Assembly (NCBI RefSeq): GCF_013122565.1
Contig: NZ_CP053258.1
Length of the DNA: 64,000 bases
Reading direction: 5' to 3' (one strand)
Source: Escherichia coli
GTDB taxonomy: Bacteria; Pseudomonadota; Gammaproteobacteria; Enterobacterales; Enterobacteriaceae
Each line of letters starts with the position of its first letter. Positions within the stretch are counted from its first letter, which is position 1. A model generated the notes under the pieces. That model was not told the DNA's origin and ran no database searches. It worked only from the letters and a program-made list of their open reading frames with translations. The position numbers and the translations under genes were made by a program. Shown one piece after another: positions 1-64,000 of the stretch.

Positions 1-930
1 CGTGTTGCTACTATCACCCTTAATCCGGCTTATGACCTTGTTGGTTTCTGCCCGGAAATTGAACGCGGCGAAGTGAACCTGGTGAAAACCACCGGTCTGC
101 ATGCGGCGGGTAAAGGCATCAACGTGGCCAAAGTATTAAAAGACCTGGGAATTGATGTCACCGTTGGCGGCTTCCTGGGTAAAGACAATCAGGATGGTTT
201 TCAGCAACTGTTCAGCGAGCTGGGCATTGCCAACCGTTTCCAGGTTGTACAGGGGCGCACCCGAATTAACGTTAAGCTGACGGAAAAAGACGGCGAAGTG
301 ACCGACTTCAACTTCTCGGGTTTTGAAGTCACTCCCGCCGACTGGGAACGCTTTGTGACTGATTCTCTGAGCTGGCTCGGTCAGTTCGATATGGTCTGTG
401 TCAGCGGAAGCTTACCGTCAGGCGTCAGCCCGGAAGCGTTCACCGACTGGATGACTCGCCTGCGTAGTCAGTGCCCTTGCATTATCTTTGATAGTAGCCG
501 TGAAGCGTTAGTAGCAGGTTTGAAAGCGGCACCGTGGTTGGTGAAACCTAACCGCCGCGAGCTGGAAATCTGGGCAGGCCGTAAACTGCCTGAAATGAAA
601 GATGTGATTGAAGCTGCGCATGCGCTGCGTGAACAAGGTATTGCGCATGTTGTTATTTCACTGGGTGCCGAAGGCGCGCTTTGGGTTAATGCCTCCGGCG
701 AATGGATCGCCAAACCACCGTCAGTCGATGTCGTAAGCACCGTTGGCGCAGGGGATTCTATGGTTGGTGGCCTGATTTATGGCTTGCTGATGCGTGAATC
801 CAGTGAACACACACTGCGTCTGGCGACAGCTGTTGCAGCCCTGGCGGTAAGTCAAAGCAATGTGGGTATTACCGATCGTCCGCAGTTGGCCGCAATGATG
901 GCGCGCGTCGACTTACAACCTTTTAACTGA
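1..930 (+). CDS. fruK: 1-phosphofructokinase FruK, 5' end outside window (first ~3 codons missing)
   Basis: Open frame from base 1 (RVATITLNPAYDLVGF...) through ORF-track 73..930; PfkB-family translation matches E. coli FruK from recall; stop TGA 928-930; fruA follows 16 nt downstream. Confidence 0.93.
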   Translation, partial: RVATITLNPAYDLVGFCPEIERGEVNLVKTTGLHAAGKGINVAKVLKDLGIDVTVGGFLGKDNQDGFQQLFSELGIANRFQVVQGRTRINVKLTEKDGEVTDFNFSGFEVTPADWERFVTDSLSWLGQFDMVCVSGSLPSGVSPEAFTDWMTRLRSQCPCIIFDSSREALVAGLKAAPWLVKPNRRELEIWAGRKLPEMKDVIEAAHALREQGIAHVVISLGAEGALWVNASGEWIAKPPSVDVVSTVGAGDSMVGGLIYGLLMRESSEHTLRLATAVAALAVSQSNVGITDRPQLAAMMARVDLQPFN

Positions 931-946
931 CAGCAGGAGAGGCATA

Positions 947-2638
947 ATGAAAACGCTGCTGATTATTGACGCTAATCTCGGTCAGGCACGCGCCTATATG
1001 GCGAAGACCCTGCTGGGCGCGGCGGCGCGAAAAGCAAAACTGGAAATCATCGACAATCCGAACGACGCTGAAATGGCGATTGTTCTCGGTGATTCCATCC
1101 CGAACGACAGCGCGCTGAACGGTAAAAATGTCTGGCTGGGCGATATTTCCCGGGCAGTTGCGCACCCTGAGCTGTTCCTGAGCGAAGCCAAAGGCCATGC
1201 GAAACCTTACACTGCGCCGGTCGCTGCGACAGCACCGGTTGCCGCCAGCGGTCCGAAACGCGTAGTTGCGGTGACTGCTTGCCCGACTGGCGTAGCACAC
1301 ACCTTTATGGCGGCTGAAGCCATTGAAACCGAAGCGAAAAAACGTGGCTGGTGGGTGAAAGTTGAAACCCGTGGTTCTGTTGGCGCGGGTAATGCAATCA
1401 CTCCAGAAGAAGTAGCCGCAGCGGATCTGGTGATTGTGGCGGCAGATATCGAAGTGGATCTGGCGAAATTTGCTGGTAAACCGATGTATCGTACCTCTAC
1501 CGGTCTGGCGCTGAAGAAAACCGCGCAGGAACTGGATAAAGCGGTTGCTGAAGCAACGCCGTATGAACCGGCGGGCAAAGCTCAAACGGCGACCTCTGAA
1601 GGTAAGAAAGAGAGTGCAGGCGCATACCGTCACTTGCTGACGGGCGTCTCTTACATGCTGCCGATGGTCGTTGCAGGTGGTCTGTGTATCGCGCTTTCTT
1701 TTGCTTTTGGTATCGAAGCGTTTAAAGAGCCGGGTACGTTGGCAGCGGCGCTGATGCAGATTGGTGGTGGTTCAGCCTTTGCGCTGATGGTGCCGGTACT
1801 GGCAGGTTACATTGCCTTCTCCATTGCCGATCGTCCGGGTCTCACGCCGGGTCTGATTGGCGGTATGCTGGCGGTCAGCACCGGTTCTGGCTTCATTGGC
1901 GGTATTATTGCGGGCTTCCTGGCTGGTTACATTGCGAAGTTAATCAGTACGCAACTGAAACTGCCACAGAGTATGGAGGCGCTGAAACCGATCCTGATCA
2001 TTCCGCTAATTTCCAGTCTGGTGGTCGGTCTGGCGATGATCTACCTGATCGGTAAACCGGTTGCTGGCATTCTCGAAGGGTTGACTCACTGGCTGCAGAC
2101 CATGGGGACTGCGAATGCGGTTCTGCTGGGGGCGATCCTCGGTGGCATGATGTGTACTGACATGGGCGGTCCGGTAAATAAAGCAGCGTACGCATTCGGT
2201 GTGGGTCTGCTGAGTACTCAAACCTATGGCCCGATGGCGGCGATTATGGCGGCAGGTATGGTGCCACCGCTGGCAATGGGTCTGGCAACAATGGTGGCGC
2301 GTCGCAAATTTGACAAAGCGCAGCAGGAAGGTGGCAAAGCCGCTCTGGTTCTTGGTCTGTGCTTTATTTCGGAAGGTGCAATTCCGTTTGCTGCTCGTGA
2401 TCCGATGCGTGTGCTGCCGTGCTGTATCGTGGGTGGGGCGCTGACTGGCGCAATCTCAATGGCGATTGGTGCGAAACTGATGGCACCGCACGGTGGTCTG
2501 TTTGTTCTACTGATCCCTGGCGCTATTACGCCTGTATTGGGTTACCTGGTAGCAATTATTGCCGGTACGCTGGTGGCGGGTTTGGCCTATGCCTTCCTGA
2601 AACGTCCGGAAGTGGACGCAGTAGCGAAAGCAGCGTAA
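947..2638 (+). CDS. fruA: PTS fructose-specific EIIB'BC component
   Basis: 563-aa ORF, ATG at 947 preceded by caggagagg RBS; translation matches FruA (two B domains plus membrane C domain). Confidence 0.95.
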   Translation: MKTLLIIDANLGQARAYMAKTLLGAAARKAKLEIIDNPNDAEMAIVLGDSIPNDSALNGKNVWLGDISRAVAHPELFLSEAKGHAKPYTAPVAATAPVAASGPKRVVAVTACPTGVAHTFMAAEAIETEAKKRGWWVKVETRGSVGAGNAITPEEVAAADLVIVAADIEVDLAKFAGKPMYRTSTGLALKKTAQELDKAVAEATPYEPAGKAQTATSEGKKESAGAYRHLLTGVSYMLPMVVAGGLCIALSFAFGIEAFKEPGTLAAALMQIGGGSAFALMVPVLAGYIAFSIADRPGLTPGLIGGMLAVSTGSGFIGGIIAGFLAGYIAKLISTQLKLPQSMEALKPILIIPLISSLVVGLAMIYLIGKPVAGILEGLTHWLQTMGTANAVLLGAILGGMMCTDMGGPVNKAAYAFGVGLLSTQTYGPMAAIMAAGMVPPLAMGLATMVARRKFDKAQQEGGKAALVLGLCFISEGAIPFAARDPMRVLPCCIVGGALTGAISMAIGAKLMAPHGGLFVLLIPGAITPVLGYLVAIIAGTLVAGLAYAFLKRPEVDAVAKAA

Positions 2639-2795
2639 TAAAAGGTGTGTTACAGGGCAGAAATTTCCTGCCCTGTATCATTGGATGAGCGCAAAGGGAA
2701 TGACCGGCTTATGAATGTAATTTTATGAATTTAAATGGTTTTATCTTTCAGTAGAAACCTGAAACGTTCATCAAACACTAAGGTTATTTCCTCAA

Positions 2796-2824
2796 GGGCA
2801 GATTATTTTCTGCCCTTTTTTATT
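2796..2824 (+). terminator. Intrinsic terminator downstream of fruBKA
   Basis: Stem gggcaga / tctgccc (2796-2802 / 2809-2815) with 6-nt loop, followed by T-run ttttttatt. Confidence 0.6.
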
Positions 2825-3061
2825 GTTCCTGTTCTGTGCATCCCGTCACAAATTCCTCGCTTTTGTAATTCAGGCATTTAATCGCATTTTGTGAGCCTGC
2901 TCAAATCTGCCCATTTTGCCTCTCTGGCGGTAATTTACTTTACGTAAAACATGCATACTATGAGCACATGTTTAAATATGAACACATGTTTAAACCGTCT
3001 TTGCAGTATCTATATTCTTGTGGATTGACAGGGTTGGTAATTTTTTACCAGAGGACGTGCT

Positions 3062-4003
3062 ATGCGCGAAAAGGATTATGTCGTAATTATAGGTTCGGCG
3101 AATATTGATGTCGCCGGATATTCACATGAATCATTAAATTATGCGGATTCAAATCCAGGTAAAATAAAATTTACGCCTGGTGGAGTCGGGCGCAATATTG
3201 CACAAAACCTGGCGTTGCTGGGGAATAAAGCCTGGCTACTTAGCGCAGTAGGCAGTGATTTTTATGGTCAATCGTTGCTAACGCAAACCAATCAATCTGG
3301 TGTTTATGTCGATAAATGCCTGATTGTGCCGGGAGAAAATACGTCGAGCTATTTATCATTACTCGATAATACCGGTGAAATGCTGGTTGCTATAAATGAC
3401 ATGAATATTAGCAACGCTATTACAGCTGAATATCTCGCACAGCACCGTGAATTTATTCAGAGGGCAAAGGTCATTGTCGCGGACTGTAATATCAGTGAAG
3501 AGGCACTGGCATGGATTCTGGATAATGCCGCCAACGTACCCGTATTTGTCGATCCTGTTTCCGCGTGGAAATGTGTCAAAGTGCGCGACCGTCTAAATCA
3601 GATCCACACTCTCAAACCAAACCGCCTTGAAGCGGAAACCCTGAGTGGGATTGCGCTGTCAGGGCGTGCAGATGTGGCAAAAGTTGCTGCCTGGTTCCAT
3701 CAACATGGCCTGAACCGACTGGTATTGAGCATGGGCGGCGACGGCGTTTATTACAGCGATATCAGCGGTGAAAGTGGCTGGTCTGCGCCGATCAAAACCA
3801 ATGTCATTAATGTTACCGGAGCGGGCGATGCCATGATGGCGGGGCTTGCTTCGTGTTGGGTAGACGGAATGCCGTTTGCCGAATCTGTTCGTTTCGCACA
3901 GGGATGTTCGTCAATGGCGCTCTCCTGTGAATACACCAATAACCCCGATTTATCGATTGCCAACGTTATATCGTTAGTGGAGAACGCAGAATGTCTGAAT
4001 TAA
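3062..4003 (+). CDS. psuK: Pseudouridine kinase (PfkB family)
   Basis: 313-aa ORF MREKDYVVIIGSANIDV...; matches E. coli YeiC/PsuK; 13-nt overlap with psuG start. Confidence 0.92.
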   Translation: MREKDYVVIIGSANIDVAGYSHESLNYADSNPGKIKFTPGGVGRNIAQNLALLGNKAWLLSAVGSDFYGQSLLTQTNQSGVYVDKCLIVPGENTSSYLSLLDNTGEMLVAINDMNISNAITAEYLAQHREFIQRAKVIVADCNISEEALAWILDNAANVPVFVDPVSAWKCVKVRDRLNQIHTLKPNRLEAETLSGIALSGRADVAKVAAWFHQHGLNRLVLSMGGDGVYYSDISGESGWSAPIKTNVINVTGAGDAMMAGLASCWVDGMPFAESVRFAQGCSSMALSCEYTNNPDLSIANVISLVENAECLN

Positions 4004-4929
4004 AAATTTCCCCTGAATTATTACAAATTTCCCCGGAAGTGCAGGACGCTTTAAAAAACAAAAAACCGGTTGTGGCGCTGGAATCGACCATTATTTCTCA
4101 CGGGATGCCGTTCCCACAAAATGCCCAGACCGCAATTGAAGTTGAAGAAACTATTCGTAAACAGGGCGCAGTACCTGCCACTATCGCCATTATTGGTGGC
4201 GTGATGAAAGTGGGTTTAAGCAAAGAAGAAATTGAATTACTGGGTCGTGAAGGGCATAACGTGACTAAAGTTAGTCGTCGCGATTTACCTTTTGTCGTTG
4301 CCGCCGGAAAAAATGGCGCAACCACCGTGGCTTCAACGATGATTATTGCGGCGCTTGCCGGAATTAAAGTATTTGCCACCGGCGGAATTGGTGGTGTTCA
4401 TCGCGGGGCGGAACATACCTTCGATATTTCTGCCGATTTGCAAGAACTGGCAAATACTAATGTCACCGTTGTTTGTGCCGGGGCGAAATCTATTCTCGAT
4501 TTAGGCTTAACTACCGAATATTTAGAAACTTTCGGTGTACCGCTAATTGGCTATCAGACCAAAGCGTTGCCTGCGTTTTTCTGCCGCACCAGCCCGTTTG
4601 ACGTCAGCATTCGTCTCGACAGCGCCAGTGAAATTGCCCGTGCAATGGCGGTGAAATGGCAAAGCGGGCTGAACGGTGGCCTCGTGGTAGCGAACCCGAT
4701 CCCGGAACAGTTTGCGATGCCGGAACAGACCATTAACGCTGCGATTGATCAGGCAGTGGCAGAAGCCGAAGAACAGGGAGTCATTGGTAAAGAAAGTACG
4801 CCATTCCTGCTGGCGCGCGTTGCTGAGCTGACCGGCGGTGACAGCCTGAAATCCAACATCCAGCTGGTGTTCAACAACGCCATTCTGGCGAGCGAAATTG
4901 CCAAAGAATATCAGCGTCTCGCGGGTTAA
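3991..4929 (+). CDS. psuG: Pseudouridine-5'-phosphate glycosidase
   Basis: 312-aa ORF MSELKISPELLQISPEVQDALKNKKPVVALESTIISHGMPFP...; matches YeiN/PsuG. Confidence 0.92.
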   Translation: MSELKISPELLQISPEVQDALKNKKPVVALESTIISHGMPFPQNAQTAIEVEETIRKQGAVPATIAIIGGVMKVGLSKEEIELLGREGHNVTKVSRRDLPFVVAAGKNGATTVASTMIIAALAGIKVFATGGIGGVHRGAEHTFDISADLQELANTNVTVVCAGAKSILDLGLTTEYLETFGVPLIGYQTKALPAFFCRTSPFDVSIRLDSASEIARAMAVKWQSGLNGGLVVANPIPEQFAMPEQTINAAIDQAVAEAEEQGVIGKESTPFLLARVAELTGGDSLKSNIQLVFNNAILASEIAKEYQRLAG

Positions 4930-5022
4930 TTTCTGACGGGCAGAAAGCCGTCGCCCGTACTCATCAAGCATACCAAAACCTGGCGCTGACGCCGGGTTTA
5001 CTGGCATGAAGGGAAAATCATT

Positions 5023-6273
5023 ATGGATATAATGAGAAGTGTTGTGGGGATGGTGGTGTTACTGGCAATAGCATTTCTGTTGTCAGTGAATAAAAAGAGC
5101 ATCAGTTTGCGCACGGTTGGAGCCGCACTGCTGCTGCAAATCGCTATTGGTGGCATCATGCTCTACTTCCCACCGGGAAAATGGGCAGTAGAACAGGCGG
5201 CATTAGGCGTTCATAAAGTGATGTCTTACAGTGATGCCGGTAGCGCCTTTATTTTTGGTTCGCTGGTTGGGCCGAAAATGGATGTCCTGTTTGACGGTGC
5301 GGGTTTTATCTTCGCCTTTCGCGTACTTCCGGCGATTATCTTCGTCACTGCGCTCATTAGTCTGCTGTACTACATTGGCGTGATGGGGCTGCTGATTCGC
5401 ATCCTTGGCAGCATTTTCCAGAAAGCCCTCAACATCAGCAAAATCGAATCTTTTGTCGCAGTCACCACTATTTTCCTCGGGCAAAATGAGATCCCGGCGA
5501 TCGTTAAACCGTTTATCGATCGCATGAATCGCAACGAGTTGTTTACCGCAATTTGTAGCGGGATGGCGTCCATTGCTGGTTCGATGATGATTGGTTATGC
5601 CGGAATGGGCGTACCAATTGACTACCTGTTAGCGGCATCGCTGATGGCGATCCCCGGCGGTATTTTGTTTGCACGTATTCTTAGCCCGGCAACCGAGCCT
5701 TCGCAGGTCACATTTGAAAATCTGTCGTTCAGCGAAACGCCGCCAAAAAGCTTTATCGAAGCGGCGGCGAGCGGTGCGATGACCGGGCTGAAAATCGCCG
5801 CTGGTGTGGCGACGGTGGTCATGGCGTTTGTCGCAATTATTGCGCTGATCAACGGCATTATCGGCGGAATTGGCGGCTGGTTTGGTTTTGCCAATGCCTC
5901 TCTGGAAAGTATTTTTGGCTATGTGCTGGCACCGCTGGCGTGGATCATGGGTGTGGACTGGAGTGATGCCAATCTTGCGGGTAGCCTGATTGGGCAGAAA
6001 CTGGCGATTAACGAATTCGTCGCTTACCTGAGTTTCTCCCCATACCTGCAAACGGGCGGCACGCTGGAAGTGAAAACCATTGCGATTATCTCCTTTGCGC
6101 TTTGTGGTTTTGCTAACTTTGGTTCTATCGGTGTTGTCGTTGGCGCATTTTCGGCTATTTCGCCAAAACGTGCTCCGGAAATCGCTCAGCTTGGTTTACG
6201 GGCGCTGGCAGCAGCAACGCTTTCCAACCTGATGAGCGCGACTATTGCCGGGTTCTTTATTGGTTTAGCTTGA
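5023..6273 (+). CDS. psuT: NupC-family nucleoside transporter (putative pseudouridine transporter)
   Basis: 416-aa polytopic membrane ORF; matches YeiM/PsuT; close paralogue of nupX at 8210. Confidence 0.9.
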   Translation: MDIMRSVVGMVVLLAIAFLLSVNKKSISLRTVGAALLLQIAIGGIMLYFPPGKWAVEQAALGVHKVMSYSDAGSAFIFGSLVGPKMDVLFDGAGFIFAFRVLPAIIFVTALISLLYYIGVMGLLIRILGSIFQKALNISKIESFVAVTTIFLGQNEIPAIVKPFIDRMNRNELFTAICSGMASIAGSMMIGYAGMGVPIDYLLAASLMAIPGGILFARILSPATEPSQVTFENLSFSETPPKSFIEAAASGAMTGLKIAAGVATVVMAFVAIIALINGIIGGIGGWFGFANASLESIFGYVLAPLAWIMGVDWSDANLAGSLIGQKLAINEFVAYLSFSPYLQTGGTLEVKTIAIISFALCGFANFGSIGVVVGAFSAISPKRAPEIAQLGLRALAAATLSNLMSATIAGFFIGLA

Positions 6274-6279
6274 GTTTTA

Positions 6280-6319
6280 TTGCCGGATGTACTCGCTTAT
6301 TAAGCGTTGCATCCGGCAA
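6280..6319. repeat. REP-like palindrome between convergent psuT and yeiL
   Basis: ttgccggatg ... gcatccggcaa inverted repeat immediately after psuT stop. Confidence 0.55.
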
Positions 6320-6340
6320 TCGCACTATTGCAAATAATAT

Positions 6341-7000
6341 TTACTGCATCATCCCGGAGAATTTATTCTCCGGGTCCATCTCCAGCGCCAGTCCTGACAA
6401 CTGCTTTCTGTTTTTAATTAGATATCCTTTCTTGCTTTTAATTAATAAACCGTCGTGAATGAATTGTGCGAGAACATATAAAAGATGTCGATAAGAAACG
6501 CCTAAATACTCTGCCGCTTGCGTATGCTTTTCGTGATAAAGATCACCTTCTTGTGAGAGTAATATAAATGCTGCCAGGCGATTCACTAACGGAAATGATT
6601 GATTCTGAGTTAAAGAAACAATATTACGATAATTTTTATGACTTAAGGTGACGCAAAGTTTTCGTAAAAATAGGGTGTCGTTTAATAACAGCGGACGGTA
6701 ATGTTTCATAGGGAGCGCAAGGCACCAACACTCTTCAATAGCCTGTACCGCACGCGGTTCATGGTCTTTATCGATTAACTCAATCTCACCAATAAAACAG
6801 GGGGCGGCAAAGAAATCGATCAGCGACACGCGACCATTAGCTAGCGTGGCGTAAAGCCTGGCGCGGCCTCGCGTCAGGTAAAACAGCCAGGACGGCTGTT
6901 GCCCTTCCTGCACAATGTAGTCACGCGCTAAAAAATGAAACAGCCGCGTATCGGCTGAAACATCCGTTAAAAAGCAATCCTTAAACGCGGATTCACTCAT
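6341..7000 (-). CDS. yeiL: CRP/FNR-family transcriptional regulator YeiL
   Basis: ORF-track 6341..7039 begins at a GTG; internal ATG at 7000 gives the 219-aa protein [14 protein letters not shown]... matching YeiL. Confidence 0.88.
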
Positions 7001-7168
7001 CAATTGCTGCTTAAGATCATTATTGTGGATTTCTTTCACGATGTTTATCCGCTATGAGATTTCTCATATTTAGCATACGTACGCTGTTGTTAAGATTCAA
7101 TCATCGGCCCGATCGAAATTTCTTTGCTGTAGAAAAAATAACGCAACTGGAAACAGAGGAAATAAACA

Positions 7169-8110
7169 ATGGAAAAGAGAAAAATTATTCTGGATTGTGA
7201 TCCGGGTCATGATGATGCTATTGCTATAATGATGGCGGCGAAACATCCGGCAATAGATTTATTAGGCATCACTATTGTAGCGGGTAATCAGACGCTTGAT
7301 AAAACATTAATTAATGGCCTGAATGTTTGCCAGAAACTGGAGATTAATGTTCCGGTTTATGCGGGGATGCCACAACCCATTATGCGGCAACAAATCGTTG
7401 CCGATAATATTCACGGTGATACCGGACTGGATGGCCCGGTATTCGAGCCGCTGACCCGCCAGGCAGAAAGCACTCATGCGGTGAAATACATCATTGATAC
7501 CCTGATGGCAAGCGATGGCGATATCACTCTGGTGCCGGTTGGTCCGCTTTCAAATATCGCGGTGGCAATGCGTATGCAACCCGCGATCCTGCCCAAAATC
7601 CGTGAAATTGTGCTAATGGGCGGCGCTTACGGTACAGGCAACTTCACGCCATCTGCCGAGTTCAACATCTTTGCTGACCCGGAAGCCGCACGCGTGGTGT
7701 TCACCTCCGGCGTTCCATTAGTGATGATGGGCCTCGATCTTACCAACCAGACCGTTTGCACCCCGGACGTGATTGCACGAATGGAAAGGGCAGGCGGCCC
7801 TGCCGGAGAGCTGTTCAGCGACATCATGAACTTCACTCTCAAAACCCAGTTCGAAAACTACGGCCTGGCTGGCGGCCCGGTGCACGACGCCACCTGCATC
7901 GGTTATCTGATTAACCCTGATGGCATTAAAACCCAGGAGATGTACGTCGAAGTGGACGTCAACAGTGGCCCTTGCTATGGGCGTACCGTCTGCGACGAGC
8001 TGGGCGTTCTTGGCAAGCCCGCTAATACCAAAGTCGGCATCACTATTGATACCGACTGGTTCTGGGGCTTAGTCGAAGAGTGCGTGCGCGGCTACATCAA
8101 AACCCATTAA
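7169..8110 (+). CDS. rihB: Pyrimidine-specific ribonucleoside hydrolase
   Basis: 313-aa ORF with N-terminal DCDPGHDD nucleoside-hydrolase motif; matches RihB/YeiK. Confidence 0.93.
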
Positions 8111-8209
8111 GTGTTGATAACAAGCCGGGTCAGTATCGCAAGATGCAGGCCCGGCTATTTCTGAGGGGCAGAAAGCCGTCGCCCAATATGACATGAAGAG
8201 ATAATCACT

Positions 8210-9460
8210 ATGGATGTCATGAGAAGTGTTCTGGGAATGGTGGTATTGCTGACGATTGCGTTTTTACTGTCAGTAAACAAGAAGAAGATCAGCCTGCGTA
8301 CCGTTGGCGCGGCGTTAGTGTTACAGGTCGTGATTGGCGGCATTATGCTTTGGTTACCGCCAGGGCGTTGGGTCGCTGAAAAAGTCGCTTTTGGCGTGCA
8401 TAAAGTGATGGCGTACAGCGACGCGGGTAGCGCATTTATCTTCGGTTCTCTGGTCGGACCGAAAATGGACACCTTATTTGATGGCGCAGGATTTATCTTT
8501 GGTTTCAGGGTGTTACCGGCAATTATCTTCGTCACCGCGCTGGTGAGTATTCTCTACTACATCGGTGTGATGGGGATCTTAATTCGCATTCTCGGCGGTA
8601 TCTTCCAGAAAGCATTAAATATCAGCAAGATCGAGTCATTCGTCGCGGTCACTACCATTTTCCTCGGGCAAAACGAAATTCCGGCGATCGTCAAACCCTT
8701 TATCGATCGTCTGAATCGCAATGAATTATTTACAGCGATTTGTAGTGGCATGGCCTCGATTGCTGGTTCGACAATGATTGGTTACGCCGCGCTGGGCGTG
8801 CCTGTGGAATATCTGCTGGCGGCATCATTAATGGCGATCCCTGGCGGGATCTTGTTTGCCCGCCTGTTAAGCCCGGCAACGGAATCTTCGCAGGTTTCCT
8901 TTAATAACCTCTCTTTCACCGAAACACCGCCAAAAAGCATTATTGAAGCCGCTGCGACAGGGGCAATGACCGGGCTGAAAATCGCCGCAGGTGTGGCGAC
9001 AGTAGTGATGGCATTTGTCGCCATCATTGCGTTAATTAACGGTATTATCGGCGGCGTTGGCGGCTGGTTTGATTTTGAACATGCCTCGCTGGAATCCATT
9101 TTAGGTTACCTGCTGGCCCTACTGGCGTGGGTGATGGGTGTTGACTGGAGTGATGCGAATCTTGCCGGGAGTTTGATTGGTCAGAAACTGGCAATAAATG
9201 AATTTGTCGCTTATCTCAATTTCTCACCCTATCTGCAAACAGCTGGCACTCTCGATGTTAAAACTGTGGCGATTATTTCCTTCGCGTTGTGCGGTTTCGC
9301 TAACTTTGGTTCTATCGGGGTAGTGGTGGGGGCGTTTTCTGCGGTTGCGCCACACCGCGCGCCGGAAATCGCCCAGCTTGGTTTACGTGCGCTGGCGGCG
9401 GCGACACTTTCTAACCTGATGAGCGCTACCATTGCCGGATTCTTTATTGGTTTAGCGTAG
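8210..9460 (+). CDS. nupX: NupC-family nucleoside permease
   Basis: 416-aa ORF, highly similar along its length to psuT; matches NupX/YeiJ. Confidence 0.9.
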   Translation: MDVMRSVLGMVVLLTIAFLLSVNKKKISLRTVGAALVLQVVIGGIMLWLPPGRWVAEKVAFGVHKVMAYSDAGSAFIFGSLVGPKMDTLFDGAGFIFGFRVLPAIIFVTALVSILYYIGVMGILIRILGGIFQKALNISKIESFVAVTTIFLGQNEIPAIVKPFIDRLNRNELFTAICSGMASIAGSTMIGYAALGVPVEYLLAASLMAIPGGILFARLLSPATESSQVSFNNLSFTETPPKSIIEAAATGAMTGLKIAAGVATVVMAFVAIIALINGIIGGVGGWFDFEHASLESILGYLLALLAWVMGVDWSDANLAGSLIGQKLAINEFVAYLNFSPYLQTAGTLDVKTVAIISFALCGFANFGSIGVVVGAFSAVAPHRAPEIAQLGLRALAAATLSNLMSATIAGFFIGLA

Positions 9461-9474
9461 CGCGCAATTTATGA

Positions 9475-9508
9475 GCCGGATAAGATGCGGTCAAGCGTCG
9501 AATCCGGC
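9475..9508. repeat. REP-like palindrome between convergent nupX and yeiI
   Basis: gccggataagatgcgg ... gaatccggc inverted repeat. Confidence 0.5.
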
Positions 9509-9515
9509 AACATTG

Positions 9516-10604
9516 TTACACCATTGGCACTAATGAAAGCGCGTTATCGGCAGACAGGGTAGGGTTGTTTAAGCTGCCGCTGGCGCGTGAAATTGCCGCG
9601 CAGGCCATCGCAAAACGGGCGCTGTCACGGAAATTGTTTCCCTCCAGAAAGCTATATACCAGGCCCGCCATAAAACCATCGTCAGCACCAAAACTGTCTA
9701 CTGTCGTATGCGCTGGTGCGGTCAGCAAAAATTGTTCTCCATCCTTTTCGCTGCAATAAACTGACTCATCGGGCAAATAAACAAACAGTTGCTGAACACC
9801 TTGCTGATGCAACGCATTCACTGCGGCATTACGGTCAACATCGCTGGTGATCGCCTGTCCCCATAAAATTTCCAGCTCCGGTAAAGTGGGTTTCAGGGTA
9901 TGAATATGCGCCAGCCAGTGTTTGATTTTGCCCGCTTTGAATTCTGAAACGGTATCGACAAACACCGGGATCTCATCAGCGAGGGTAAAGACCCATTCCA
10001 GCGCCTCGGCTGTCAGGTTGCAATCAGCCAGTACCACGCCCGCATGACGAAGTAAATCGCGCGACCCGTTCAGTAGTTGCGGTGTCAACTGTTCCAGCAG
10101 ATGGGTATCGTTAATCGCCAGCACGGTTTGATCGTCTCGATTGGCAATTGCCAGATACGTCGATGTGCTTTGACCATGCAAACGAACGCAGCCGGAGACA
10201 TTCACGCCGGCACGGCGCGTTTCTTCCAGGAGCATTTCGCCATAAAAGTCATCGCCAATCACTGAAAGCAAATGGACGTCGCGGCCTAACAGCGCCAGAT
10301 TGTGGGCGATATTGCGTCCAACGCCGCCCGCCGAGCAATGAATTGTACCGGGATGAGAAGCCGCTTGCGGGTAACGGATATCCGCCATCCCGCGAATATC
10401 CATATTGATTGTCCCCACCACTACGCAGTATTCCTGCTCGGTGAGAATGTAACCTTTGCCTTTAATCCGGCCTTTGCGCATTAAATCCATAATATGCGCC
10501 GCAACGCGCGAACGACTGATTTGCAGCATGTCCGCAATTTCGTTCTGCTGAATCAGCGGGTTACGCCGTAAAATTGCAAGGATCTCCTTTTCCCGGTTAT
10601 TCAT
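9516..10604 (-). CDS. yeiI: HTH-fused PfkB-family carbohydrate/nucleoside kinase (uncharacterised)
   Basis: 362-aa ORF: N-terminal winged-HTH-like segment (MNNREKEILAILRRNPLIQQNEIADMLQISRSRV) fused to a PfkB kinase domain paralogous to psuK; matches YeiI. Confidence 0.88.
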   Translation of the reverse strand: MNNREKEILAILRRNPLIQQNEIADMLQISRSRVAAHIMDLMRKGRIKGKGYILTEQEYCVVVGTINMDIRGMADIRYPQAASHPGTIHCSAGGVGRNIAHNLALLGRDVHLLSVIGDDFYGEMLLEETRRAGVNVSGCVRLHGQSTSTYLAIANRDDQTVLAINDTHLLEQLTPQLLNGSRDLLRHAGVVLADCNLTAEALEWVFTLADEIPVFVDTVSEFKAGKIKHWLAHIHTLKPTLPELEILWGQAITSDVDRNAAVNALHQQGVQQLFVYLPDESVYCSEKDGEQFLLTAPAHTTVDSFGADDGFMAGLVYSFLEGNNFRDSARFAMACAAISRASGSLNNPTLSADNALSLVPMV

Positions 10605-10606
10605 CT

Positions 10607-11464
10607 TCAGGCTACCGCTTTTTCAGTTTGTTGCGCTTTCAGCCAGGCGATCTCTTCTGCCCAGATATCCGGGTTGATGGTTTCAAGGATCAGCGGAATG
10701 CCGTCGAAACGGTCATCCTGCATGATCCAGCGGAACGCATCATGACCGATATTGCCTTCACCGAGGCTATGATGGCGGTCAACGCGGCTGCCAAAGGTGC
10801 TTTTCGCATCGTTAAGGTGCATCCCGCGCAGATACTTAAAGCCGACAATACGGGCAAAATCAGCGAACGTTTTCTCGCATTCGGCTGGAGTACGCAAATC
10901 ATACCCGGCAGCGAAAGCATGGCAGGTATCAATGCAGACGCCGACACGGGATTTATCTTCCACGCCGTCGATAATTGCCGCGAGATGTTCGAATTTAAAC
11001 CCTAAGTTACTACCCTGACCGGCGGTGTTTTCAATCACCGCGGTCACACCTTGAGTTTTATCCAGCGCAATGTTGATGGATTCGGCAATACGCGCAAGGC
11101 AATCCTCTTCTGAAATCTGCATCAGATGGCTGCCAGGGTGGAAGTTGAGCAAAGAAAGCTCCAGCTGTTCGCAACGCTGCATTTCATCTATAAAGGCATC
11201 GCGCGATTTTTCCAGAGCTTCAGTGACCGGATGTCCGAGGTTAATCAGATAGCTGTCGTGGGGAAGAATTTGCGCCGATGTGTAGTGATATTTTTCACAG
11301 GCGGCTTTGAATTCATCGATGGTTTGCGTCGTGAGCGGTGCGGCACGCCACTGACGTTGGTTTTTGGTGAACAAGGCAAACGCGGTTGCGTCGATTTCGG
11401 CGGCGCGAATTGCGGCATTTGCCAGACCGCCAGCAGCACTAACGTGCGCTCCAATGTATTTCAT
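10607..11464 (-). CDS. nfo: Endonuclease IV (AP endonuclease)
   Basis: 285-aa [24 protein letters not shown]...; matches Nfo; 2-nt gap to yeiI downstream on the same strand. Confidence 0.95.
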
Positions 11465-11537
11465 GCGAGGACTCCTGTTAAACCCGCTGGAGGAAAACGG
11501 TAATGATAGCGGGTTAACAGGAGCAAGATGTAGTGGT

Positions 11538-12587
11538 TTATGCGATGACGCTTTGAATCACATAGTTAATCGCACCACCACCAACAATCAGCCAGGCAAA
11601 CAGTACCAGTGCCATCAGCAGAGGTTTCGCCCCGGCTTTTTTCAGCGCGCTGACGTGAGTGGTCAGACCCAGCGCCGCCATCGCCATTGCCAGCAGGAAG
11701 GTATCCAGCGTTACCAGCATGTTCACCACGCTCTGCGGTAACAGGTGGAACGAGTTAAAGATGGCAACTACGATGAACAAGATGGCAAACCACGGAATAG
11801 TGATTTTGCTTTTCTCGCCGCTGTTCGCCCCAGACAGCTGTTTAACACGCGCCGCCAGCAGGATGAGGAACGGAGCCAGCATCATCACGCGCAGCATTTT
11901 GGAAATAACTGCTGCGTTTTCCGCATCCGGGCTGATGGCATGACCTGCCGCCACCACCTGCGCCACTTCGTGCACAGTAGAACCAATGTAGATACCGAAA
12001 GTTTCCGGACTAAACCATTGAGACATCAGCGGATATATCGCCGGGTAGAGGAAAATCGCGACGGTCCCGAAGATAACAACGGTTGCAACAGCCACGGTTA
12101 CTTTACTGGCTTCCGCTTTCACTACCGGCTCAGTCGCCAGTACCGCGGCAGCACCACAGATACTGCTACCGGCACCGATCAACCAGCTGGTGTGCTTATC
12201 CAGACCAAACACTTTCTGTCCCAGGAAGCAAGCCAGCAGGAAGGTACTGGACAGCGTCAACACGTCAATGATGATCCCACTGATACCGACATCGGCAATT
12301 TGCGAGAACGTCAGACGGAAGCCATAAAGAATGATACCCAGACGTAATAAATATTGCTTGGCAAACAGCACACCACCGTCACAGCTTTTCCAGATGTGCG
12401 GATAGATGGTGTTGCCTAAAACCATCCCCAACAAAATTGCGAGGGTGAGGGCACTAAACCCGGCACCCGCAACCGCGGGAATGGAACCACCCCACAGGGC
12501 GACCCCGGTGATAACTGCACTCAGGGCTAACCCCGGAATAAAATGCCACAGTGTACGATGTTGTTTCTGTAAGGTGATATTCGTCAT
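11538..12587 (-). CDS. yeiH: UPF0324 inner-membrane protein YeiH
   Basis: 349-aa polytopic membrane ORF matching YeiH; divergent from the LysR-type gene yeiE. Confidence 0.9.
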
Positions 12588-12640
12588 AACCCTCTCCTTT
12601 ATCCGGGCATAAGGTTACGACTAACTGGTTTAAAAATAAA

Positions 12641-12664
12641 ATTGATTATATATTTATAATCAAT
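12641..12664. promoter_or_regulatory. Perfect 24-bp palindrome in the yeiH/yeiE divergent promoter (putative LysR-type YeiE operator)
   Basis: ATTGATTATA-tatt-TATAATCAAT, 10-bp perfect arms; contains TATAAT hexamers on both strands; 22 nt upstream of the yeiE ATG. Confidence 0.45.
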
Positions 12665-12685
12665 CTTTATAAGTGGTAAGCGACT

Positions 12686-13567
12686 ATGCACATCACCCTC
12701 CGGCAGTTGGAAGTTTTTGCAGAAGTATTGAAAAGTGGATCAACCACCCAGGCGTCGGTGATGCTGGCGTTGTCGCAATCAGCAGTGAGCGCAGCCTTGA
12801 CCGACCTGGAAGGGCAGCTTGGCGTTCAACTGTTTGATCGCGTGGGGAAAAGACTGGTTGTTAATGAACACGGGCGGCTGCTCTATCCGCGTGCGTTGGC
12901 ACTGCTTGAACAGGCGGTTGAAATCGAACAACTGTTTCGTGAAGACAACGGCGCGATTCGTATCTATGCCAGTAGTACCATCGGTAACTACATTCTGCCT
13001 GCAGTCATTGCCCGTTATCGCCATGATTATCCGCAGTTGCCGATTGAACTTAGCGTTGGGAACAGCCAGGACGTGATGCAAGCGGTACTGGATTTCCGCG
13101 TTGATATTGGCTTTATTGAAGGACCGTGCCACAGCACTGAAATCATTTCTGAACCGTGGCTGGAAGACGAGCTGGTGGTTTTCGCCGCGCCGACTTCGCC
13201 GTTGGCCCGTGGTCCGGTCACCTTAGAACAGCTGGCCGCTGCGCCGTGGATCCTGCGTGAACGCGGTTCCGGCACGCGAGAGATTGTCGATTATCTGTTG
13301 CTGTCACATTTACCGAAGTTTGAGATGGCGATGGAATTAGGTAACTCCGAGGCAATCAAACATGCGGTGCGTCATGGGTTGGGAATTAGTTGCCTGTCGC
13401 GACGGGTGATTGAAGATCAATTGCAGGCAGGCACATTAAGTGAAGTTGCGGTCCCTCTGCCGCGCCTGATGCGTACGTTGTGGCGTATACATCATCGGCA
13501 AAAACACCTTTCCAACGCGCTACGGCGCTTCCTGGACTATTGCGATCCCGCGAATGTCCCGCGTTAA
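12686..13567 (+). CDS. yeiE: LysR-family transcriptional regulator YeiE
   Basis: 293-aa ORF with N-terminal LysR HTH ([42 protein letters not shown]); matches YeiE. Confidence 0.92.
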
Positions 13568-13771
13568 GTTGCTGTACAAGAACATGCTGGTGCTGTGTCG
13601 ATTTCGTGACGCAGCGCCCTCAGCATGCATTCGCCAGAAAAGAGATTGGCTGCTTTACTTATAATCCCTGGGCGATCATGAAGGTGTCTTATAACCGTGC
13701 ATTTCTGCCGGAAGGATTGCCAATCGTCTGCTACAATCGCGCCTCATTTTTAAGATGGATAGCATTTTTGT

Positions 13772-15241
13772 ATGGTTTCCGAAACTAAAACCACAGAAGC
13801 GCCGGGCTTACGCCGTGAATTAAAGGCGCGTCACCTGACGATGATTGCCATTGGCGGTTCCATCGGTACAGGTCTTTTTGTTGCCTCTGGCGCAACGATT
13901 TCTCAGGCAGGTCCGGGCGGGGCATTGCTCTCGTATATGCTGATTGGCCTGATGGTTTACTTCCTGATGACCAGTCTCGGTGAACTGGCTGCATATATGC
14001 CGGTTTCCGGTTCGTTTGCCACTTATGGTCAGAACTATGTTGAAGAAGGCTTTGGCTTCGCGCTGGGCTGGAACTACTGGTACAACTGGGCGGTGACTAT
14101 CGCCGTTGACCTGGTTGCAGCTCAGCTGGTCATGAGCTGGTGGTTCCCGGATACACCGGGCTGGATCTGGAGTGCGCTGTTCCTCGGCGTTATCTTCCTG
14201 CTGAACTACATCTCAGTTCGTGGCTTTGGTGAAGCGGAATACTGGTTCTCACTGATCAAAGTCACGACAGTTATTGTCTTTATCATCGTTGGCGTGCTGA
14301 TGATTATCGGTATCTTCAAAGGCGCGCAGCCTGCGGGCTGGAGCAACTGGACAATCGGCGAAGCGCCGTTTGCTGGTGGTTTTGCGGCGATGATCGGCGT
14401 AGCTATGATTGTCGGCTTCTCTTTCCAGGGAACCGAGCTGATCGGTATTGCTGCAGGCGAGTCCGAAGATCCGGCGAAAAACATTCCACGCGCGGTACGT
14501 CAGGTGTTCTGGCGAATCCTGTTGTTCTATGTGTTCGCGATCCTGATTATCAGCCTGATTATTCCGTACACCGATCCGAGCCTGCTGCGTAACGATGTTA
14601 AAGACATCAGCGTCAGTCCGTTCACCCTGGTGTTCCAGCACGCGGGTCTGCTCTCTGCGGCGGCGGTGATGAACGCAGTTATTCTGACGGCGGTGCTGTC
14701 AGCAGGTAACTCCGGTATGTATGCGTCTACTCGTATGCTGTACACCCTGGCGTGTGACGGTAAAGCGCCGCGCATTTTCGCTAAACTGTCGCGTGGTGGC
14801 GTGCCGCGTAATGCGCTGTATGCGACGACGGTGATTGCCGGTCTGTGCTTCCTGACCTCCATGTTTGGCAACCAGACGGTATACCTGTGGCTGCTGAACA
14901 CCTCCGGGATGACCGGTTTTATCGCCTGGCTGGGGATTGCCATTAGCCACTATCGCTTCCGTCGCGGTTACGTATTGCAGGGACACGACATTAACGATCT
15001 GCCGTACCGTTCAGGTTTCTTCCCATTGGGGCCGATCTTCGCATTCATTCTGTGTCTGATTATCACTTTGGGCCAGAACTACGAAGCGTTCCTGAAAGAT
15101 ACCATCGACTGGGGCGGCGTAGCGGCAACGTATATTGGTATCCCGCTGTTCCTGATTATTTGGTTCGGCTACAAGCTGATTAAAGGAACTCACTTCGTAC
15201 GTTACAGCGAAATGAAGTTCCCGCAGAACGATAAGAAATAA
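13772..15241 (+). CDS. lysP: Lysine-specific permease (APC family)
   Basis: 489-aa ORF MVSETKTTEAPGLRRELKARHLTMIAIGG...; matches LysP. Confidence 0.95.
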   Translation: MVSETKTTEAPGLRRELKARHLTMIAIGGSIGTGLFVASGATISQAGPGGALLSYMLIGLMVYFLMTSLGELAAYMPVSGSFATYGQNYVEEGFGFALGWNYWYNWAVTIAVDLVAAQLVMSWWFPDTPGWIWSALFLGVIFLLNYISVRGFGEAEYWFSLIKVTTVIVFIIVGVLMIIGIFKGAQPAGWSNWTIGEAPFAGGFAAMIGVAMIVGFSFQGTELIGIAAGESEDPAKNIPRAVRQVFWRILLFYVFAILIISLIIPYTDPSLLRNDVKDISVSPFTLVFQHAGLLSAAAVMNAVILTAVLSAGNSGMYASTRMLYTLACDGKAPRIFAKLSRGGVPRNALYATTVIAGLCFLTSMFGNQTVYLWLLNTSGMTGFIAWLGIAISHYRFRRGYVLQGHDINDLPYRSGFFPLGPIFAFILCLIITLGQNYEAFLKDTIDWGGVAATYIGIPLFLIIWFGYKLIKGTHFVRYSEMKFPQNDKK

Positions 15242-15261
15242 GTTTCCTCCCTTCCTTGCTA

Positions 15262-15288
15262 AGCCCTCTCAACCGAGAGGGCTTTTTC
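15262..15288 (+). terminator. Intrinsic terminator of lysP
   Basis: Stem agccctctc / gagagggct with aacc loop, then TTTTT. Confidence 0.8.
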
Positions 15289-15336
15289 AATTCCATTTCC
15301 CTGACAAATCATGCGGATATAAAATTTAACATTTGG

Positions 15337-15366
15337 ATTGATAATTGTTATCGTTTGCATTATCGT
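15337..15366 (+). promoter_or_regulatory. Fur box in the cirA promoter
   Basis: attgATAATTGTTATCgtttgcATTATCg: overlapping GATAAT/ATTATC hexamers typical of Fur sites, about 170 nt upstream of the cirA ATG. Confidence 0.7.
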
Positions 15367-15533
15367 TACGCCGCAATCAAAAAAGGCTGACAAATCAGAG
15401 GCTGTTCCGGCTTTCTGGGATGATCACCTGCATACAAATAAGTCCACCGCGATGCTGCCGTACGCAAGGGGACGTGAAGAAGATGTGAGCGATAACCCAT
15501 TTTATTTTCGTAGTTACCTCATGGAGATATGGA

Positions 15534-17513
15534 ATGTTTAGGTTGAACCCTTTCGTACGGGTCGGGCTGTGTTTGTCCGCTATTTCTTGTGCATGGCCTG
15601 TGTTAGCGGTCGATGATGATGGCGAAACGATGGTTGTCACTGCATCTTCCGTTGAACAAAACCTTAAAGATGCACCTGCCAGTATCAGCGTCATTACCCA
15701 GGAAGACCTGCAGCGAAAACCGGTACAGAATCTGAAGGATGTCCTCAAAGAAGTGCCTGGCGTACAACTGACGAACGAAGGGGATAACCGTAAGGGCGTT
15801 AGTATTCGTGGTCTGGACAGCAGCTATACCCTGATTCTTGTCGACGGTAAACGCGTTAACTCCCGCAATGCCGTCTTCCGCCACAATGATTTCGATCTGA
15901 ACTGGATCCCGGTCGATTCCATCGAACGTATTGAAGTGGTTCGTGGCCCGATGTCGTCGCTGTACGGTTCCGATGCGCTCGGCGGTGTTGTGAATATCAT
16001 CACCAAAAAAATCGGTCAGAAATGGTCGGGTACCGTTACCGTCGATACCACCATTCAGGAACATCGCGATCGCGGTGATACCTATAACGGTCAGTTCTTT
16101 GCCAGCGGACCATTAATTGACGGTGTGCTGGGAATGAAAGCTTACGGCAGCCTGGCAAAACGTGAAAAGGATGATCCGCAAAACTCAACGACCACCGATA
16201 CTGGAGAAACGCCGCGTATTGAAGGATTCTCCAGCCGCGACGGCAATGTCGAATTTGCCTGGACACCGAATCAAAATCACGATTTTACTGCCGGATACGG
16301 TTTCGACCGTCAGGATCGTGATTCCGACTCGCTGGACAAAAACCGCCTGGAACGCCAGAACTACTCCGTCAGCCATAATGGGCGTTGGGATTACGGCACC
16401 AGCGAACTGAAATACTACGGTGAGAAAGTCGAGAACAAAAACCCTGGCAACAGCAGCCCGATAACTTCCGAAAGCAATACGGTCGACGGCAAATACACGT
16501 TGCCGCTGACGGCGATTAATCAGTTTCTCACAGTTGGCGGTGAATGGCGTCACGACAAACTTAGCGATGCGGTGAACCTGACCGGGGGAACCAGCTCCAA
16601 AACGTCTGCCAGCCAGTACGCGCTGTTTGTGGAAGATGAATGGCGGATCTTCGAGCCGCTGGCGCTGACGACCGGCGTACGTATGGACGATCATGAAACC
16701 TACGGTGAACACTGGAGTCCGCGTGCCTACCTGGTTTATAACGCCACCGACACCGTAACGGTGAAAGGGGGCTGGGCGACGGCATTTAAAGCGCCTTCTC
16801 TGTTGCAACTTAGCCCTGACTGGACGAGCAATTCCTGCCGTGGCGCATGTAAGATTGTGGGTAGCCCGGATCTGAAACCAGAAACCAGCGAAAGTTGGGA
16901 GCTGGGGCTTTACTATATGGGTGAAGAAGGCTGGCTGGAAGGGGTTGAATCCAGCGTTACCGTTTTCCGTAACGATGTGAAAGATCGCATCAGCATCAGC
17001 CGTACGTCTGACGTCAATGCTGCACCGGGCTACCAAAACTTTGTCGGTTTTACAGCGGGCGGTGTGCCGGTATTCAGCTACTACAACGTTAACAAAGCAC
17101 GTATTCAGGGCGTGGAAACCGAACTGAAAATTCCGTTCAACGATGAATGGAAACTGTCACTCAACTACACCTACAACGATGGTCGTGATGTCAGCAACGG
17201 CGAAAATAAACCGCTATCCGATCTGCCGTTCCATACTGCTAACGGTACGCTGGACTGGAAACCGCTGGCGCTGGAAGACTGGTCATTCTATGTTTCTGGT
17301 CACTATACCGGGCAGAAACGAGCCGACAGCGCGACGGCTAAAACACCGGGCGGTTATACCATCTGGAATACCGGCGCGGCCTGGCAGGTGACCAAAGATG
17401 TCAAACTGCGCGCAGGCGTGCTGAACCTTGGCGACAAGGATCTCAGTCGTGACGACTACAGCTATAACGAAGACGGACGTCGTTACTTTATGGCAGTGGA
17501 TTATCGCTTCTGA
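15534..17513 (+). CDS. cirA: TonB-dependent catecholate siderophore / colicin I receptor
   Basis: 659-aa ORF with signal peptide, TonB box (ETMVVTAS) and C-terminal ...AVDYRF; matches CirA. Confidence 0.95.
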
Positions 17514-17520
17514 TGAGAAG

Positions 17521-17547
17521 ATGCCCGGCGCGGATCCTGCCGGGCAT
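17521..17547. terminator. GC-rich hairpin between convergent cirA and the island transporter (possible bidirectional terminator, no U-tract)
   Basis: atgcccggc gcggatcct gccgggcat: 9-bp perfect stem. Confidence 0.35.
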
Positions 17548-17571
17548 AATGCCAGAAATTCGGTTCTGGAT

Positions 17572-18894
17572 TTATAACCGATGAAATTTTGCCAGTAAGG
17601 CCAGTGAAAATGTTGTCAGCAAAATGGTAATGACGGCGTAAATATACACGCCTGACCATTCCCAACTGTTTTTCACCATAATAACTGGAAGCCCTGCCAT
17701 TGCCGCGCCTACATAACTAAATAAGCCCCTGAACCCAGTAATGGAACCTGCCGCATCTTTATGCGTAACATCAAGACATCCGACAGCGAATAACATATGT
17801 GGTCCATATAATGCAAACCCCATGATTGTAAAAAGAATAGCCGTTAATGTGTAGGAGACGTCCTGCACCAGCGGCACGAGAACGATGCAAATACATAAGG
17901 CGATGGCAAACATTAATCCGGTCATCCAGCGGTTACTTTTAAACATAAAATCGGACAAGTACCCCGCCAGTAATCCCCCTGCAAGTCCACCTGCTTCAAA
18001 CCAGGATATAATGGAGTTCGCTTTAATCAGGCTCCAGTTATGAACCTGAGAATAATAAATTTGTGGCCAGTCATTGAGGATGGTGCGTGCAATATAGACT
18101 GACATATCCCCGAGGATAATCAGCCAAACTAATGGGTTGGTAAGAATATATTTAATGAAAATTTGCCAAAAACTCAGATCTACCGGGCTTGCTTTAACTT
18201 GTGCAAGTTCTGTCGGGTCGTTGCGCCACTTACCTACGTTAGGCAAACCGAGTGTGCCAGGACGATCTTTAATCGTAAACAGGGCAACAACCCCCATAAT
18301 CAGCGATATTACACCCGGAACATAAAAGCCCATTTTCCAGCTGCCACTAAAAGCAATGGCAAAGCTTGTCAGGAGAGGCGCAAGACTACCGCCAATATTA
18401 TGCGCCGCTTCAACAACTGCCCACCAGCGCCCGCGTTCATTTTTAGAAAACCACGAGGCCATAATTTTTGCCATCGGCGGAAAACTGGTACCCTGAAGAA
18501 TAGCATTAAGGCTATACAGGATATAGAACGCAGCAACGCTGTCTGAAAAACCGAAAAGAATGTTAACAATACCGACGCCAATAAGTACGGGGCCGGTCAT
18601 TGCGCGTGGGTTAATTTTATCGACTAACATGCCCCCTACAAACTTCATGGAGCCATAAAGAATGTAAAAGACCGACGACATGATAGCGAAATCTTGTGCG
18701 GTTAATGACGTATCCGTCAACATCGCCGGCATGGCCGCAGAGAAATTCTTGCGGGTTAAATAAAATACGGCATAAGAGATAAATACAGAGGTGATGATTT
18801 CAATACGAAATTTTTTATAAGTATGATCAACTTCTTCTTTCGGTTTGACCACTGGTTGGTCGGCCTGGCTGAAAATAAATTTTTTCAAGCTCAT
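17572..18894 (-). CDS. Organophosphate:phosphate antiporter family MFS transporter (GlpT/UhpT/PgtP-like); accessory
   Basis: 440-aa 12-TM ORF; N-terminal VDHTYKKFRIEII and YLTRKNF, WFSKNERGRWWAVVEAAHNIGG and YGPHMLF closely parallel GlpT/PgtP signature regions recalled from E. coli/Salmonella; RBS aaggaaa before the ATG. Confidence 0.8.
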   Translation of the reverse strand: MSLKKFIFSQADQPVVKPKEEVDHTYKKFRIEIITSVFISYAVFYLTRKNFSAAMPAMLTDTSLTAQDFAIMSSVFYILYGSMKFVGGMLVDKINPRAMTGPVLIGVGIVNILFGFSDSVAAFYILYSLNAILQGTSFPPMAKIMASWFSKNERGRWWAVVEAAHNIGGSLAPLLTSFAIAFSGSWKMGFYVPGVISLIMGVVALFTIKDRPGTLGLPNVGKWRNDPTELAQVKASPVDLSFWQIFIKYILTNPLVWLIILGDMSVYIARTILNDWPQIYYSQVHNWSLIKANSIISWFEAGGLAGGLLAGYLSDFMFKSNRWMTGLMFAIALCICIVLVPLVQDVSYTLTAILFTIMGFALYGPHMLFAVGCLDVTHKDAAGSITGFRGLFSYVGAAMAGLPVIMVKNSWEWSGVYIYAVITILLTTFSLALLAKFHRL

Positions 18895-18926
18895 CGTGAG
18901 TTTCCTTTTCTGTGAACCTTATGGTG

Positions 18927-19814
18927 CTATAGTTTTTCTTCTATAAAAAAGAGAAGCGACTCGAAACCATTAAAATTAATCTGGTTAGTAACTTTTTCCC
19001 GGGTTTTAGGTTTTGCTTTCCATGCCACGCCATACCCGGCATGCAGAAGCATAGGAATATCATTAGCGCCATCTCCGCAGGCAATGATGTTTTCACGACA
19101 AATAGATAACTCTGTCGCCAAATTTATCAGGGTTTGCTTTTTCTTTTCTGCATTCATAATGGGAAAGGTAATTTTGTCAGTTAATAGATCTTCCTGAATG
19201 CGTACAGAGTTAGAAAATGCAAAATCAAGTTGATATTTTTCTTTTAATCTCTCAGTAAAAATATCTAAACCGCCGGATATAATTGCCGTCTTGAATCCTT
19301 TTTCTTTAAGAATGGGAAGAATAGTTTTAAGACCTGGTGAAAGGGTCATCTGTTCACAAACCTGATGCAATATATCTTTATGTGTTCCTTTAAGCATGCC
19401 AATTCGGCGGGTAAAACTGGTATCAAAATCGATTTTTCCTTCCATCGCTTCACGGGTCAGCGCGGTGATTTTTTCAGAGATCCCGAGTCTACGGGCTATT
19501 TCATCGACGCCTTCCTCTTCAACAAAGGTGGAATCCATATCAAAGGCAATAATTCCCTCAGCCGGTAAGTCCGTAGGTTTGCGGAAAAAATCAAAATGAT
19601 GATGATCAGCACGGTGACGTAAACCAGCATAAAAATCAGGATTGGTTACATCATCTGTTAATACTAGCTTTAGATACTCTTTATTTATTTGCTCACTGTA
19701 ATTCGTTGTTAACGAAAACACCGAGGATGAAACCTTTAAATGTTGCAAATAATGTTCCAGACATTTTTTGGTGATGTCGATGCCTGTTGGCGACAAGAAA
19801 TAAATAATCGTCAT
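18927..19814 (-). CDS. Phosphoserine-phosphatase-like HAD hydrolase (SerB paralogue); accessory
   Basis: 295-aa ORF with HAD motif I FDMDSTF, EAMEGKIDFDTSFTRRIGMLKG and GDGANDIPML...AWKAKPK closely paralleling E. coli SerB catalytic-domain motifs; no signal peptide. Confidence 0.8.
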   Translation of the reverse strand: MTIIYFLSPTGIDITKKCLEHYLQHLKVSSSVFSLTTNYSEQINKEYLKLVLTDDVTNPDFYAGLRHRADHHHFDFFRKPTDLPAEGIIAFDMDSTFVEEEGVDEIARRLGISEKITALTREAMEGKIDFDTSFTRRIGMLKGTHKDILHQVCEQMTLSPGLKTILPILKEKGFKTAIISGGLDIFTERLKEKYQLDFAFSNSVRIQEDLLTDKITFPIMNAEKKKQTLINLATELSICRENIIACGDGANDIPMLLHAGYGVAWKAKPKTREKVTNQINFNGFESLLFFIEEKL

Positions 19815-20023
19815 TTACCGCTCCTTTTTATCTGCAATGATTATAATAAGGTTTCGTAGCGGCTGATGTATCTAACAATCACAGTTGTGAATGTTAAATA
19901 AAAGATAAAAAAGTGCTTTTTTTGATACCCTGAAATAATAAGATACTAAAAGTACCATTTTTGATACCTTTGCCAGGATATAACGAATAACGAGTTTCAA
20001 CGTTGAAGGAATCATTTACAAAA

Positions 20024-21376
20024 ATGGAAAGCTGCTTAGATATATTCAAGATAGTTATAGGTCCATCCAGTTCCCGCACTGTCGGGCCAATGCGTGCGGC
20101 TTATAATTTTGTCTCACAATTGAAACAGCGAGAAATGTTACCTTTGTTGCGGAAAATTGATGTCGAACTTTATGGCGCACTGTCATTAAGCCGCAAGTGC
20201 CATAATGTTGATGTGGCGATTTATCTCGGTTTGCAAGGTCACTTACCTGACAGCGTTGATATCCGCATGGAAATGTCCGCCATCAGGCGTGCGGAAACTG
20301 AGGCGACGCTGGAAGTTATGCCTGGTGTCAACGTTGGTGTAGCCATTATTTCTAATCCACAGGCGCACCCGGGGCATCCTTATGCGATGACATTTCGTGC
20401 CAGAGATGACTGGTTTACGCTTTATGAAGAAACCTGCTTTTCTGTCGGCGACGGTCAGGTTCAAAAAGCGGGAGAGGCGATGATTCCCTCCTCAGTCACT
20501 CCACATCCTTTTGAATTCCAGAACGCAAACGAATTATTAAAACTTTGTCAGCAAAACGGATTATCTGTTGCGGCATTAATGATGAAAAACGAACTACACT
20601 GCCAGACTTCTGATTTTTTGCATGACGATCTCAATAAAAAATGGGAAGTAATGAAGGATGCGGTCTATCGCGGGATGCATACAGAGGGATTACTTCCTGG
20701 TCCGTATCAGGTTAACCGTCGTGCCTGTGCTTTATATAAATCGTTGCAGGCAAAGGGGTTTACCAATGACTTCCTGACTACGATCAATTGGGTCAATACT
20801 TTTGCCATTGCGGTGAGCGAAGAAAATGCTGCAGGTGGACGCGTCGTGACAGCACCCACCAACGGCGCGAGCGGTATTATCCCGGCCGTACTGTGTTGGT
20901 ATGACAAATTCATTCACGAGCTTGATACTTACTCCGTTACCCGCTTTTTTCTGACCGCCGGTGCCATAGCCATTCTGTTCAAAAAAAATGCCTCTATTCT
21001 GGGGTCTGAAGTTGGATGTCAGGGGGAAATAGGCGTTGCCAGTTCAATGGCGGCAGCAGGATTAGCAGAACTTATGGGCGGGTCAGTGACTCAGGTACTC
21101 AGCGCGGCAGAAATTGCGATGGAACACCATTTAGGTTTGACCTGTGATCCAGTTGGCGGGCAGGTACAAATTCCTTGTATTGAACGAAATGCTATTTCAG
21201 CCGTGAAAGCTATCAACGCAACGACGATGGCTTTGAGTCGCATAAGCGAGCCGTGCATTACGCTGGATGAGATAATTTCCGCGATGTATGAAACCGGAAA
21301 GGATATGAGCGCTAAATACCGGGAAACTTATCATGGCTGTCTTAGCAAATTGCAGCCAAGAAAAAAGGACGCGTAA
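20024..21376 (+). CDS. L-serine dehydratase (Fe-S, SdaA/SdaB/TdcG family paralogue); accessory
   Basis: ORF-track 20003..21376 starts at a TTG; ATG at 20024 ([23 protein letters not shown]...) aligns with the SdaA N-terminus [23 protein letters not shown]; conserved [25 protein letters not shown] and LTCDPV..GQVQ.PCIERNA blocks. Confidence 0.85.
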
Positions 21377-21377
21377 G

Positions 21378-21767
21378 ATGAAATACAATACCATGAATAA
21401 CAACGAAATTATTTTATCTCTGTGCGCACGTATTAAAGAAACGCGGATCTCATTATCATTGACCCAGCAGCAGTTAGCCGATCGTGCATTGGTGGGCATT
21501 GCAACGGTCAAGCGGATTGAAAAGGGGGGAAGTTTAAATCTTGATACCCTCATTTCTCTTCTGCGCGCGCTGAATAAATTGCAAAATCTCGATGCCATAT
21601 TGTTCGAAGCAGAAATGCGTAATTTCAATGAAAATACTTCCAGCGGCGAAGGGGCAGGGCGACTTCAGGTGCGCCAGCAACTGACAGATTTAAACCAGAA
21701 GTCTCCAGCCCCGCACGCAGATGACCGTGATTTTAGTACGGCGCTGGAAAATACTCTTTGCTGGTGA
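21378..21767 (+). CDS. XRE-family (Cro/CI-type HTH) transcriptional regulator; accessory
   Basis: ORF-track 21333..21767; ATG at 21378 (MKYNTMNNNEIILSLCARIKETRISLSLTQQQLADRALVGIATVKRIEKGG) begins 1 nt after the dehydratase stop; typical HTH_XRE signature. Confidence 0.75.
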   Translation: MKYNTMNNNEIILSLCARIKETRISLSLTQQQLADRALVGIATVKRIEKGGSLNLDTLISLLRALNKLQNLDAILFEAEMRNFNENTSSGEGAGRLQVRQQLTDLNQKSPAPHADDRDFSTALENTLCW

Positions 21768-22637
<870 letters not shown>

Positions 22638-22861
22638 TCATCATACCGTTTATTCAATGTGCTGTGAGTAACTTTCACTTCCGTATTTGCATAACGATGT
22701 TTTAACATCTGCTGATGAAAGGCAGCGGCAATTACAATAATTATCGCTGTGAATACTGGATTATGTGCGCCGCCTCACGCACAATAATCAGGCTGTAAAT
22801 CAGCTTAATAACTTTGCCCCCACGCAGGGCGGAGGCGTCACACCTGCAGGAGAAATCATAA

Positions 22862-23530
22862 ATGCCATCACTCAGTAAAGAAGCGGCCCTGGTTCATGAA
22901 GCGTTAGTTGCGCGAGGACTGGAAACACCGCTGCGCCCGCCCGTGCATGAAATGGATAACGAAACGCGCAAAAGCCTTATTGCTGGTCATATGACCGAAA
23001 TCATGCAGCTGCTGAATCTCGACCTGGCTGATGACAGTTTGATGGAAACGCCGCATCGCATCGCTAAAATGTATGTCGATGAAATTTTCTCCGGTCTGGA
23101 TTACGCCAACTTCCCGAAAATCACCCTCATTGAAAACAAAATGAAGGTCGATGAAATGGTCACCGTGCGCGATATCACTCTGACCAGTACCTGTGAACAC
23201 CATTTTGTTACCATCGATGGCAAAGCGACGGTGGCTTATATCCCGAAAGATTCGGTGATCGGTCTGTCAAAAATTAACCGTATCGTGCAGTTCTTTGCCC
23301 AGCGTCCGCAGGTGCAGGAACGTCTGACGCAGCAAATTCTTATTGCGCTACAAACGCTGCTGGGCACCAATAACGTGGCTGTCTCTATCGACGCGGTGCA
23401 TTACTGCGTGAAGGCGCGTGGCATCCGCGATGCAACCAGTGCCACGACAACGACCTCTCTTGGTGGATTGTTCAAATCCAGTCAGAATACGCGCCACGAG
23501 TTTCTGCGCGCTGTGCGTCATCACAACTGA
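22862..23530 (+). CDS. folE: GTP cyclohydrolase I
   Basis: 222-aa [27 protein letters not shown]...; matches FolE. Confidence 0.95.
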
Positions 23531-23546
23531 TTAAAAGGCAGGAACC

Positions 23547-24704
23547 ATGGAGCGCAACGTCACGCTCGATTTTGTTCGCGGCGTCGCCATTCTGGGGATC
23601 CTGCTATTAAACATCAGCGCCTTTGGGCTACCAAAGGCGGCTTATCTCAATCCCGCCTGGTACGGCGCTATTACGCCGCAGGATGCATGGACCTGGGCAT
23701 TTCTCGATCTCATCGGCCAGGTGAAATTCCTCACGCTTTTTGCGCTGCTGTTTGGTGCTGGCCTGCAAATGTTGCTGCCCCGTGGCAGACGCTGGATCCA
23801 GTCGCGGTTAACGCTGTTAGTCTTGCTGGGCTTTATTCACGGTTTATTGTTCTGGGACGGCGATATTCTGCTGGCTTACGGGCTGGTGGGCTTAATCTGC
23901 TGGCGGCTGGTGCGCGATGCGCCATCGGTAAAAAGCCTGTTTAATACAGGCGTCATGCTTTATCTGGTGGGGCTTGGCGTTTTGCTGTTATTGGGGCTGA
24001 TTTCCGACAGCGAGACCAGCCGCGCCTGGACGCCGGATGCATCGGCTATTTTGTATGAAAAATACTGGAAGCTTCACAGCGGCGTTGAAGCGATCAGTAA
24101 TCGTGCCGATGGTGTTGGCAACAGTTTACTGGCACTGGGCGCACAGTATGGCTGGCAACTGGCTGGGATGATGCTCATTGGTGCGGCGCTGATGCGCAGC
24201 GGCTGGCTGAAAGGGCAGTTCAGCTTACGTCACTATCGTCGTACTGGTTTTGTGCTGGTGGCGATTGGGGTGACCATTAACCTTCCTGCCATCGCCCTGC
24301 AATGGCAGCTGGACTGGGCGTATCGCTGGTGTGCCTTCTTACTTCAGATGCCGCGGGAACTGAGTGCGCCGTTTCAGGCGATTGGCTATGCGTCGCTGTT
24401 TTATGGCTTCTGGCCGCAATTGAGCCGCTTTAAGCTGGTGCTGGCGATCGCCTGCGTCGGACGGATGGCGCTGACCAACTATCTATTGCAAACGCTGATT
24501 TGTACCACGCTTTTTTATCACCTCGGTTTGTTTATGCAGTTTGACCGTCTGGAATTGCTGGCGTTTGTTATTCCGGTATGGCTGGCTAATATCCTCTTCT
24601 CTGTTATCTGGCTGCGTTACTTCCGCCAGGGGCCGGTGGAATGGCTCTGGCGTCAGTTAACTTTGCGTGCTGTCGGACCGACAATATCTAAAACATCAAG
24701 ATAA
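23547..24704 (+). CDS. yeiB: DUF418-family inner-membrane protein YeiB
   Basis: 385-aa polytopic membrane ORF matching YeiB. Confidence 0.88.
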   Translation: MERNVTLDFVRGVAILGILLLNISAFGLPKAAYLNPAWYGAITPQDAWTWAFLDLIGQVKFLTLFALLFGAGLQMLLPRGRRWIQSRLTLLVLLGFIHGLLFWDGDILLAYGLVGLICWRLVRDAPSVKSLFNTGVMLYLVGLGVLLLLGLISDSETSRAWTPDASAILYEKYWKLHSGVEAISNRADGVGNSLLALGAQYGWQLAGMMLIGAALMRSGWLKGQFSLRHYRRTGFVLVAIGVTINLPAIALQWQLDWAYRWCAFLLQMPRELSAPFQAIGYASLFYGFWPQLSRFKLVLAIACVGRMALTNYLLQTLICTTLFYHLGLFMQFDRLELLAFVIPVWLANILFSVIWLRYFRQGPVEWLWRQLTLRAVGPTISKTSR

Positions 24705-24845
24705 CGATCTGGATCACATTCGTTAACAAAACGGCTGTAACCGTTTCCATTGCTGTGACTCGATTCACGAAGTCCTGTAGTCAGTGCTGACAAAATAGCC
24801 GCCAGCAAGCAGTCATTTACTGCAATCTCATAACAGGTAGTGAAT

Positions 24846-25886
24846 ATGATCACCATTCGTGATGTAGCGCGTCAGGCTGGCGTCTCTGTGGCAACGGTTT
24901 CCCGGGTGCTCAATAACAGCACGCTGGTCAGTGCCGACACGCGTGAAGCAGTAATGAAAGCCGTGAGTGAGCTGGATTATCGGCCAAACGCCAATGCCCA
25001 GGCGCTGGCAACTCAGGTTAGCGATACCATTGGCGTGGTGGTGATGGACGTTTCTGATGCGTTTTTCGGCGCGCTGGTAAAAGCGGTGGATCTGGTCGCC
25101 CAGCAGCATGAGAAATACGTGCTAATCGGCAATAGCTATCATGAAGCGGAAAAAGAGCGTCACGCTATTGAGGTGTTAATTCGCCAGCGTTGTAATGCGT
25201 TGATTGTTCACTCAAAAGCATTGAGTGACGATGAACTGGCACAATTTATGGATAACATTCCCGGTATGGTGTTAATCAACCGCGTTGTGCCGGGGTACGC
25301 CCATCGTTGCGTTTGCCTGGATAATCTCAGCGGTGCCCGAATGGCGACGCGCATGTTGCTGAATAACGGTCATCAACGTATTGGTTATCTTTCTTCCAGC
25401 CACGGCATTGAAGATGACGCCATGCGTAAAGCAGGCTGGATGAGTGCGTTGAAAGAGCAGGATATTATTCCGCCGGAAAGCTGGATTGGCACTGGTACGC
25501 CGGACATGCCGGGCGGTGAGGCGGCGATGGTTGAACTGCTGGGGCGCAATCTACAACTTACCGCTGTATTTGCTTATAACGACAATATGGCCGCTGGCGC
25601 ACTGACAGCATTAAAAGATAATGGCATTGCGATTCCGTTACATCTCTCAATCATCGGTTTCGATGATATTCCCATCGCCCGTTACACCGACCCGCAATTA
25701 ACGACCGTGCGTTATCCCATTGCTTCAATGGCTAAATTAGCCACCGAACTGGCCTTGCAGGGGGCAGCAGGCAATATTGATCCTCGTGCCAGCCACTGTT
25801 TTATGCCGACGTTAGTGCGTCGTCATTCTGTCGCAACTCGCCAGAATGCGGCGGCGATCACTAACTCAACAAATCAGGCGATGTAA
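24846..25886 (+). CDS. galS: LacI/GalR-family galactose isorepressor
   Basis: ORF-track 24840 is a GTG; ATG at 24846 gives 346-aa [25 protein letters not shown]... matching GalS. Confidence 0.92.
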
Positions 25887-25898
25887 CCGCTTTCAATC

Positions 25899-25914
25899 TG
25901 TGAGTGATTTCACA
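25899..25914 (+). promoter_or_regulatory. Consensus CRP site in the mgl control region
   Basis: TGTGA-gtgatt-TCACA, perfect CRP half-sites; lies just after the galS stop and upstream of mglB; an adjacent GalR/GalS-operator-like sequence tgtaaccgctttca overlaps the galS stop. Confidence 0.55.
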
Positions 25915-26165
25915 GTATCTTAACAATGTGATAGCTATGATTGCACCGTTTTAACGTTGTAACCCGTATGTAACAGTGAATAATCACTTTCACCGAGGTA
26001 ATAGCGTCATAACAACAATTAAAGCCGTTTTCTGGAGCGTTACCGGGCATGGAAGAACGAATTTTAAAAAGTAAGCTTCGGCGTTCAGTAACACTTCATT
26101 AACTCTACTGCCCCGCCGAGCATTTATCTCAAGCACTACCCTGCATAAGAAAAACCGGAGATACC

Positions 26166-27164
26166 ATGAATAAGAAGGTGTTAACCCTGTCTGCTGTGAT
26201 GGCCAGCATGTTATTCGGTGCCGCTGCACACGCTGCTGATACTCGCATTGGTGTAACAATCTATAAGTACGACGATAACTTTATGTCTGTAGTGCGCAAG
26301 GCTATTGAGCAGGATGCGAAAGCCGCGCCAGATGTTCAGCTGCTGATGAATGATTCTCAGAATGACCAGTCCAAGCAGAACGATCAGATCGACGTATTGC
26401 TGGCGAAAGGGGTGAAGGCACTGGCAATCAACCTGGTTGACCCAGCAGCTGCGGGTACGGTGATTGAGAAAGCGCGTGGGCAAAACGTGCCGGTGGTTTT
26501 CTTCAACAAAGAACCGTCTCGTAAGGCGCTGGATAGCTACGACAAAGCCTACTACGTTGGCACTGACTCCAAAGAGTCCGGCATTATTCAGGGCGATTTG
26601 ATTGCTAAACACTGGGCGGCGAATCAGGGATGGGATCTGAATAAAGACGGTCAGATTCAATTCGTACTACTGAAAGGTGAGCCGGGCCATCCGGATGCAG
26701 AAGCACGTACCACTTACGTGATTAAAGAGCTGAACGACAAAGGCATCAAAACTGAACAGTTACAGTTAGATACCGCTATGTGGGATACCGCTCAGGCGAA
26801 AGATAAGATGGACGCCTGGCTGTCTGGCCCGAACGCCAACAAAATCGAAGTGGTTATCGCCAACAACGATGCGATGGCAATGGGCGCGGTAGAAGCACTG
26901 AAAGCACACAACAAGTCCAGCATTCCGGTGTTTGGCGTCGATGCTCTGCCAGAAGCGCTGGCGCTGGTGAAATCCGGTGCACTGGCGGGCACCGTACTGA
27001 ACGATGCTAACAACCAGGCGAAAGCGACCTTTGATCTGGCGAAAAACCTGGCCGATGGCAAAGGTGCGGCTGATGGCACCAACTGGAAAATCGACAACAA
27101 AGTGGTCCGCGTACCTTATGTTGGCGTAGATAAAGACAACCTGGCTGAATTCAGCAAGAAATAA
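26166..27164 (+). CDS. mglB: Periplasmic galactose/glucose-binding protein
   Basis: 332-aa ORF with signal peptide [23 protein letters not shown]; matches MglB. Confidence 0.95.
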
Positions 27165-27224
27165 GACTGATTGGGCGCAGTCTATTACTGCGCCCTTATT
27201 GTATGACCAACAAGGTAAAATTAT

Positions 27225-28745
27225 ATGGTCAGCTCAACGACTCCGTCCTCCGGGGAATACTTGTTGGAAATGAGCGGTATCAACAAGTCCTTTCCTGGTG
27301 TTAAGGCACTTGATAACGTTAATTTAAATGTCCGGCCACATTCTATCCATGCATTAATGGGGGAAAACGGCGCAGGAAAATCAACATTATTAAAATGCCT
27401 GTTTGGTATTTATCAAAAAGACTCCGGCACCATTTTATTCCAGGGTAAAGAGATCGATTTCCATTCTGCAAAAGAAGCCCTGGAAAATGGTATTTCGATG
27501 GTACACCAGGAGTTAAACCTGGTATTACAACGTTCGGTGATGGATAACATGTGGCTGGGGCGATATCCCACCAAAGGCATGTTTGTCGATCAGGACAAAA
27601 TGTACCGCGAAACCAAAGCGATTTTTGACGAACTGGATATTGATATCGATCCGCGTGCGCGCGTCGGCACATTATCCGTTTCGCAAATGCAGATGATCGA
27701 AATCGCCAAAGCGTTTTCCTATAACGCGAAAATTGTGATTATGGATGAACCGACTTCTTCGTTAACCGAAAAAGAGGTCAATCATCTGTTCACTATTATT
27801 CGTAAATTAAAAGAGCGCGGCTGCGGTATTGTTTATATCTCGCATAAAATGGAAGAAATCTTCCAGTTATGTGATGAAGTTACCGTATTGCGCGACGGTC
27901 AGTGGATCGCTACCGAACCGTTGGCAGGGCTGACGATGGATAAGATCATCGCCATGATGGTTGGGCGTTCTCTTAACCAGCGTTTCCCTGACAAAGAAAA
28001 CAAGCCGGGCGAAGTCATCCTCGAGGTGCGTAACCTGACGTCACTGCGCCAGCCGTCGATCCGTGATGTCTCGTTTGATCTGCATAAAGGGGAGATCCTC
28101 GGTATTGCCGGTCTGGTGGGGGCGAAACGTACCGATATTGTTGAGACGTTATTTGGTATTCGCGAGAAATCGGCTGGCACCATTACGTTGCACGGCAAAA
28201 AGATCAATAACCATAATGCCAATGAAGCCATAAACCACGGATTTGCTCTGGTAACTGAGGAGCGCCGCTCAACGGGAATTTATGCCTATCTGGATATTGG
28301 TTTTAACTCGTTAATTTCCAATATTCGCAACTACAAAAACAAAGTTGGTTTACTGGATAACTCGCGGATGAAAAGCGATACCCAGTGGGTGATTGATTCG
28401 ATGCGGGTAAAAACGCCGGGGCATCGGACGCAAATTGGTTCGCTCTCAGGTGGTAATCAGCAAAAGGTGATTATTGGGCGCTGGCTACTAACGCAACCGG
28501 AAATATTAATGCTCGATGAACCGACGCGCGGTATTGATGTCGGGGCGAAGTTTGAGATCTATCAGTTAATTGCCGAACTGGCGAAGAAAGGCAAAGGGAT
28601 TATTATTATCTCCTCTGAAATGCCTGAGTTGTTAGGGATAACAGACCGTATTCTGGTCATGAGCAACGGTCTCGTTTCCGGAATTGTCGACACAAAAACA
28701 ACAACGCAAAACGAAATTCTGCGTCTTGCGTCTTTGCACCTTTAA
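27225..28745 (+). CDS. mglA: Galactose/methyl-galactoside ABC transporter ATP-binding protein (duplicated ABC domains)
   Basis: 506-aa ORF with two Walker A motifs (GENGAGKST; GLVGAKRT); matches MglA. Confidence 0.95.
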
Positions 28746-28760
28746 GATTAGGGGCTTCCC

Positions 28761-29771
28761 ATGAGTGCGTTAAATAAGAAAAGTTTTCTTACTTACCTGA
28801 AAGAGGGCGGTATTTACGTCGTTCTTTTAGTTTTGCTGGCGATTATTATTTTCCAGGACCCAACATTTTTAAGTCTGTTGAACTTAAGTAATATTCTCAC
28901 CCAGTCATCGGTGCGTATTATTATCGCGCTCGGTGTGGCAGGGTTAATTGTCACCCAGGGGACCGACCTTTCTGCAGGTCGCCAGGTGGGGCTGGCGGCA
29001 GTAGTAGCGGCGACGTTATTGCAGTCCATGGATAACGCCAACAAAGTGTTCCCGGAAATGGCGACGATGCCGATTGCGCTGGTTATTCTGATTGTCTGTG
29101 CCATTGGTGCGGTGATCGGTTTGATCAACGGTCTGATTATCGCTTATCTCAACGTGACGCCGTTCATTACCACGCTCGGCACGATGATCATCGTCTATGG
29201 CATCAACTCGCTCTATTACGACTTTGTCGGGGCGTCGCCGATTTCTGGTTTCGACAGTGGCTTCTCTACCTTTGCTCAGGGCTTTGTCGCGCTGGGGAGT
29301 TTCCGTCTCTCTTACATCACCTTCTACGCGTTGATTGCGGTGGCGTTCGTCTGGGTGTTGTGGAACAAAACCCGCTTCGGTAAGAACATTTTTGCCATTG
29401 GCGGTAACCCGGAAGCGGCAAAAGTATCTGGTGTCAACGTCGGCCTGAACCTGCTGATGATCTACGCGTTGTCTGGCGTGTTCTATGCCTTTGGCGGGAT
29501 GTTAGAAGCCGGACGTATCGGCTCTGCCACCAACAACCTCGGCTTTATGTATGAGCTGGATGCTATCGCGGCGTGCGTGGTAGGCGGTGTATCGTTCAGC
29601 GGCGGTGTGGGGACGGTGATTGGCGTGGTGACCGGGGTAATTATTTTTACCGTCATCAACTATGGCCTGACGTATATCGGCGTAAACCCATACTGGCAGT
29701 ACATCATCAAAGGGGCGATTATTATCTTCGCCGTAGCGCTGGATTCACTGAAATACGCGCGTAAGAAGTGA
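28761..29771 (+). CDS. mglC: Galactose/methyl-galactoside ABC transporter permease
   Basis: 336-aa membrane ORF matching MglC. Confidence 0.95.
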   Translation: MSALNKKSFLTYLKEGGIYVVLLVLLAIIIFQDPTFLSLLNLSNILTQSSVRIIIALGVAGLIVTQGTDLSAGRQVGLAAVVAATLLQSMDNANKVFPEMATMPIALVILIVCAIGAVIGLINGLIIAYLNVTPFITTLGTMIIVYGINSLYYDFVGASPISGFDSGFSTFAQGFVALGSFRLSYITFYALIAVAFVWVLWNKTRFGKNIFAIGGNPEAAKVSGVNVGLNLLMIYALSGVFYAFGGMLEAGRIGSATNNLGFMYELDAIAACVVGGVSFSGGVGTVIGVVTGVIIFTVINYGLTYIGVNPYWQYIIKGAIIIFAVALDSLKYARKK

Positions 29772-29785
29772 TGTAATTGTGGATA

Positions 29786-29832
29786 TTGCCGGATGCGCTG
29801 CATCCGGCAATCGGTGCCAAATGCCGGATGCG
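29786..29832. repeat. REP element(s) between convergent mglC and preA
   Basis: Perfect palindrome ttgccggatgc-gct-gcatccggcaa, then a second partial gccggatgcg copy. Confidence 0.6.
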
Positions 29833-29841
29833 TCTCTGGTT

Positions 29842-31077
29842 TTACAACGTTACCGGGTGTTCTTTCTCTCCCTTCTTAAACTTCACTTCTCCGAGATCAA
29901 TACAACCCACCGGGCAGACGTGACCACAAAGCAGACAACCCACACATTTCTCGGTATTACAATGCGGTGTGCGGGTTTTCTCGCTCCATTCCATCGCCTG
30001 GTGACCGCCGTCGTAACAGGAAATATAACAGCGTCCACAGCCAACACATTTATCAAGATTGATACGGGGATAGACAATATAACTGCGGTCTAAATCTTCC
30101 GCCGGGACAATATTGTTATTCGCCAGACCTACCATCTCCTGCAACGAATCAAATCCCTGATCGGCGAGATAATGCGATAACCCGCTCGCCATATCTTCTA
30201 CGATGCGATAGCCGTACTGCATAATGCCGGTGGTGACCTGTAACGTTGCTGCGCCGAGCAATAAAAACTCCGCCGCATCCTCCCAGGTTTCAATACCGCC
30301 GATACCGCTGATTGGGAAATCGCGCAGTTCTGGATGGGTGCGCATTTGCTGAATGAAGCGCAGGGCGATCGGTTTTACCGCTTTACCGGAATATCCGGAA
30401 ATACTCGATTTTCCGTTAACGATCGGCATACCGATTTTCTGATTAAGATCGATATTGGTGATGGATTTAACGGTGTTAATCGCCGCAATGCCATCTGCGC
30501 CGCCGCGCTTCGCCGCCAGCGCCACTTCGCACATATCACCGATATTCGGCGTCATCTTCGCCAGCATTGGCAGCGTGGAACCCCGTTTCACTGCCCGACA
30601 ATATTTTTCTACCAGCTCCGGGCTTTGCCCGACATCGCTACCCATCGCATGAGAAGTCATTTGCGGACAGGAGAAGTTGCACTCGATCATATCCGCGCCA
30701 GCTTCTTGCACCAGGCGCGCCAGCTCCTCCCATTGCTGCTCATTTTCCCCCATGATCGAAGCGATCAATACTTTGTCCGGGTAATCTTCCTTCAGCCGAC
30801 GCAGGGCGGCCAGATTCTCTTCCAACGGATGTTCAGCAATCTGCTCCATATTTTTGAAGCCGATAAAACCGGTATCTTCTTTCACCAGATGATCAAAACG
30901 CGGCGAGACTTCGTTGGCGATAAAAAAGCCGATCGTTTTAAACACCACACCGCCCCAACCTGTGTCGTAGGCTTTGGCACACATCTCATAGCAGTTGCCT
31001 ACCGGCGAAGAAGAGAGGCAGAATGGGTTGGGAAACTTCACGCCGCAAAAAGTAATCGAAAGATCTTTCGTTAACAT
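29842..31077 (-). CDS. preA: NAD-dependent dihydropyrimidine dehydrogenase subunit PreA
   Basis: ORF-track 29842..31083; start moved to the second Met (31077) to give 411-aa [19 protein letters not shown]...; C-terminal 4Fe-4S ferredoxin cysteine motifs; matches PreA/YeiA. Confidence 0.9.
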
Positions 31078-32309
31078 GAGCAAGCTCCCTCTAAATAGTG
31101 ATGAATCGCCTCGGCGGCTTCTTTCCCGGTTTTCACGGCATAGACCACGGTTTTGTCACCCTCAACAATATCGCCAGCAGCAAAGACTTGCGGATCGCGG
31201 GTCTGATAATTTTGTGTTTTGATGGTGTTACGCTGCGGCTCTAACTCCGCAAAGGCATCCAGTCTGGCATGCTGACCGACGGCGAGAATAATTTTATCTG
31301 CCACCATCGTCAGTTCGCCCGATAACCGTACATGCTTAAACGTGACTTTATTGCCTTCCACGGCTACTGGCGTGAATCCATCGATGATCGAAACGCCCAG
31401 CTCCCGGGCGCTGGCAAACTCTTTTTCGCTTGCCGGAAACTCATCTAACTCTTCACGCGCTACGCAAGTTACCGCCTGACAGCCGAGAACTTTCAGCGTG
31501 CTGGCTACGTCCATCGCGACATCACCGCCGCCGATAATTAATGCGCTTTGTGGAATGCTGATATCGCCTTGCGCCTGTCGTGCACGTTGCAGGAAGTCGA
31601 CGGCAATCTCAACGTCGCTATGCTCAAACAGCGGTAGCCCGGAACCGCTTGATAACCCCACGGTGACCAGTACCGCGCGGTTTTCCGCTTTCAGTTGCTC
31701 CAGGGTGAGTGTTTTACCGACTTCGTTGTTGCACTTAATGGTCACGCCCATTTTTTCAATACGGGCGATTTCTGCATCCAGCACTGATTGCGGTAACCGA
31801 AATTGCGGAATACCGTTACGCAACCAGCCACCGGGGTGCGCTTCTTTCTCATAAATCGTGACGTCATAACCCTGGTTTGTTAGCGTCACACTGGCCTGCA
31901 ATCCGGCAGGACCTGCGCCAATAATCGCGACTTTGCCGAGCGTTTTAGTACCGGGCTGATAAATTTCCATCCCGGTTTGTTGTTCAAAATCAGTAACAAA
32001 ACGCTGTAAGCGGCCGATATCAATGGGAGCATCAACACCGGCACGGGTACAACCGCTTTGGCATAATTTCTCCGTCGGGCACACTCTGGCACAAACGGCA
32101 CCGAGGGCATTATTTTCGCGAATTGTCTCGGCAGCGCCTTTAAAATTACGAAAGTAGATTGAGCGAATAAATTTCCCCGGATCGGTCTGTGCCGGGCAAG
32201 CCTGACTACAGGGAGCGTCGTGACATAATAAACAGCGAGAGGCTTCTTTAATCGCCAGTAAAGGCGTAAAAGCCGGAGTGAGTTCATCCAGATAATTTTG
32301 TTGCGGCAT
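31071..32309 (-). CDS. preT: NAD-dependent dihydropyrimidine dehydrogenase subunit PreT
   Basis: 412-aa ORF with GAGPAG dinucleotide-binding motif; matches PreT/YeiT; overlaps preA start. Confidence 0.9.
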
Positions 32310-32401
32310 GTGATCTTCCTTAATGCTATGAGTAATTAAGGCGAACGCTAAATAAATATTGCGTGCTGATATTAAGGCTATGCGCGTGGGGAAATTTAAA
32401 C

Positions 32402-32417
32402 TGTGAAAGGATTCACA
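32402..32417 (-). promoter_or_regulatory. Consensus CRP site upstream of preTA
   Basis: TGTGA-aaggat-TCACA, about 90 bp upstream of the preT start. Confidence 0.45.
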
Positions 32418-32502
32418 AATAGCTGCGGTTCAGAATGTTATATCCGCAGCTTATTGAGTGAAGTAATAATTATTCTCAATAATTAACAGAAAAGAGAAAA
32501 TA

Positions 32503-34498
<1,996 letters not shown>

Positions 34499-34554
34499 GG
34501 CGTTGCCTCATAATCATGTAATGGGATAACAGTTTACGAACCCGTTATGGCTTT

Positions 34555-34627
34555 ATATGTGATCTGAATCTCATTAATTATGCAACGCGTGAAACTTACA
34601 TCAAAAATGCGCGACGCATCGCAAATT
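34555..34627 (-). promoter_or_regulatory. cdd promoter region with tandem CRP-like sites (CytR/CRP-regulated)
   Basis: TGTGAtctgaaTCTCA at 34558-34573 and a second CRP-like element tgcgcgacgcatcgcaaa near 34608-34625, in the 129-bp region upstream of cdd. Confidence 0.5.
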
Positions 34628-35754
<1,127 letters not shown>

Positions 35755-35956
35755 TTAATTCGTAAAACGTGCTACCGATCACATTAAGAAATCAGCGCTT
35801 ATTTTTTCGCTCCCCGGTATTACGCAATGAGCAGCGAACTCAGGCATACATCAAGCATAGAGAGGGATTGCAGTTTGCAGCAATCCCTCTTTGCAGACCT
35901 TTAATCCGCTGACCATCGGCGCTAACATAGCGCCTCATTTTTTTGCGGGTGATGAT

Positions 35957-36907
35957 ATGCGTGTGTTACTGGCACCGATGGAGGGAGTGCTTGACTCTCT
36001 GGTGCGTGAATTGCTGACCGAAGTTAACGACTACGATCTGTGCATCACCGAGTTCGTCCGCGTGGTGGATCAACTGCTGCCGGTAAAAGTTTTTCATCGC
36101 ATTTGCCCTGAGCTACAAAACGCCAGCCGGACACCATCCGGTACGCTGGTGCGCGTGCAGTTGTTGGGTCAGTTCCCACAATGGCTGGCAGAGAACGCCT
36201 CCCGTGCGGTGGAATTAGGTTCCTGGGGCGTGGATCTCAATTGCGGCTGCCCGTCGAAAACGGTTAACGGTAGCGGCGGCGGCGCGACGTTACTCAAAGA
36301 TCCTGAACTCATCTACCAGGGTGCAAAAGCGATGCGTGAAGCTGTACCGGCGCATTTGCCCGTCAGCGTGAAAGTGCGTCTGGGCTGGGACAGCGGTGAG
36401 AAGAAATTTGAAATCGCCGATGCGGTTCAACAGGCTGGCGCTACGGAGCTGGTGGTGCATGGGCGGACGAAAGAGCAGGGTTACCGCGCGGAGCATATTG
36501 ACTGGCAGGCGATTGGTGAGATTCGCCAGCGGCTGAATATTCCGGTGATTGCCAACGGTGAAATCTGGGACTGGCAGAGCGCGCAACAATGCATGGCGAT
36601 CAGCGGCTGCGACGCAGTGATGATTGGTCGCGGGGCGCTCAATATTCCCAACCTGAGCCGGGTAGTAAAATATAACGAACCGCGAATGCCGTGGCCGGAG
36701 GTGGTTGCTTTGCTGCAAAAATATACCCGTCTGGAAAAGCAGGGCGATACCGGGTTATATCACGTAGCGCGGATTAAACAGTGGTTGAGTTATTTGCGTA
36801 AAGAATACGCTGAAGCAACAGAATTATTTCAGCATGTTCGGGTGTTGAATAATTCCCCTGATATTGCAAGGGCTATTCAGGCAATTGATATCGATAAGCT
36901 GCGATAA
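35957..36907 (+). CDS. dusC: tRNA-dihydrouridine(16) synthase
   Basis: ORF-track starts at a TTG (35891); ATG at 35957 gives [19 protein letters not shown]... matching DusC. Confidence 0.9.
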
Positions 36908-37294
36908 TAGTGGAATCGCAGCTTATCAGAGACAATGAATCGCTTATTCAGCTTCATCATCTTGTTGCGCTCCTTTCATGAACTAAGCCATATATTGCCA
37001 CTGGCGCAAGGAGCGCGCAGGGGGAGGACAATCGCCTCCTCCCCCTGCACCCCCGGGCTCTGGCGAACAAAATCGCCGCTGCGCGGTACCTTCAGCTTAT
37101 CCCCTTCGGCTACCGGGTCGGGCGCGAGGTAACGTCCTTGTAAGACGCGCCCTCAGCCCACATCCATGTGGGCTGTCCCGGCCTTCGGGGAACGCTTCAG
37201 CGATTTTGACGCCACCAACACCGGAGCTGTTTGCAAATCAAGTACACAAAATATCTAGTTCCTGACCTGACAACTTATATGCCATATCTGATTT

Positions 37295-37378
37295 TTAAAA
37301 TATCATCTTAAATACGCCAGTCACCACCAGTAGCCCAATCAGGAAAATAATCAATACAGCCCAGAGTATAATTTTCAT
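37295..37378 (-). CDS. yohP: Small membrane protein YohP (27 aa)
   Basis: Hand translation of the minus strand: MKIILWAVLIIFLIGLLVVTGVFKMIF*, a single hydrophobic helix; below the ORF-track size cut-off; matches YohP from recall. Confidence 0.75.
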   Translation of the reverse strand: MKIILWAVLIIFLIGLLVVTGVFKMIF

Positions 37379-37601
37379 TGGCGTTCCTTTATTTGTGAGT
37401 GCTGAATAAGTATAGGAAAAAACGAAGCCCTTTGCCGTTATCCATAAACGATTAAGATAAATCGGAAGATATCATTCACTTAGTGTATATTTTTCTGGAT
37501 ATGTCGTTTTATTGCTACTGATGTATTGCCACGCGAAACTAAAAAATATATCGCAACACACGGTAATCTCCCCGCACCTTTTCTTACCTGATTATTCCCC
37601 C

Positions 37602-39038
37602 ATGAATCGTGATTCCTTTTATCCAGCCATCGCCTGTTTTCCGCTGTTACTGATGCTGGCCGGATGTGCGCCTATGCATGAAACCCGCCAGGCGTTAAGC
37701 CAGCAAACGCCCGCTGCACAAGTTGACACCGCATTACCCACGGCGCTGAAAAATGGTTGGCCAGACAGCCAATGGTGGCTGGAGTATCACGATAATCAAC
37801 TCACTTCATTAATTAACAATGCACTACAGAACGCACCGGATATGCAGGTGGCTGAACAGCGCATTCAGCTAGCTGAAGCCCAGGCGAAGGCAGTTGCTAC
37901 TCAGGATGGTCCGCAGATCGACTTTTCTGCGGATATGGAGCGGCAAAAAATGTCGGCAGAAGGGCTAATGGGGCCGTTTGCTCTGAACGATCCGGCCGCA
38001 GGTACGACCGGTCCGTGGTACACCAACGGAACTTTTGGCTTAACGGCGGGCTGGCATCTCGATATCTGGGGAAAGAATCGGGCGGAGGTTACTGCCCGCC
38101 TGGGTACGGTTAAAGCACGGGCGGCGGAACGCGAGCAAACCCGCCAATTGCTGGCTGGCAGCGTAGCCCGCCTGTACTGGGAGTGGCAAACCCAGGCGGC
38201 GTTAAACACGGTCTTGCAGCAAATAGAAAAAGAGCAGAACACCATTATCGCGACCGATCGCCAGCTATATCAGAACGGGATTACTTCTTCAGTTGAAGGT
38301 GTGGAAACCGATATTAATGCCAGCAAAACCCGGCAGCAGCTCAACGATGTCGCGGGGAAAATGAAAATTATTGAGGCACGGTTAAGCGCACTTACAAATC
38401 ACCAGACAAAGTCATTGAAGCTTAAACCGGTCGCGTTGCCGAAAGTGGCAAGCCAGCTTCCTGATGAACTGGGGTACTCCTTACTGGCCCGGCGGGCAGA
38501 TTTGCAGGCGGCGCACTGGTACGTTGAGTCATCGTTAAGCACCATTGATGCGGCGAAAGCGGCATTTTATCCTGACATCAACCTGATGGCCTTCCTGCAA
38601 CAGGATGCGTTGCACTTAAGCGATCTGTTCCGTCATTCCGCGCAGCAAATGGGCGTTACGGCAGGCCTGACGCTACCCATTTTCGATAGTGGTCGTCTTA
38701 ACGCAAACCTCGATATCGCAAAAGCCGAAAGCAACTTGTCTATCGCCAGCTACAACAAAGCAGTGGTTGAAGCGGTGAATGACGTGGCGCGGGCAGCCAG
38801 TCAGGTTCAGACACTGGCGGAGAAAAACCAGCATCAGGCGCAAATTGAGCGCGATGCCTTGCGTGTGGTAGGTCTTGCGCAGGCGCGCTTTAACGCGGGC
38901 ATCATTGCTGGTTCCCGTGTCAGCGAAGCCAGAATCCCGGCGCTGCGTGAGCGGGCCAATGGCCTGTTATTGCAAGGGCAGTGGCTGGATGCCTCCATTC
39001 AACTCACTGGTGCGTTGGGCGGGGGTTACAAACGCTGA
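37602..39038 (+). CDS. mdtQ: Outer-membrane efflux lipoprotein (NodT/OprM family), apparently intact
   Basis: ORF-track 37512..39038 is one continuous frame; ATG at 37602 gives MNRDSFYPAIACFPLLLMLAGC (lipobox LAGC); 478 aa. Confidence 0.8.
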   Translation: MNRDSFYPAIACFPLLLMLAGCAPMHETRQALSQQTPAAQVDTALPTALKNGWPDSQWWLEYHDNQLTSLINNALQNAPDMQVAEQRIQLAEAQAKAVATQDGPQIDFSADMERQKMSAEGLMGPFALNDPAAGTTGPWYTNGTFGLTAGWHLDIWGKNRAEVTARLGTVKARAAEREQTRQLLAGSVARLYWEWQTQAALNTVLQQIEKEQNTIIATDRQLYQNGITSSVEGVETDINASKTRQQLNDVAGKMKIIEARLSALTNHQTKSLKLKPVALPKVASQLPDELGYSLLARRADLQAAHWYVESSLSTIDAAKAAFYPDINLMAFLQQDALHLSDLFRHSAQQMGVTAGLTLPIFDSGRLNANLDIAKAESNLSIASYNKAVVEAVNDVARAASQVQTLAEKNQHQAQIERDALRVVGLAQARFNAGIIAGSRVSEARIPALRERANGLLLQGQWLDASIQLTGALGGGYKR

Positions 39039-39090
39039 TGATATGCGCCTTCTATACTTAACGTTTATTCAGCGTTAAGTGGAGAACTCG

Positions 39091-39852
39091 ATGGCACAGG
39101 TCGCGATTATTACCGCCTCCGATTCGGGGATCGGCAAAGAGTGCGCGTTATTACTGGCGCAGCAGGGGTTTGATATTGGCATTACCTGGCACTCAGATGA
39201 AGAAGGGGCAAAAGATACCGCGCGTGAGGTGGTTAGCCATGGCGTACGTGCGGAGATCGTGCAACTGGATCTCGGCAATCTGCCAGAAGGTGCGCAGGCG
39301 CTGGAGAAACTCATTCAACGGCTGGGGCGTATTGATGTGCTGGTGAATAATGCGGGTGCAATGACCAAAGCGCCGTTTCTTGATATGGCTTTCGATGAGT
39401 GGCGCAAGATTTTTACCGTTGATGTTGATGGTGCATTTTTATGCTCGCAAATTGCTGCCCGTCAGATGGTGAAACAAGGGCAGGGCGGTCGCATCATCAA
39501 CATTACGTCGGTACATGAACATACACCGTTGCCGGATGCCAGCGCCTACACAGCCGCTAAACATGCGCTCGGCGGGTTAACCAAAGCGATGGCGCTGGAG
39601 CTGGTCAGGCATAAGATTTTGGTGAACGCAGTCGCACCTGGGGCGATCGCTACGCCAATGAACGGCATGGATGATAGCGACGTGAAGCCCGACGCGGAGC
39701 CTTCGATTCCTCTGCGGCGTTTTGGCGCAACGCATGAGATTGCCAGCCTGGTGGTGTGGCTTTGTTCGGAGGGCGCAAATTACACCACCGGGCAGTCGTT
39801 GATAGTGGATGGCGGCTTTATGTTGGCGAATCCGCAGTTCAACCCAGAATAG
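39091..39852 (+). CDS. yohF: SDR-family oxidoreductase YohF
   Basis: ORF-track starts at a GTG (39079); ATG at 39091 gives 253-aa MAQVAIITASDSGIGKECAL... (TGxxxGIG motif); matches YohF. Confidence 0.9.
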   Translation: MAQVAIITASDSGIGKECALLLAQQGFDIGITWHSDEEGAKDTAREVVSHGVRAEIVQLDLGNLPEGAQALEKLIQRLGRIDVLVNNAGAMTKAPFLDMAFDEWRKIFTVDVDGAFLCSQIAARQMVKQGQGGRIINITSVHEHTPLPDASAYTAAKHALGGLTKAMALELVRHKILVNAVAPGAIATPMNGMDDSDVKPDAEPSIPLRRFGATHEIASLVVWLCSEGANYTTGQSLIVDGGFMLANPQFNPE

Positions 39853-39893
39853 CGCAGTGAGGTGCGTGGTTATTTCAATGGGGAATATTTTGG

Positions 39894-39957
39894 TAGGCAT
39901 GGTAAGACGCGCCAGCAACGCATCAGGCATGTTGGATGCGGCGCGAGCGCCTTACCC
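39894..39957. repeat. REP-like GC-rich palindromic element between convergent yohF and yohD
   Basis: ggtaagacgcgcc ... ggcgcgagcgccttacc imperfect inverted repeats. Confidence 0.45.
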
Positions 39958-39969
39958 AAGGCAATGGTT

Positions 39970-40548
39970 TTACGCCTGATTATCCGGCTTTTTCTTCCCG
40001 CGCCGTTTCAGCCACCAGCGCACGCCTACCACCAGAACCACGACCAGAATCAACCAGACCCAGTGCTTCAAATGCTGATCGAGATTGTGCAACCACGGCG
40101 CAATCACCTGACCACCAGCGTAACCGATAGTGGTAAAAATCAACGCCCAGGCAAATGCGCCGAGGATATTCAGTGGCAGAAAGATTTTCGGCGGCAGCTG
40201 GCTGGCACCAATCAGCGTCGGGCCAATCACCCTAAAGCCATACATAAAACGCGTACCAATGACAAACAGATACGGATGGCGTTGGATAAGTTTCTGCGCC
40301 CGCTCAATTTTATCCTGATGTTTCGAGAAACGGCGTAACAGCTTGCCGCCAAACCGCCGTCCGCACAGATAGAGCACCTGGTCGCCAATCATGCCGCCAA
40401 GCGCTACAGAAAGTACCACCAGCGGGAACTTTAATAGCTCCTGATGTGCCGCAACGCCTCCCAGCAAAGTCACGGTTTCACCTTCCGCCAGGCTACCGAT
40501 CACCAGCGCGGCATAACCATATTGTGAGATGAGTGTATTGAGATCCAT
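39970..40548 (-). CDS. yohD: DedA-family inner-membrane protein YohD
   Basis: ORF-track 39970..40584; internal ATG at 40548 gives 192-aa MDLNTLISQYGYAALVIGSLAEG... Confidence 0.88.
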   Translation of the reverse strand: MDLNTLISQYGYAALVIGSLAEGETVTLLGGVAAHQELLKFPLVVLSVALGGMIGDQVLYLCGRRFGGKLLRRFSKHQDKIERAQKLIQRHPYLFVIGTRFMYGFRVIGPTLIGASQLPPKIFLPLNILGAFAWALIFTTIGYAGGQVIAPWLHNLDQHLKHWVWLILVVVLVVGVRWWLKRRGKKKPDNQA

Positions 40549-40717
40549 AGGCCAGTCTGTCTCCCTTTGGTTGTCTGTAAGCATACACCCTGTGAATCAT
40601 TCACGCTGAAAAAGGACATACATCAGACGGTGCAAATTACATGGGTGAACAAAAAATAATCACAAGCTGGCTTATACTTGAACTGTCAGGTTCATGAACT
40701 CACAACAAGGGGGCGGT

Positions 40718-41305
40718 ATGAGCCATGTCTGGGGACTGTTTTCTCATCCCGATCGTGAAATGCAGGTGATTAATCGCGAAAACGAAACGATTTCTCACCA
40801 TTACACCCACCACGTTTTGCTGATGGCGGCGATTCCGGTGATTTGCGCCTTCATTGGCACTACACAGATTGGCTGGAATTTTGGCGATGGCACTATCCTG
40901 AAGTTATCCTGGTTTACCGGACTGGCGCTGGCTGTCTTGTTTTACGGCGTTATGCTGGCTGGGGTTGCGGTGATGGGGCGGGTCATCTGGTGGATGGCGC
41001 GTAATTATCCGCAGCGTCCGTCACTTGCGCACTGCATGGTCTTCGCGGGCTACGTTGCAACTCCGCTGTTTTTAAGCGGTCTGGTGGCGCTCTACCCGCT
41101 GGTCTGGTTGTGCGCGCTGGTCGGCACGGTGGCACTGTTTTACACCGGTTACCTGCTTTACCTTGGTATTCCGAGCTTCCTGAATATCAACAAAGAGGAA
41201 GGCCTTAGCTTCTCCAGTTCGACGCTGGCGATTGGCGTGCTGGTGCTGGAAGTGCTTCTCGCCCTAACCGTTATACTATGGGGCTACGGTTATCGTTTGT
41301 TCTAG
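40718..41305 (+). CDS. yohC: Yip1-family inner-membrane protein YohC
   Basis: ORF-track 40694..41305; ATG at 40718 after aagggggcgg gives 195-aa MSHVWGLFSHPDREMQVINREN... Confidence 0.88.
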   Translation: MSHVWGLFSHPDREMQVINRENETISHHYTHHVLLMAAIPVICAFIGTTQIGWNFGDGTILKLSWFTGLALAVLFYGVMLAGVAVMGRVIWWMARNYPQRPSLAHCMVFAGYVATPLFLSGLVALYPLVWLCALVGTVALFYTGYLLYLGIPSFLNINKEEGLSFSSSTLAIGVLVLEVLLALTVILWGYGYRLF

Positions 41306-41478
41306 AAAGTTCTTTTGCGTTGCATTGCTGGCGTAAATGTCAGCAATGCAGCATTTCCTCACGATTCTCCTTTGACGATCGCACTTTTTGCTCGTTATGA
41401 TGGCGTCGCTAGCCTCAGTAAATCCTTACTCCGGCGGTGCGCAACCCGTGCGCGTGAACCACTATCTGAATGCTCATC

Positions 41479-42411
41479 ATGCCGAAATTTCGAGTTTCTT
41501 TATTTAGCCTGGCCCTTATGCTGGCTGTGCCTTTTGCACCGCAGGCCGTTGCGAAAACGGCAGCCGCTACCACCGCTTCACAACCGGAAATTGCCTCCGG
41601 TAGCGCGATGATTGTTGATCTGAATACTAACAAAGTGATCTATTCGAACCACCCGGATCTGGTGCGTCCGATTGCGTCTATCAGCAAATTAATGACCGCG
41701 ATGGTTGTGCTGGATGCACGACTGCCGCTGGATGAAAAACTAAAAGTGGATATCAGCCAGACGCCGGAGATGAAAGGGGTCTATTCGCGCGTACGACTGA
41801 ATAGCGAAATCAGCCGTAAAGATATGCTGTTGCTGGCGCTGATGTCTTCAGAAAACCGCGCGGCGGCAAGCCTTGCGCACCATTATCCCGGTGGTTACAA
41901 AGCCTTTATTAAGGCAATGAATGCGAAAGCGAAATCGCTCGGAATGAACAACACGCGCTTTGTTGAACCTACCGGATTGTCGGTGCATAACGTTTCAACT
42001 GCCCGTGACTTAACCAAACTGCTCATTGCCAGCAAACAATATCCGTTGATCGGTCAGTTAAGTACTACCCGGGAAGATATGGCAACCTTCTCTAACCCGA
42101 CGTATACGCTGCCGTTCCGCAATACTAATCATCTGGTGTATCGCGATAACTGGAATATCCAGCTAACCAAAACCGGCTTTACCAATGCGGCGGGCCATTG
42201 TCTGGTGATGCGTACGGTTATCAATAATAAACCGGTGGCGCTGGTAGTGATGGACGCGTTTGGCAAATATACCCATTTTGCCGATGCCAGCCGCCTGCGT
42301 ACCTGGATTGAAACCGGTAAAGTGATGCCTGTTCCGGCAGCAGCGTTGAGCTATAAAAAACAAAAAGCCGCCCAAATGGCGGCGGCGGGGCAGACGGCAC
42401 AGAACGATTAA
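41479..42411 (+). CDS. pbpG: D-alanyl-D-alanine endopeptidase (PBP7)
   Basis: ATG at 41479 gives 310-aa [25 protein letters not shown]...; SxxK motif SISK; matches PbpG. Confidence 0.92.
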
Positions 42412-42414
42412 GAG

Positions 42415-42595
42415 TAGGCAGGATAAGGCGTTTACGCCGCATCCGGCATTCGGAGCACAATGCCTGATGCGATGTTTGCGCATCTTATCAGGCCTACAAA
42501 CGTGACGCGTCCGTAGGCAGGATAAGGCGTTCACGCCGCATCCGGCATCCGGTGCACGCTGGCTGATAAGATGCTTGCGCATCTTATCAGGACTC
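42415..42595. repeat. BIME/REP cluster between convergent pbpG and dld
   Basis: Two copies of gcaggataaggcgtt(t/c)acgccgcatccggcat plus repeated gcgcatcttatcagg units. Confidence 0.75.
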
Positions 42596-42622
42596 CATCT
42601 GCATCATGGCATCCAGCCGTAT

Positions 42623-44338
42623 TTACTCCACTTCCTGCCAGTTTTTCCGCTTACTGGTTTTACCGATCCCCGGATTCATACTGTTGGTCGGATCGTTCTC
42701 GCGATAAAACTTCTGCAACGTCTCCGGTGCTTTATACAAATGACCGACGTTATGCTCGGCAGGGTATTGTGCGCCGCGCTGCTGTAGCAGTTCCAGCATC
42801 TGTTCTTTCAACGCATGCACATCCACGCCTTTTTTAACGATGTAATCCTGATGGAAGACATAGCACATAAAATGGCCGTAATAGAGCTTGTGCACCAGCT
42901 GGCTGTCGATCTCCGGCGGTAAATGCTCATACCATTCGGTGTCGTTACGCCGCAGAGCGATATCCAGCGCCAGAATGTCTTCGACTTCATCGGAATGCAC
43001 CGCCTGATAACGAATTGCTGCGCCCGCAGCGGCGAAACGGTGTAAAAACGCTTTGCTGCCTTCCTCCGGCGTACAGACAAAGAAATCGCCCTCGGCCTGT
43101 TTGAAATAATCCACCAGCCACGATTTGGCTTCACCAACGCCATCGCCCGCCATTTTTAACAGCAGATGATGCTCGTATTTATCGCGCCAGTTTTTCATGC
43201 GCGGCGGTAAATGGCTGGGGAACAGGTGACCGAATTTTTGCATCGCACGGTCAGTAAAATGCGGACGGAAGAATTTCACTTTCTCCAGCATCGCATCGGT
43301 GCGTCCCTTGAGATTAAAGAAGAACGGCATCTTATCGGTGCCTAACTTATCAATCATCAGGAAGGTGTCTTTGCCGTATTTTTCCGCAATATCGTAGATA
43401 TCCCGGTGCATATATTCCCCGGCAACCGGCAGATTTTCGAAGTTAGCCAGAATATGACGGCGGATTTCGGTCAGCACTTCCGGCTGGTTGGTGCCGATAT
43501 AAAACACCTGCTGATTTTTTTCCGCTTCGAAGGTATCAAGACGTACTGCAAAGACGGCCAGCTTCCCGGCGCAACCAGACGATTCAAATAACCGATCCGG
43601 ATCGGCGTTATAACGTGCGGGCGTGTCGGCTTCAATATCACGAACGCGGTGGACATAGTCATAATCGTGGGCGTGACGACCATCGTGACGCACATCGTCA
43701 TCTTTGATGCGATCGTCATCCAGCTTGCTAAGGATCTGCTCCGGCGTTTCGCCCAGATCAATCCCCAGATGGTTCACCAGCGTCAGTTTGCCATCTTCAT
43801 TTATACGCGCGAATAACGACATTTCGGTATACGCCGGGCCACGTTGCACCAGCGAGCCGCCGGAGTTGTTACAAATACCGCCGATAACCGATGCGCCAAT
43901 GCACGATGAACCAATCACCGAGTGCGGTTCGCGTCCCAGCGGTTTGAGGGCTTTTTCCAGCGAATAGAGCGTGGTGCCCGGATAGGCCAGCACCTGTTCG
44001 CCCTTGCCAAGAACGTGCAGCTTGTCGAGACGCAGGGTGCTGATGATCACGATATCGCGATCATAATCGTTACCGTTTGGCGTCGATCCTTCGGTCAGGC
44101 CTGTATTGGCAGCCTGCATCAGAATAATTTTGTCGGCGGTGACGCAGGCTTTCAGCACCCGCCACAATTCCAGTAGTGAGCCAGGGAAAACGACAGCCAG
44201 CGCGTCGCCCTGACCAGAACGGAAGCCCTTGCGATAGCGGGCCGTTTTTGCGGGATCGGTGAGCAGGTGTGAATGACCGACCAGACGGGCAAGTTCATTC
44301 AAAAAGGCTTTATTATCAGTTGTTGTCATGGAAGACAT
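42623..44338 (-). CDS. dld: FAD-dependent D-lactate dehydrogenase (membrane-associated)
   Basis: ORF-track starts at a GTG (44371); ATG at 44338 gives 571-aa MSSMTTTDNKAFLNELARLVG... matching Dld. Confidence 0.93.
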   Translation of the reverse strand: MSSMTTTDNKAFLNELARLVGHSHLLTDPAKTARYRKGFRSGQGDALAVVFPGSLLELWRVLKACVTADKIILMQAANTGLTEGSTPNGNDYDRDIVIISTLRLDKLHVLGKGEQVLAYPGTTLYSLEKALKPLGREPHSVIGSSCIGASVIGGICNNSGGSLVQRGPAYTEMSLFARINEDGKLTLVNHLGIDLGETPEQILSKLDDDRIKDDDVRHDGRHAHDYDYVHRVRDIEADTPARYNADPDRLFESSGCAGKLAVFAVRLDTFEAEKNQQVFYIGTNQPEVLTEIRRHILANFENLPVAGEYMHRDIYDIAEKYGKDTFLMIDKLGTDKMPFFFNLKGRTDAMLEKVKFFRPHFTDRAMQKFGHLFPSHLPPRMKNWRDKYEHHLLLKMAGDGVGEAKSWLVDYFKQAEGDFFVCTPEEGSKAFLHRFAAAGAAIRYQAVHSDEVEDILALDIALRRNDTEWYEHLPPEIDSQLVHKLYYGHFMCYVFHQDYIVKKGVDVHALKEQMLELLQQRGAQYPAEHNVGHLYKAPETLQKFYRENDPTNSMNPGIGKTSKRKNWQEVE

Positions 44339-44533
44339 TTTCCACTCCTTGTGGTGGCGAAAAAATATCACAAACTAGAATAGCGCCTTGTATGACAATT
44401 CAGCGAGTGAATATTTTGAAAATTCAGACAATAAACTGAGCATTCTTTTTCTCTCTCCATCATGCTTATGGCAAACTACGGTTTTTGCACCATTTTCGCT
44501 GCCACGTCGGGCAACAAAGGAAGAAAAATCCAT

Positions 44534-46831
44534 ATGAAATGGCTATGTTCAGTAGGAATCGCGGTGAGTCTGGCCCTGCAGCCAGCACTGGCGGATGATT
44601 TATTCGGTAACCATCCATTAACGCCTGAAGCGCGGGATGCGTTCGTCACCGAACTGCTTAAGAAAATGACAGTTGATGAGAAAATTGGTCAGCTGCGCTT
44701 AATCAGCGTCGGCCCGGATAACCCGAAAGAGGCGATCCGCGAGATGATCAAAGACGGTCAGGTTGGGGCGATTTTCAATACCGTAACCCGTCAGGATATC
44801 CGCGCCATGCAGGATCAGGTGATGGAATTAAGCCGCCTGAAAATTCCTCTTTTCTTTGCTTACGACGTGCTGCACGGTCAGCGCACGGTGTTCCCGATTA
44901 GCCTCGGTCTGGCCTCGTCTTTTAACCTCGATGCAGTAAAAACGGTCGGACGTGTCTCTGCTTATGAAGCGGCAGATGATGGCCTGAATATGACCTGGGC
45001 ACCGATGGTCGATGTCTCGCGCGATCCGCGCTGGGGACGTGCTTCCGAAGGTTTTGGCGAAGATACGTATCTCACCTCAACAATGGGTAAAACCATGGTG
45101 GAAGCGATGCAGGGTAAAAGCCCGGCAGATCGCTACTCGGTGATGACCAGCGTCAAACACTTTGCCGCATACGGCGCGGTAGAAGGCGGTAAAGAGTACA
45201 ACACCGTCGATATGAGTCCGCAGCGCCTGTTTAATGATTATATGCCGCCGTACAAAGCGGGGCTGGACGCAGGCAGCGGCGCGGTGATGGTGGCGCTGAA
45301 CTCGCTGAACGGCACGCCAGCCACCTCCGATTCCTGGCTGCTGAAAGATGTTCTGCGCGACCAGTGGGGCTTTAAAGGCATCACCGTTTCCGATCACGGT
45401 GCAATCAAAGAGCTGATTAAACATGGCACGGCGGCAGACCCGGAAGATGCGGTGCGCGTGGCGCTGAAATCCGGAATCAACATGAGCATGAGCGACGAGT
45501 ACTACTCGAAGTATCTGCCTGGGTTGATCAAATCTGGCAAAGTGACGATGGCAGAGCTGGACGATGCTGCCCGCCATGTACTGAACGTTAAATATGATAT
45601 GGGGTTGTTTAACGACCCATACAGCCATTTGGGGCCGAAAGAGTCTGACCCGGTGGATACCAATGCCGAAAGCCGCCTGCACCGTAAAGAAGCGCGTGAA
45701 GTGGCGCGTGAAAGCCTGGTGTTGCTGAAAAACCGTCTCGAAACGTTACCGCTGAAAAAATCGGCCACCATTGCGGTGGTTGGGCCACTGGCGGACAGTA
45801 AACGTGACGTGATGGGCAGCTGGTCCGCAGCCGGTGTTGCCGATCAATCCGTGACCGTACTGACCGGGATTAAAAATGCCGTCGGTGAAAACGGTAAAGT
45901 GCGGTACGCCAAAGGGGCGAACGTTACCAGTGACAAAGGCATTATCGATTTCCTGAATCAGTATGAAGAAGCGGTCAAAGTCGATCCGCGCTCGCCGCAA
46001 GAGATGATTGATGAAGCGGTGCAGACTGCGAAACAATCTGATGTGGTGGTGGCTGTGGTCGGTGAAGCACAAGGCATGGCGCACGAGGCCTCCAGCCGTA
46101 CCGATATCACTATTCCGCAAAGCCAACGTGACTTGATTGCGGCGCTGAAAGCCACTGGTAAACCGCTGGTGCTGGTGCTGATGAACGGGCGTCCGCTGGC
46201 GCTGGTGAAAGAAGATCAGCAGGCTGATGCGATTCTGGAAACCTGGTTTGCGGGGACTGAAGGCGGTAATGCAATTGCCGATGTATTGTTTGGCGATTAC
46301 AACCCGTCCGGCAAGCTGCCAATGTCCTTCCCGCGTTCTGTCGGGCAGATCCCGGTGTACTACAGCCATCTGAATACCGGGCGTCCGTATAATGCCGACA
46401 AGCCGAACAAATACACTTCGCGTTATTTTGATGAGGCTAACGGGGCGCTGTATCCGTTCGGCTATGGTCTGAGCTATACCACTTTCACCGTCTCTGATGT
46501 GAAACTTTCTGCGCCGACCATGAAGCGTGACGGTAAAGTAACTGCCAGCGTGCAGGTGACGAACACCGGTAAGCGCGAAGGGGCGACGGTAGTCCAGATG
46601 TACTTGCAGGATGTGACGGCTTCCATGAGCCGTCCAGTGAAGCAGCTGAAAGGCTTTGAGAAAATCACCCTGAAGCCGGGCGAAACTCAGACCGTCAGCT
46701 TCCCGATTGATATCGAGGCGCTGAAGTTCTGGAATCAGCAGATGAAATATGACGCCGAGCCTGGCAAGTTCAATGTCTTTATCGGCACTGATTCCGCACG
46801 CGTTAAGAAAGGCGAGTTTGAGTTGCTGTAA
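44534..46831 (+). CDS. bglX: Periplasmic beta-glucosidase (GH3)
   Basis: ORF-track 44462..46831; ATG at 44534 gives 765-aa protein with signal peptide MKWLCSVGIAVSLALQPALA; matches BglX. Confidence 0.93.
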   Translation: MKWLCSVGIAVSLALQPALADDLFGNHPLTPEARDAFVTELLKKMTVDEKIGQLRLISVGPDNPKEAIREMIKDGQVGAIFNTVTRQDIRAMQDQVMELSRLKIPLFFAYDVLHGQRTVFPISLGLASSFNLDAVKTVGRVSAYEAADDGLNMTWAPMVDVSRDPRWGRASEGFGEDTYLTSTMGKTMVEAMQGKSPADRYSVMTSVKHFAAYGAVEGGKEYNTVDMSPQRLFNDYMPPYKAGLDAGSGAVMVALNSLNGTPATSDSWLLKDVLRDQWGFKGITVSDHGAIKELIKHGTAADPEDAVRVALKSGINMSMSDEYYSKYLPGLIKSGKVTMAELDDAARHVLNVKYDMGLFNDPYSHLGPKESDPVDTNAESRLHRKEAREVARESLVLLKNRLETLPLKKSATIAVVGPLADSKRDVMGSWSAAGVADQSVTVLTGIKNAVGENGKVRYAKGANVTSDKGIIDFLNQYEEAVKVDPRSPQEMIDEAVQTAKQSDVVVAVVGEAQGMAHEASSRTDITIPQSQRDLIAALKATGKPLVLVLMNGRPLALVKEDQQADAILETWFAGTEGGNAIADVLFGDYNPSGKLPMSFPRSVGQIPVYYSHLNTGRPYNADKPNKYTSRYFDEANGALYPFGYGLSYTTFTVSDVKLSAPTMKRDGKVTASVQVTNTGKREGATVVQMYLQDVTASMSRPVKQLKGFEKITLKPGETQTVSFPIDIEALKFWNQQMKYDAEPGKFNVFIGTDSARVKKGEFELL

Positions 46832-46840
46832 TGCTTTAGT

Positions 46841-46900
46841 AAGGGCGCGACGTTTGCGCCCTTTGTAGGCCGGATAAGGCGCTCGCGCCGCATCCGGCAG
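46841..46900 (+). terminator. bglX terminator hairpin followed by a REP unit
   Basis: Stem aagggcgc / gcgccctt with 7-nt loop, then taggccggataaggcgctcgcgccgcatccggcag REP. Confidence 0.6.
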
Positions 46901-47041
46901 GAAACGCCGGACCGAATATGCCTCTTAAGTATTTATCTGATTCTGCAACTGATTCCTTCCGCTCAGGCTAACCCCGCCATTATCAACTATGCTTTTCTCT
47001 TAATTCGCTGAAAACAACAGTAAAAGAATGAGGAAAGCATC

Positions 47042-47959
47042 ATGCCACTCTTAAAGCTCTGGGCAGGTTCACTGGTTATGTTGGCAGCCGTGAGCCTGCC
47101 GCTACAGGCGGCTTCCCCCGTTAAAGTCGGTTCAAAAATCGATACCGAAGGCGCGCTGCTCGGCAACATCATCTTGCAGGTACTCGAAAGCCACGGCGTA
47201 CCGACGGTGAATAAAGTGCAACTCGGAACGACTCCTGTGGTGCGCGGGGCGATTACTTCCGGTGAACTGGATATCTATCCGGAATATACCGGCAATGGCG
47301 CTTTCTTCTTTAAAGATGAAAACGATGCAGCGTGGAAAAATGCCGGGCAGGGCTACGAGAAAGTCAAAAAGCTCGATGCGGAGCACAACAAGTTAATCTG
47401 GCTGACGCCCGCACCTGCGAATAACACCTGGACCATCGCCGTGCGTCAGGATGTGGCAGAGAAAAACAAACTCACTTCGCTTGCTGACCTGAGTCGTTAT
47501 CTGAAAGAGGGCGGAACCTTCAAACTGGCAGCCTCGGCAGAGTTTATCGAACGCGCCGATGCCTTACCCGCGTTTGAAAAAGCCTACGACTTTAAACTCG
47601 ATCAGGATCAGTTACTGTCACTGGCCGGTGGCGACACGGCGGTAACGATTAAAGCCGCTGCCCAGCAAACTTCTGGCGTTAATGCCGCAATGGCTTACGG
47701 CACTGACGGTCCGGTCGCGGCGCTGGGGCTGCAAACCTTAAGCGATCCGCAAGGCGTGCAACCTATCTACGCGCCTGCACCAGTAGTGCGTGAATCGGTG
47801 TTGAAGGAATATCCGCAAATGGCACAGTGGCTACAGCCAGTCTTCGCCAGCCTCGATGCAAAAACATTGCAGCAACTGAATGCCAGCATTGCAGTGGAAG
47901 GACTGGATGCCAAAAAAGTGGCTGCCGACTACCTGAAACAAAAAGGGTGGACGAAGTAA
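47042..47959 (+). CDS. osmF: Glycine betaine ABC transporter periplasmic binding protein
   Basis: 305-aa ORF with signal peptide MPLLKLWAGSLVMLAAVSLPLQAA; matches OsmF/YehZ. Confidence 0.93.
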   Translation: MPLLKLWAGSLVMLAAVSLPLQAASPVKVGSKIDTEGALLGNIILQVLESHGVPTVNKVQLGTTPVVRGAITSGELDIYPEYTGNGAFFFKDENDAAWKNAGQGYEKVKKLDAEHNKLIWLTPAPANNTWTIAVRQDVAEKNKLTSLADLSRYLKEGGTFKLAASAEFIERADALPAFEKAYDFKLDQDQLLSLAGGDTAVTIKAAAQQTSGVNAAMAYGTDGPVAALGLQTLSDPQGVQPIYAPAPVVRESVLKEYPQMAQWLQPVFASLDAKTLQQLNASIAVEGLDAKKVAADYLKQKGWTK

Positions 47960-47965
47960 TTTCCC

Positions 47966-49123
47966 GTGACTTATCTACGTATTAATCCTGTTCTGGCGCT
48001 GCTGCTGTTGCTGACGGCAATCGCAGCGGCGCTGCCGTTTATCAGTTACGCGCCTAATCGTTTAGTCTCGGGTGAAGGGCGACATCTCTGGCAGCTGTGG
48101 CCGCAAACGATCTGGATGCTGGTGGGCTTTGGTTGCGCCTGGCTGACAGCCTGTTTTATTCCCGCTAAAAAAGGCAGCATTTTTGCACTCATTCTGGCGC
48201 AATTCGTCTTCGTATTGCTGGTGTGGGGAGCTGGAAAGGCGGCGACCCAACTGGCGCAAAATGGCAGTTCGCTGGCGCGTACCAGCCTCGGCAGTGGTTT
48301 CTGGCTGGCTGCCGCGCTGGCATTGCTGGCCTGTAGCGATGCCATCCGCCGAATCTCCACGCATCCGCTGTGGCGCTGGTTGTTGCATATGCAGATTGCC
48401 ATTATTCCGCTGTGGTTGCTGTACTCCGGCATGCTTAACGATCTCTCACTAATGAAAGAATACGCCAACCGTCAGGATGTGTTTGACGACGCGCTGGCAC
48501 AACATCTGACGTTGCTGTTTGGTGCGGTGCTGCCTGCGTTAGTGATTGGTGTGCCGTTGGGCATCTGGTGCTACTTTTCCACTGCGCGGCAGGGGGCAAT
48601 TTTTTCTCTGTTCAATGTCATTCAGACCGTGCCTTCGGTAGCGCTTTTTGGCCTGTTGATTGCGCCGCTTGCCGCGCTGGTTACGGCCTTTCCGTGGCTG
48701 GGGAAGCTCGGCATAGCAGGAACCGGAATGACACCCGCACTGATTGCGCTGGTGCTCTATGCCTTGCTGCCGCTGGTGCGCGGCGTGGTAGTCGGTTTGA
48801 ACCAGATCCCGCGCGATGTGCTGGAGAGCGCCAGAGCGATGGGCATGAGCGGGGCGCAGCGATTCCTGCATGTTCAGTTACCACTGGCGTTACCGGTATT
48901 TCTGCGCAGCCTGCGGGTGGTGATGGTGCAAACTGTAGGTATGGCGGTGATTGCGGCGTTAATCGGCGCAGGCGGTTTTGGTGCGCTGGTTTTCCAGGGG
49001 CTGCTAAGCAGCGCCATTGATTTAGTGTTGCTGGGGGTGATCCCGGTAATTGTTCTGGCGGTGCTTACCGACGCGCTGTTCGATTTGCTTATCGCACTGC
49101 TGAAGGTGAAACGTAATGATTGA
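47966..49123 (+). CDS. yehY: Glycine betaine ABC transporter permease
   Basis: 385-aa membrane ORF (GTG start at 47966) matching YehY. Confidence 0.88.
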
Positions 49124-50042
49124 ATTTAGCCATGTCAGCAAACTGTTCGGCGCACAAAAAGCCGTTAACGATCTCAATCTCAATTTTCAGGAAGGGAGTT
49201 TTTCGGTGCTGATTGGCACATCTGGTTCCGGCAAATCCACCACCCTGAAAATGATTAATCGCCTGGTGGAGCATGACAGCGGAGAGATCCGCTTTGCCGG
49301 AGAAGAAATTCGTTCGCTGCCAGTACTGGAGTTGCGCCGCCGGATGGGCTATGCCATTCAATCTATTGGCCTGTTCCCCCACTGGAGCGTGGCGCAAAAC
49401 ATCGCTACCGTGCCGCAATTGCAAAAATGGTCGCGGGCGCGGATTGACGATCGTATCGACGAATTAATGGCGCTACTGGGGCTGGAGTCAAATTTGCGTG
49501 AGCGTTATCCGCATCAGCTTTCCGGTGGTCAGCAGCAACGTGTGGGAGTGGCGCGCGCACTGGCTGCCGATCCGCAAGTCTTACTGATGGATGAACCCTT
49601 TGGCGCACTGGACCCGGTAACGCGCGGCGCGTTGCAACAAGAGATGACGCGCATTCACCGTTTGCTGGGGCGCACTATTGTGCTGGTCACTCATGATATT
49701 GATGAGGCGCTACGGCTGGCAGAACATCTGGTATTGATGGATCGCGGTGAAGTGGTGCAGCAGGGCAATCCGCTGACGATGCTGACTCGTCCGGCGAATG
49801 ATTTTGTCCGCCAGTTTTTTGGACGTAGTGAACTGGGTGTGCGCCTGCTTTCGTTACGTAGTGTGGCGGATTACGTGCGTCGCGAAGAACGAGCAGAAGG
49901 TGAGGCACTGGCAGAAGAGATGACGCTACGCGATGCGCTCTCTCTGTTTGTCGCGCGGGGATGCGAGGTGCTGCCGGTGGTGAACATGCTGGGCCAGCCT
50001 TGCGGCACGCTGCATTTTCAGGATCTGCTGGTGGAGGCGTAA
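49116..50042 (+). CDS. yehX: Glycine betaine ABC transporter ATP-binding protein
   Basis: 308-aa ORF with Walker [10 protein letters not shown] and signature LSGGQQQR; overlaps yehY by 8 nt. Confidence 0.93.
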
Positions 50043-50046
50043 ACGT

Positions 50047-50778
50047 ATGAAGATGTTGCGCGATCCGCTGTTCTGGCTCATTGCTCTGTTTGTGGCACTG
50101 ATTTTCTGGCTGCCTTACAGCCAGCCGCTGTTTGCTGCCTTGTTCCCACAACTGCCACGACCCGTTTATCAGCAAGAAAGTTTTGCAGCTCTGGCACTGG
50201 CTCATTTCTGGCTGGTGGGAATTTCGAGTTTGTTTGCGGTGATCATTGGTACTGGTGCCGGAATTGCAGTCACTCGCCCGTGGGGCGCGGAATTTCGCCC
50301 ACTGGTGGAAACTATTGCCGCCGTTGGGCAGACTTTTCCGCCTGTCGCAGTGCTGGCGATTGCTGTTCCGGTGATCGGCTTTGGTCTGCAACCAGCGATT
50401 ATCGCCTTGATCCTGTACGGCGTGCTGCCCGTCCTGCAGGCGACACTTGCCGGGCTGGGAGCGATTGATGCCAGCGTGACAGAAGTTGCGAAGGGTATGG
50501 GAATGAGTCGTGGTCAGCGACTGCGTAAGGTCGAGCTACCGCTGGCGGCTCCGGTGATTCTGGCGGGCGTGCGAACTTCGGTGATTATCAACATTGGTAC
50601 GGCGACAATCGCCTCAACGGTAGGGGCCAGCACGCTGGGTACGCCCATCATCATCGGGCTTAGCGGATTTAATACCGCGTATGTGATCCAGGGGGCGTTA
50701 CTGGTGGCACTGGCGGCGATCATCGCAGACCGCCTGTTTGAAAGGCTGGTGCAGGCGCTTAGCCAGCACGCAAAATAA
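50047..50778 (+). CDS. yehW: Glycine betaine ABC transporter permease
   Basis: 243-aa membrane ORF matching YehW. Confidence 0.92.
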
Positions 50779-50866
50779 AGGTATAACCTGCGAGCATGAC
50801 GCCACCAATTCCGCCTAACGCCATAAACAGGAACAGGGCGATGACCCCAATTTTAGCTATGCGCAT
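50759..50866 (-). CDS. yohO: Small membrane protein YohO (35 aa)
   Basis: Hand translation of the minus strand: [35 protein letters not shown], preceded by aaggag SD; 3' end overlaps the yehW stop region convergently; absent from the ORF track. Confidence 0.7.
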
Positions 50867-50925
50867 AATGCACTCCTTATGTTAACGAAAGGATTGTACA
50901 GTAAAGCGCATTTGTTAACGAATCA

Positions 50926-51657
50926 TTAAATGCCGAGTGGGAAAATATCATGGCCTTGTTCTTGCCAACTGGTGAGTTGCTGCTGTTGGGCGGAGGTTCG
51001 ATTTTCACCGCACCACACCAGCAATGTACGGCCTTCGAATAGTTCAGGGCGTAGTTGATTGAGCGAGTGGGCGAGGACATCAATGCGCCATCCTTGTTGA
51101 CTGGCAATCCAGCCCTCCAGCCACAGACGGGTGGTATCCTGAATATTCCAGCCAACCACCAGCGCATCTTTACCCTGTTTTTTACGTGCCGAAGCCAGAC
51201 AAATGGCGATGTAGTTGATCAGTACGCCGTCGAGGATCGCCAGCAGCGCCTGGAGAGTCGGTTGTTGGCACTGAAGCCGTCGGCGCAGAGGAATAAACAG
51301 ATGCGTGGTGAGTGTCTGGGCGGGGTAATCCTGACCGCGCTCTTTGATCCACGTTCGCAGGCTATGCAGATTGCCGCTTTGCAGGTAAGTCAGTAATGTT
51401 TCTTGCTGATCGCGCCAGCCGTTCTGCACATCAACATTTTCATTACTGAGCAGCACTTTTACTTTGCTGACCTGCACGCCGTTGTCGATCCAGCGTTTGA
51501 TCTCGCGGATCCGGTCAATATCGGCATCGTTGAACAGCCGATGACCGCCGTCTGTCCGTTGCGGTTTCAGCAATCCGTAACGCCTCTGCCACGCGCGTAA
51601 CGTGACAGGGTTAATATCACAAAGCAACGCCACTTCACCAATTGTGTAAAGCGCCAT
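50926..51657 (-). CDS. mlrA: MerR-family transcriptional regulator MlrA (curli/csgD activator)
   Basis: 243-aa ORF MALYTIGEVALLCDINPVTLRAWQRRYGLL... (MerR HTH); matches MlrA. Confidence 0.93.
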   Translation of the reverse strand: MALYTIGEVALLCDINPVTLRAWQRRYGLLKPQRTDGGHRLFNDADIDRIREIKRWIDNGVQVSKVKVLLSNENVDVQNGWRDQQETLLTYLQSGNLHSLRTWIKERGQDYPAQTLTTHLFIPLRRRLQCQQPTLQALLAILDGVLINYIAICLASARKKQGKDALVVGWNIQDTTRLWLEGWIASQQGWRIDVLAHSLNQLRPELFEGRTLLVWCGENRTSAQQQQLTSWQEQGHDIFPLGI

Positions 51658-51878
51658 CGTCTCACCCTTGCTCGCGAGGTCCCGGTTTAACTTTAGACGC
51701 AGTTTTGCGAACCAGGTAGTTTTGCCCGTTTTTTGTGCATCTATAGGGTGATTTTATTTTTGCCAGGCGATTTTGAGTGATCGTACTCACGAATTCTCAT
51801 TTTTCTGCAAGAGTTCAAAGAAAGTTAAACGCAGGCAATGTATGTTACGCGTTTTAAAGGGAAGTGTGGTTTGCGGGT

Positions 51879-53564
51879 ATGTACGATTTTAATCTGGTGT
51901 TGCTGCTGCTTCAGCAGATGTGCGTTTTTTTAGTCATTGCATGGTTAATGAGTAAAACGCCATTATTCATACCGTTAATGCAGGTCACGGTTCGTCTGCC
52001 GCATAAATTTCTCTGCTACATCGTCTTTTCCATCTTCTGCATCATGGGCACCTGGTTTGGGTTGCACATTGACGATTCTATTGCCAATACCCGTGCGATA
52101 GGCGCGGTAATGGGCGGCTTACTCGGCGGTCCGGTCGTCGGTGGACTGGTTGGTCTGACCGGCGGGTTACATCGATATTCGATGGGGGGCATGACCGCGT
52201 TAAGTTGCATGATCTCGACCATCGTTGAAGGATTGCTCGGCGGCCTGGTACACAGCATCCTGATCCGCCGCGGGCGCACTGATAAAGTCTTTAACCCCAT
52301 TACCGCCGGTGCCGTCACGTTCGTCGCTGAAATGGTGCAAATGTTGATCATCCTGGCAATCGCCCGACCTTATGAAGATGCGGTGCGTCTGGTGAGTAAT
52401 ATTGCTGCGCCAATGATGGTCACCAATACCGTCGGCGCGGCGCTGTTTATGCGTATATTGCTCGATAAACGCGCGATGTTTGAAAAATACACTTCAGCTT
52501 TTTCTGCCACTGCGCTGAAAGTGGCGGCCTCGACGGAAGGCATTTTGCGTCAGGGGTTTAACGAAGTGAACAGCATGAAAGTGGCACAGGTGCTGTATCA
52601 GGAGCTGGATATTGGTGCAGTCGCGATTACCGATAGAGAGAAATTGCTGGCCTTTACCGGAATTGGTGACGACCACCATTTACCCGGCAAACCGATTTCT
52701 TCGACTTACACCTTAAAAGCGATTGAAACCGGTGAAGTGGTCTACGCTGATGGCAACGAAGTACCTTATCGTTGCTCTTTGCATCCGCAATGCAAACTGG
52801 GGTCGACGCTGGTAATTCCGTTGCGTGGTGAAAATCAGCGGGTGATGGGCACCATCAAATTGTATGAAGCCAAAAACCGTTTATTCAGTTCAATCAACCG
52901 CACGCTGGGCGAGGGGATTGCGCAACTGCTTTCGGCGCAGATCCTCGCCGGGCAATATGAGCGGCAAAAAGCGATGCTCACCCAGTCAGAGATCAAACTG
53001 CTTCACGCCCAGGTGAACCCCCATTTTTTGTTTAATGCGCTTAACACCATTAAAGCGGTGATCCGTCGCGACAGCGAACAGGCCAGCCAGCTGGTGCAGT
53101 ATCTTTCCACTTTTTTCCGCAAAAACTTAAAGCGGCCTTCGGAGTTTGTTACTCTCGCCGACGAAATTGAACATGTGAATGCTTATCTGCAAATTGAAAA
53201 GGCGCGCTTCCAGTCGCGGTTGCAGGTCAACATTGCTATTCCGCAAGAATTATCCCAGCAGCAATTGCCCGCGTTTACCCTGCAACCGATAGTGGAAAAC
53301 GCCATTAAACATGGGACATCACAACTGCTGGATACAGGGCGAGTGGCAATCAGCGCCCGACGTGAGGGGCAACATTTGATGCTGGAGATCGAAGACAATG
53401 CCGGTTTGTATCAACCGGTAACCAATGCCAGTGGGCTGGGGATGAATCTGGTGGATAAGCGTTTACGTGAACGGTTTGGCGATGACTATGGGATAAGCGT
53501 CGCCTGTGAGCCTGATAGTTACACCCGAATAACGTTACGACTACCATGGAGGGACGAGGCATGA
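51879..53564 (+). CDS. btsS: LytS-type sensor histidine kinase (pyruvate-responsive BtsS)
   Basis: ORF-track starts at a GTG (51864); ATG at 51879 gives 561-aa [15 protein letters not shown]...; 5TM-LytS N-terminus, GAF and His-kinase blocks. Confidence 0.9.
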
Positions 53565-54280
53565 TTAAAGTCTTAATTGTCGATGATGAACCGTTAGCAC
53601 GGGAGAACCTGCGCGTATTTTTGCAGGAGCAGAGCGATATTGAAATCGTTGGAGAGTGTTCAAACGCCGTGGAAGGGATCGGCGCGGTGCATAAACTGCG
53701 CCCGGATGTGCTGTTTCTCGATATCCAGATGCCGCGCATCAGTGGTCTGGAAATGGTGGGGATGCTTGACCCGGAACATCGCCCGTATATTGTTTTTCTC
53801 ACCGCGTTTGACGAATACGCCATTAAAGCCTTTGAAGAACATGCCTTTGATTATCTGCTGAAGCCAATTGATGAAGCGCGACTGGAGAAAACGCTGGCGC
53901 GTTTGCGGCAGGAACGCAGCAAGCAGGATGTTTCGCTGTTACCGGAAAATCAACAGGCGCTGAAATTTATCCCTTGTACGGGGCATAGTCGGATTTATTT
54001 GCTGCAAATGAAAGATGTGGCATTTGTCAGCAGTCGGATGAGCGGTGTCTACGTTACCAGCCACGAAGGGAAAGAGGGCTTTACCGAATTGACATTACGT
54101 ACCCTGGAAAGTCGTACACCACTACTGCGCTGCCATCGTCAGTATCTGGTTAACCTCGCGCATTTACAGGAGATTCGTCTGGAAGATAACGGCCAGGCCG
54201 AGTTGATTTTGCGTAATGGCTTAACCGTGCCGGTCAGCCGCCGTTATCTGAAAAGCTTAAAAGAGGCGATTGGCCTGTAA
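53561..54280 (+). CDS. btsR: LytTR-family response regulator BtsR
   Basis: ATG at 53561 (ATGA overlap with btsS stop) gives 239-aa [18 protein letters not shown]... Confidence 0.92.
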
Positions 54281-54326
54281 AAGACTGCTAAAATGGCTTT
54301 TTGCCTCATCAACACCTGAAGGCCTC

Positions 54327-54797
54327 ATGCTAAGTAACGATATTCTGCGCAGCGTGCGCTACATTTTGAAAGCCAATAATAATGACCTGGTGCGTATTCT
54401 GGCGCTGGGTAATGTCGAAGCCACCGCGGAACAGATCGCCGTCTGGCTACGTAAAGAAGACGAAGAGGGTTTTCAGCGTTGTCCGGACATTGTTTTGTCG
54501 TCATTCCTCAATGGCCTGATTTATGAAAAACGCGGCAAGGATGAGTCTGCTCCGGCACTGGAGCCGGAACGTCGCATTAATAACAACATCGTGCTGAAAA
54601 AATTACGCATCGCGTTTTCGCTGAAAACCGATGACATTCTGGCGATCCTCACCGAACAGCAGTTCCGCGTTTCGATGCCGGAAATTACAGCGATGATGCG
54701 CGCACCGGATCATAAAAACTTCCGCGAATGCGGCGATCAATTTTTACGTTATTTTCTGCGTGGACTGGCAGCGCGCCAGCATGTGAAGAAAAGCTAA
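54327..54797 (+). CDS. yehS: DUF1456-family protein YehS
   Basis: ORF-track 54270..54797; ATG at 54327 after tgaagg RBS gives 156-aa MLSNDILRSVRYILKANNNDLV... Confidence 0.85.
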   Translation: MLSNDILRSVRYILKANNNDLVRILALGNVEATAEQIAVWLRKEDEEGFQRCPDIVLSSFLNGLIYEKRGKDESAPALEPERRINNNIVLKKLRIAFSLKTDDILAILTEQQFRVSMPEITAMMRAPDHKNFRECGDQFLRYFLRGLAARQHVKKS

Positions 54798-54837
54798 GAC
54801 GGGTATGGCGGCCATGCGAAACATGGCCGCCGACAGA

Positions 54838-55299
54838 TTATTTCACTTCTTTAAAACCAGCGGCTTTCATCACCAGTTCCATTTGCGCCATAGTGATACC
54901 TTTTTTGGCATCTTCAGCAGAAACGTTGATTCCTGAAATACCCTGCAGGGCTTTAAAATCCACTTTTTCCATATCGATAGTCACGTTTTCCTGCGCGTAG
55001 GTATCGGTATAGGTTAATTTTTCTTCAACACCCTCGATGTTTTTGTATTTGGCGCTTAACGGCTCAAGTGTCTTGGCAGCATCTTCTTTGGTGGTTGCAC
55101 CAATGGAGGCAAATTGAATTTTGGTTTCAGAAGATTGCTTAAGCACCTTGTCACCTTTGTAGATATAGGTAATGGCAATTTCAGTGCCGTTCAGATTGGC
55201 GCTGAATTTCTTCGATTCTTCTTTGTCACCGCAGCCAGCAAGAGAGAAAACCAGAACAGATGCAACAACAAGGGAAAACAGCTTATTGAAAGCCTTCAT
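54838..55299 (-). CDS. yehR: Lipoprotein YehR
   Basis: ATG at 55299 gives 153-aa MKAFNKLFSLVVASVLVFSLAGC (lipobox). Confidence 0.88.
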   Translation of the reverse strand: MKAFNKLFSLVVASVLVFSLAGCGDKEESKKFSANLNGTEIAITYIYKGDKVLKQSSETKIQFASIGATTKEDAAKTLEPLSAKYKNIEGVEEKLTYTDTYAQENVTIDMEKVDFKALQGISGINVSAEDAKKGITMAQMELVMKAAGFKEVK

Positions 55300-55423
55300 G
55301 TAAAACTCCATTTTATTTAATCAAGGAACTGGTGACTCTCACCAGGGGCTATATAGGATATGCCTAATACCGTGGCGTGAGCAGTCCGGAACTGGAGTAG
55401 AACTCTTAGTAAAAAGCACTATT

Positions 55424-57424
55424 TCATCCTTTTTGCTGAAGCATGGGGAATAATTGTTCGCACAGCAAAACACCGTTATTCATTGCTTCTACCCGTGCCT
55501 CGCTTTCTGTATTACGAAATTGTCCCAACACATGTGCCAGCCGATAAAAAACCACCGCGGTGAGGTCATTCGCCAGCAACTCTGCCTGACCAATAGCACT
55601 CTGTTCCTGATAGCGCCAGCCGTTATGGAGCAGTTGAATAAGTAACGCCTGGCAGCGCATCAGCAACTGATGAGCAGTAGACGGCACAGGCAGAACGCTG
55701 GCAGAAGGTAGCGGTGCCACAGGCGCAGTTTCTGCGTCCAGCGCCCAGGCGCGGGTTTTTGTCATCATTACCCGTGGTTCCAGTGTCAATTGCCCATCAA
55801 CAAAACTGACAAAGCCAGAAACCAGACACACGGGGTCCTCTGTTTGTTGCAAAAGCGCCGCCATGCGTTCAACGGCATAAGGCGCGCTGGCTGAGGCTGG
55901 TAGGGATAACGTCAGCACATTATCTTCCCCTTCGCCGCTAATGACCTGCGCATCCAGTGTCTGGCGGCTGCTATCCCAACCAAGCGAAATACACTCCGCT
56001 ACCGGCAGAATAAATAAGTTATCGACCTGGTTGAGTGGTCGTATGCAGGCGGGGGGACGCTGGCGTAAATATTCCCGCAAAGCCACAATGCCCGGCTGGC
56101 GCAACGGCGCGCTCAACATTTGCCAGGCGTCTGGCGACAACGGCACAACGCTGCTTAAGCGGTTGCGGGTAGCTAACAGCAGCTCGCCATCGGCACTGCG
56201 TTTTGCTGCTTGTGAAACAATTTGCCCACCTGCCAGTGCGCCAGCCTGAAAACTAAACAGCCGACGTTTTGCCGCGGGAGCGTTTTCTTGTTCGCTTCTC
56301 GGCCAACTACGCGAAAGATGCAAAATACTGCCGGTGTCGGGATCGGTGAACCAGATGCGTAAACCATACTGCTCAATATCCTGCCAGCAACGCATACCTA
56401 AAGACACCAGCCGCAGATGATCAAGCTTTGCTTCTCCGGCAATGCCAGCGCCAACGACCGTGCGCCACGGCACAGGAGGAACTTCACCGATACTGTCGCG
56501 CCGGGCCATCTCTTGTGCGCAATTTAATCGACTGTTTAATGCCGCAAGCTGACGTAAGCATTCTCCGGCATGATAGTGGCTGGCGCGGGCGTGGAAGGCA
56601 TCAACGCTGGCGCGCAGTTGCCGTAGCGATTCACTCACCCATCGCCAGTTGCAGCGTTCCGCCGCCTGCTGTGCGCGGCTGAAAGCGGCCTCGTAATGGA
56701 TTGGCGGCTGGCTGATGCCGCCCAGCCATAATGCCTGACTTAATTGCTGAACATATTGACGACACGCGTTGCCCTCTTCGCTGGCAAACGGATCGTCAGA
56801 TGATGTGACGTGTTCGCTGCGCATCTGCCAGATTAAATGAGTAAATTCCGCTTGCTGAGTTTTTGCCTCGACGAAGGCCTGCACAGCCAGTACGACATGT
56901 TCGCAAAGTGTGCCGTCAATACAATCACAACGGGCGAAACGAATACTGCTGCGGGAATAAAAACGCACATCGCTCATCGGTAAGCGGGCAGAGGGAATTT
57001 CGCCCGGCGTACAGAACAACTCAATGGTGATGCCTTTAGCGACCAACGCCTGTGCGCGTTTGCGGGTGGCATCGGGAAGGGTAGCCAGTTCTTCCAGCCA
57101 GATTGCCGGATCCCACTCTTCTTCTTTTTCCGTGGGCTGAACGGTGGCACAAAGTCGTTGATAACTTAACACCAGCATAACGCGATGACGGCACATGCCG
57201 CTGGCCCCGCAGGTGCACTGAGCCTCTTTCAGTGCCTGACCGTTCGCCAGCTGGGTACGGACACCGTCACTGAAGGTGGCGATTAAAGCGCCGTTCTCAT
57301 GGCTGATTTCCGGGACGTTGCCATTTTCCAGTTCCTTAAGGCTGCGCTTAACAAAACCGGCATTGCTTAACGCCGTCAGTGCCTGCGGTGTCAGTTCTAA
57401 TAATTCCGGGCGTAGTGAATTCAT
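55424..57424 (-). CDS. yehQ: SWIM zinc-finger protein YehQ
   Basis: ORF-track 55424..57448; start placed at the ATG at 57424, which forms an ATGA overlap with the yehP stop; contains CxC...CxH SWIM-type motifs (CTCGASGMCRHRV; CDCIDGTLCEHVV). Confidence 0.8.
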   Translation of the reverse strand: MNSLRPELLELTPQALTALSNAGFVKRSLKELENGNVPEISHENGALIATFSDGVRTQLANGQALKEAQCTCGASGMCRHRVMLVLSYQRLCATVQPTEKEEEWDPAIWLEELATLPDATRKRAQALVAKGITIELFCTPGEIPSARLPMSDVRFYSRSSIRFARCDCIDGTLCEHVVLAVQAFVEAKTQQAEFTHLIWQMRSEHVTSSDDPFASEEGNACRQYVQQLSQALWLGGISQPPIHYEAAFSRAQQAAERCNWRWVSESLRQLRASVDAFHARASHYHAGECLRQLAALNSRLNCAQEMARRDSIGEVPPVPWRTVVGAGIAGEAKLDHLRLVSLGMRCWQDIEQYGLRIWFTDPDTGSILHLSRSWPRSEQENAPAAKRRLFSFQAGALAGGQIVSQAAKRSADGELLLATRNRLSSVVPLSPDAWQMLSAPLRQPGIVALREYLRQRPPACIRPLNQVDNLFILPVAECISLGWDSSRQTLDAQVISGEGEDNVLTLSLPASASAPYAVERMAALLQQTEDPVCLVSGFVSFVDGQLTLEPRVMMTKTRAWALDAETAPVAPLPSASVLPVPSTAHQLLMRCQALLIQLLHNGWRYQEQSAIGQAELLANDLTAVVFYRLAHVLGQFRNTESEARVEAMNNGVLLCEQLFPMLQQKG

Positions 57425-58557
57425 GACTGAAGATTCTCCGCAAGCCATGATGCCAGCTCGCCCGGTGTCATGGCGGCTATTTGTGCGCCGATATTAACCA
57501 GCGCCTGGGCCGTATCGTGGTCATAGCAGGGTGTTGCGTTGCTATCGAGCGCCGCCAGTCCCAGCACTTTGATGCCGCTCTGGACACACTTTTTCACCTG
57601 ATGCGTCAGCAATGATGATGAACCCCCTTCGTAAAAATCGCTCACGAGGATAATGACGCTTTTTGCTGGTTGTTCAATAAGTTGCCGACCATACTCCACG
57701 GCACTGGCGATATTGGTCCCGCCACCCAACTGTACTTTCATTAATAACTCTACCGGATCGGCAACGTCTGCCGTGAGATCAACGACGCTTGTGTCAAACG
57801 CCACCAGATGGGTACGAATGCCGGGTAACTGCCACAAACAGGCCGCCATCACCGCAGAGTGGATCACCGAATCGACCATCGAGCCGCTTTGATCAACCAG
57901 TAAGACCAGTTGCCATTGTTCGCTTTGGCGTTTAATGCGGCTGTTAAAGCGGGGGGATTCGATATACAACTTGCCGTGTTGCGGGTGCCAGTGTTGCAGG
58001 TTGGCGCGCAGAGTACTTTTGAAATCAAAGTTTCGCGCCAGTGGAATAAATGAGCGGCGACGGCGATCGCGGACACCAGAAAAAGCCTGACGAACCTCCT
58101 TTGCCAGTTGTGCCATAATTTCTTCCACAACCTGGCGCACTATCCGGCGGGCGGCAGCCAGTACTTCGGGATTCATCAGATGTTTGGTGTGCAAAACGGC
58201 GCGTAGCAGGCTTTCAGAAGGCTGCATACGTTCCAGCACGTCGAGATTTGTCACCACATCTTCAATGCCGTAGCGCAGTACGGCATCGCTTTCCAGCCGC
58301 TCAATCACCTGTTGCGGAAACAGCGTGTGAATACTGTTGATCCACTCAGGAGTGGTGAGATTTGAGCCACCTAATCCACCGGAGCGTTCACCACGCTGGA
58401 GCCGTTCAGGATCGCGCCCATACAGCCACTCCAGCGCGTGGTCTATCTGCCGGGCGTTGTCATCCAGCCCACAAAGCGTCGTTTCTGCCGCTTCGCCAAG
58501 AATTAATCGCCAGCGTTGTAGTTCACGGGTGGTCAGAAGATCGTTCAGTTCAGACAT
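57421..58557 (-). CDS. yehP: von Willebrand factor A (VWA) domain protein YehP
   Basis: ORF-track 57421..58785; internal ATG at 58557 gives 378-aa MSELNDLLTTRELQRW...; MIDAS motif LVLLVDQSGSM. Confidence 0.88.
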   Translation of the reverse strand: MSELNDLLTTRELQRWRLILGEAAETTLCGLDDNARQIDHALEWLYGRDPERLQRGERSGGLGGSNLTTPEWINSIHTLFPQQVIERLESDAVLRYGIEDVVTNLDVLERMQPSESLLRAVLHTKHLMNPEVLAAARRIVRQVVEEIMAQLAKEVRQAFSGVRDRRRRSFIPLARNFDFKSTLRANLQHWHPQHGKLYIESPRFNSRIKRQSEQWQLVLLVDQSGSMVDSVIHSAVMAACLWQLPGIRTHLVAFDTSVVDLTADVADPVELLMKVQLGGGTNIASAVEYGRQLIEQPAKSVIILVSDFYEGGSSSLLTHQVKKCVQSGIKVLGLAALDSNATPCYDHDTAQALVNIGAQIAAMTPGELASWLAENLQS

Positions 58558-60829
58558 GGAAAACTCCCCAGTGTTGCAGCGATGCCAGTGCCTGCTGTTC
58601 GAGTTGTTGATGATGTGCAATGGCTTGTGGTGGACAATGCAACGGCATTTGCAGAGCCGAAACGGGAAGTTGCGCCAGTTGATAATGTTCAAGCACCTGA
58701 TGCGCCAGCGTCCCGCGTTCTCGTGGCGGTAGCCAGGCCATCGCCGCGCGTAAATCGGGCAGGGCATTGATAAAATCGGCATCACTTAGTTGATTTAAAT
58801 GACTGCTGAAACCGGCGATAAATGCCGGCTGACAAGCCAGTTGATGACGGGCTAATGCCAGCAAACCGTGCAGCGCCTCGCCGGATTGGGCCGGGGATAA
58901 CTGCGTCAGCATTGTCAGCGCCGCTTCGGCACTAGCGTTGGGATGTTCCAGACGCATCAGTGCGCCAAGAGTCGCGCCGCGATCCAGCGCCGGGGCATGA
59001 ATCGCCTGACTGCGGCGCTCCAGTAAGGCTACCGCCGCAGAAAGCGAAACGCCGGATAAGTTAACGCCGCTATGTAGATCGCGCAGGATATGGCAAAGCG
59101 CTTGCCAGCTATGCAGGTGAGCGTGAAACTCCTTTTCATCCGGTCTGCCGTTGGATTCACACAGCCACAGCGTGCGATCGATAGCCGCGCATAACGTCGT
59201 TTGTAATATCTGCGCGCCTTGCATACCGCTAATTTCATCCAGCCGCCATAAGGCATATAGCACTTCCAGCGCCTGGCCCATTTCGGCAAATTGATTTTCC
59301 TGGGCGATTAATAATGTGAGTTGTTCCAGTAATTGCTCACTAAAGCTCGCCAGGCCCGCTAACGCCGCCTGGCTAAGACATGCGGTAATGCTGCCGATTC
59401 CACCCGCGTCCAGCATATCGGCTTCTAATTTATTGCGTGCGGCTTCCTGGAGTGTTGCACCAAAGCAGGCGGCCTCAATCAATGCCGCATGCTGGCTAAG
59501 CGGGCGGGTTAATTTCCAGCGTTCTTCACCGTTGCCTGCAAGTGTCAGTGTACTTCCCTGCTGGCGTACAATCCCTGGGATCTCCAGTATTGCCAGCCGA
59601 TGTAACACCTGACTTTGCGCTAGTCCATTGGGGTTAAAGCGATTTAAGGTAAGCTGCGCCGGAAGAGAGATTCCGGTACGTTCCAGTTCGCAGGTGACAT
59701 CTTTTGGCAGAGGCGGTTGTGGCGTGGAGGGGGCAAGTTTACCGAATCCGTCACCCGCTAATGTGTCTATCAACGTTAGCAGAATCGGATCGGTATCGGG
59801 ATGAATAACTCCGCGATAGCTCCACGGCAACGGCGCGTTCAAGGCTTCTTTAATCAGCGAGCCTGCTATGGCATCCAGCCAGTCAGTGCGTAACGGTAGT
59901 GTATGACCGCGCAACTGTGCCAGCGCCATCACATGCAGATGAGCGGCAGCCATATCAGCGGTAGAAGCGGGCAATTTGTGCTGGCGCAAACGGGCAAGGA
60001 TAGTTTTTAGCAGTTGTTCACCGGCCTGCTGTAAGCCCCACTGCCAGCACCAGTTTTGCCAGACCGGGGCAGGCATACCGGAAAGGTATCCAGCCAGCAC
60101 ATCAAGGCGCTTTTCACTGTAGGGGGTGAGATAACAACCTGTAACGGCATCTGCCAGCGACGGCAATTCTGGCGTGTTAATTTCCTGCGGACATTCGCGC
60201 CACATTTTTGCCAGTGCCGGAGCGTGCCAGCCACCGCAGACAACTAACACGTCGCCATTATTTTGCTGCATCGCCCATCCAATCCAGCGGGCCATAAAGG
60301 CTTCGCGCTGACGATTGAGTGCATCGCCGAGGAAATCGCCCCGCAGTTGGGCAAAATAGTGCGCCAGTGCAGAGGGTAATGCAGTTCGCTGGCTTTCATC
60401 TTCGAACAAGTGATCCCACAGGGTATCGCTGTTATCCATGCGGGTGGCACGCAGCAGCAAGGTCTGGCTTTCCTCTTGCGTATCAGGCGAATCGTCCTCT
60501 TCTTCACTCTGTGCCCAGCAAGGCAAATCGATGAAGTAAGTTTGTGCCTGAATACGACGAGCGGCTTGTAGCGCCTGCCACTCCGGCGAAAATTCAGCAA
60601 ATGGCGTCCAGGCACCACGCCCGGGGGCTGCACCGTCCTGATACTGGCAATAACTGTAAATAGCTACCGGAAGCTGGTGGGCTAAAAACAGTTCGTCTAC
60701 CCGGTCATTAAAATCAGCCGGGCCTTCAATCAACACGTATCGTGGCCGCTGGCTTTCGATTAACGATTTCACCAGCCGGGCGCAGGCCGGACTATGATGC
60801 CGGATGCCGACAATTAACAGCTCGCTCAT
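58550..60829 (-). CDS. yehM: Large uncharacterised protein YehM
   Basis: ORF-track 58550..60997; internal ATG at 60829 gives 759-aa MSELLIVGIRHHSPACARLV... Confidence 0.85.
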   Translation of the reverse strand: MSELLIVGIRHHSPACARLVKSLIESQRPRYVLIEGPADFNDRVDELFLAHQLPVAIYSYCQYQDGAAPGRGAWTPFAEFSPEWQALQAARRIQAQTYFIDLPCWAQSEEEDDSPDTQEESQTLLLRATRMDNSDTLWDHLFEDESQRTALPSALAHYFAQLRGDFLGDALNRQREAFMARWIGWAMQQNNGDVLVVCGGWHAPALAKMWRECPQEINTPELPSLADAVTGCYLTPYSEKRLDVLAGYLSGMPAPVWQNWCWQWGLQQAGEQLLKTILARLRQHKLPASTADMAAAHLHVMALAQLRGHTLPLRTDWLDAIAGSLIKEALNAPLPWSYRGVIHPDTDPILLTLIDTLAGDGFGKLAPSTPQPPLPKDVTCELERTGISLPAQLTLNRFNPNGLAQSQVLHRLAILEIPGIVRQQGSTLTLAGNGEERWKLTRPLSQHAALIEAACFGATLQEAARNKLEADMLDAGGIGSITACLSQAALAGLASFSEQLLEQLTLLIAQENQFAEMGQALEVLYALWRLDEISGMQGAQILQTTLCAAIDRTLWLCESNGRPDEKEFHAHLHSWQALCHILRDLHSGVNLSGVSLSAAVALLERRSQAIHAPALDRGATLGALMRLEHPNASAEAALTMLTQLSPAQSGEALHGLLALARHQLACQPAFIAGFSSHLNQLSDADFINALPDLRAAMAWLPPRERGTLAHQVLEHYQLAQLPVSALQMPLHCPPQAIAHHQQLEQQALASLQHWGVFHV

Positions 60830-60839
60830 GCATCTTTCC

Positions 60840-61928
60840 TCACGGCAGGCGGTGGCGGGCTTGATAATAAGCCTGCCAGTGAGCTTCTTTATGTGTGGCG
60901 ACTCGCTGTTCGAAGTAACGGCGCAGACGAGCGCGATCTTCTTCGTTATCTTTGACGATGGTTCCGGCAATACAGTCCACCAGATCGGCTGGCTCACCTG
61001 CGCGATTCGCTAAAAACCAGGCGCGGACGCCCACAGCGTGGGCCACGTTCACGGCTTCAGCGGTGGACATAATCGCTGTTAGTGTATCCATTGACGTTTT
61101 CTTTTCGCCGTTGGCACGCAGATCGCGGAAGGTGCGGACCAGTAACTCCAGTACCGCGTCAGGCACTTTATGCGGAATACCGCTATGGGCCAGCAAACGC
61201 GCCGAAGCACTGGCGACCAGTTCCAGCTCCTGAGCGAAATCCATAATCGGAAAGACAGTTTCAAAATCGAAGCGACGCTTTAGCGCAGCACTCATCTCAT
61301 TGACGCCGCGATCGCGCGTATTGGCAGTGGCAATAATATTAAAGCCTTCCCGCGCATAGAGTTGACTGGCTTCACCAGTGAGTTCCGGCACCGTCATCAC
61401 CCTGTCAGAAAGCATACCTAACAGACAGTCTTGCACTTCCAGCGGTGTACGCGTTATCTCTTCAAAACGGACGATTTTGCCGTCGCGCATTCCCTGGTAA
61501 AGCGGGGCAGGGACCAGCGCTTCCGTTGATGGACCATGATTGATAAGCAGAGCGTAGTTCCAGCCGTACTTGATTTGATCTTCAGTGGTAGATGCGCCGC
61601 CCTGGATGGTTAACCCGGCATCGCCGCTAATAGCGGTTGCCAGTAATTCAGACAGGAGAGATTTTGCGGTGCCCGGTTCCCCCACCAACATCAAACCGCG
61701 CCCGGTGGCAAGAGTGACTAACATACGTTCGACAGCAGAGGGACTAATCACGACTTTACGGCTAATATTTTGCGCGCTATCGCCAAGGATAAAAGCACGT
61801 GCCGCAGGCAAACTTAACTGCCAACCGGGCGGGCAAGGTGCGTTATCATTTTGTTTTAATTTTGCCAGTTCATCGGCGTATAACACAGCGGCAGGCGGAC
61901 GCTGCAGATGATTATTCTGCGGTGACAT
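60840..61928 (-). CDS. yehL: MoxR-like AAA+ ATPase YehL
   Basis: ORF-track 60840..61994; internal ATG at 61928 gives 362-aa MSPQNNHLQRPPAAVLYADEL...; Walker A GEPGTAKS. Confidence 0.88.
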   Translation of the reverse strand: MSPQNNHLQRPPAAVLYADELAKLKQNDNAPCPPGWQLSLPAARAFILGDSAQNISRKVVISPSAVERMLVTLATGRGLMLVGEPGTAKSLLSELLATAISGDAGLTIQGGASTTEDQIKYGWNYALLINHGPSTEALVPAPLYQGMRDGKIVRFEEITRTPLEVQDCLLGMLSDRVMTVPELTGEASQLYAREGFNIIATANTRDRGVNEMSAALKRRFDFETVFPIMDFAQELELVASASARLLAHSGIPHKVPDAVLELLVRTFRDLRANGEKKTSMDTLTAIMSTAEAVNVAHAVGVRAWFLANRAGEPADLVDCIAGTIVKDNEEDRARLRRYFEQRVATHKEAHWQAYYQARHRLP

Positions 61929-62037
61929 ATATTCATCCCTGAAATGTATTAATGAAATAAACGATATTTTACGCGCAATAAATGTTTGGTGCATTAGTTG
62001 TTTGAGCGAAAAATATCTGGAAAGCAGATCACAGTAA

Positions 62038-62120
62038 ATAAAAAAACCTGCTGGTGAGGCAGGTTCTTTTATTTACTACAGTGACGCTAACTTGCTGATT
62101 GTGCAACATTTCGTACCAAC
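62038..62120 (-). ncRNA. orzO: OrzO-like type I antitoxin sRNA (about 83 nt)
   Basis: Minus-strand promoter (-35 TTGCAA at 62150-55, 17-bp spacer, -10 TATAAT as reverse complement of 62127-32); 5' region complementary to the zorO 5' UTR; ends at hairpin aacctgc-tggtgag-gcaggtt (62045-62065) followed on the minus strand by TTTTTTT. Confidence 0.7.
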
Positions 62121-62126
62121 GAATAA

Positions 62127-62177
62127 ATTATAACCATATCCACACTCCATTGCAATTCAGTGAGTGAGATTTATAAT
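62127..62177. promoter_or_regulatory. Overlapping divergent promoters of orzO (-) and zorO (+) sharing one -35 hexamer
   Basis: Palindromic TTGCAA (62150-55) serves as -35 for +strand -10 TATAAT (62172-77, 16-bp spacer) and -strand -10 TATAAT (62127-32, 17-bp spacer). Confidence 0.65.
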
Positions 62178-62358
62178 CCTGCCCGTTGGGAGGTTGTGCC
62201 GGATCGGACCAATTTTAAGTCCTGGCTGCCGGACGGGTGGTGCCGCAGGCGGTGCCCTGATCCGGAGAGCAACGTTTCGTACCAACATACGTAAACCAGT
62301 ATCGACAGGCAGTGTAAGGGTAAGGTGCTGGTGTTGCGCTCCTTAATAAGGAGAGCGG

Positions 62359-62448
62359 ATGGACACGCTGACACAAAAGTTAACCGTGCTCATTGCCGTA
62401 CTGGAGTTATTAGTGGCTCTGTTACGGTTGATTGATTTGTTGAAGTAA
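62359..62448 (+). CDS. zorO: Type I toxin ZorO (29-aa hydrophobic peptide)
   Basis: Hand translation MDTLTQKLTVLIAVLELLVALLRLIDLLK*; strong SD aaggag 5 nt upstream; about 174-nt 5' UTR from the predicted TSS; matches my recollection of ZorO from E. coli O157:H7. Confidence 0.85.
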   Translation: MDTLTQKLTVLIAVLELLVALLRLIDLLK

Positions 62449-62469
62449 CGGGCAAATTGAAACGCATCT

Positions 62470-62496
62470 AAGGGGGAATACCGTTTCCCCCTTTAA
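62470..62496 (+). terminator. Terminator hairpin after zorO
   Basis: Stem aagggggaa / ttccccctt with 6-nt loop, short T tail. Confidence 0.55.
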
Positions 62497-62645
62497 TAAA
62501 ATGATTACATCTTCCATTAATTCACCCGATAACTTTTTTCATATTTATAAATTCATCGATTTTATAATCAACGTACTATTTGGCCGGGATGTGAATAATC
62601 ATGGTGGGCTATTGGCGAAAAATATCTGGAAAGTAGATCGCAGAA

Positions 62646-62729
62646 AATAAAAGAACCTGCTGGTGAGGCAGGTTCTTTTATTTACTACTTTGATGTTAAG
62701 TTACTGATAGTGCAACATGGCATCTCAAC
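62646..62729 (-). ncRNA. orzP: OrzP-like type I antitoxin sRNA
   Basis: Same architecture as orzO: -35 TTGCAA 62759-64, -10 reverse complement of 62736-41, hairpin 62654-62674 plus T-run on the minus strand. Confidence 0.65.
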
Positions 62730-62735
62730 GAACGA

Positions 62736-62786
62736 ATTATAACCACCTCGGGGCCGTGTTGCAATTAAGATAATGAGATTTATAAT
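62736..62786. promoter_or_regulatory. Overlapping divergent promoters of orzP (-) and zorP (+)
   Basis: Shared TTGCAA (62759-64); +strand TATAAT 62781-86; -strand TATAAT reverse complement of 62736-41. Confidence 0.6.
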
Positions 62787-62967
62787 CCTGACTGTTGGGA
62801 AGTTGCGCCGGATCGAACCCATTTCAAGTCCTGGCTACCGGACGGGTGGTGCCGCAGGTAGTGCTCTGATCCGGAGTGCAACATGGCGACTCAACATACG
62901 TAAACCAGTATCGACAGGCAGTGTAAGGGTAAGGTGCTGGTGTTGCGCTCCTTAATAAGGAGAGCGG

Positions 62968-63057
62968 ATGGACACGCTGACAAAAAAGTTAACCGTGCTC
63001 ATTGCCGTACTGGAGTTATTAGTGGCTCTGTTACGGTTGATTGATTTGTTGAAGTAA
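62968..63057 (+). CDS. zorP: Type I toxin ZorP (29 aa; one substitution, Q6K, relative to the upstream copy)
   Basis: Hand translation MDTLTKKLTVLIAVLELLVALLRLIDLLK*; identical SD and context to zorO. Confidence 0.85.
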   Translation: MDTLTKKLTVLIAVLELLVALLRLIDLLK

Positions 63058-63078
63058 CGGGCAAATTGAAACGCATCT

Positions 63079-63105
63079 AAGGGGGAATACCGTTTCCCCC
63101 TTTAA
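63079..63105 (+). terminator. Terminator hairpin after zorP
   Basis: Same aagggggaa / ttccccctt hairpin as after zorO. Confidence 0.55.
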
Positions 63106-63110
63106 TAAAG

Positions 63111-63238
63111 CTATACTCGTCATACTTCAAGTTGCATGTGCTGCGACTGCGTTCGTTCACCCCGGTCACTTACTTTAGTAAGCTCCTGGGAATTCACTCG
63201 CTTATCGCCTTCCTGCAACTTGAATTATTTAGAGTATA
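63111..63238. repeat. ERIC (IRU) enterobacterial repetitive intergenic consensus element
   Basis: Reverse complement of 63150-63198 reads gtgaattcccaggagcttactaaagtaagtgaccggggtgaacgaac, matching the ERIC core GTGAATCCCCAGGAGCTTACATAAGTAAGTGACTGGGGTGAGCG; terminal inverted repeats ctatactcgtcatacttcaagttgca / tgcaacttgaat...agagtata. Confidence 0.85.
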
Positions 63239-63541
63239 TTATTCTATTTCTTGGTTGAATATATTCTGTAGTTCGCGATTAAAAATTGCTATTACCGTTT
63301 CAGGTGATTCACCTCGTAATTTCCGCTCATCAATACACTCATCTCTTATATAAATCAACGCATCATTTATTTGCGGGTCGGCATCATTAAATGTTGGATG
63401 TAGCCGGAATCGCTCCAGCCGGTAGACGGAACCTGTAAATAATTCAGAGCATTTATGGATCTCAAGTCTGAAGGAAAACGGATCTTCAGGTACAGGGACC
63501 TCATAATCGTAAATAGCAACCAGCTCTTTTTGCACGATCAT
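63239..63541 (-). CDS. yehK: Small uncharacterised protein (YehK-like)
   Basis: 100-aa ORF MIVQKELVAIYDYEVPVPEDPF...; the position between yehI and yehL corresponds to yehK in K-12; identity by synteny only. Confidence 0.5.
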   Translation of the reverse strand: MIVQKELVAIYDYEVPVPEDPFSFRLEIHKCSELFTGSVYRLERFRLHPTFNDADPQINDALIYIRDECIDERKLRGESPETVIAIFNRELQNIFNQEIE

Positions 63542-63600
63542 CGCTTTCCCGTTGGTAAGTCGTGTTGAAAACGGGCAGTCGCATCACTGCCCGTTGTGTT

Positions 63601-64000
63601 TTAATGGAAAATGACGTCGGGTGCGCTTAACGCCTCACTCAAATCAAACACATCAAGTTCGGCAAAAGTGACGGATTTATTGTCACGGTACACTCGAAGA
63701 GAACGGAAGCTCATTAACGCTTTGCTATCAACATTGTAGTGGTTAAAACCGGGTGAAAACTTAAGGACCAGCCGGTACTCGCCCAGGTCATAGACAAATG
63801 CATCCTCATAGCCTGACTCCCAGCCTTTGTATCGCATTCCCATAAGCTGCCCAACGGTAGCGGATTTACCTTCCCAGCGAGTCAGGCTGTTACTGGTTGA
63901 CTCGTCAGGTGTGAGCAGCACCGTGCGGCGCGACAACTGGCGAAAAGGCGGCATAATTTCGTAATCGGCAAAAAGCTGTGCAAATTCACTGCGCATTTCT
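63601..64000 (-). CDS. yehI: 3' end of a large ORF continuing beyond the window (likely YehI, DUF4132 family)
   Basis: Open frame on the minus strand from the window edge down to the stop at 63601 (...FDLSEALSAPDVIFH*); assignment by synteny with K-12 yehI-yehK-yehL. Confidence 0.5.
   Translation of the reverse strand, partial: EMRSEFAQLFADYEIMPPFRQLSRRTVLLTPDESTSNSLTRWEGKSATVGQLMGMRYKGWESGYEDAFVYDLGEYRLVLKFSPGFNHYNVDSKALMSFRSLRVYRDNKSVTFAELDVFDLSEALSAPDVIFH

Follow-up and report, generated by a model that had tools for sequence, protein, structure and literature searches.

A conserved, covarying hairpin in the leaders of the paralogous transporter genes psuT and nupX of Escherichia coli and its relatives

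The window considered here, by which we mean the whole 64-kb stretch of Escherichia coli DNA that was analysed, contains two salvage gene sets in which an enzyme gene is followed by a transporter gene, together with the following translation signals:

3991..4929, plus strand: psuG, pseudouridine-5'-phosphate glycosidase, upstream of the psuT leader
5009..5025, plus strand: psuT Shine-Dalgarno-like AAGGGA (5009-5014) and start codon (5023-5025), conserved in alignment A2
5023..6273, plus strand: psuT, transporter of the NupC/CNT family
7169..8110, plus strand: rihB, pyrimidine ribonucleoside hydrolase, upstream of the nupX leader
8195..8212, plus strand: nupX Shine-Dalgarno-like GAAGAGA (8195-8201) and start codon (8210-8212), from the sequence
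8210..9460, plus strand: nupX, paralogue of psuT

As the initial annotation proposed, psuT and nupX are close paralogues (88% identity in protein, 78.5% in DNA), and both are followed by a REP-like palindrome (6280-6319 and 9475-9509) and a convergent gene, yeiL and yeiI being present. Identity between the two transporter genes is 51% at third codon positions and 44% at four-fold sites, values at which we regard silent sites as saturated. The linked gene yeiL encodes a regulator of the CRP/FNR family. A plasmid search found the chromosomal psuK-psuG-psuT-yeiL segment captured on IncHI1 plasmids; its remaining matches are whole chromosomes filed as plasmids.

A repeat search places one 28-nt direct repeat in front of each transporter gene:

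4929..4956, plus strand: repeat copy 1, psuT leader, beginning on the last base of the psuG stop codon
8157..8184, plus strand: repeat copy 2, nupX leader

The copies are equal at 27 of 28 positions (96%), so the sequence said to be shared by the two leaders is real and occurs twice in the window. It reads ATTTCTGA[C/G]GGGCAGAAAGCCGTCGCCC, the sole difference being one C/G substitution; the copies are in register, and an extra G described earlier between them was a miscount of 'GG'. The longest exact run is GGGCAGAAAGCCGTCGCCC, which is the identical 19-nt block that had been pointed out. Its placement had been given less accurately: the psuT copy does follow directly on the upstream stop (psuG TAA, 4927-4929), whereas the nupX copy begins 47 nt past that of rihB (8108-8110), behind a separate hairpin (8123-8156), and the motif starts 92 nt ahead of the ATG in psuT (ATG at 5023) and 52 nt ahead of it in nupX (ATG at 8210) rather than 65-90 nt. 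The pattern matches exactly twice in the 64 kb, where 100 shuffles lead us to expect none, and no further copy was found in the window, including near the psuK, rihB and yeiL promoters. About two copies per genome are present in 5424 of 5426 E. coli genomes (median 2 places, maximum 3), and we rejected a dispersed repeat (REP/BIME or other extragenic palindromes) on this copy number and the lack of a REP consensus. At the neutral rate of four-fold sites, at least 27 matches in 28 would arise with a chance of about 4e-9; since silent sites appear saturated (44%), the repeat is unlikely to be a passive relic. The 5' third of the motif, TTCTGA, is specific to Escherichia, is not kept in other genera and lies outside the element described below.

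That element is a small hairpin, P1, which is flanked by other structures in both leaders:

4936..4958, plus strand: P1 hairpin, psuT leader, from minimum free energy (MFE) folding, RNAalifold consensus, pair covariation and a covariance model
4957..4978, plus strand: linker between P1 and P2, GTACTCATCAAGCATACCAAAA, 22 nt, C-rich and G-poor
4975..4999, plus strand: P2, AAAA-CCTGGCG-CTGA-CGCCGGG-TTT, GC-rich, terminator- or attenuator-like, from folding and alignment
8123..8162, plus strand: hairpin X after rihB (AGCCGGG...CCCGGCT, 8123-8156), then ATTTCT, terminator-like
8166..8184, plus strand: P1 core, nupX leader (GGGC/GCCC stem and one G-C pair), from folding and the covariance model

In the psuT leader, ACGGGC (4936-4941) pairs with GCCCGT (4953-4958) and G4943 with C4952, A4942 being bulged and 4944-4951 forming the loop; the conserved 19-nt core is 4938-4956, the MFE is -11.1 kcal/mol and the covariance-model score 39.2 bits. 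The nupX hairpin, 25 nt before the ATG in this window, reaches -7.3 kcal/mol and 35.1 bits, and its flanking pair is broken in this strain (G8165 opposite A8185); in K-12 and other strains a T in place of G8165 restores a U-A pair. Stability relative to shuffled sequence is slight (z between 0 and -2.4, most species lying little above the shuffles), and the E. albertii leader prefers another fold. Two further structures visible in E. coli were set aside, namely a GACGG/CCGTC hairpin, which belongs to the E. coli psuT MFE fold and is broken in nupX and other genera, and a TTTCTG-N5-CAGAAA palindrome whose 5' arm is unconserved beyond Escherichia. We also rejected an intrinsic terminator at P1, since the sequence after it, GTACTCAT or AATATGAC, contains no T run and hence gives no U-tract; no plus-strand terminator was called in either leader.

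The neighbouring structures differ between the leaders. P2 (stem 4979-4996, U-tract of 3-4 nt) is found in all psuT leaders and in the nupX leader of K. spallanzanii, and is deleted in the other nupX leaders, including that of this window. It lies about 20 nt from P1 and the two hairpins are predicted to form together; the linker between them shows partial conservation (ATCAxxCATACCxAAA) among psuT leaders and in several of the nupX leaders. Hairpin X stands directly 5' of P1 in the nupX leader, and other genera have different, non-homologous hairpins in its place. The T runs of P2 and hairpin X (TTTA and ATTTCT) fall below the threshold of the terminator scan, that of P2 being too short and hairpin X being missed by the strict scan.

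The initial annotation proposed aligning the intergenic regions across Enterobacteriaceae, reasoning that a motif lost from other species would speak against a function. The leader sample comprised about 20 loci from at least nine enterobacterial genera; a scan of genome contigs supplied at least about 10 close relatives, and the remaining loci were fetched protein by protein. The motif core proves to be conserved in at least nine genera, being kept before psuT or nupX orthologues in Escherichia, Citrobacter, Enterobacter, Leclercia, Klebsiella, Kluyvera, Buttiauxella, Superficieibacter and Entomohabitans. The conserved unit is the 19-nt core GGGC-A-G-NNN-GC-N-GU-C-GCCC with one or two flanking pairs, found once per leader at 25-68 nt before the ATG in 19 psuT and nupX leaders and always in the orientation of the gene; two further nupX leaders carry a variant of it. 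Its distance from the upstream stop ranges over 9-55 nt (9-13 nt between psuG and psuT, 18-55 nt behind rihB). Among the unpaired positions, the bulge and loop G10, G13 and U14 hardly vary; in alignment A1, G19 and T20 do not vary at all, conservation of G12 and G16 is 90% or more, and the bulge is occupied by A or C. Over 36 pairs, mean core identity is 85.5% (0.855) against 46% (0.462) at four-fold sites.

Outside these leaders the element is hard to find. The core is absent from the three Hafnia/Serratia-type loci, and its matches in 2 of 67 other NupC-family loci lie outside any leader and were judged to be chance. Covariance model R1, run against the window and 73 NupC-family loci (3 of Hafnia/Serratia type and 70 more distant), gave no further significant copy. 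Among metagenomes, GGGCAGTNNGCNGTCGCCC has at least 120 matches, of which those listed are all chance, mostly on GC-rich (60-75%) unrelated contigs, none of them beside a psuG, rihB or nupX homologue.

Of the roles first suggested for the shared block, an operator, an RNA structure or a processing site, stem covariation favours the second. RNAalifold finds P1 independently, 83.6% of alignment cells are paired, and 6 of 9 pairs change on both sides (columns 7-25 are G-C or A-U; 6-26 C-G, U-A or U-G; 5-27 A-U, G-C or G-U; 12-21 G-C, A-U or G-U). For covariation the score reaches 0.277, compared with 0.175 for shuffles (0 of 500 as high) and 0.04-0.20 for slid controls, a signal that stems from a handful of independent events in related sequences and is set against a shuffle control that ignores phylogeny. 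There is a strand bias as well, with six G.U cells and one A.C cell, the wobble pairs fitting the sense strand only, and within E. coli a polymorphism of the 5' flank (AC to GT) replaces two Watson-Crick pairs by two G.U pairs. P1 is a sense-strand, non-coding leader feature that begins at the psuG stop inside the psuK-psuG-psuT gene string, and by its location and compensatory pairing it would fit the generic class of structured cis-acting mRNA leaders or intercistronic stem-loops.

The same observations make it very doubtful that P1 works at the DNA level, with the imperfect inverted repeat (N)GGGC-N11-GCCC(N) as the operator of a transcription factor that would act as a roadblock or control an internal transporter promoter. 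Such a role would suit the inverted-repeat ends with their conserved internal bases and the linked regulator genes yeiL and yeiI, yet covariation at symmetric positions and an excess of G.U over A.C would be irrelevant or harmful to a duplex operator, and in the nupX leader of Enterobacter the spacer has become self-complementary through G.U pairs. Promoter-like sigma-70 sites number zero in 4700-5100 and 7950-8300, the nupX hairpin leaves a gap of 25 nt to the ATG, and an operator would lack a second copy at any other promoter of the locus. Of the consensus strings tried, sigma-54 has a best leader match of 7/11, equal to the shuffle mean, and CRP, FNR, CytR, PurR, DeoR and NagC have best matches no better than those of shuffles (fraction reaching 0.14-1.0). 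The CytR-, CRP- or NagC-type site once envisaged here, and likewise an FNR site, therefore does not rise above shuffled background.

Other classes of element fare no better. A cmscan of 2500-10000 against Rfam 15 (E up to 10) returned no family match for P1, the only overlap being isrJ at 18.9 bits against a threshold of 37 (E = 7.1). As regards a riboswitch, a single hairpin of 6-8 bp is conserved in both lineages, and P2 would offer a possible expression platform in psuT leaders only. We rejected a small ORF or leader peptide: variation is confined to a single uninterrupted NNN block and to covarying pairs, the ORFs on the minus strand (4543..5007 and 8155..8535) run across P1 at positions that do not correspond, and the short ATG-AAG-GG ORF close to the ribosome-binding site of psuT is missing from Leclercia and Klebsiella leaders. 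One dataset of published E. coli transcription start and 3'-end tables contains nothing in either intergenic region, and laboratory expression of these genes is poor; the sequence 5' of P1 showed no conserved cleavage motif, and a literature search on the psuKGT and rihB-nupX leaders found nothing.

The near-identity of the two E. coli copies calls for a separate explanation. They agree at 12 of the 13 positions at which genera differ freely (P about 4e-4), whereas in Enterobacter genomes with both leaders the paralogous cores are identical at only 10 of 19 positions. Both genes are also present in Kluyvera and Entomohabitans. Consequently, the exact identity in E. coli is best explained by local homogenisation on top of selection, for example a short gene-conversion-like exchange between the leaders; in the coding sequences, we found no segment in which the E. 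coli paralogues resemble each other more than they do their respective orthologues. The initial argument for a functional element rather than a relic accordingly survives in its conclusion, owing to core conservation across genera, and is weakened in its premise: identity between paralogues is confounded by homogenisation, because the E. coli copies agree also where other genera vary.

Homogenisation is equally the signature expected if the block had no function at all and were a leftover of the psuT duplication, kept similar by gene conversion, mutational cold spots or chance. P1 is, moreover, intact in E. coli strains from which nupX itself has been deleted (deletions that are probably too recent for decay to show), and the hairpin is thermodynamically weak in several species. 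We nevertheless consider an absence of function very unlikely, since conversion between paralogues cannot explain conservation in genera with a single copy (E. albertii, Citrobacter, K. michiganensis, Leclercia and Buttiauxella all keep P1), and since the gap between core and four-fold-site identity, the compensatory changes, and the survival of P1 through several independent deletions of P2 and linker from nupX leaders would be left unexplained. The history that best explains the comparison is that the P1 core, as a part of the psuT leader, predates the duplication of psuT that produced nupX early in Enterobacteriaceae, and that purifying selection has kept it in both lineages.

P1 is thus probably a functional mRNA element of modest, local importance, and a role in processing, stability or expression may be inferred from its sequence and position. 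The reading that we favour, tentatively, is that of a stem-loop acting in cis at the 5' boundary of the transporter cistron, with an effect on the processing or stability of the mRNA or a use as a recognition site. Lying between enzyme and transporter genes, P1 would separate the fates of the two mRNA segments, either by blocking 3'-to-5' exonucleases and so shielding the upstream segment, or by serving as the protective 5' stem-loop of the transporter segment once an endonuclease has cut; either effect would uncouple transporter output from that of the enzymes. In psuT leaders P1 would work beside the weak terminator-like P2, and in nupX leaders a terminator-like hairpin lies upstream instead. 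The separate hairpin already present there would therefore make a 3'-protective role of P1 redundant in nupX leaders. A role in which the hairpin itself matters fits the variant nupX leader of Enterobacter, where most of the loop and the bulge have been replaced to give a near-perfect 12-bp hairpin (two G.U pairs, -19.5 kcal/mol, z about -4), the loop being rewritten and the stem strengthened.

A pure barrier hairpin would have no need of a nearly invariant loop and bulge, which fit a specific recognition site better. It is accordingly conceivable, if somewhat unlikely, that P1 is recognised by a trans-acting factor (an RNA-binding protein, an sRNA or, less likely, a small ligand) exerting conditional control over transporter translation or read-through, for example in response to pseudouridine or pyrimidine nucleosides, and acting with P2 in psuT. 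The unpaired positions are nearly invariant in both paralogue lineages, the flexible distances to stop and ATG are as for an autonomous binding module, the psuT leader (P1, 22-nt linker, P2, UUU) has the layout of a sensor followed by a terminator, and the E. coli-specific identity of both loops could be due to co-selection by a single factor. The PfkB kinase YeiI, which also has a winged-helix domain (HTH_24 and PfkB), is a candidate suggested by genetic linkage: its gene adjoins psuT or nupX in most loci, and its HTH is also carried by the gene at the psuK position in Hafnia. However, HTH_24 is of a DNA-binding type, and Buttiauxella and K. spallanzanii have P1 with no adjacent yeiI. P1 is also too small for known stand-alone aptamers and has no Rfam match, the replaced loop and bulge in Enterobacter nupX are hard to square with one recognition surface, and antitermination cannot serve as a mechanism common to both, as most nupX leaders lack P2 and have their terminator-like hairpin 5' of P1. 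Rather improbable, in our estimation, is the bolder form of this idea, in which P1, with P2 in psuT leaders, would be the RNA target of a dedicated novel regulator of the uptake of pseudouridine or pyrimidine nucleosides (YeiI or another nucleoside-responsive factor, with which the E. coli loops could have co-evolved) or a very small ligand-responsive RNA; if true, pseudouridine salvage would gain its first described riboregulatory element.

As a conserved hairpin with structural support before both transporter genes, P1 offers a mutable handle on transporter versus catabolic-enzyme levels in E. coli and its relatives, and on whether pseudouridine and nucleoside salvage is controlled post-transcriptionally. 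The locus also shows, on a small scale, how a single non-coding element has fared since an old duplication, under purifying selection among genera and local homogenisation inside one species. Being short, limited to one clade and tied to two genes, the element has limited wider significance unless it proves to have a specific ligand or binding partner.

Several known systems invite comparison. The RAT element of BglG/SacY and the lambda N boxB are protein-binding leader hairpins that govern read-through, and P1 resembles them as a short hairpin with conserved unpaired bases, followed in psuT leaders by a terminator-like hairpin. It differs in lacking any sequence resemblance, in being separated from P2 by the 22-nt linker and in that most nupX leaders have no downstream terminator; a RAT-type antiterminator was rejected, as P1 and P2 do not overlap and are predicted to coexist. 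In the intercistronic attenuator of rph-pyrE, the stop codon of the upstream gene lies close to the terminator. Similarly, the psuG stop is 9-13 nt from P1 and the terminator-like P2 precedes a pyrimidine-related gene, a likeness that concerns the P2 context only, given the short U-tract of P2 (3-4 nt) and the nupX arrangement, with P1 18-55 nt from the rihB stop and the terminator-like hairpin upstream. Hairpin 1 in the 5' UTR of ompA, a shield against 5'-end-dependent attack by RNase E, is likewise a small hairpin upstream of the ribosome-binding site of a membrane-protein gene at a flexible distance to the ATG; unlike it, P1 has no transcript 5' end just upstream in the E. coli dataset. The REP hairpins between malE and malF of E. 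coli and the hairpins of the Rhodobacter puf operon are intercistronic stem-loops that stabilise mRNA. P1 is much shorter than these, is present in two copies per genome, has no REP consensus and conserves its loop and bulge; what it shares with them is a GC-rich intercistronic stem-loop with no U-tract and, as proposed here, a differential stability of the segments on either side.

The leaders of psuT and nupX share a direct repeat of 28 nt (4929-4956 and 8157-8184), detected by repeat search, with 27 of 28 positions identical. The pattern occurs at these two places only within 64 kb, where chance predicts none, bearing out the initial annotation's report of a shared sequence ahead of both transporter genes. 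At the neutral rate (44%, four-fold sites) this many matches has a probability of ~4e-9. The copies differ by one C/G substitution and no indel, and consequently the extra G formerly ascribed to one of them was a miscount. The features of the region, in which the gene series begins with fruA and ends with nfo, are as follows.

3062-4003, psuK, in one string with psuG and psuT
3991-4929, psuG, upstream of the psuT leader
4975-4999, P2, a hairpin of the psuT leader, AAAA-CCTGGCG-loop-CGCCGGG-TTT (alignment, RNAalifold)
5023-6273, psuT
6341-7039, minus strand, yeiL
7169-8110, rihB, upstream of the nupX leader
8210-9460, nupX
9516-10604, minus strand, yeiI

The motif had been placed directly after the upstream stop codon and 65-90 nt before the start codon. 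The psuT copy does touch the psuG stop, but the nupX copy lies 47 nt past that of rihB, behind a separate terminator-like hairpin (8123-8156) and then ATTTCT, and the distances from motif start to ATG are in fact 92 nt (psuT) and 52 nt (nupX). The repeat was found in 5424 of 5426 complete E. coli genomes, at a median of two sites in each, and is therefore not dispersed. The window strain is not K-12, and just 81 of 5414 E. coli records have a nupX leader at least 99% identical to its own. REP-like palindromes follow both transporter genes, as previously noted (6280-6319 and 9475-9509); the second has a weak Rfam match to the REP-derived naRNA4 (E = 5.4).

The paralogy of the two transporters was likewise upheld: PsuT and NupX are 88% identical in protein and 78.5% in DNA (51% at third codon positions, 44% at four-fold sites), and in a neighbour-joining tree NupX proteins form one clade beside Enterobacteriaceae PsuT proteins, a topology that indicates one old duplication. 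NupX transports uridine and cytidine at low efficiency, and no transport of uridine, cytidine or xanthosine was detected for PsuT (PMC11241209).

Loci of other genera were gathered by genome scan plus protein look-ups, and the following comparisons cover the loci so listed. The usual arrangement puts convergent yeiI and nfo behind psuK-psuG-psuT (E. albertii, Citrobacter, Enterobacter asburiae, Enterobacter sp. FS01, K. michiganensis, Leclercia), while yeiL-rihB-nupX is found in several different positions (E. coli, Superficieibacter, Kluyvera, Entomohabitans, Buttiauxella, K. spallanzanii, Enterobacter hormaechei). Comparing five loci (L081, L084, L086, L087, L090) with the window, we find this module between fruA and nfo in Buttiauxella, where the locus retrieved has no psuKGT or yeiI, upstream of psuK in E. 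hormaechei, and at an unrelated locus in K. spallanzanii, which suggests that it moves as one unit.

A 19-nt core, GGGC-[A/C]-G-NNN-G-[C/G]-N-GT-N-GCC[C/T], is present in exactly one copy in each of 19 leaders, 25-68 nt upstream of the ATG, and a variant takes its place in the two nupX leaders of Enterobacter type (L086, L090). Core sequences are on average 85.5% identical in pairwise comparison, whereas four-fold sites in the neighbouring genes reach 46%. The expected conservation across Enterobacteriaceae thus holds for the core, but the 5' TTCTGA part is confined to Escherichia. A search of the window and of 73 NupC-family loci, three of the Hafnia/Serratia type and 70 of more distant kinds, yielded no further significant copy.

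Structure prediction, proposed in the initial annotation, folds the core as a small hairpin, P1, with a stem NN-GGGC/GCCC-N'N', a bulged A or C, an extra G-C pair and an 8-nt loop NNNGCNGU; RNAalifold recovered it independently from ten full-length leaders. In an ungapped alignment of 21 sequences, 83.6% of cells are paired and 6 of 9 pairs change on both sides. The outer pair shifts from G-C to A-U in the psuT clade of Leclercia and Enterobacter, the second is C-G, U-A or U-G, and the third A-U, G-C or G-U. The covariation score is 0.277 against 0.175 when shuffled (reached in 0 of 500; slid-partner controls 0.04-0.20), although the sequences are related and independent events few, and several individual hairpins do not exceed shuffled sequence in stability. 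G.U cells outnumber A.C cells six to one, which favours the sense strand, and an E. coli polymorphism in the 5' flank (AC to GT) replaces two Watson-Crick pairs with two G.U pairs. The nupX lineage of Enterobacter has rewritten most of the loop, and its hairpin reaches 12 bp, two G.U pairs included (-19.5 kcal/mol, z ~ -4). Because of the covariation, the G.U bias and the Enterobacter hairpin, we favour an RNA hairpin in gene orientation over a site in duplex DNA; the motif serving as a DNA operator is accordingly a very unlikely reading. The suggested CytR/CRP/NagC-type site found no match above background, nor did sigma-54, FNR, PurR or DeoR sites (all compared as consensus strings).

Of the 13 positions that differ between genera (nine 5'-flank and four loop bases), 12 are identical in the two E. 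coli copies (P ~4e-4). The E. coli nupX loop (AAA..C) matches Escherichia psuT, whereas other nupX leaders have T.A..G; the psuT and nupX coding sequences of E. coli show no such affinity, and in Enterobacter genomes with both leaders the cores share only 10 of 19 positions. Taken together, these patterns argue that the near-perfect identity in E. coli reflects homogenisation that was local and specific to Escherichia, most simply a short gene conversion, superimposed on a conserved element. The earlier argument for a functional element over a relic is thus partly supported: as a ground for it the E. coli identity is confounded, but the conserved core hairpin speaks for it, and a functionless relic seems improbable. 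P1 was kept though separate nupX lineages lost differing stretches of downstream leader, and the window's nupX leader has a 41-nt gap there.

Several variants accompany this picture. Past P1 (8185-8209), the nupX leader of the window and K-12 (AATATGACATG) is 12 nt shorter than that of E. coli SCPM-O-B-8794 (ATAACGGGATCAGACCTGACATG; L001 2964-3000), and is therefore length-polymorphic within E. coli, with P1 unchanged. In about 9 of 30 evenly sampled E. coli records nupX is deleted, leaving the leader and a 66-nt 5' remnant directly before yeiI, annotated as an incomplete hypothetical protein (L213, L214, L215, about 3521-3586); P1 is intact there, with one loop change (AGAGAG). In E. coli ETEC4071 (L216 2835-3293) an inserted IS200C separates rihB from nupX; its end lies a few bases 5' of P1, in the T-rich stretch past the rihB hairpin. 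Plasmid pLAO65 (L091, NZ_OP242285.1) and five similar large IncHI1-type conjugative E. coli plasmids carry a chromosomal psuK-psuG-psuT-yeiL segment adjoining an ISVsa5 transposase gene.

Every psuT leader has P2, as does the nupX leader of K. spallanzanii, and the 3' half and TTT run of P2 are invariant. P2 looks like a weak terminator or attenuator, but fails the terminator scan because the T run is short. Most nupX leaders have lost it and carry instead, past the rihB stop and ahead of P1, a hairpin that is not homologous between genera. Hafnia/Serratia-type psuG-psuT spacers contain a different, longer hairpin whose tip (GGGC, 7-8 nt, GYYY) could be distantly related to P1; a covariance model of P1 did not detect this tip. 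RNAalifold also predicts an AU hairpin over the psuT start codon (CAUUAU-GGAU-AUAAUG, 5018-5033, columns 96-111 of the ten-leader alignment), for which the conserved codons Met-Asp-Ile-Met could be an equally good explanation.

These comparisons show P1 as a conserved hairpin of the sense strand, lying where each transporter cistron begins, and it is probably a functional RNA hairpin. More tentatively, the reading we favour is a cis-acting mRNA boundary element that would set the enzyme segment apart structurally from the transporter segment and influence how the transporter message is processed, how stable it is or how much it yields. The main rival has P1 as a hairpin specifically recognised by a regulator or ligand. 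It draws on loop and bulge bases that hardly vary in 19 of the 21 sequences and on the P1-linker-P2 layout; we consider it rather unlikely, since the Enterobacter variant, with its loop rewritten but its stem retained and strengthened, best fits a cis-acting structural role. Under the recognition reading, a linked candidate partner and candidate regulator of the pathway is YeiI, a PsuK paralogue (~40% identity) with an N-terminal winged-helix HTH_24 fused to a PfkB kinase. The same HTH extension occurs in Hafnia and Serratia, on the gene that takes the place of psuK in their psuK-psuG-psuT operon (L007 815-1930).

Neither leader contains sigma-70-like hexamers or a called canonical terminator, and the conservation pattern is not codon-like. 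The PMC7815308 supplement lists neither TSS nor 3' end within either intergenic leader region; it places one TSS antisense to yeiL just downstream of psuT (K-12 2255991, minus), which would point towards rihB-nupX, an orphan TSS ~300 nt upstream of psuK (2259533, minus), and one antisense inside nupX (2253044, plus). Literature on psuT, nupX, yeiM, yeiJ, psuK and psuG concerns transport and enzymology, with nothing found on these leaders, and no Rfam family matches the element. P1 is a previously undescribed leader stem-loop confined to one clade, and its interest is modest unless a binding partner or ligand emerges.

Follow-up and report, generated by a model that had tools for sequence, protein, structure and literature searches.

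YeiI of Escherichia coli, a probable pseudouridine-responsive repressor of the psuKGT operon built on a kinase fold

The window analysed here, a stretch of 64 kb of Escherichia coli DNA, comprised the operon psuKGT, the genes yeiL, rihB and nupX, and yeiI together with nfo. Near-identical E. coli DNA carries the same gene names in RefSeq. The genes of the locus were as follows.

3062-4003, + strand: psuK, an ORF without a helix-turn-helix (HTH)
3991-4929, + strand: psuG, an ORF of the Indigoidine_A family
5023-6273, + strand: psuT, an ORF and the third gene of psuKGT
3062-6273, + strand: psuKGT, the pseudouridine catabolic operon and proposed YeiI target (ORFs, annotation, conserved neighbour of yeiI)
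6341-7039, - strand: yeiL, CRP/FNR-type, part of the yeiL-rihB-nupX block (6341-9460)
7169-8110, + strand: rihB, an ORF of the IU_nuc_hydro family
8210-9460, + strand: nupX, an ORF for a CNT transporter
9516-10604, - strand: yeiI, 362 amino acids with a winged HTH and a PfkB (pseudouridine-kinase-like) domain
10607-11464, - strand: nfo (endonuclease IV), an ORF with a family match

The genes nupX and yeiI formed a convergent pair, as described in the earlier note. The same note had seen a hydrolase, a transporter and a PfkB kinase occurring twice at the locus. This was literally true, but the two hydrolases were unrelated, RihB belonging to IU_nuc_hydro and PsuG to Indigoidine_A. RihB acts on nucleosides and requires no prior phosphorylation of its substrate, unlike PsuG. 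Only 2 nt separated the stop codon of nfo from the start codon of yeiI, making co-transcription of both genes likely in E. coli. YeiL, the CRP/FNR-type regulator adjacent in E. coli, could act on the promoters considered here as well.

Two domains were identified in YeiI by Pfam search. HTH_24 covered residues 1-48 (E 1.2e-10, 41.2 bits with a cut-off of 21.9) and PfkB (PF00294) covered residues 58-348 (E 4.5e-67), while the ROK domain (PF00480) was absent from the Pfam matches. YeiI shared 40% identity with PsuK across 307 residues (E 1e-77), and the earlier description of a PsuK paralogue with an N-terminal HTH was therefore correct. Among the NCBIfam models, the PRK09954 equivalog (NF007416, 'sugar kinase') scored 812 bits with a cut-off of 561, and the pseudouridine kinase model NF007355 reached 256.6 bits, below its cut-off of 540. 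YeiI was the only protein in the window with an HTH of this type. The fusion has already been catalogued among predicted transcription factors (PMC6055005) and is present in public annotation. The two domains were located as follows.

10443-10604, - strand: winged HTH, yeiI codons 1-54 (HTH_24, AlphaFold2 topology, conservation between clades)
9561-10433, - strand: PfkB fold, yeiI codons 58-348 (Pfam, PsuK alignment, Foldseek)

The AlphaFold2 model of YeiI, built with a 77-sequence alignment, had a pLDDT of 90.9; a single-sequence run with 38.9 was discarded. In the model, helices at residues 3-14 and 20-27 were followed by the recognition helix (31-43), a beta-hairpin wing (47-54) and the kinase fold, with pLDDT values of 78-92 for the HTH helices. 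The three helices and the wing bore out the DNA-binding fold expected for the N-terminus. Foldseek aligned the model to E. coli pseudouridine kinase with a TM-score of 0.94-0.95 and an rmsd of about 2 Å, and to pseudouridine kinase and ribokinases in the PDB with TM-scores of 0.85-0.95. No solved structure spanning both domains was found in the Foldseek PDB search. The solved HTH proteins GerE, LrpA and HlyU were weak sequence matches to the YeiI HTH. Across Enterobacteriaceae, YeiI was intact and conserved and its HTH nearly invariant; truncated forms of 289 (P0027) and 260 (P0055) amino acids occurred in some E. coli lineages.

In the E. coli pseudouridine kinase EcPUKI, the substrate pocket is formed by N14, D16, S30, Y97, N112, N143, K170 and D256 (PMC9061257). 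Ser/Thr30, Asn143 and Lys170 are the nucleobase hallmarks of PUKI, and Asn14, Asp16 and Asp256 are the ribose ligands (PMC9061257). YeiI retained all eight positions as N67, D69, S83, Y150, N165, N196, K223 and D309. The EcPUKI pocket residues were 98-100% conserved across the YeiI clade, with S83, N196, K223, N67, D69 and D309 kept in 49-50 of 50 members. The catalytic motifs of PfkB kinases (NXXE, the T/S-x-G-x-x-G loop and GAGD) were not conserved in YeiI, in which just the Glu and the last Asp remained. NXXE was changed to TLPE (T240), the S-M-G-G-D-G ATP loop to Y-L-P-D-E-S (276-281), GAGD to GADD (D308) and a Leu to R340. The same alterations were present in 46-49 of 50 clade members, the clade-wide changes in EcPUKI numbering being N187T, S223C/Y, G225x, G226D, T252F, G255D and L287R. 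Even the catalytic Asp was lost in basal members of the clade, which carried GADE (P0059) or GIDN (P0106) and retained the HTH and the synteny, along with paired operators where checked (P0106, locus L091). The remodelled ATP and phosphoryl-transfer motifs next to an intact pocket lead to the prediction that YeiI senses pseudouridine and does not efficiently phosphorylate it. A straightforward kinase role, as suggested earlier, is disfavoured by these clade-wide alterations.

Outside the YeiI clade, about 65 HTH-PfkB homologues from Gamma- and Betaproteobacteria, Spirochaetes and Clostridia were directly followed by psuG. Essentially every fetched homologue of this kind, across several phyla, headed a psuK-psuG operon and retained the PsuK motifs DSNPGK, NXXE and GAGD. 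These proteins shared with YeiI the signature ISRSxVAxHIM...KGxIKGKGYIL, in which ISRSxVAxHIM represents the recognition helix. In a phylogeny calculated by neighbour joining only, the YeiI clade was monophyletic with 98-99% bootstrap, and the key grouping, HTH-less PsuK with the HTH-PsuK of Enterobacterales, had 75% support. One scenario is a duplication followed by partition of the domains; alternatively, a divergent HTH-PsuK may have been acquired. No decayed HTH-coding remnant was found upstream of E. coli psuK, where the best match had an E-value of 0.076 and was located on the wrong strand.

The gene neighbourhood of yeiI was conserved towards psuKGT. In 19 loci outside E. coli, a yeiI-type gene occurred together with an HTH-less psuK and was directly convergent onto psuT of psuK-psuG-psuT; Enterobacteriaceae, including E. 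albertii, contributed 17 of these loci. The adjacency was present in E. albertii, Citrobacter, Klebsiella, Enterobacter, Leclercia, Buttiauxella, Phytobacter, Salmonella and Affinibrenneria. In all yeiI-type loci, yeiI was on the strand opposite to psuKGT and not part of the psuG operon, in which an HTH-less psuK took the kinase position. Linkage of nfo and yeiI was found in most Enterobacteriaceae and was absent in Salmonella (L007), Affinibrenneria (L009) and L091, all of which kept yeiI next to psuT. A repressor function of YeiI at psuKGT offers no explanation for its likely co-transcription with nfo. The yeiL-rihB-nupX block separated psuT from yeiI in E. coli only; rihB, nupX and yeiL were absent from the yeiI loci of E. 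albertii (L013) and the 18 others. Orthologues of NupX with at least 93% identity were restricted to E. coli and Shigella. The block looks like a secondary insertion specific to E. coli/Shigella. NupX was 88% identical to PsuT and branched basal to all enterobacterial PsuT. A recent duplication of psuT within E. coli as the origin of nupX was ruled out by this basal branch and by an identity of 51% at third codon positions.

A palindrome, cAAACA-NN-TGTTTg, was present upstream of HTH-psuK operons and, where a genome carried yeiI, also upstream of its HTH-less psuK. The fetched loci amounted to 1.58 Mb and contained 30 perfect matches to AAACANNTGTTT, of which 27 fell within the 350 bp preceding a psu operon, regions that together made up 1.9% of the DNA. 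With a position weight matrix (PWM), 121 of 144 sites scoring at least 12 fell into upstream regions of psu operons and 75 of 87 loci held at least one site, counts that are partly circular because the matrix was trained on the same regions. The consensus count is free of this circularity, as is a hold-out in which the PWM was trained without E. coli. In the hold-out, the two best positions of the entire window were both at the psuK promoter, O2 followed by O1. Sites were often paired at a distance of 18-19 bp. Matches to AAACANNTGTTT with one mismatch were not enriched across the window (3 observed, 3.07 expected), so that position and PWM rank alone are informative there. A PWM scan found no operator-like site at yeiL-rihB, rihB-nupX, nupX-yeiI, upstream of nfo or at yeiH-yeiE, and the best scores upstream of rihB, nupX and nfo were below 0, compared with 16.8 at psuK. 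The motif was missing at two HTH-less psuKGT loci without a yeiI-type gene in their 8-kb flanks. In Aeromonas, the recognition helix and the geometry of the site were altered together. Exceptions among the yeiI-bearing loci were L019, which had no site, and L012, with scores of only 9-11. Comparative evidence strongly supports cAAACA-NN-TGTTTg as an element next to psu operons and at the E. coli psuK promoter, and the YeiI-type HTH is its putative reader. The HTH signature and the motif evidence also suggest that YeiI is probably a DNA-binding protein, in agreement with the regulatory role raised in the earlier note.

The psuK upstream region contained the following predicted elements.

2890-2905, + strand: CRP-like site TGTGA-N6-TCAAA, invariant in nine enterobacterial psuK upstream regions, assigned to CRP by consensus only
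2934-2961, + strand: inferred psuKGT core promoter, -35 TTTACT (2934-2939), 16-bp spacer, -10 TACTAT (2956-2961)
2962-2973, no strand: predicted operator O1 (GAGCACATGTTT), PWM 11.9, second best in the window, in a conserved enterobacterial block
2980-2991, no strand: predicted operator O2 (GAACACATGTTT), 18 bp from O1, PWM 16.8, best in the window, conserved

Scans for sigma-70 promoters and terminators performed at chance level, and the psuK promoter was inferred by phylogenetic footprinting instead. In the alignment of enterobacterial psuK upstream regions, TTTAC.TT and TA...T were invariant. The CRP-like site preceded the inferred transcription start by about 70 bp; by eye, similar sites were visible upstream in Yersinia and Xenorhabdus. 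In nine enterobacterial species, O1 and O2 directly followed the CRP-like site and the conserved -35/-10 blocks, which puts O1 at about the transcription start. A simple consensus scan missed this promoter and returned TTTAAA-16-TATATT at 2989-3016. The predicted operators overlap the psuK promoter under either call.

Taken together, YeiI is probably a repressor of psuKGT that responds to pseudouridine, with a former kinase domain serving as the sensor. Its ancestor would have been an HTH-bearing pseudouridine kinase encoded by the first gene of psuK-psuG(-psuT), which regulated its own operon via one or two cAAACA-NN-TGTTTg palindromes at the operon start. In Enterobacteriaceae, the two jobs are divided between two proteins. 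PsuK lacks an HTH and retains all catalytic motifs, and YeiI retains the HTH and the pseudouridine pocket with remodelled ATP and phosphoryl-transfer motifs. YeiI may then occupy O1 and O2, overlapping the start of the psuK promoter, and repress psuKGT. Binding of pseudouridine would close the beta-clasp dimer of YeiI, by comparison with the PsuK crystal structures, so that the HTH domains leave the DNA and psuKGT is released.

An unlikely variant, though the least improbable of the alternatives, is a bifunctional YeiI that combines control of psuKGT with nucleoside kinase activity. Its substrate would be pseudouridine, phosphorylated with different kinetics or from another phosphate donor, or a modified nucleoside related to pseudouridine. 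The catalytic Asp (D309) was kept in 49 of 50 and the NXXE Glu (E243) in 47 of 50 clade members. GADD and T240 were likewise conserved, and GADD as a conserved new motif rather than random decay leaves room for residual or altered catalysis. The kinase-like domain diverged about as much as PsuK within Enterobacteriaceae (70-85% and 74-87% identity to the E. coli proteins, respectively), the pocket changes M114T, D29A/S and K34x might shift substrate specificity, and such a protein would match the activity inferred for HTH-fused kinases of other bacteria. Four ATP and phosphoryl-transfer elements were, however, altered together, namely the NXXE Asn, the S-x-G-G-x-G loop, the anion-hole Gly and L287R, and the basal members without catalytic Asp and the dedicated PsuK always encoded next door argue in the same direction. 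Curators also report a psuK mutant unable to use pseudouridine (PMC12506659), indicating that YeiI does not take the place of PsuK in the cell.

It is improbable that the palindrome upstream of psu operons is read by another factor and that YeiI either controls genes outside pseudouridine catabolism, perhaps linked to nfo and oxidative stress, or is a paralogue in decay that lacks a specific role. The probable co-transcription with nfo and the truncated forms in some E. coli lineages are compatible with this explanation, but the motif tracked the presence of HTH-PfkB across phyla sharing no other regulator at the locus, co-varied with the HTH in Aeromonas and was missing where no yeiI-type gene was nearby, and the intact YeiI with its nearly invariant HTH does not resemble a decaying protein. 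The role proposed in the earlier note, a kinase and regulator of a second salvage pathway with rihB and nupX that mirrors psuK-psuG-psuT, is very improbable, since the gene adjacency and the paralogy of NupX with PsuT and of YeiI with PsuK that favour it are outweighed by the confinement of that adjacency to E. coli and of NupX orthologues to E. coli/Shigella, the predicted operators at psuK rather than at rihB, nupX or nfo, a RihB substrate that needs no kinase and the altered ATP motifs of YeiI. From the operator positions, YeiI is predicted not to bind the rihB/nupX or nfo-yeiI promoters.

Among known proteins, the closest to YeiI is E. coli PsuK/PUKI (YeiC; PDB 7VKP, 7VTD, 7VVA). It shares with YeiI the PfkB fold and all pseudouridine contacts, including Ser30, Asn143 and Lys170. 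In contrast to PsuK, YeiI has an additional winged HTH and changed NXXE, ATP-loop and GAGD motifs, and its gene is convergent to the psuG operon instead of inside it. The HTH-fused pseudouridine kinases of Yersinia, Serratia, Photorhabdus, Shewanella, Vibrio, Chromobacteriaceae, Spirochaetes and Clostridia have the same two-domain architecture, a near-identical HTH signature and the same palindrome. Their function is uncharacterised, and their annotation goes no further than 'PfkB family carbohydrate kinase' or 'winged helix-turn-helix regulator'. With canonical motifs and as the sole kinase in their operon they are presumably true bifunctional enzyme-regulators, whereas YeiI has altered motifs and is partnered by the HTH-less PsuK. 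The ROK repressors NagC, Mlc and XylR combine an N-terminal winged HTH with a sugar-kinase-like sensor domain. As proposed for YeiI, a kinase fold is reused behind an HTH as effector sensor controlling the catabolic genes of the ligand, but the actin-like ATPase fold of ROK proteins differs from the PfkB ribokinase fold, making them analogues and not relatives. Comparative genomics of the kind used here also led to the first recognition of NrtR, RbkR, BirA and NadR. In NrtR, a Nudix-related regulator (PMC2330246), RbkR, an archaeal riboflavin kinase/regulator (PMC5397151), BirA and NadR, a winged HTH that binds the operators of the pathway is fused to an enzyme or ex-enzyme domain sensing the pathway metabolite, as would be the case for YeiI, to which their enzyme folds and pathways are unrelated. 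A transcription factor of the PfkB family or a regulator of pseudouridine genes was not found described in the searchable literature. Tentatively, YeiI may be the founding PfkB-derived pseudokinase transcription factor, a pseudouridine sensor originating from the split, in Enterobacteriaceae, of a bifunctional HTH-kinase and autorepressor, still common from Proteobacteria to Spirochaetes and Clostridia, into PsuK as enzyme alone and YeiI as regulator alone, with a cAAACA-NN-TGTTTg operator shared by the fused and the split form.

The analysis proposes a concrete and readily testable function for the E. coli K-12 y-gene yeiI, which is still listed as uncharacterised in recent papers (PMC9061257, PMC12506659). 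The combination of the PsuK ligand pocket with a catalytic apparatus unlike that of PsuK explains why machine learning called YeiI a 'pseudouridine kinase' and genetics indicated the contrary. The predicted regulator YeiI, its operator and a promoter logic with a CRP-like site and a pseudouridine-responsive repressor would be the first described for bacterial pseudouridine catabolism. Strains are now engineered to make pseudouridine for mRNA therapeutics (PMC10552469, PMC13090712). For such strain engineering, a factor responding to pseudouridine together with its operator would provide a ready-made biosensor, with yeiI as a candidate target for knockout or tuning. Beyond E. coli, HTH-fused proteins acting as both kinase and regulator are predicted to form a large family across phyla that has gone unrecognised. 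If true, YeiI and PsuK represent a clean natural case of subfunctionalisation by domain partition.

The E. coli segment was chromosomal and had a best match of 98.8% identity (over 6 kb). Its gene order started with fruK-fruA and continued in window coordinates as follows:
3062-4003, psuK
3991-4929, psuG
5023-6273, psuT
6341-7039, minus strand, yeiL
7169-8110, rihB
8210-9460, nupX
9516-10604, minus strand, yeiI (362 aa)
10607-11464, minus strand, nfo, followed by yeiH, yeiE, lysP and cirA

The locus at 7000-13000 was unusually polymorphic within E. coli: two of 5,431 matching records were at least 99% identical, and about 2,400 reached just 90-95%. Beyond cirA, two minus-strand genes at 17572-19814 encoded an MFS transporter of 440 aa and a HAD-family hydrolase of 295 aa. 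In the closest reference strain, yeiG occupies this position, so the pair is a strain-variable insertion. The convergent genes nupX and yeiI are separated by 55 bp that contain a REP-like hairpin, GCCGGAT...ATCCGGC (9475-9508; -21.9 kcal/mol, z -3.5), probably a bidirectional terminator or mRNA stabiliser. The 423-bp fruA-psuK spacer contained two similar G+C-rich hairpins (2652-2677 and 2794-2817), both GGGCAGA...TCTGCCC and followed by a T-run. The first is likely the fruA terminator. The second was isolated, some 140 bp ahead of the psuK promoter; in other Enterobacteriaceae there is one such hairpin.

YeiI comprised an HTH_24 domain (Pfam; residues 1-48, E 1.2e-10, above the gathering score) and a PfkB domain (residues 58-348, E 4.5e-67), and was 40% identical to PsuK. 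This bore out the HTH-fused kinase architecture and the PsuK kinship described in the earlier note; both could already be gathered from public annotation and from a list of predicted E. coli transcription factors (PMC6055005). The function of YeiI was given as unknown in 2022 (PMC9061257) and 2025 (PMC12506659). YeiI matched its own NCBIfam equivalog, PRK09954 'sugar kinase', and scored 257 bits against the pseudouridine-kinase equivalog, whose cut-off is 540. An AlphaFold2 model built from 77 homologues (pLDDT 90.9, pTM 0.84) predicted a PfkB fold preceded by a beta-hairpin wing and three helices. The nearest solved structures were those of E. coli pseudouridine kinase, EcPUKI (TM 0.94-0.95), and the structure search returned no solved chain spanning both domains. 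YeiI has the fold of the PfkB family but departs from its catalytic-motif definition, and has a ligand pocket like that of PsuK but differs in equivalog score and operon context.

The surroundings of YeiI homologues were fetched by exact-protein look-up (10) and by a scan that took one genome per species (80). In about 65 loci outside the yeiI group, an HTH-PfkB gene was the first of an operon and immediately followed by psuG, often with a CNT transporter in third place. These loci belonged to Yersinia, Serratia, Hafnia, Photorhabdus, Xenorhabdus, Gilliamella, Pasteurellaceae, Shewanella, Ferrimonas, Vibrio, Aeromonas, Chromobacteriaceae, Spirochaetes and Clostridia. The encoded proteins carried all PsuK motifs (DSNPGK, LKPNRLEAE, S-M-G-x-x-G and TGAGDAMMAG), and their kinase domains were 54-61% identical to E. 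coli PsuK. As the sole kinases in these operons, they are presumably the pseudouridine kinases of their hosts. Xenorhabdus species (L004, CP147734.1) encoded two such paralogues with canonical motifs on a single chromosome, of 363 aa (P0085-type) and 355 aa (P0098-type); psuG and psuT follow the former.

EcPUKI contacts pseudouridine through Asn14, Asp16, Ser30, Tyr97, Asn112, Asn143, Lys170 and the catalytic Asp256 (PMC9061257). These residues were kept in 49-50 of 50 YeiI-clade sequences. The changes conserved across the clade affected the phosphoryl-transfer apparatus:

Substitutions in the YeiI clade (50 sequences, PsuK numbering)
Asn187 to Thr, NXXE motif
Ser223 to Cys/Tyr, nucleotide loop
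Gly225 to Glu/Lys/Asp/Pro, nucleotide loop
Gly226 to Asp, nucleotide loop
Thr252 to Phe, beside the anion hole
Gly255 to Asp, anion hole (GAGD to GADD)
Leu287 to Arg
Asp29 to Ala/Ser, substrate-binding loop His22-Pro32
Lys34, variable
Met114 to Thr, lining uracil

The catalytic Asp was also gone in the two most basal members, P0059 of Affinibrenneria (GADE) and P0106 (GIDN, without NXXE). In bootstrapped neighbour-joining trees, the only type calculated, the YeiI clade was monophyletic (98-99%), as were the enterobacterial HTH-less PsuK (92%), which formed a group with the HTH-fused PsuK of Enterobacterales and Pasteurellales that left YeiI outside (75%). HTH-less kinases overall were not monophyletic, indicating repeated HTH loss. 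An enzyme turned sensor would be expected to show this pattern, in which the ligand pocket and the HTH are kept and the ATP site is remodelled, and catalytic activity has presumably been lost in YeiI. A psuK mutant, as cited in PMC12506659, was reported to be unable to use pseudouridine, consistent with YeiI being ineffective as a kinase in vivo. That YeiI is still a kinase as well as a regulator is rather unlikely given this pattern; the retained D309 and E243 and the conserved GADD speak for it.

Upstream regions of HTH-psuK operons contained the palindrome AAACA-NN-TGTTT, extended to cAAACA-NN-TGTTTg, which was also found upstream of HTH-less psuK where the genome has yeiI. Within 1.58 Mb of fetched loci, 27 of 30 perfect matches lay within 350 bp upstream of a psu operon, regions making up 1.9% of the sequence. 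With a weight matrix, 121 of 144 sites scoring at least 12 fell into these regions, a count that is partly circular because the matrix was trained on them, and 75 of 87 loci held at least one. Sites were usually paired, 18-19 bp apart. The start codon was 15-60 bp away where the HTH-kinase is operon-encoded; in most yeiI-bearing genomes, the psuK ATG lay at about 55-120 bp, and in Affinibrenneria at 266 bp. P0059 and P0106 retained the HTH and the gene position beside HTH-less psuKGT, with paired operators in the P0106 locus, L091. Two yeiI loci, L019 and L012, had weak sites or none. A matrix trained without E. coli, and hence not circular, was applied to the whole 64 kb. The two best positions, 2976-2995 (16.8) and 2958-2977 (11.9), were adjacent to each other at the psuK promoter, and upstream of rihB, nupX, nfo and yeiE even the highest scores stayed below 0. 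When the psuK upstream regions of nine Enterobacteriaceae were aligned, only five blocks proved conserved:
2890-2905, CRP-like TGTGA-N6-TCAxA
2934-2939, TTTACT
2956-2961, TACTAT
2962-2973, predicted operator O1, directly downstream of TACTAT
2980-2991, predicted operator O2, downstream of O1

Judged by its sequence, this arrangement is that of a promoter which CRP would activate and a repressor would block. The recognition helix ISRSxVAxHIM and the wing KGxIKGKGYIL were near-invariant between YeiI and the operon-encoded kinases, Aeromonas combined a differing helix (ISRSALASHISSL) with a variant site (ACAAACGTTTGT), and the motif was absent from two HTH-less psuKGT loci without a yeiI-type gene in their 8-kb flanks (best scores 2.7 and 3.3). 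These observations tie the motif to the YeiI-type HTH, the only one in the window being that of YeiI itself, and make it quite improbable that another factor reads the palindrome while YeiI acts elsewhere. An operator-like site, AT(A/T)TGAACAACTGTTTATTT, recurred in unassigned sequence roughly 4 kb past psuK in L010 (18719-18738), L020 (18701-18720) and L014 (18746-18765), scoring 16.5-17.4 in the first two. In L010, it was intergenic, upstream of fruB and flanked on the other side by a divergently oriented MFS gene; the fruB promoter is beyond the window limits. This site may be a chance occurrence, or the regulator may have a second target there.

Gene neighbourhood also pointed to psuKGT. 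In 19 loci outside E. coli, each with an HTH-less psuK, yeiI was convergent on and directly adjoining psuT. These were from Escherichia albertii, Citrobacter (7 species), Enterobacter, Klebsiella michiganensis, Leclercia, Buttiauxella, Phytobacter, [Enterobacter] lignolyticus, Salmonella, two Enterobacteriaceae MAGs, Affinibrenneria and the divergent metagenomic contig L091. In Salmonella (L007), Affinibrenneria (L009) and L091, nfo was not a neighbour, yet yeiI still lay beside psuKGT. Among the fetched loci, yeiL-rihB-nupX (6341-9460) intervened between psuT and yeiI in E. coli only and was absent in E. albertii and the other Enterobacteriaceae. NupX orthologues (at least 93% identity) were restricted to E. 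coli/Shigella. The mirrored layout therefore appears to have arisen specifically in E. coli, by insertion into an older psuKGT/yeiI locus. NupX and PsuT were 88% identical in amino acids, 78% in DNA and 51% at third codon positions, and NupX branched basal to all enterobacterial PsuT. The third-position value and this branching ruled out a fresh local duplicate; NupX appears to be an old or foreign PsuT paralogue, for which no donor lineage was found. The earlier note had suggested that YeiI may serve a second salvage pathway with rihB-nupX, the least probable reading, as synteny contradicts it, the operator is absent there and an N-ribohydrolase has no need of a kinase. The note thus mostly restated known annotation and chose the wrong partner. 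The gap between the nfo stop codon (TGA) and the yeiI ATG was 2 nt (10602-10609), so yeiI probably shares a transcript with nfo. The latter is a SoxRS regulon member, and the presence of yeiI on an oxidative-stress transcript is left unexplained by a role as pseudouridine regulator.

Beside the observed synteny, motif statistics, residue patterns and fold, we propose YeiI as a kinase-derived, pseudouridine-responsive repressor of psuKGT; DNA binding, repression, effector and loss of catalysis are its predicted parts. YeiI would dimerise via its beta-clasp small domains, like PsuK, and two winged HTH domains on O1/O2 would occlude the psuK transcription start. Pseudouridine would enter the conserved pocket, where Ser83 (Ser30 in EcPUKI) may touch base N1 and induce domain closure, as documented for EcPUKI (PMC9061257). 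Closure would re-orient the HTH domains and release the DNA, after which CRP-cAMP would drive psuKGT. ROK repressors as well as NrtR, RbkR, BirA and NadR, all enzyme-derived or bifunctional, work in a similar way but are unrelated to YeiI. The searchable literature yielded no account of an HTH-PfkB regulator or of how psuKGT is regulated (RegPrecise lay outside the search).

The corrected reading, with psuKGT as partner, is moderately interesting and directly testable. Breitman (1970) is said to have observed growth on pseudouridine solely in mutants whose pseudouridylate-synthetase activity was raised; these may have been altered in yeiI or in an operator.

Follow-up and report, generated by a model that had tools for sequence, protein, structure and literature searches.

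The region analysed lies in a stretch of 64,000 nucleotides of Escherichia coli DNA (GCF_013122565.1, NZ_CP053258.1; hereafter the window), one segment of which carries the gene set nupX, yeiI, nfo, yeiH, yeiE and lysP. The genes yeiH (11538–12587, stop codon TAA at 11540–11538) and nfo, which encodes endonuclease IV (10607–11464, start codon ATG at 11464–11462), are both located on the minus strand according to their open reading frames and the RefSeq annotation, and the gap from the yeiH stop to the nfo ATG measures 73 nt. Read on the minus strand, this gap runs ACCACTACATCTTG-CTCCTGTTAACCCGCT-ATCATTACCGTTTTCCTCC-AGCGGGTTTAACAGGAG-TCCTCGC-ATG. The element within it has the same sequence as in K-12 MG1655, the sole mismatch between 11380 and 11640 being at 11634, within yeiH, and positions were converted with the relation MG1655 = 2250840 + (11464 − window position), which was verified base by base. 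Among 5,426 complete E. coli genomes, 5,425 have the 60-nt sequence of the hairpin described here, at a single place in each and with essentially no variation, and none of the genomes with the element has an annotated feature at these 60 nt. The single-copy occurrence in 5,425 genomes rules out a REP/BIME, ERIC or similar dispersed repeat, and a terminator serving a plus-strand transcript was ruled out by the lack of both a convergent gene and a U-tract. A small plus-strand ORF of four codons in the loop (ATGATAGCGGGTTAA) was rejected as well, since nothing supports it.

On the plus strand, the gap holds an inverted repeat of CTCCTGTTAAACCCGCT (11472–11488) and AGCGGGTTAACAGGAG (11508–11523). 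The first-pass annotation, drawn from the sequence alone, had described it as a 16-bp stem with one bulge and a 19-nt loop, and this geometry was confirmed. Folding of the minus strand with RNAfold paired 11524–11508 with 11488–11471 in a single helix of 17 pairs, that is, the 16 pairs already described and a closing wobble pair, G11524–U11471. The 5' arm, (G)CTCCTGTTAACCCGCT (11508–11524, minus strand), as defined by the repeat and by RNAfold, fills the nfo promoter spacer between the −35 region and the −10 and ends on the base that is also the first T of the −10. Most of the −10 hexamer falls in the 19-nt loop (11489–11507, minus strand, from RNAfold), as does the nfo transcription start site (TSS). 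The 3' arm, AGCGGGTTTAACAGGAG(T) (11471–11488, minus strand, from the repeat and RNAfold), has a bulged U at 11482 and contains the Shine-Dalgarno sequence (SD) of nfo, AGGAG, which direct reading of the sequence places at 11476–11472 on the minus strand, with a 7-nt spacing to the ATG; that the SD is in this arm had been stated in the first-pass annotation. The stem starts 14 nt past the yeiH TAA and has a G+C-rich core (CCCGC/GCGGG). Its tail, UCCUCGCAUG, is free of any U-tract, as had been noted earlier, and a terminator consensus scan of the minus strand at the hairpin returned no terminator.

The free energy of the hairpin was −25.8 kcal/mol (RNAfold), compared with a mean of −12.6 ± 2.6 kcal/mol for dinucleotide shuffles, which corresponds to a z-score of −5.0, and none of the 200 shuffles was equally stable. 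The helix was retained in a 221-nt context and in all the longer contexts folded, and no competing antiterminator or anti-sequester pairing appeared in any fold of the hairpin region. An Rfam search over 10500–12800 at E ≤ 10 gave three matches, all at chance level and none on the hairpin. The 64-kb window contains 18 gapless inverted repeats of at least 13 nt, the hairpin included, and the minimum free energy of the 60-nt hairpin sequence falls outside the 25 lowest of the window. Repeats of this kind are thus not rare in themselves, and the argument that the hairpin is more than a random feature relies on the shuffle z-score and conservation.

The start of nfo transcription has been mapped in two datasets. 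SMRT-Cappable-seq (Yan et al. 2018, PMC6131387, Supplementary Data 1-2) places the capped 5' end of nfo at NC_000913.3:2250806 (+), which is G11498 on the minus strand of the window, with 145 reads starting there in M9 and 123 in rich medium. Full-length molecules from 2250806 reach 2252832 and span b2159|b2160, that is, nfo and yeiI (PMC6131387). The dRNA-seq start of Thomason et al. 2015, as tabulated under 'Nearby TSS' in Supplementary Data 4 of PMC10687069, is 2250807 (T11497), and the same tabulation gives no second TSS in the 150 nt that precede the yeiH 3' end. Among the starts tabulated in the two datasets, none other falls in the 118 nt upstream of the mapped nfo TSS. All the TSS and 3' end datasets derive from unstressed cultures. 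The mapped ends thus place the nfo TSS directly inside the loop (11507–11489), 10–11 nt downstream of the final 5'-arm base, and the 5' sequence of the nfo mRNA is GUUUUCCUCCAGCGGGUUUAACAGGAGUCCUCGCAUG. Because the TSS lies in the loop, the nfo mRNA lacks the 5' arm and the helix cannot form on it; the RNA with both hairpin arms is the yeiH mRNA, the nfo mRNA having the 3' arm only.

The −10 hexamer of this promoter, TATCAT (11503–11508, minus strand), is recognised from the TATnnT pattern that is invariant across 30 genera and from the TSS 5 nt downstream of it. Binding of RNAP-sigma70 at the yeiH>nfo spacer was reported from genomic SELEX (PMC3946193). A candidate sox/mar box, ATCGCATAAACCACTACATC (11527–11546, minus strand, forward orientation), was identified by its match to the consensus, overlapping both the stop codon of yeiH and the nfo −35 region and separated from the −10 by 18 bp. 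The mar/sox box consensus, as quoted in PMC3709825 and with PMC9638938 as a second source, combines GCAY (A site) with YAAA (B site), and nfo is named among the genes of the mar/sox/rob regulon (PMC3709825). The candidate box has GCAT as its A site and TACA as its B site, and ATCGCATAAACCACTACAT agrees with the consensus AYnGCAYnnWnnRYYAAAY at 13 of the 14 specified positions, the mismatch being in the B site (TACA for CAAA); such a score has a background rate of 6e-5 per position. The centre of the box lies at −38.5/−39.5 from the mapped TSS, compared with −41.5 in micF, an offset due to the TSS being only 5–6 nt past the −10, and the box overlaps the −35 position. Judged by its sequence, the nfo promoter is probably of class II, SoxS-type architecture, and action of SoxS on it is predicted. 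Among the papers searched, none gave the sequence or a footprint of the nfo box, and the rows listed in the supplements of PMC4782308, PMC7815308 and PMC12052159 contain no entry for the yeiH-nfo locus. A consensus promoter scan did not pick the real nfo promoter, which is explained by the poor −35 expected of an activator-dependent promoter. The promoter flagged by the scan over the nfo start codon (TTAACA-17-TACATT) was judged spurious, as no TSS maps there.

The 3' end of the yeiH mRNA is likewise known from published mapping. Two datasets (PMC10687069) give primary 3' ends at MG1655 2250838 and 2250835 (11466 and 11469, minus strand), within a peak range of 2250833–2250843 (PMC10687069), which is 2–5 nt beyond the final stem pair. 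In the SMRT-Cappable-seq data, the yeiH TSS at 2249699 gives rise to a unit with yeiH alone, and a yeiH|nfo unit is absent from the list (PMC6131387). The mapped ends and units thus directly support both a yeiH 3' end at the stem and separate transcription of the two genes. The helix thus forms the stem-loop at the 3' end of the yeiH mRNA; with a loop of 19 nt and no U-tract, it departs from a canonical intrinsic terminator. A G+C-rich stem after the stop codon and an RNA 3' end past the stem are both present, and the short loop (~3–8 nt) and the U-tract of an intrinsic terminator are missing. To the first-pass annotation, the element looked less like a simple terminator than like a translational control or attenuator element; with the yeiH 3' end 2–5 nt past the stem, it proved closer to one than had been claimed. 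The part of nfo richest in C and poorest in G (C/G 1.4–2.1; roughly 11430–11250) falls within the first ~210 nt of the gene and starts ~40 nt past the stem. This composition is compatible with the loading of Rho on untranslated RNA and proves nothing by itself.

The accessibility of the nfo ribosome-binding site was calculated for RNAs starting at different positions. In E. coli, the cost of unpairing the SD, computed over the ensemble with the real flanks, was 12.4–13.3 kcal/mol in RNAs starting 60–240 nt upstream, versus 3.2–3.5 kcal/mol in RNA starting at 11498 or 11497. Opening of the −20 to +13 footprint required 18.5–25 kcal/mol in upstream-started RNA and 10.5 kcal/mol in TSS-started RNA, and the probability that the SD is unpaired was about zero in the read-through RNA and mostly high in the TSS-started RNA. 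The comparison was extended across 30 genera by evaluating positions −14 to −5 relative to the ATG, with the TSS placed at the position equivalent to that of E. coli. In all 30, the upstream-extended RNA cost more to open, by a median of 8.0 kcal/mol. The same calculation on 38 long ORFs of the window gave a median difference of only 0.6 kcal/mol (sd 2.4), so the masking is not an effect of RNA length; compared with these ORFs, nfo ranked second for the difference and first for the absolute cost. On any yeiH read-through RNA, the nfo SD should, by these folding models, be essentially closed. The claim of SD sequestration made earlier therefore stood in part: the masking is strong wherever the helix forms, and it applies to yeiH read-through only, not to the mRNA of nfo itself. 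We infer, rather than observe, the weight of the masking in the cell, since it depends on the amount of read-through, and efficient termination or processing at the hairpin would leave little read-through RNA, in which case the masking may lack consequence. The Erwiniaceae junctions and an ORF start at window position 47042 hint at more cases of like design.

The conservation of the junction was followed in a comparative sample of 80 nfo loci, one per species, across Enterobacterales, in most of which yeiH was the upstream neighbour of nfo. The core Enterobacteriaceae (30 genera) include Escherichia, Citrobacter, Kluyvera, Enterobacter, Leclercia, Lelliottia, Pseudocitrobacter, Pluralibacter, Kosakonia, Shimwellia, Cedecea, Superficieibacter and Pseudescherichia, and the gap in this group is mostly 64–86 nt, with Phytobacter (106) and Kosakonia (132) as outliers. 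The motif CG.TAT..T was invariant in 30 of 30 aligned genera, its T, A, T and T corresponding to −12, −11, −10 and −7, respectively. Of the 30 genera, 11 have a candidate box scoring 13/14, and 22 have one scoring 10/14 or better; a good score was found only at the 18-bp offset from the −10, or one base off in three genera. A hairpin bracketing the −10, with energies of −19 to −36 kcal/mol, was present in all 29 core-group sequences analysed for structure, which, together with the helix itself, is direct support for a conserved structure. RNAalifold returned no structure on the full MAFFT alignment, a null result that follows from the variable-length loops, which make the alignment gappy. The conservation of structure was accordingly judged from the folds of individual sequences and from a loop-trimmed alignment of 27 genera on which the E. 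coli structure was imposed, a procedure that is conservative for the sequences with indels (Shimwellia, RIT691) but biased towards the E. coli structure. Standard pairs occupied 82.8% of the pair cells in this alignment, versus 35–49% when the 3' partners were slid by 1–3 columns, and changes on both sides were seen in 7 of 17 pairs, versus 3.3 ± 1.4 in shuffles (7 was reached in 5 of 500 shuffles). The covariation support is moderate, as the arms are highly conserved and the structure and the trimmed alignment were derived from the same sequences. No strand difference was found between the sense and antisense folding energies (p = 0.23).

Individual genera illustrate how the pairing is kept. 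In Enterobacter ENT03 the pair adjoining the −10 is switched from C-G to G-C, and in Shimwellia GTTAAC/GTTTAAC is replaced by GTCAAAC/GTTTGAC, the extra A also filling the bulge. The corresponding segments read TAGACCC/GGGTTTTAC in Enterobacter Bisph1 and GACCC/GGGTC in Kosakonia. The outer CTCCTG/CAGGAG stem, together with AGGAG, has been lost in Citrobacter and Kluyvera, whose helix reaches further inward through the −10, AACCCGCTATACTC / GAGTATGGCGGGTT (TATACTC/GAGTATGG). Its loop measures 9 nt and its tail, UUUAAUUUAU, is U-rich, which brings it nearer to an intrinsic terminator. This replacement of the stem suggests that selection acts on the hairpin as a structure and not on its sequence. 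Part of the conservation may reflect other constraints, namely the promoter spacer in the 5' arm and the SD in the 3' arm.

More distant genera present a different layout of the same two genes. Serratia, Yersinia, Edwardsiella, Providencia and Budvicia have yeiH upstream of nfo with a gap of 100–400 nt, and a canonical stem and U-tract terminator follows yeiH at −60 to −150 from the nfo ATG (for example GGCCCGAATTTTCGGGCC, then a U-run); beyond this terminator comes a separate nfo promoter whose −10 is of the CATAAT type. The Enterobacteriaceae with the compact gap lack the canonical yeiH terminator and have the hairpin in its stead. The simplest reading of these sequences is that the yeiH end-hairpin and the nfo promoter became interleaved in the compact-gap genera.

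Taken as a whole, the evidence makes it probable, in our judgement, that the element is a hairpin at the 3' end of the yeiH mRNA, interleaved with an nfo promoter of the sox-box class II type and acting as an insulator. The 5' arm fills the promoter spacer, the loop houses the −10 and the TSS, and the 3' arm bears the nfo SD, so that RNA from the yeiH promoter, with both arms, folds the −25.8 kcal/mol helix and ends just beyond it. The yeiH 3' end may result from weak intrinsic termination. By a second possible route, Rho would terminate transcription further downstream and exonucleases would then trim the RNA in the 3'-to-5' direction as far as the stem. RNA from the nfo promoter, beginning at G11498, carries the 3' arm only, which makes the helix impossible and leaves the ribosome-binding site accessible. 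Within the 73-bp gap, yeiH transcription would thereby neither extend productively into nfo nor be translated there, and Nfo synthesis would rely on transcripts of nfo's own promoter. The translational silence of the read-through RNA, either route of 3'-end formation and a selective benefit of the arrangement are presumed parts of this proposal. A bolder version, to which we give tentative credence only, sees in the element a conserved 'promoter-in-the-loop' gate, in which one helix ends the yeiH mRNA and also locks nfo translation according to the RNA isoform. In that case, RNA arriving from yeiH would fold, be closed to translation and then be removed by Rho by way of the C-rich start of nfo, and endonuclease IV and YeiI, whose gene is co-transcribed with nfo, would come only from the loop-born transcripts of the sox-box promoter.

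The rival that fares best, although we regard it as rather unlikely, is that the hairpin is a plain terminator or 3'-end stabiliser of yeiH, that its overlap with the SD and the promoter is a packing accident of the 73-bp gap and that, with essentially no read-through RNA, the masking of the SD plays no physiological role. The position of the yeiH 3' end at the base of the stem and the transcription of yeiH as a single-gene unit are what such an element would give, the distant genera have an ordinary terminator at the equivalent place, and in Citrobacter and Kluyvera the hairpin has the U-rich tail UUUAAUUUAU and no AGGAG. A packing accident fits less well, however, with the result that in each of 30 genera masking of the −14 to −5 region is confined to the upstream-extended RNA, or with nfo being the extreme case against the 38 ORFs of the window. 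Furthermore, the outer SD-bearing stem, CTCCTG/CAGGAG, is kept in most of the aligned genera, even though it precludes a U-tract and would thus weaken intrinsic termination.

An effect at the level of DNA, in which the arms are operator half-sites or form a cruciform around the −10 and TSS and thereby repress or tune the nfo promoter, would account for the exact flanking of the −10 and TSS by the arms, and the equal sense and antisense folding energies are those expected of a plain DNA palindrome. It was nevertheless considered very unlikely. Among the 29 folded sequences the distance from the −10 to the ATG ranges over 35–56 nt (77 nt in Phytobacter L012), the loop length differs several-fold and the arm spacing is not conserved, which is a poor fit to an operator of fixed geometry. 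The arms also tolerate a G-U wobble (U-G at one pair in seven sequences), pairing is restored by an indel in Shimwellia, and Citrobacter exchanges paired bases yet retains the hairpin. In addition, a 19-nt loop disfavours cruciform extrusion.

Slightly less probable still is the interpretation of the first-pass annotation, in which a hairpin in the nfo 5' leader acts in cis as a translational-control or attenuator element and hides the SD until some condition opens it. It drew on the presence of the SD within the 3' arm of a very stable helix and on the absent U-tract, but both TSS datasets, as far as they are tabulated, start the nfo mRNA in the loop and give no other TSS in the 118 nt upstream, the −10 is invariant across 30 genera at the 5' edge of the loop, and neither an alternative pairing nor an Rfam family was found. 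Translational control of the nfo mRNA is contradicted by the TSS at 11498/11497, downstream of the 5' arm, as the two arms are not both in the nfo transcript, and attenuation by the same TSS inside the loop and by the lack of a U-tract and of an antiterminator. An nfo transcript starting downstream of the 5' arm had been named beforehand as the observation that would overturn the idea, and this is where the start was found to lie. The earlier interpretation is therefore largely wrong and only partly supported, the kernel kept being the masking of the SD on read-through RNA. A chance inverted repeat without function, for which the 18 gapless repeats of at least 13 nt in the 64-kb window might speak, is scarcely credible given the z-score of −5.0 with 0 of 200 shuffles as stable, the conservation over 30 genera with compensatory changes and the RNA 3' end that maps to the hairpin base.

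The interleaved yeiH end and nfo promoter thus replace the regulated leader of the nfo mRNA as the better-supported reading of the hairpin, and they show how unrelated genes on the same strand, 73 bp apart, can stay independent by means of one stem-loop. If the insulator reading is true, the stress-inducible DNA-repair gene nfo would be uncoupled from the expression of its neighbour. The case also shows that SD-masking hairpins are uninterpretable without knowledge of the transcription start and that an overlap of terminator and promoter annotations can be legitimate, and the design could become a compact insulator part in synthetic operons. Should the locking of translation by RNA isoform prove true as well, the junction would match, on the chromosome and throughout a bacterial family, the fold-back protection of insertion sequences, and like designs may be common at compact same-strand junctions. 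The TSS, the 3' end and the membership of nfo in the SoxS regulon are already public, and the gain is one of interpretation. The interleaving and the conservation of the arrangement seem to have been undescribed so far, but they illustrate principles that are already known.

Several known systems share parts of this arrangement. Stem-loops without a U-tract at mRNA 3' ends can arise by Rho-dependent termination and exonuclease trimming. The yeiH mRNA resembles them in its stable stem past the stop codon and in a 3' end a few nt beyond it, and differs in that its stem overlaps the promoter and SD of the next gene, which is not general for such ends. As for the promoter, class II soxboxes (e.g., that of micF) have A and B sites, lie in the forward orientation, overlap a poor −35 and are placed upstream of a good −10 (PMC9638938). 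The nfo promoter is similar in its forward candidate box over a poor −35, its good −10 and the naming of nfo as a regulon member, and differs in a box centre at −38.5/−39.5 instead of −41.5 and in one B-site mismatch; at nfo the promoter spacer also serves as an RNA hairpin arm, which is outside the class II definition.

With regard to SD masking, the longer transcripts of pyrC and pyrD in E. coli and Salmonella fold an SD hairpin and are not translated, and those that begin a few nt later lack the pairing partner and are translated (PMC6524683). As at nfo, it is the start of the RNA relative to the 5' arm that decides whether the SD-masking hairpin forms. In pyrC, however, a single promoter has starts 2–3 nt apart that are chosen by the CTP/GTP ratio, whereas at yeiH-nfo two promoters lie more than 1 kb apart, nothing implies nucleotide sensing, and the longer RNA for the most part stops at the hairpin. 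In IS200, a terminator hairpin directly upstream of the element's own TSS blocks impinging transcription, and a further stem sequesters the SD (PMC4513863). The terminator and the SD stem of IS200 are two hairpins, the SD stem lying within the element's own mRNA, whereas at yeiH-nfo one helix apparently serves as both mRNA end and mask, with the −10 and TSS inside its loop. Another of the closest parallels in mechanism is the fold-back inhibition of IS10 and IS50, reportedly the subject of work by Davis, Simons & Kleckner in 1985, Krebs & Reznikoff in 1986 and Schulz & Reznikoff in 1991. Transcripts from outside these elements are said to bring in an upstream complement that pairs with the transposase ribosome-binding site, and the element's own transcript is said to start downstream of that complement, a logic equal to the one proposed for yeiH-nfo. 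The insertion sequences are mobile and guard against random flanking promoters, whereas yeiH-nfo is a fixed chromosomal gene pair in which the arrangement is found family-wide.

The gene nfo is co-transcribed with the downstream gene yeiI. Capped full-length reads that begin at the nfo transcription start extend through yeiI to MG1655 position 2252832 (PMC6131387), giving a minus-strand transcript at window 9516–11498, and the yeiI ATG lies 2 nt past the nfo stop codon; YeiI, a putative sugar kinase, is therefore co-transcribed with nfo from the sox-box promoter. The pair was described as a 'novel' operon in PMC6131387, RegulonDB having listed nfo and yeiI separately.

The nfo mRNA starts with GUUUUCCUCC (window 11489–11498, minus strand), and a CCUCC near this 5′ end is anti-Shine-Dalgarno (SD)-like; weak CCUCC–AGGAG pairing could form in the primary transcript. 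Many genera share a pyrimidine-rich, TTTCCCC-like tract at this position. The sole promoter-like match of the consensus scan, TTAACA-17-TACATT (window 11453–11481, minus strand), overlaps the 3′ arm of the yeiH 3′-end hairpin and the nfo start codon, and was rejected as probably spurious because no transcription start has been mapped downstream of it.

Among the fetched nfo loci (one per species), the yeiH–nfo gap is widened to 255–402 nt in Yersinia and Pectobacterium (L038:2099–2500, L041:2148–2500 and L051:2246–2500) by an ERIC-like repeat (core GAGCTTACTTGAGTAAGTGATTCGGGTGAG), located after the yeiH terminator and before the nfo promoter. In the Erwiniaceae loci L035, L055 and L058 (Pantoea, Mixta), different hairpins were found about 45 nt 5′ of the nfo ATG, with a 5′ arm starting within or just past the −10 element (e.g., TATGATGGGCG ... 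CGCCCA) and a 3′ arm adjoining the nfo SD. These hairpins may represent an independent version of the start-inside-the-hairpin design.

When SD opening costs were calculated for 38 long ORFs of the window, only the plus-strand ORF starting at 47042 exceeded nfo in the difference made by upstream sequence (12.2 versus 3.1 kcal/mol with and without it, respectively). Strong local hairpins lie nearby, at 46841–46900 and 47056–47115, and the modelling showed predicted SD masking of the same kind as at nfo, dependent on upstream context.

The repeat scan also returned AAAATTGATTATA / TATAATCAATCTT, an almost perfect palindrome between the divergent genes yeiE and yeiH (window 12638–12667). This palindrome may represent an operator for the LysR-type regulator YeiE, or else two divergent −10 elements that overlap. 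A hairpin with arms of 19 nt (AGTAAATAAAAAAACCTGC / GCAGGTTCTTTTATTTACT) occurs in two nearly identical copies spaced by about 600 bp, at 62033–62077 and 62642–62686, which looks like the duplication of a terminator-like element. Finally, inverted copies with 29-nt arms (CCTGATGCGATGTTTGCGCATCTTATCAGG) at 42463–42591 resemble REP/BIME elements.

Follow-up and report, generated by a model that had tools for sequence, protein, structure and literature searches.

A conserved inverted repeat between yeiH and yeiE of Escherichia coli as the probable core of the YeiE operator

What is the function of an inverted repeat that lies between the divergent genes yeiH and yeiE of E. coli? The repeat, ATTGATTATA-tatt-TATAATCAAT, occupies positions 12641–12664 of the window (the whole stretch of 64,000 nucleotides that was analyzed). 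To its left is yeiH (11538–12587, minus strand), which encodes a PF03601 inner-membrane protein, a sulfite-resistance determinant and the activated target in this circuit, and to its right is yeiE (12686–13567, plus strand), which encodes a LysR-type, sulfite-binding regulator that represses its own gene. Both genes are so annotated in essentially every complete E. coli genome. The initial annotation of this DNA had seen a perfect 24-bp palindrome and read it as a LysR-type autoregulatory operator, at which the bound regulator would occlude both divergent promoters at once. We propose a YeiE operator with this repeat as its central, high-affinity core, inside a block of about 56 bp (12625–12680), and put the probability of this reading at about 0.7.

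The circuit itself is already published: through the shared spacer YeiE regulates its own gene and activates yeiH. YeiE binds sulfite with micromolar affinity, and in Cronobacter it occupies the cysJI promoter whether sulfite is present or not (PMC8931317). The ChIP-exo study of E. coli YeiE gives over 100 sites (PMC6237786), and a strong ChIP peak at YeiE's own regulatory region is credited to that study by a later paper (PMC12880088). In Salmonella, an EMSA with purified YeiE gave a shift of a fragment, several hundred bp long, that includes the whole spacer, PyeiE was always higher in a yeiE deletion (autorepression), and sulfite raised PyeiE and YeiE protein only if yeiE was present (PMC12880088). 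In the same study PyeiH was undetectable without sulfite and was induced only with yeiE, the yeiE mutant was sulfite-sensitive, yeiH was the main sulfite-resistance determinant, and the authors suspected additional inputs to both genes (PMC12880088). A text search of that paper for a motif, palindrome or binding site came up empty, the Cronobacter paper (PMC8931317) gives no site definition, and in the ChIP-exo paper the motif stands in a figure only (PMC6237786). A text search for mapped yeiE transcription starts in the literature gave nothing useful. Upstream of K-12 cysJ, a reported YeiE target, we found no site like the repeat, the best match having 7 mismatches in 18 positions. The base-level operator, the yeiH core promoter and a polymorphism at position 12661 (see below) are not described in the YeiE literature that we found.

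The two arms of the repeat, ATTGATTATA (12641–12650) and TATAATCAAT (12655–12664), were confirmed as exact 10-nt reverse complements, both by direct reading and by script. The 4-nt repeat spacer TATT is not self-complementary, as A12652 and T12653 are symmetric but T12651 and T12654 are not, and over the whole 24 bp of 12641–12664 11 of 12 pairs match. To call the element a perfect 24-bp palindrome was thus a slight overstatement, with the perfection holding for the arms (10/10). A repeat search extended the arms to 13 nt (12638–12650 and 12655–12667) at 92%, with one further mismatch. The remainder of that description held on inspection: the spacer between yeiH and yeiE measures 98 bp (12588–12685), and each arm carries TATAAT on one strand, the right arm on the plus strand at 12655–12660 and the left arm on the minus strand at 12650 to 12645. 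The GC content of the yeiH/yeiE spacer is 31%, and perfect arms of 10 nt or more, no more than 8 nt apart, occurred in only 0.2–0.3% of its shuffles. The rest of the 64-kb window held no other copy of the repeat with up to three mismatches (0 expected). A scan of the window for perfect inverted repeats whose arms reach 12 nt or more returned 62645–62683 (16-nt arms), 29785–29811 (GCCGGATGC-type), 42563–42590 and 37017–37048.

Conservation was assessed in a scan of one genome per species with YeiE, which gave 80 loci in over 20 genera (among them Escherichia, Citrobacter, Salmonella, Kluyvera, Enterobacter, Kosakonia, Lelliottia, Franconibacter, Pluralibacter and Trabulsiella). The element was present in 79 of the 80 loci. 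In an ungapped alignment of 80 sequences anchored on the repeat element, positions 12637–12651 and 12654–12657 held the same base in every sequence, and the rest of 12637–12665 was at least 96% conserved, 12661 excepted. Taken by arm, the left was 100% invariant in the 80 sequences and the right invariant save for 12661, while neighboring spacer columns dropped to 35–80%. Conserved flanks, CTGG-YTTAAA at 12625–12634 and ATAAsTGGTAAG at 12669–12680, bound a conserved block of 56 bp (12625–12680) that is symmetric about the repeat center at 12652.5. The distance from the element to the yeiE ATG varied from 48 to 197 nt, whereas that on the yeiH side was fixed; ERIC-like insertions lengthen the former in some Citrobacter. 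Judged from this alignment, the repeat is under very strong purifying selection, and its conservation speaks against a chance origin, which we regard as excluded.

The right flank, 12669–12680, contains a GGTWA-like element and was 93–100% conserved at most columns, with the exceptions of 12673, where G and C alternate, and 12680 (88%). The GGTWA element (12675–12679) keeps a fixed offset: in each of the five lineages compared, a variant of it (GGTAAG, GATAAG, GGTTAA or GGTATA) follows the start of the right half by 19 nt, even though between 33 and 137 nt separate it from the yeiE ATG. An outer half-site for YeiE is a possible role of this block, which would lie at about -64 to -75 of yeiH.

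Some further features of the yeiE leaders were observed in these loci. Longer leaders in many Enterobacteriaceae hold a stem-loop in which the conserved GGTAAG(C) pairs with a (G)CTTACC farther downstream across a loop of variable length (carriers include L061, L028, L073, L044, L035, L057, L039, L033 and L042); in E. coli, Enterobacter and Kosakonia its 3′ half is absent, and a relic is left at 12675–12680. The stem-loop suggests that the region is transcribed, and it could be a stabilizer of the 5′ end. In Citrobacter and related loci (L011, L016, L017, L018, L020 and L048) a repeat is inserted between the conserved GTGGTA and the yeiE start; by its end (...TGCAACTCGAATTATTTAGGGTATA) it looks ERIC/IRU-like, and it brings the leader to about 115–195 nt and leaves the operator block intact. 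The metagenome-assembled contig of L080 opens (1–53) with an adapter-like GTCGTCGGCAGCGTCAGATGTGTATAAGAGACAG, presumably an Illumina Nextera adapter, fused to the yeiE leader, so this contig end is probably an artefact.

The one variable arm position, 12661, carries C in the window, the base that completes the arm symmetry, and this is the minority allele. Among the 80 Enterobacteriaceae sequences T was found in 53 and C in 27, alternating among genera; the element in the Salmonella spacer is the same and carries T. In E. coli, T stands at the equivalent position in K-12 MG1655 and in three strains sampled across the match list, which leaves 9 of 10 arm pairs. In K-12 (NC_000913.3) the repeat lies at 2249640–2249663 and the conserved block at about 2249624–2249679. 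Only 16 of 5425 complete E. coli genomes were identical to the window over 12621–12690. The remainder (about 5409/5425) differ over this interval, among the matches listed by exactly one base, and we take them, with K-12, to carry T at 12661, so that the perfect-arm form is a rare allele. Since 12661 toggles between C and T, perfect symmetry is not what selection maintains. As to the source of the DNA, the closest complete E. coli genome showed 99.5% identity over 2.3 kb (window 11400–13700), and YeiE was 100% identical to that of the Escherichia whittamii representative (L001), the spacer of which differs from the window at two positions; these matches indicate a source strain of an uncommon Escherichia lineage.

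Distant relatives were obtained by a search of 50%-identity representatives; another homologous-protein search gave only close relatives. The divergent yeiE/yeiH arrangement recurred in L081, L085, L090, L092 and L094, and the DNA-binding helix LSQSAxSAAL (the predicted recognition helix) is nearly the same across the distant YeiE proteins. In L085 (YeiE 68% identical, divergent PF03601 gene) both arms are intact and the repeat spacer is TTTT. In L092/L093 (53% identical, divergent PF03601 gene) the inner dyad GATTAT-N6-ATAATC is kept, and L090 (52% identical) has an aligned but weaker site, GATAAT-N6-ATAAGT. No clear homologous dyad was found in L094 (49% identical, divergent yeiH). On the yeiH-proximal side of that locus (1439–1446) stands the 8-mer CCACTTAT, the minus strand of window 12669–12676 (ATAAGTGG), in the orientation opposite to that in the window. 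YeiE-like proteins in L086–L089, L095 and L096, where the PF03601 gene is either not adjacent or convergent, were uninformative for the operator. Beside the distant YeiE-like regulator of L096 a divergent membrane protein is encoded (2–862, minus strand), which from reading of its translation we take to resemble TehA/Ssu1-type transporters, and a rhodanese lies upstream of the one in L088 (181–537); these neighbors are possibly sulfur-related. Between the operator and the annotated yeiE-like start of L085 there is a possible 31-codon upstream ORF (1683–1800) with its own Shine-Dalgarno sequence (TAAGGAAG...ATG), which stops just before that start.

How does the repeat stand to the two promoters? 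On the yeiE side, the right-arm TATAAT (12655–12660, plus strand) is the only consensus plus-strand -10 in the spacer, is at least 97% conserved, and is the best candidate for the yeiE -10, with a predicted start near 12667. RpoD genomic SELEX had proposed a yeiE promoter of the form TTAAAA-19-TATAAT (PMC3946193), in which the conserved TTAAAA at 12630–12635 (plus strand) would be a weak -35 at a 19-bp spacing. In the same work RNA polymerase bound the yeiH/yeiE spacer in vitro (PMC3946193). RNA polymerase alone binds the spacer in vitro as RpoD and as RpoS holoenzyme, and this fits a constitutive yeiE promoter that needs repression by YeiE. A promoter scan with 16–18 bp spacing found no complete canonical sigma-70 promoter in the spacer, which fits one activator-dependent promoter plus one whose elements are 19 bp apart.

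On the yeiH side, the bases A12612, T12616 and A12617 (plus strand) were 100% conserved and the three between them varied, which gives a minus-strand TAnnnT, a pattern characteristic of -10 hexamers. In the window this is TAACCT (12612–12617, minus strand), the putative yeiH -10, with a predicted start at about 12604–12606. The TAnnnT recurs with an unchanged 32-nt offset to the dyad in L085 (TAACCT), L092 (TATGCT) and L090 (TACAGT); by our own estimate, three independent coincidences of register have a probability of roughly 1e-5. A register fixed in four lineages is as expected if the dyad positions an activator at the yeiH core promoter. The candidate -35 at 17-bp spacing, TTTATT (12635–12640, minus strand), is conserved and poor, which is consistent with dependence on an activator. 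The predicted yeiH leader would be about 18 nt long and hold a strong, conserved Shine-Dalgarno sequence, AAGGAGAGGG (12590–12599, minus strand). With the putative -10 at 12617 to 12612, the repeat would fall at about -36 to -59 of yeiH, an activator position, with its center at about -47.5 and the conserved block at about -20 to -75.

The other -10-like hexamer that points toward yeiH, the left-arm TATAAT (12645–12650, minus strand), is probably not the sulfite-induced yeiH promoter. TAACCT lies 28–33 nt downstream of it, toward yeiH, and neither reading nor the promoter scan found a usable -35 at 16–18 bp from it. It is also an unlikely yeiH promoter because a LysR-type site placed upstream of it would have to lie within the yeiE leader, the length of which varies.

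These positions bear on what YeiE does at the repeat. Reading it as a LysR-type operator is supported by the divergent arrangement of a LysR-type gene and its target (yeiH minus, yeiE plus, 98 bp apart), by the strong conservation, and by the published binding of YeiE to the intergenic DNA and its autorepression. A part of the repeat in autoregulation is plausible, since the right arm carries the best candidate yeiE -10 and YeiE represses its own promoter in Salmonella (PMC12880088). The simultaneous occlusion of both promoters is not supported by the same Salmonella data: PyeiH was silent without sulfite and uninduced in the yeiE deletion, and the mutant was sulfite-sensitive. An occluded consensus yeiH -10 would be derepressed in the yeiE mutant; no induction was seen, so YeiE activates yeiH and does not only block it. 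The overlap of the repeat with the likely yeiE -10 would explain autorepression, and its place upstream of, and abutting, the yeiH -35 region would explain the sulfite- and YeiE-dependent activation.

A mechanism can be sketched on this basis. Without sulfite, YeiE on the repeat would cover the yeiE -10 (12655–12660) and the predicted start near 12667, and so repress its own gene, and the same complex would sit at about -36 to -59 of an activator-dependent yeiH promoter. The conserved block 12625–12680 would be common to two interdigitated divergent promoters. A sulfite-bound YeiE tetramer may then alter its contacts, like the sliding dimer of other LysR-type regulators, after which RNA polymerase would be recruited to yeiH and the repression of yeiE partly relieved. 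We infer from the sequence that the 24 bp are the bases contacted by YeiE, and likewise the two transcription starts and the architecture of the sub-sites.

Each arm is also a consensus -10, and conservation alone cannot separate an operator from promoter elements. This raises the alternative that the repeat is nothing but two back-to-back consensus -10 hexamers, that its symmetry is a by-product, and that YeiE binds elsewhere in the spacer. The locus does resemble the symmetric bidirectional promoters that are common in E. coli in its pseudo-symmetric AT-rich DNA, its -10 hexamers on both strands and its divergent genes (PMC12825309); RNA polymerase holoenzyme alone binds the spacer, TATAAT is present in both arms, and in L092 too both halves hold -10-like hexamers. 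Its geometry, however, is not that of this class, as the hexamers are separate (a 4-bp gap), the predicted starts lie about 29 bp apart rather than the typical 18, 10 or 23 bp (PMC12825309), and the leftward gene yeiH needs an activator. Moreover, the invariance is not confined to the hexamers but takes in AAAATTG on the left side, AATC on the right side and the TATT spacer, no complete sigma-70 promoter was returned by the scanner, and a separate conserved TAnnnT lies nearer yeiH in a fixed register to the dyad. A consensus yeiH -10 is hard to square with a yeiH that is silent without YeiE and sulfite and with a sulfite-sensitive mutant. On balance we consider an explanation by promoters alone unlikely.

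We give still less weight to the repeat as the site of a second DNA-binding protein, such as a nucleoid protein or some other dimeric regulator, that acts besides YeiE. Further inputs to both genes were suspected in Salmonella (PMC12880088), and the arms do contain TTGAT...ATCAA, the letters of FNR/CRP-family half-sites, and an IHF-like TTGATT/AATCAA core. The spacing of TTGAT and ATCAA is 12 nt, not the 4 nt of a FNR/CRP-family site (TTGAT-N4-ATCAA), and the right half reads ATTAA in 53 of the 80 sequences, so we rejected such a site. No match to the IHF consensus WATCAANNNNTTR with one mismatch or fewer was found in 12620–12690. The element also co-occurs with the yeiE-yeiH pair even at 53% identity, and so tracks the local regulator, not a global factor. 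Very improbable, in our judgment, is a hairpin, either an RNA stem-loop in a leader or a DNA cruciform. The RNA fold has an energy of -9.6 kcal/mol and a z-score of -5.3, but such stability is automatic for any inverted repeat, the stem is almost all A-U, and under the predicted starts (about 12667 rightward, about 12605 leftward) the repeat would not be transcribed. Position 12661 varies without a change in its partner 12644 (G in 80 of 80), a weak point, since G-U is tolerated in RNA. An intrinsic terminator or other structured RNA was rejected for the A-U-rich stem and this variable arm base, and for want of any terminator-like site. The preferred reading of the repeat thus remains the core of a YeiE operator.

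Classical LysR divergent operators with a recognition and an activation site include those of BenM/benA, CbnR/cbnA and IlvY/ilvC, and the four-half-site arrays of OxyR. In the canonical form the box is a 15-bp T-N11-A, the recognition site lies near -65 and the activation site near -35, and autorepression is usually ligand-independent. Like these, yeiE and yeiH form a regulator and target that diverge from a short spacer; an AT-rich dyad would overlap the promoter of the regulator gene (autorepression), and a block of about 56 bp would end near -20 of an activated promoter with a poor -35. In common with them, too, the ligand changes output without abolishing binding, as for YeiE at the Cronobacter cysJI promoter (PMC8931317). 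Unlike them, the strongest dyad would lie at about -47.5 of the predicted yeiH start and not at about -65, and its symmetry is even (arms of 10 nt, spacer of 4 nt), in place of the T-N11-A box. The autorepression by YeiE in Salmonella departs from the usual pattern in being relieved by ligand (PMC12880088).

FinR of P. aeruginosa has been described as a YeiE homolog (PMC12880088). It binds the palindrome TATCCA-N5-TGGATA in the finR-fprA spacer, as found by EMSA, and mutation of one half abolishes binding; a second, overlapping palindrome is present, and the position is -46 to -83 of the target and -22 to -51 of finR (PMC5302815). Both spacers have palindromic DNA between divergent promoters that overlaps the regulator's promoter region, and the GGTAAG element beside the enteric dyad is similar to the FinR half-site TGGATA. 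The enteric palindrome differs in sequence and position, and its target is yeiH where that of FinR is fprA.

The dyad is even-centered, with N10 or N12 between symmetric T and A. A box of 15 bp, ATAA-N7-TTAT with T12657-N11-A12669, shares bases with the right arm, and its outer half is only 64–69% conserved. With regard to the -65/-35 layout, the repeat center falls at about -47.5, and a block at about -20 to -75 would fit a tetramer footprint; by analogy, its 56 bp may correspond to the footprint of a LysR tetramer. One possibility, from reading the AT-rich DNA, is that four half-sites exist, ATAA at 12636, TTAT at 12646, ATAA at 12656 and TTAT at 12667, spaced 10, 10 and 11 bp, in the layout ATAA-N6-TTAT-N6-ATAA-N7-TTAT over 12636–12670; the palindrome noted in the initial annotation would then consist of the two inner half-sites and their flanks. 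In the distant lineages conservation of the outermost half-site is lost. No single register of recognition and activation sub-sites could be assigned from the dyads, as AT-rich DNA allows several and none is conserved in all lineages.

We offer one extension tentatively, as a possible but doubtful model. The repeat would be the center of a four-half-site array (about 12636–12670) on which one YeiE tetramer arbitrates between two mutually exclusive promoters with predicted starts about 62 bp apart. With sulfite the tetramer would move to another register, by which the sensor gene is derepressed and the exporter gene activated, and C or T at 12661 would tune symmetry and the sulfite response between strains. 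If true, such an array would depart from the textbook LysR-type scheme of a fixed -65 recognition site and ligand-independent autorepression.

The general picture of LysR-type regulator action is unchanged by these findings. The candidate operator, the yeiH core promoter and the natural polymorphism are concrete targets for footprinting and promoter mutagenesis, and they could aid sulfite biosensor design. In Salmonella, YeiE and YeiH were recently established as the main defense against sulfite stress, and the genes and the sequence between them are conserved in E. coli and in many other enterics.

Follow-up and report, generated by a model that had tools for sequence, protein, structure and literature searches.

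The window analysed here is the whole 64,000-nt stretch of Escherichia coli contig NZ_CP053258.1, in which ~4.25 kb with four intact genes separates cirA (15534-17513, plus strand) from yeiG (21768-22604, minus strand). The minus strand carries a gene for a 440-aa MFS transporter of the organophosphate:Pi antiporter family (17572-18894; STM2198 orthologue) and, upstream of it in a common operon with a 32-nt gap, a gene for a 295-aa SerB-type HAD-IB phosphatase (18927-19814; STM2197/t0658 orthologue). A divergent regulatory region (19815-20023) lies between the phosphatase gene and the plus-strand gene for a 450-aa single-chain (type 2) Fe-S L-serine dehydratase paralogue (20024-21376; STM2196 orthologue), which is followed by a gene for a 129-aa XRE-family HTH regulator (21378-21767; STM2195 orthologue). 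For the dehydratase, the conserved PGAP start at ATG 20024 was preferred over the longest-ORF TTG at 20003; the regulator start was set at 21378 following PGAP, and the longer ORF from 21333 overlaps the dehydratase gene. The left junction (17514-17545) holds a hairpin common to the convergent cirA and MFS genes, with the inverted repeat gcccggcg...cgccgggc at 17523-17545. A sequence-only reading of this DNA had proposed the same four gene identities in two divergent transcription units, and had taken cirA and yeiG to be neighbours in K-12. The identities agree with NCBIfam profile matches and with PGAP names in other E. coli genomes, the two units are confirmed, and the two flanking genes are indeed only 31 bp apart in K-12 MG1655. 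This 31-bp spacer aligns to the window over 17514-17530 only and is divergent beyond.

The block had also been judged AT-richer than its surroundings, and calculation bore this out, with GC of 0.38-0.47 and GC3 of 0.34-0.47 in its genes against 0.51-0.54 and 0.58-0.64 in the flanking lysP, cirA, yeiG, and folE. The horizontal acquisition that the sequence-only reading drew from this bias was not supported. As a recent E. coli genomic island, the block would be AT-rich donor DNA inserted between cirA and yeiG, an origin in keeping with its low GC and GC3, its presence in just 89 of 5426 complete E. coli genomes, and an 82%-identical transporter in the AT-richer genus Gallibacterium. A divergent copy of the module also sits in a mobile context, a second locus where all four families occur, rearranged and only 49-72% identical, with phage genes and a remnant of IS66 as neighbours. 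However, the four genes occupy the identical site (yeiG to cirA/lysP) in S. enterica subspecies, approximately nine Citrobacter species, and Escherichia whittamii, and phosphatase and dehydratase orthologues are present in Scandinavium. The block has diverged in step with its flanks at each depth compared, with dS values of 0.05-0.10 (cirA/yeiG, 0.05-0.09) within E. coli and 0.26-0.54 (flanks, 0.31-0.66) against E. whittamii, and saturation against Salmonella; pairwise distances further suggest that the block alleles follow the species tree. No IS, tRNA, integrase or other mobility gene, or direct repeat was found at the block ends, and the Salmonella copies have near-native GC3 and are not AT-rich save for the phosphatase gene, which makes the AT bias specific to the Escherichia lineage. 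Against this evidence a recent island is very unlikely. Given the synteny, the flank-like dS, and the lack of mobility hallmarks, ancestral presence followed by loss in most E. coli is the simplest history, and retention in so few E. coli genomes marks the K-12 state as a deletion.

Loss on this scale could instead mean that the Escherichia block is a silent, decaying remnant that drifts towards AT and has no present function. Escherichia copies have a lower GC3 than the Salmonella and Citrobacter orthologues, two E. coli genomes carry IS1 insertions, one C. koseri genome has a frameshift, and dN/dS is highest in the phosphatase gene (0.11-0.22). But the window and 85 of the 89 E. coli carriers have all four ORFs intact, the regulatory repeats described below are conserved, and dN/dS does not exceed 0.22 even within Escherichia, so that decay appears highly improbable. 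Across the block, dN/dS spans 0.02-0.22 (transporter, 0.02-0.05; dehydratase, 0.05-0.14; regulator, 0.03-0.10) and all ORFs are full length relative to their orthologues, indicating four real genes under purifying selection.

The transporter matches the GlpT structure 1PW4 (E = 2e-68), and its top NCBIfam matches are the UhpC (best), PgtP, and GlpT models, all far below their cut-offs. In the alignment, R48, K84, H165, R270, E300, Y267, and Y394 correspond to GlpT R45, K80, H165, R269, E299, Y266, and Y393, while R389 aligns with UhpT K391 and a PgtP Arg, and T386 with UhpT D388. The signature E162 + T386 + R389 is confined to the transporter's own clade among 164 full-length family members, and a search of 1.84 billion cluster representatives gave a single full-length 50%-identity cluster for this clade. 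The specificity of UhpT shifts to PEP and 3-phosphoglycerate when its Lys391 is uncompensated (PMC12483993). The combination of E162 with an uncompensated R389 would suit a zwitterionic phospho-amino acid; both residues are tentatively placed in the binding pocket by alignment to GlpT and UhpT and by the mutagenesis literature, rather than by a ligand-bound structure. We predict that the protein is a phosphoserine:Pi antiporter. Its substrate might also be another anionic organophosphate that is not set by the linkage to phosphatase and dehydratase, such as phosphoglycerate or PEP (as for PgtP), phosphothreonine, or a hexose phosphate (as for UhpC/UhpT). The UhpC subfamily model as top match points this way, as does the uncompensated Arg that PgtP also has at the K391 position. 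In addition, in Gallibacterium species and on metagenomic contig L006 a 77-82% identical transporter stands alone among unrelated genes, which implies that it does not require a dedicated phosphatase. We nevertheless consider such a substrate unlikely, since the scores fall well under the UhpC, PgtP, and GlpT cut-offs, E162 is missing from these three, from UhpT, and from all but one of the 164 relatives outside the clade, and neither UhpA/UhpB-like nor PgtA/B/C-like partners lie near the block. Adjacency to a SerB-type phosphatase, moreover, recurs in three contexts irrespective of gene order. In Photobacterium lutimaris (Vibrionaceae) and on one metagenomic contig, the two genes adjoin in reversed order.

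On TIGR00338, the serB equivalog model, the partner phosphatase reaches 210 bits (cut-off 144), and it matches PDB 4EZE over its full length (E = 6.5e-116), an unpublished entry deposited only as 'HAD-like hydrolase' that is identical to the Salmonella orthologue at 290 of 295 positions. By alignment, every catalytic and phosphoserine-binding residue of PSP is conserved, D92, D94, E101, M124, F130, R137, S180, K225, D248, N251, and D252 being equivalent to M. jannaschii PSP D11, D13, E20, M43, F49, R56, S99, K144, D167, N170, and D171. Residues 1-85 form a fast-evolving N-terminal domain. Linkage with a transporter gene and with the gene of an enzyme that degrades serine implies that this phosphatase serves catabolism, not biosynthesis.

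The dehydratase scores 545 bits on the TIGR00720 L-serine ammonia-lyase model (cut-off 345), and alignment with Legionella LSD (4RQO) indicates that the cluster cysteines C332, C374, and C385, the Ser triplet, and H60 (= His61) are kept. Two changes define it, on sequence grounds, as a distinct variant subclade of the type 2 Fe-S L-serine dehydratases: Arg18 stands in place of His19 in 15/15 orthologues, whereas 105/105 canonical enzymes have His, and 14/15 orthologues lack the C-terminal Cys that 100/105 canonical enzymes carry. The dehydratase substrate or its control may therefore differ. If the enzyme acted on something other than L-serine (e.g., another beta-hydroxy or beta-substituted amino acid), or were controlled differently, the pathway would not end in the conversion of serine to pyruvate. 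Both changes recur in the dehydratase of the distant second locus, and in Legionella LSD the lost Cys serves as fourth cluster ligand and as substrate mimic (PMC12647591). The score far over the cut-off and the retained cluster cysteines, Ser triplet, and His61 equivalent nevertheless render this alternative quite unlikely, and the simplest reading is that the co-located phosphatase yields the serine.

The regulator gene starts 1 nt past the dehydratase stop, its stop abuts that of yeiG, and its PGAP coordinates are identical in strain S3. Residues 19-66 of the protein match Pfam HTH_3 (E = 4e-9), and it is conserved end to end, including the C-terminal 60 aa. A repeat search of the window revealed two copies of a 21-nt motif in the divergent regulatory region (19909-19929 and 19948-19968; consensus AAAAGTATCGTTTTTGATACC, which contains GTATC-N6-GATAC). 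The motif occurs twice, 39-40 nt apart, in 14/14 aligned genomes from three genera, and a PWM built from the sites finds only those two matches in the 64-kb window; these conserved repeats are candidate operators. Within the region, ATCACAGTTGTGAAT at 19878-19892 is likewise conserved, and a TATAAT lies at ~19840-19845 on the minus strand, upstream of the phosphatase gene; a simple sigma-70 scan of the region found no canonical promoter.

Taken together, we favour, with moderate confidence, the view that Escherichia, Salmonella, and Citrobacter have long carried the block, fixed in the chromosome, as a catabolic module for phosphoserine uptake and breakdown, which most E. coli have lost. In the proposed scheme, the MFS protein would import O-phospho-L-serine against cytoplasmic Pi by means of a GlpT/UhpT phosphate-binding core; E162 would make contact with the amino group, and the uncompensated R389 with the carboxylate. 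The co-transcribed phosphatase would split phosphoserine into L-serine and Pi, the latter feeding further antiport, and the divergently encoded dehydratase would turn the potentially toxic serine into pyruvate and ammonium. The XRE protein, its translation presumably coupled to that of the dehydratase, would govern both promoters through the two 21-nt repeats in response to phosphoserine or serine. If so, free phosphoserine would supply the cell with carbon, nitrogen, and energy, and its phosphorus would be either recycled or a further gain. This sequence of import, dephosphorylation, and deamination had been suggested from the gene combination, and the residue-level and gene-neighbourhood evidence lends it support. 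Enteric bacteria already have a periplasmic route for releasing Pi from phosphoserine, which leaves the physiological need for the pathway unproven.

Our literature searches found no characterised phosphoserine uptake system of such design, as the sequence-only reading had supposed, and no paper characterising the block or the transport, phosphatase specificity, dehydratase substrate, or regulation of any orthologue. A 2023 survey of Salmonella organophosphate use named GlpT, UhpT, and PgtP only (PMC10715179). S. Typhimurium LT2 has the orthologous locus at this chromosomal position: STM2195-STM2198 (14028S STM14_2708-2711; Typhi t0658 region). It encodes proteins with 91/62/72/75% amino acid identity for transporter/phosphatase/dehydratase/regulator and is known from annotation and high-throughput lists only; insertions in STM2195 are under-represented in S. 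Typhimurium (PMC3487940), and STM14_2709 mutants gain fitness under iron restriction (bioRxiv 10.1101/2021.07.28.454258).

Compared with PgtP, UhpT, and GlpT (MFS family 2.A.1.4), the block transporter is likewise a 12-TM MFS protein of ~440 aa that keeps the TM1 and TM7 Arg together with the Lys, His, and Glu (R48, R270, K84, H165, and E300), so Pi-linked exchange is to be expected, and, as in PgtP, an uncompensated basic residue stands where UhpT has K391. However, it is only 25-38% identical to UhpT, PgtP, GlpT, and UhpC, has a clade-exclusive Glu where GlpT has N162, has a cytoplasmic phosphatase as its partner, and is accompanied by an XRE regulator instead of the two-component control of Uhp and Pgt. 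The phosphatase, named SerB by PGAP, keeps the four HAD motifs and serine-moiety residues of SerB and M. jannaschii PSP (HAD subfamily IB), but is a second copy rather than the K-12-type housekeeping serB, 41% identical to K-12 SerB in the catalytic domain only and with an N-terminal 85 aa unrelated in sequence to the SerB N-domain. Similarly, the dehydratase is built as a single beta+alpha chain like SdaA, SdaB, TdcG, and Legionella LSD and has their three cluster cysteines and catalytic His61 equivalent (50% identity to K-12 SdaA), whereas it has Arg for the invariant His19, lacks the C-terminal Cys 'tail', and is co-transcribed with its own regulator.

In the window, cirA (15534-17513, plus strand; preceded by lysP, 13772-15241, plus strand) and yeiG (21768-22604, minus strand; followed by folE and yeiB) are separated by a block of four genes. 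Two of these are on the minus strand, namely an MFS transporter gene (17572-18894), assigned to the NCBIfam UhpC/PgtP/GlpT family but below all specific cut-offs, and a SerB-type HAD phosphatase gene (18927-19814). A divergent intergenic region of 209 nt (19815-20023) leads to the two plus-strand genes, a paralogue of Fe-S L-serine dehydratase (20024-21376) and an XRE-type HTH gene (21378-21767) matching generic XRE models of NCBIfam. Start codons of two block genes were refined from cross-species conservation and from how PGAP annotates an E. coli genome nearly identical to the window. In K-12 MG1655, the spacer between cirA and yeiG measures 31 bp; it follows the window for 17 nt from its start, after which it continues directly at the yeiG stop. 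The block genes had a GC content of 0.38-0.47 and a GC3 of 0.34-0.47, compared with 0.51-0.54 and 0.58-0.64 in the flanking genes. The gene map, NCBIfam families, K-12 spacer and GC values therefore bear out in all particulars the observation made in the sequence-only reading, that four genes, richer in AT than their flanks, lie between two genes adjacent in K-12. All four are predicted to be functional, with dN/dS values of 0.02-0.05 for the transporter, 0.11-0.22 for the phosphatase, 0.05-0.14 for the dehydratase and 0.03-0.10 for the regulator; divergence of the phosphatase was concentrated in its N-terminal 85 residues.

The further suggestion that the block was acquired horizontally did not stand up to comparison. 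Megablast detected the block in 89 of 5426 complete E. coli genomes, always on the chromosome and at the same site, in several haplotypes that were 94.8-97.9% identical to the window, a few of them interrupted by IS1. The closest cluster to the transporter, with 6223 members and 91% identity, came from Salmonella enterica, where the same four genes sit between yeiG and cirA. When each species was represented by one genome, the full block was recovered at this site in Escherichia whittamii, in about nine species of Citrobacter and in subspecies of S. enterica; orthologues of the phosphatase and dehydratase were also found in Scandinavium. Synonymous divergence of the four genes tracked that of the flanking genes in pairwise comparisons of the window with E. 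coli S3, a PGAP-annotated strain carrying the block (dS 0.05-0.10 for the block; 0.07 and 0.09 for cirA and yeiG), and with E. whittamii (0.26-0.54 and 0.31-0.66); against Salmonella, dS was saturated in the block and about 1 in the flanks. A mobile-element origin of the block in the window was rejected, as the 64-kb window contained no tRNA, the block junctions carried no IS, integrase or direct repeat, and all E. coli matches were chromosomal. Among the hallmarks of genomic islands, mobility genes and a boundary tRNA or repeat were absent and dS agreed with that of the flanks; only atypical composition was found. The AT bias is itself lineage-specific, with transporter GC3 values of 0.64 in Salmonella, about 0.55 in Citrobacter and 0.46 in Escherichia (window compared with L002 and L008-L021, loci from other genomes), and the phosphatase gene was the AT-richest of the block in every genus compared. 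Low expression, H-NS silencing and ancient allele replacement are possible causes. The parsimonious history would be that of an ancestral block deleted in most E. coli, and the case shows that a high AT content is not by itself a safe sign of horizontal transfer.

Scattered inactivations of the block were also observed: the transporter gene is frameshifted in one Citrobacter koseri genome (NCTC10786; locus L019, 6001-7321), the type strain of S. arizonae has an altered 3' end of this gene, and in E. coli strains MB53 and 35 the block is broken by IS1. A transporter gene about 90% identical to that of the block appears in two large Salmonella "plasmid" records, which may represent mis-assigned chromosomal sequence. 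Relative to the 5426 complete E. coli genomes, best nucleotide identity was 97.9% for the four-gene block and 98.9% for cirA, and the best identity of the window to complete RefSeq E. coli was about 99.0% in the folE-mglB stretch (22862-26800). The source strain or lineage therefore lies outside this set of genomes and may be a Shigella or an Escherichia lineage not yet sampled. The flanking CirA differs from that of K-12 by a 4-aa in-frame deletion and substitutions in one loop at residues about 506-514 (FETGANGRRIPV in K-12; FTAGG----VPV in the window). CirA is a receptor for colicins, phages and siderophore drugs, so the loop change may be a selected surface variant.

The transporter belongs to the OPA family by its MFS fold (Pfam MFS_1) and its similarity to GlpT, UhpT and PgtP, matching the GlpT structure 1PW4 over residues 7-426 (E=2e-68) and human SLC37A4 at about E=1e-51. 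It retains the TM1/TM7 Arg pair with the Lys and His of the family (GlpT R45, R269, K80 and H165), and the corresponding R48, R270, K84 and H165 were invariant in an alignment with UhpC, UhpT, GlpT and PgtP; together with E300, Y267 and Y394, they make up a complete GlpT/UhpT phosphate site. The protein is 38% identical to K-12 UhpC, and a sensor role like that of UhpC was rejected because no uhpAB-like genes adjoin it and because it scored 422 bits on the UhpC model NF008661, below the curated cut-off of 564. Nor did it qualify as a PgtP equivalog (NF047787, 216 bits; cut-off 750). Two positions set the transporter apart. It has E162 where UhpC, UhpT, GlpT and PgtP have Asn, the residue that in GlpT (N162) contacts the glycerol moiety. 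R389 aligns with UhpT K391 and an Arg of PgtP, and T386 occupies the position of UhpT D388, so the positive charge of R389 is uncompensated, as in PgtP. In UhpT, an uncompensated K391 moves specificity away from glucose 6-phosphate and towards PEP and 3-phosphoglycerate (PMC12483993). Across 164 full-length relatives, the E162/T386/R389 combination was confined to the clade of the transporter, outside which an acidic residue at position 162 was almost absent; the clade is narrow, with a single full-length representative among 1.84 billion 50%-identity cluster representatives. We infer that an extra acid and an extra base in the pocket would fit a zwitterionic phospho-amino acid.

Two more distant relatives were also noted. 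On a metagenomic contig (L005, 1993-4385), a 54%-identical transporter has Lys at 389 but Asn at 162, and its divergent partner is a D-2-hydroxyacid dehydrogenase instead of a phosphatase; the substrate of this branch may be another carboxylated organophosphate. In Shigella flexneri, pINV plasmids bear a distant MFS gene of the OPA family (31% identical), annotated as ipgH or MFS transporter.

The phosphatase exceeded the TIGR00338 cut-off (210 bits; cut-off 144) and carries the SerB (HAD-IB) motifs D92-x-D94-S-T96, S180, K225 and D248/D252. Residues D92 and D94 (nucleophile and acid), S180, K225, D248, N251 and D252 are conserved relative to the M. jannaschii phosphoserine phosphatase. E101, M124, F130 and R137 of the block protein align with E20, M43, F49 and R56 of that enzyme, which hold the serine moiety in its published structures. 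The protein also matched PDB 4EZE over its full length (E=6.5e-116), a structure deposited as a "haloacid dehalogenase-like hydrolase" and identical to the Salmonella orthologue at 290 of 295 residues; 4EZE is the S. Typhi protein t0658, a target of the Enzyme Function Initiative.

The dehydratase combines Pfam SDH_beta and SDH_alpha in a single chain and has the features of a type 2 Fe-S L-serine dehydratase (TIGR00720, 545 bits; cut-off 345), its three cluster cysteines C332, C374 and C385 and catalytic H60 aligning with C343, C385, C396 and H61 of the Legionella enzyme LpLSD. In the latter, His61 is the likely base, and Cys458 serves as fourth ligand and substrate mimic (PMC12647591). The block enzyme lacks this C-terminal cluster Cys ("tail in mouth") and reads GPSSSRT in place of GPSSSHT. 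At the position of LpLSD His19, Arg was found in 15 of 15 orthologues and in none of 105 canonical enzymes, all of which have His; the C-terminal Cys was missing in 14 of the 15 orthologues and in 5 of the canonical enzymes, the other 100 carrying it. The block dehydratase and its orthologues form a distinct subclade, whose substrate is most likely L-serine and whose control, and possibly specificity, may differ from those of canonical enzymes.

We further compared gene neighbourhoods beyond the cirA-yeiG site. In Photobacterium lutimaris and one metagenomic contig, a transporter with 67-68% identity is followed by a SerB-type phosphatase, in an order opposite to that of the window and with neither dehydratase nor regulator. 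A second copy of all four families was found on an 8.6-kb contig of one Salmonella assembly (L051; GCA_040089445.1, ABSURO010000032.1, 3473-7434), arranged as phosphatase, transporter and regulator with a convergent dehydratase. Its proteins are 49-72% identical to those of the window and bear the same transporter and dehydratase signatures, and beside them lie phage genes for lysis and tail functions, the remnant of an IS66 transposase and an autotransporter, so the module is found in mobile surroundings as well. The transporter stands alone in Gallibacterium and in another metagenomic contig (L006). A phosphoserine phosphatase is thus a recurrent neighbour of the transporter, though not an obligatory one.

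The regulator is of the XRE/Cro-C1 type (HTH_3, PF01381, residues 19-66, E=4e-9). Within the divergent region, a 21-nt motif with an internal GTATC-N6-GATAC is present twice (19909-19929 and 19948-19968); it occurred nowhere else in the 64-kb window and was paired at a fixed spacing of 39-40 nt in 14 of 14 genomes examined. These repeats are the best candidate operators for the XRE protein; in the distant loci L051 and L053, a PWM of the motif gave only weak matches, which were given no weight. Also conserved in this region are ATCACAGnTGTGAAT and a TATAAT upstream of the phosphatase gene. A simple scan of the region found no canonical sigma-70 promoter, overall counts being no higher than in shuffled sequence, and promoters are therefore placed only by the conserved TATAAT and by conservation. 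The conserved TCACA-GT-TGTGA was rejected as a CRP site, its half-sites being in the wrong order and spacing. An Rfam search of 13000-25000 returned no credible structured RNA.

Import of phosphoserine, its dephosphorylation and the deamination of the resulting serine, the pathway put forward in the sequence-only reading, is the best-supported explanation of the block, one that we infer wholly from sequence and consider fairly probable. The residue comparisons and the recurrent phosphatase linkage favour it, but that linkage is not a fixed one. More tentatively, with the balance tilting slightly against the full set of claims, the transporter might be the first phospho-amino-acid:Pi antiporter, acting with a phosphatase of its own and an Fe-S dehydratase that is de-regulated and tail-less in a phosphoserine-scavenging pathway that is core to Salmonella and Citrobacter and polymorphic in E. 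coli. Such a pathway could define a niche in which the phosphoserine used as a nutrient comes from phosphoproteins or host cells, with milk casein, egg-yolk phosvitin and host cytosol as examples. A full-text literature search found no functional account of phosphoserine transport or of this locus, in agreement with the sequence-only reading, which knew of no characterised phosphoserine uptake system of this design in E. coli. A 2023 study of organophosphate use by Salmonella named only GlpT, UhpT and PgtP (PMC10715179). High-throughput data offer two hints: mutants in STM14_2709, the dehydratase gene, were fitter under iron restriction (bioRxiv 10.1101/2021.07.28.454258), and insertions in STM2195, which a Tn-seq table lists without a K-12 counterpart and which corresponds to the regulator, were depleted in Typhimurium (PMC3487940).

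If the phosphoserine pathway is correct, phospho-amino acids would be a new substrate class for the GlpT/UhpT/PgtP antiporter family, with E162 and R389 as two candidate specificity residues, and there would be a function for the Salmonella/Citrobacter core locus STM2195-STM2198 and for the orphan crystal structure 4EZE. The presence/absence polymorphism in E. coli would be explained as loss of a catabolic trait, and the Fe-S serine dehydratases would include a distinct subclade without the auto-inhibitory C-terminal Cys. Practical stakes are modest and concern nutrient use in the gut, food and host cells, as well as phosphoserine supply in genetic-code-expansion strains. The locus already has generic annotations in many genomes and one orphan structure, and its parts are of known kinds. 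The pathway is unlikely to overturn anything, but it could widen the range of substrate classes in a long-studied transporter family. Compared with the known systems, the transporter is 28% identical to PgtP and, of the marks of that protein, has only the uncompensated Arg aligned with UhpT K391; the phosphatase is 41% identical to K-12 SerB, in the catalytic domain only, and the dehydratase is 50% identical to SdaA.
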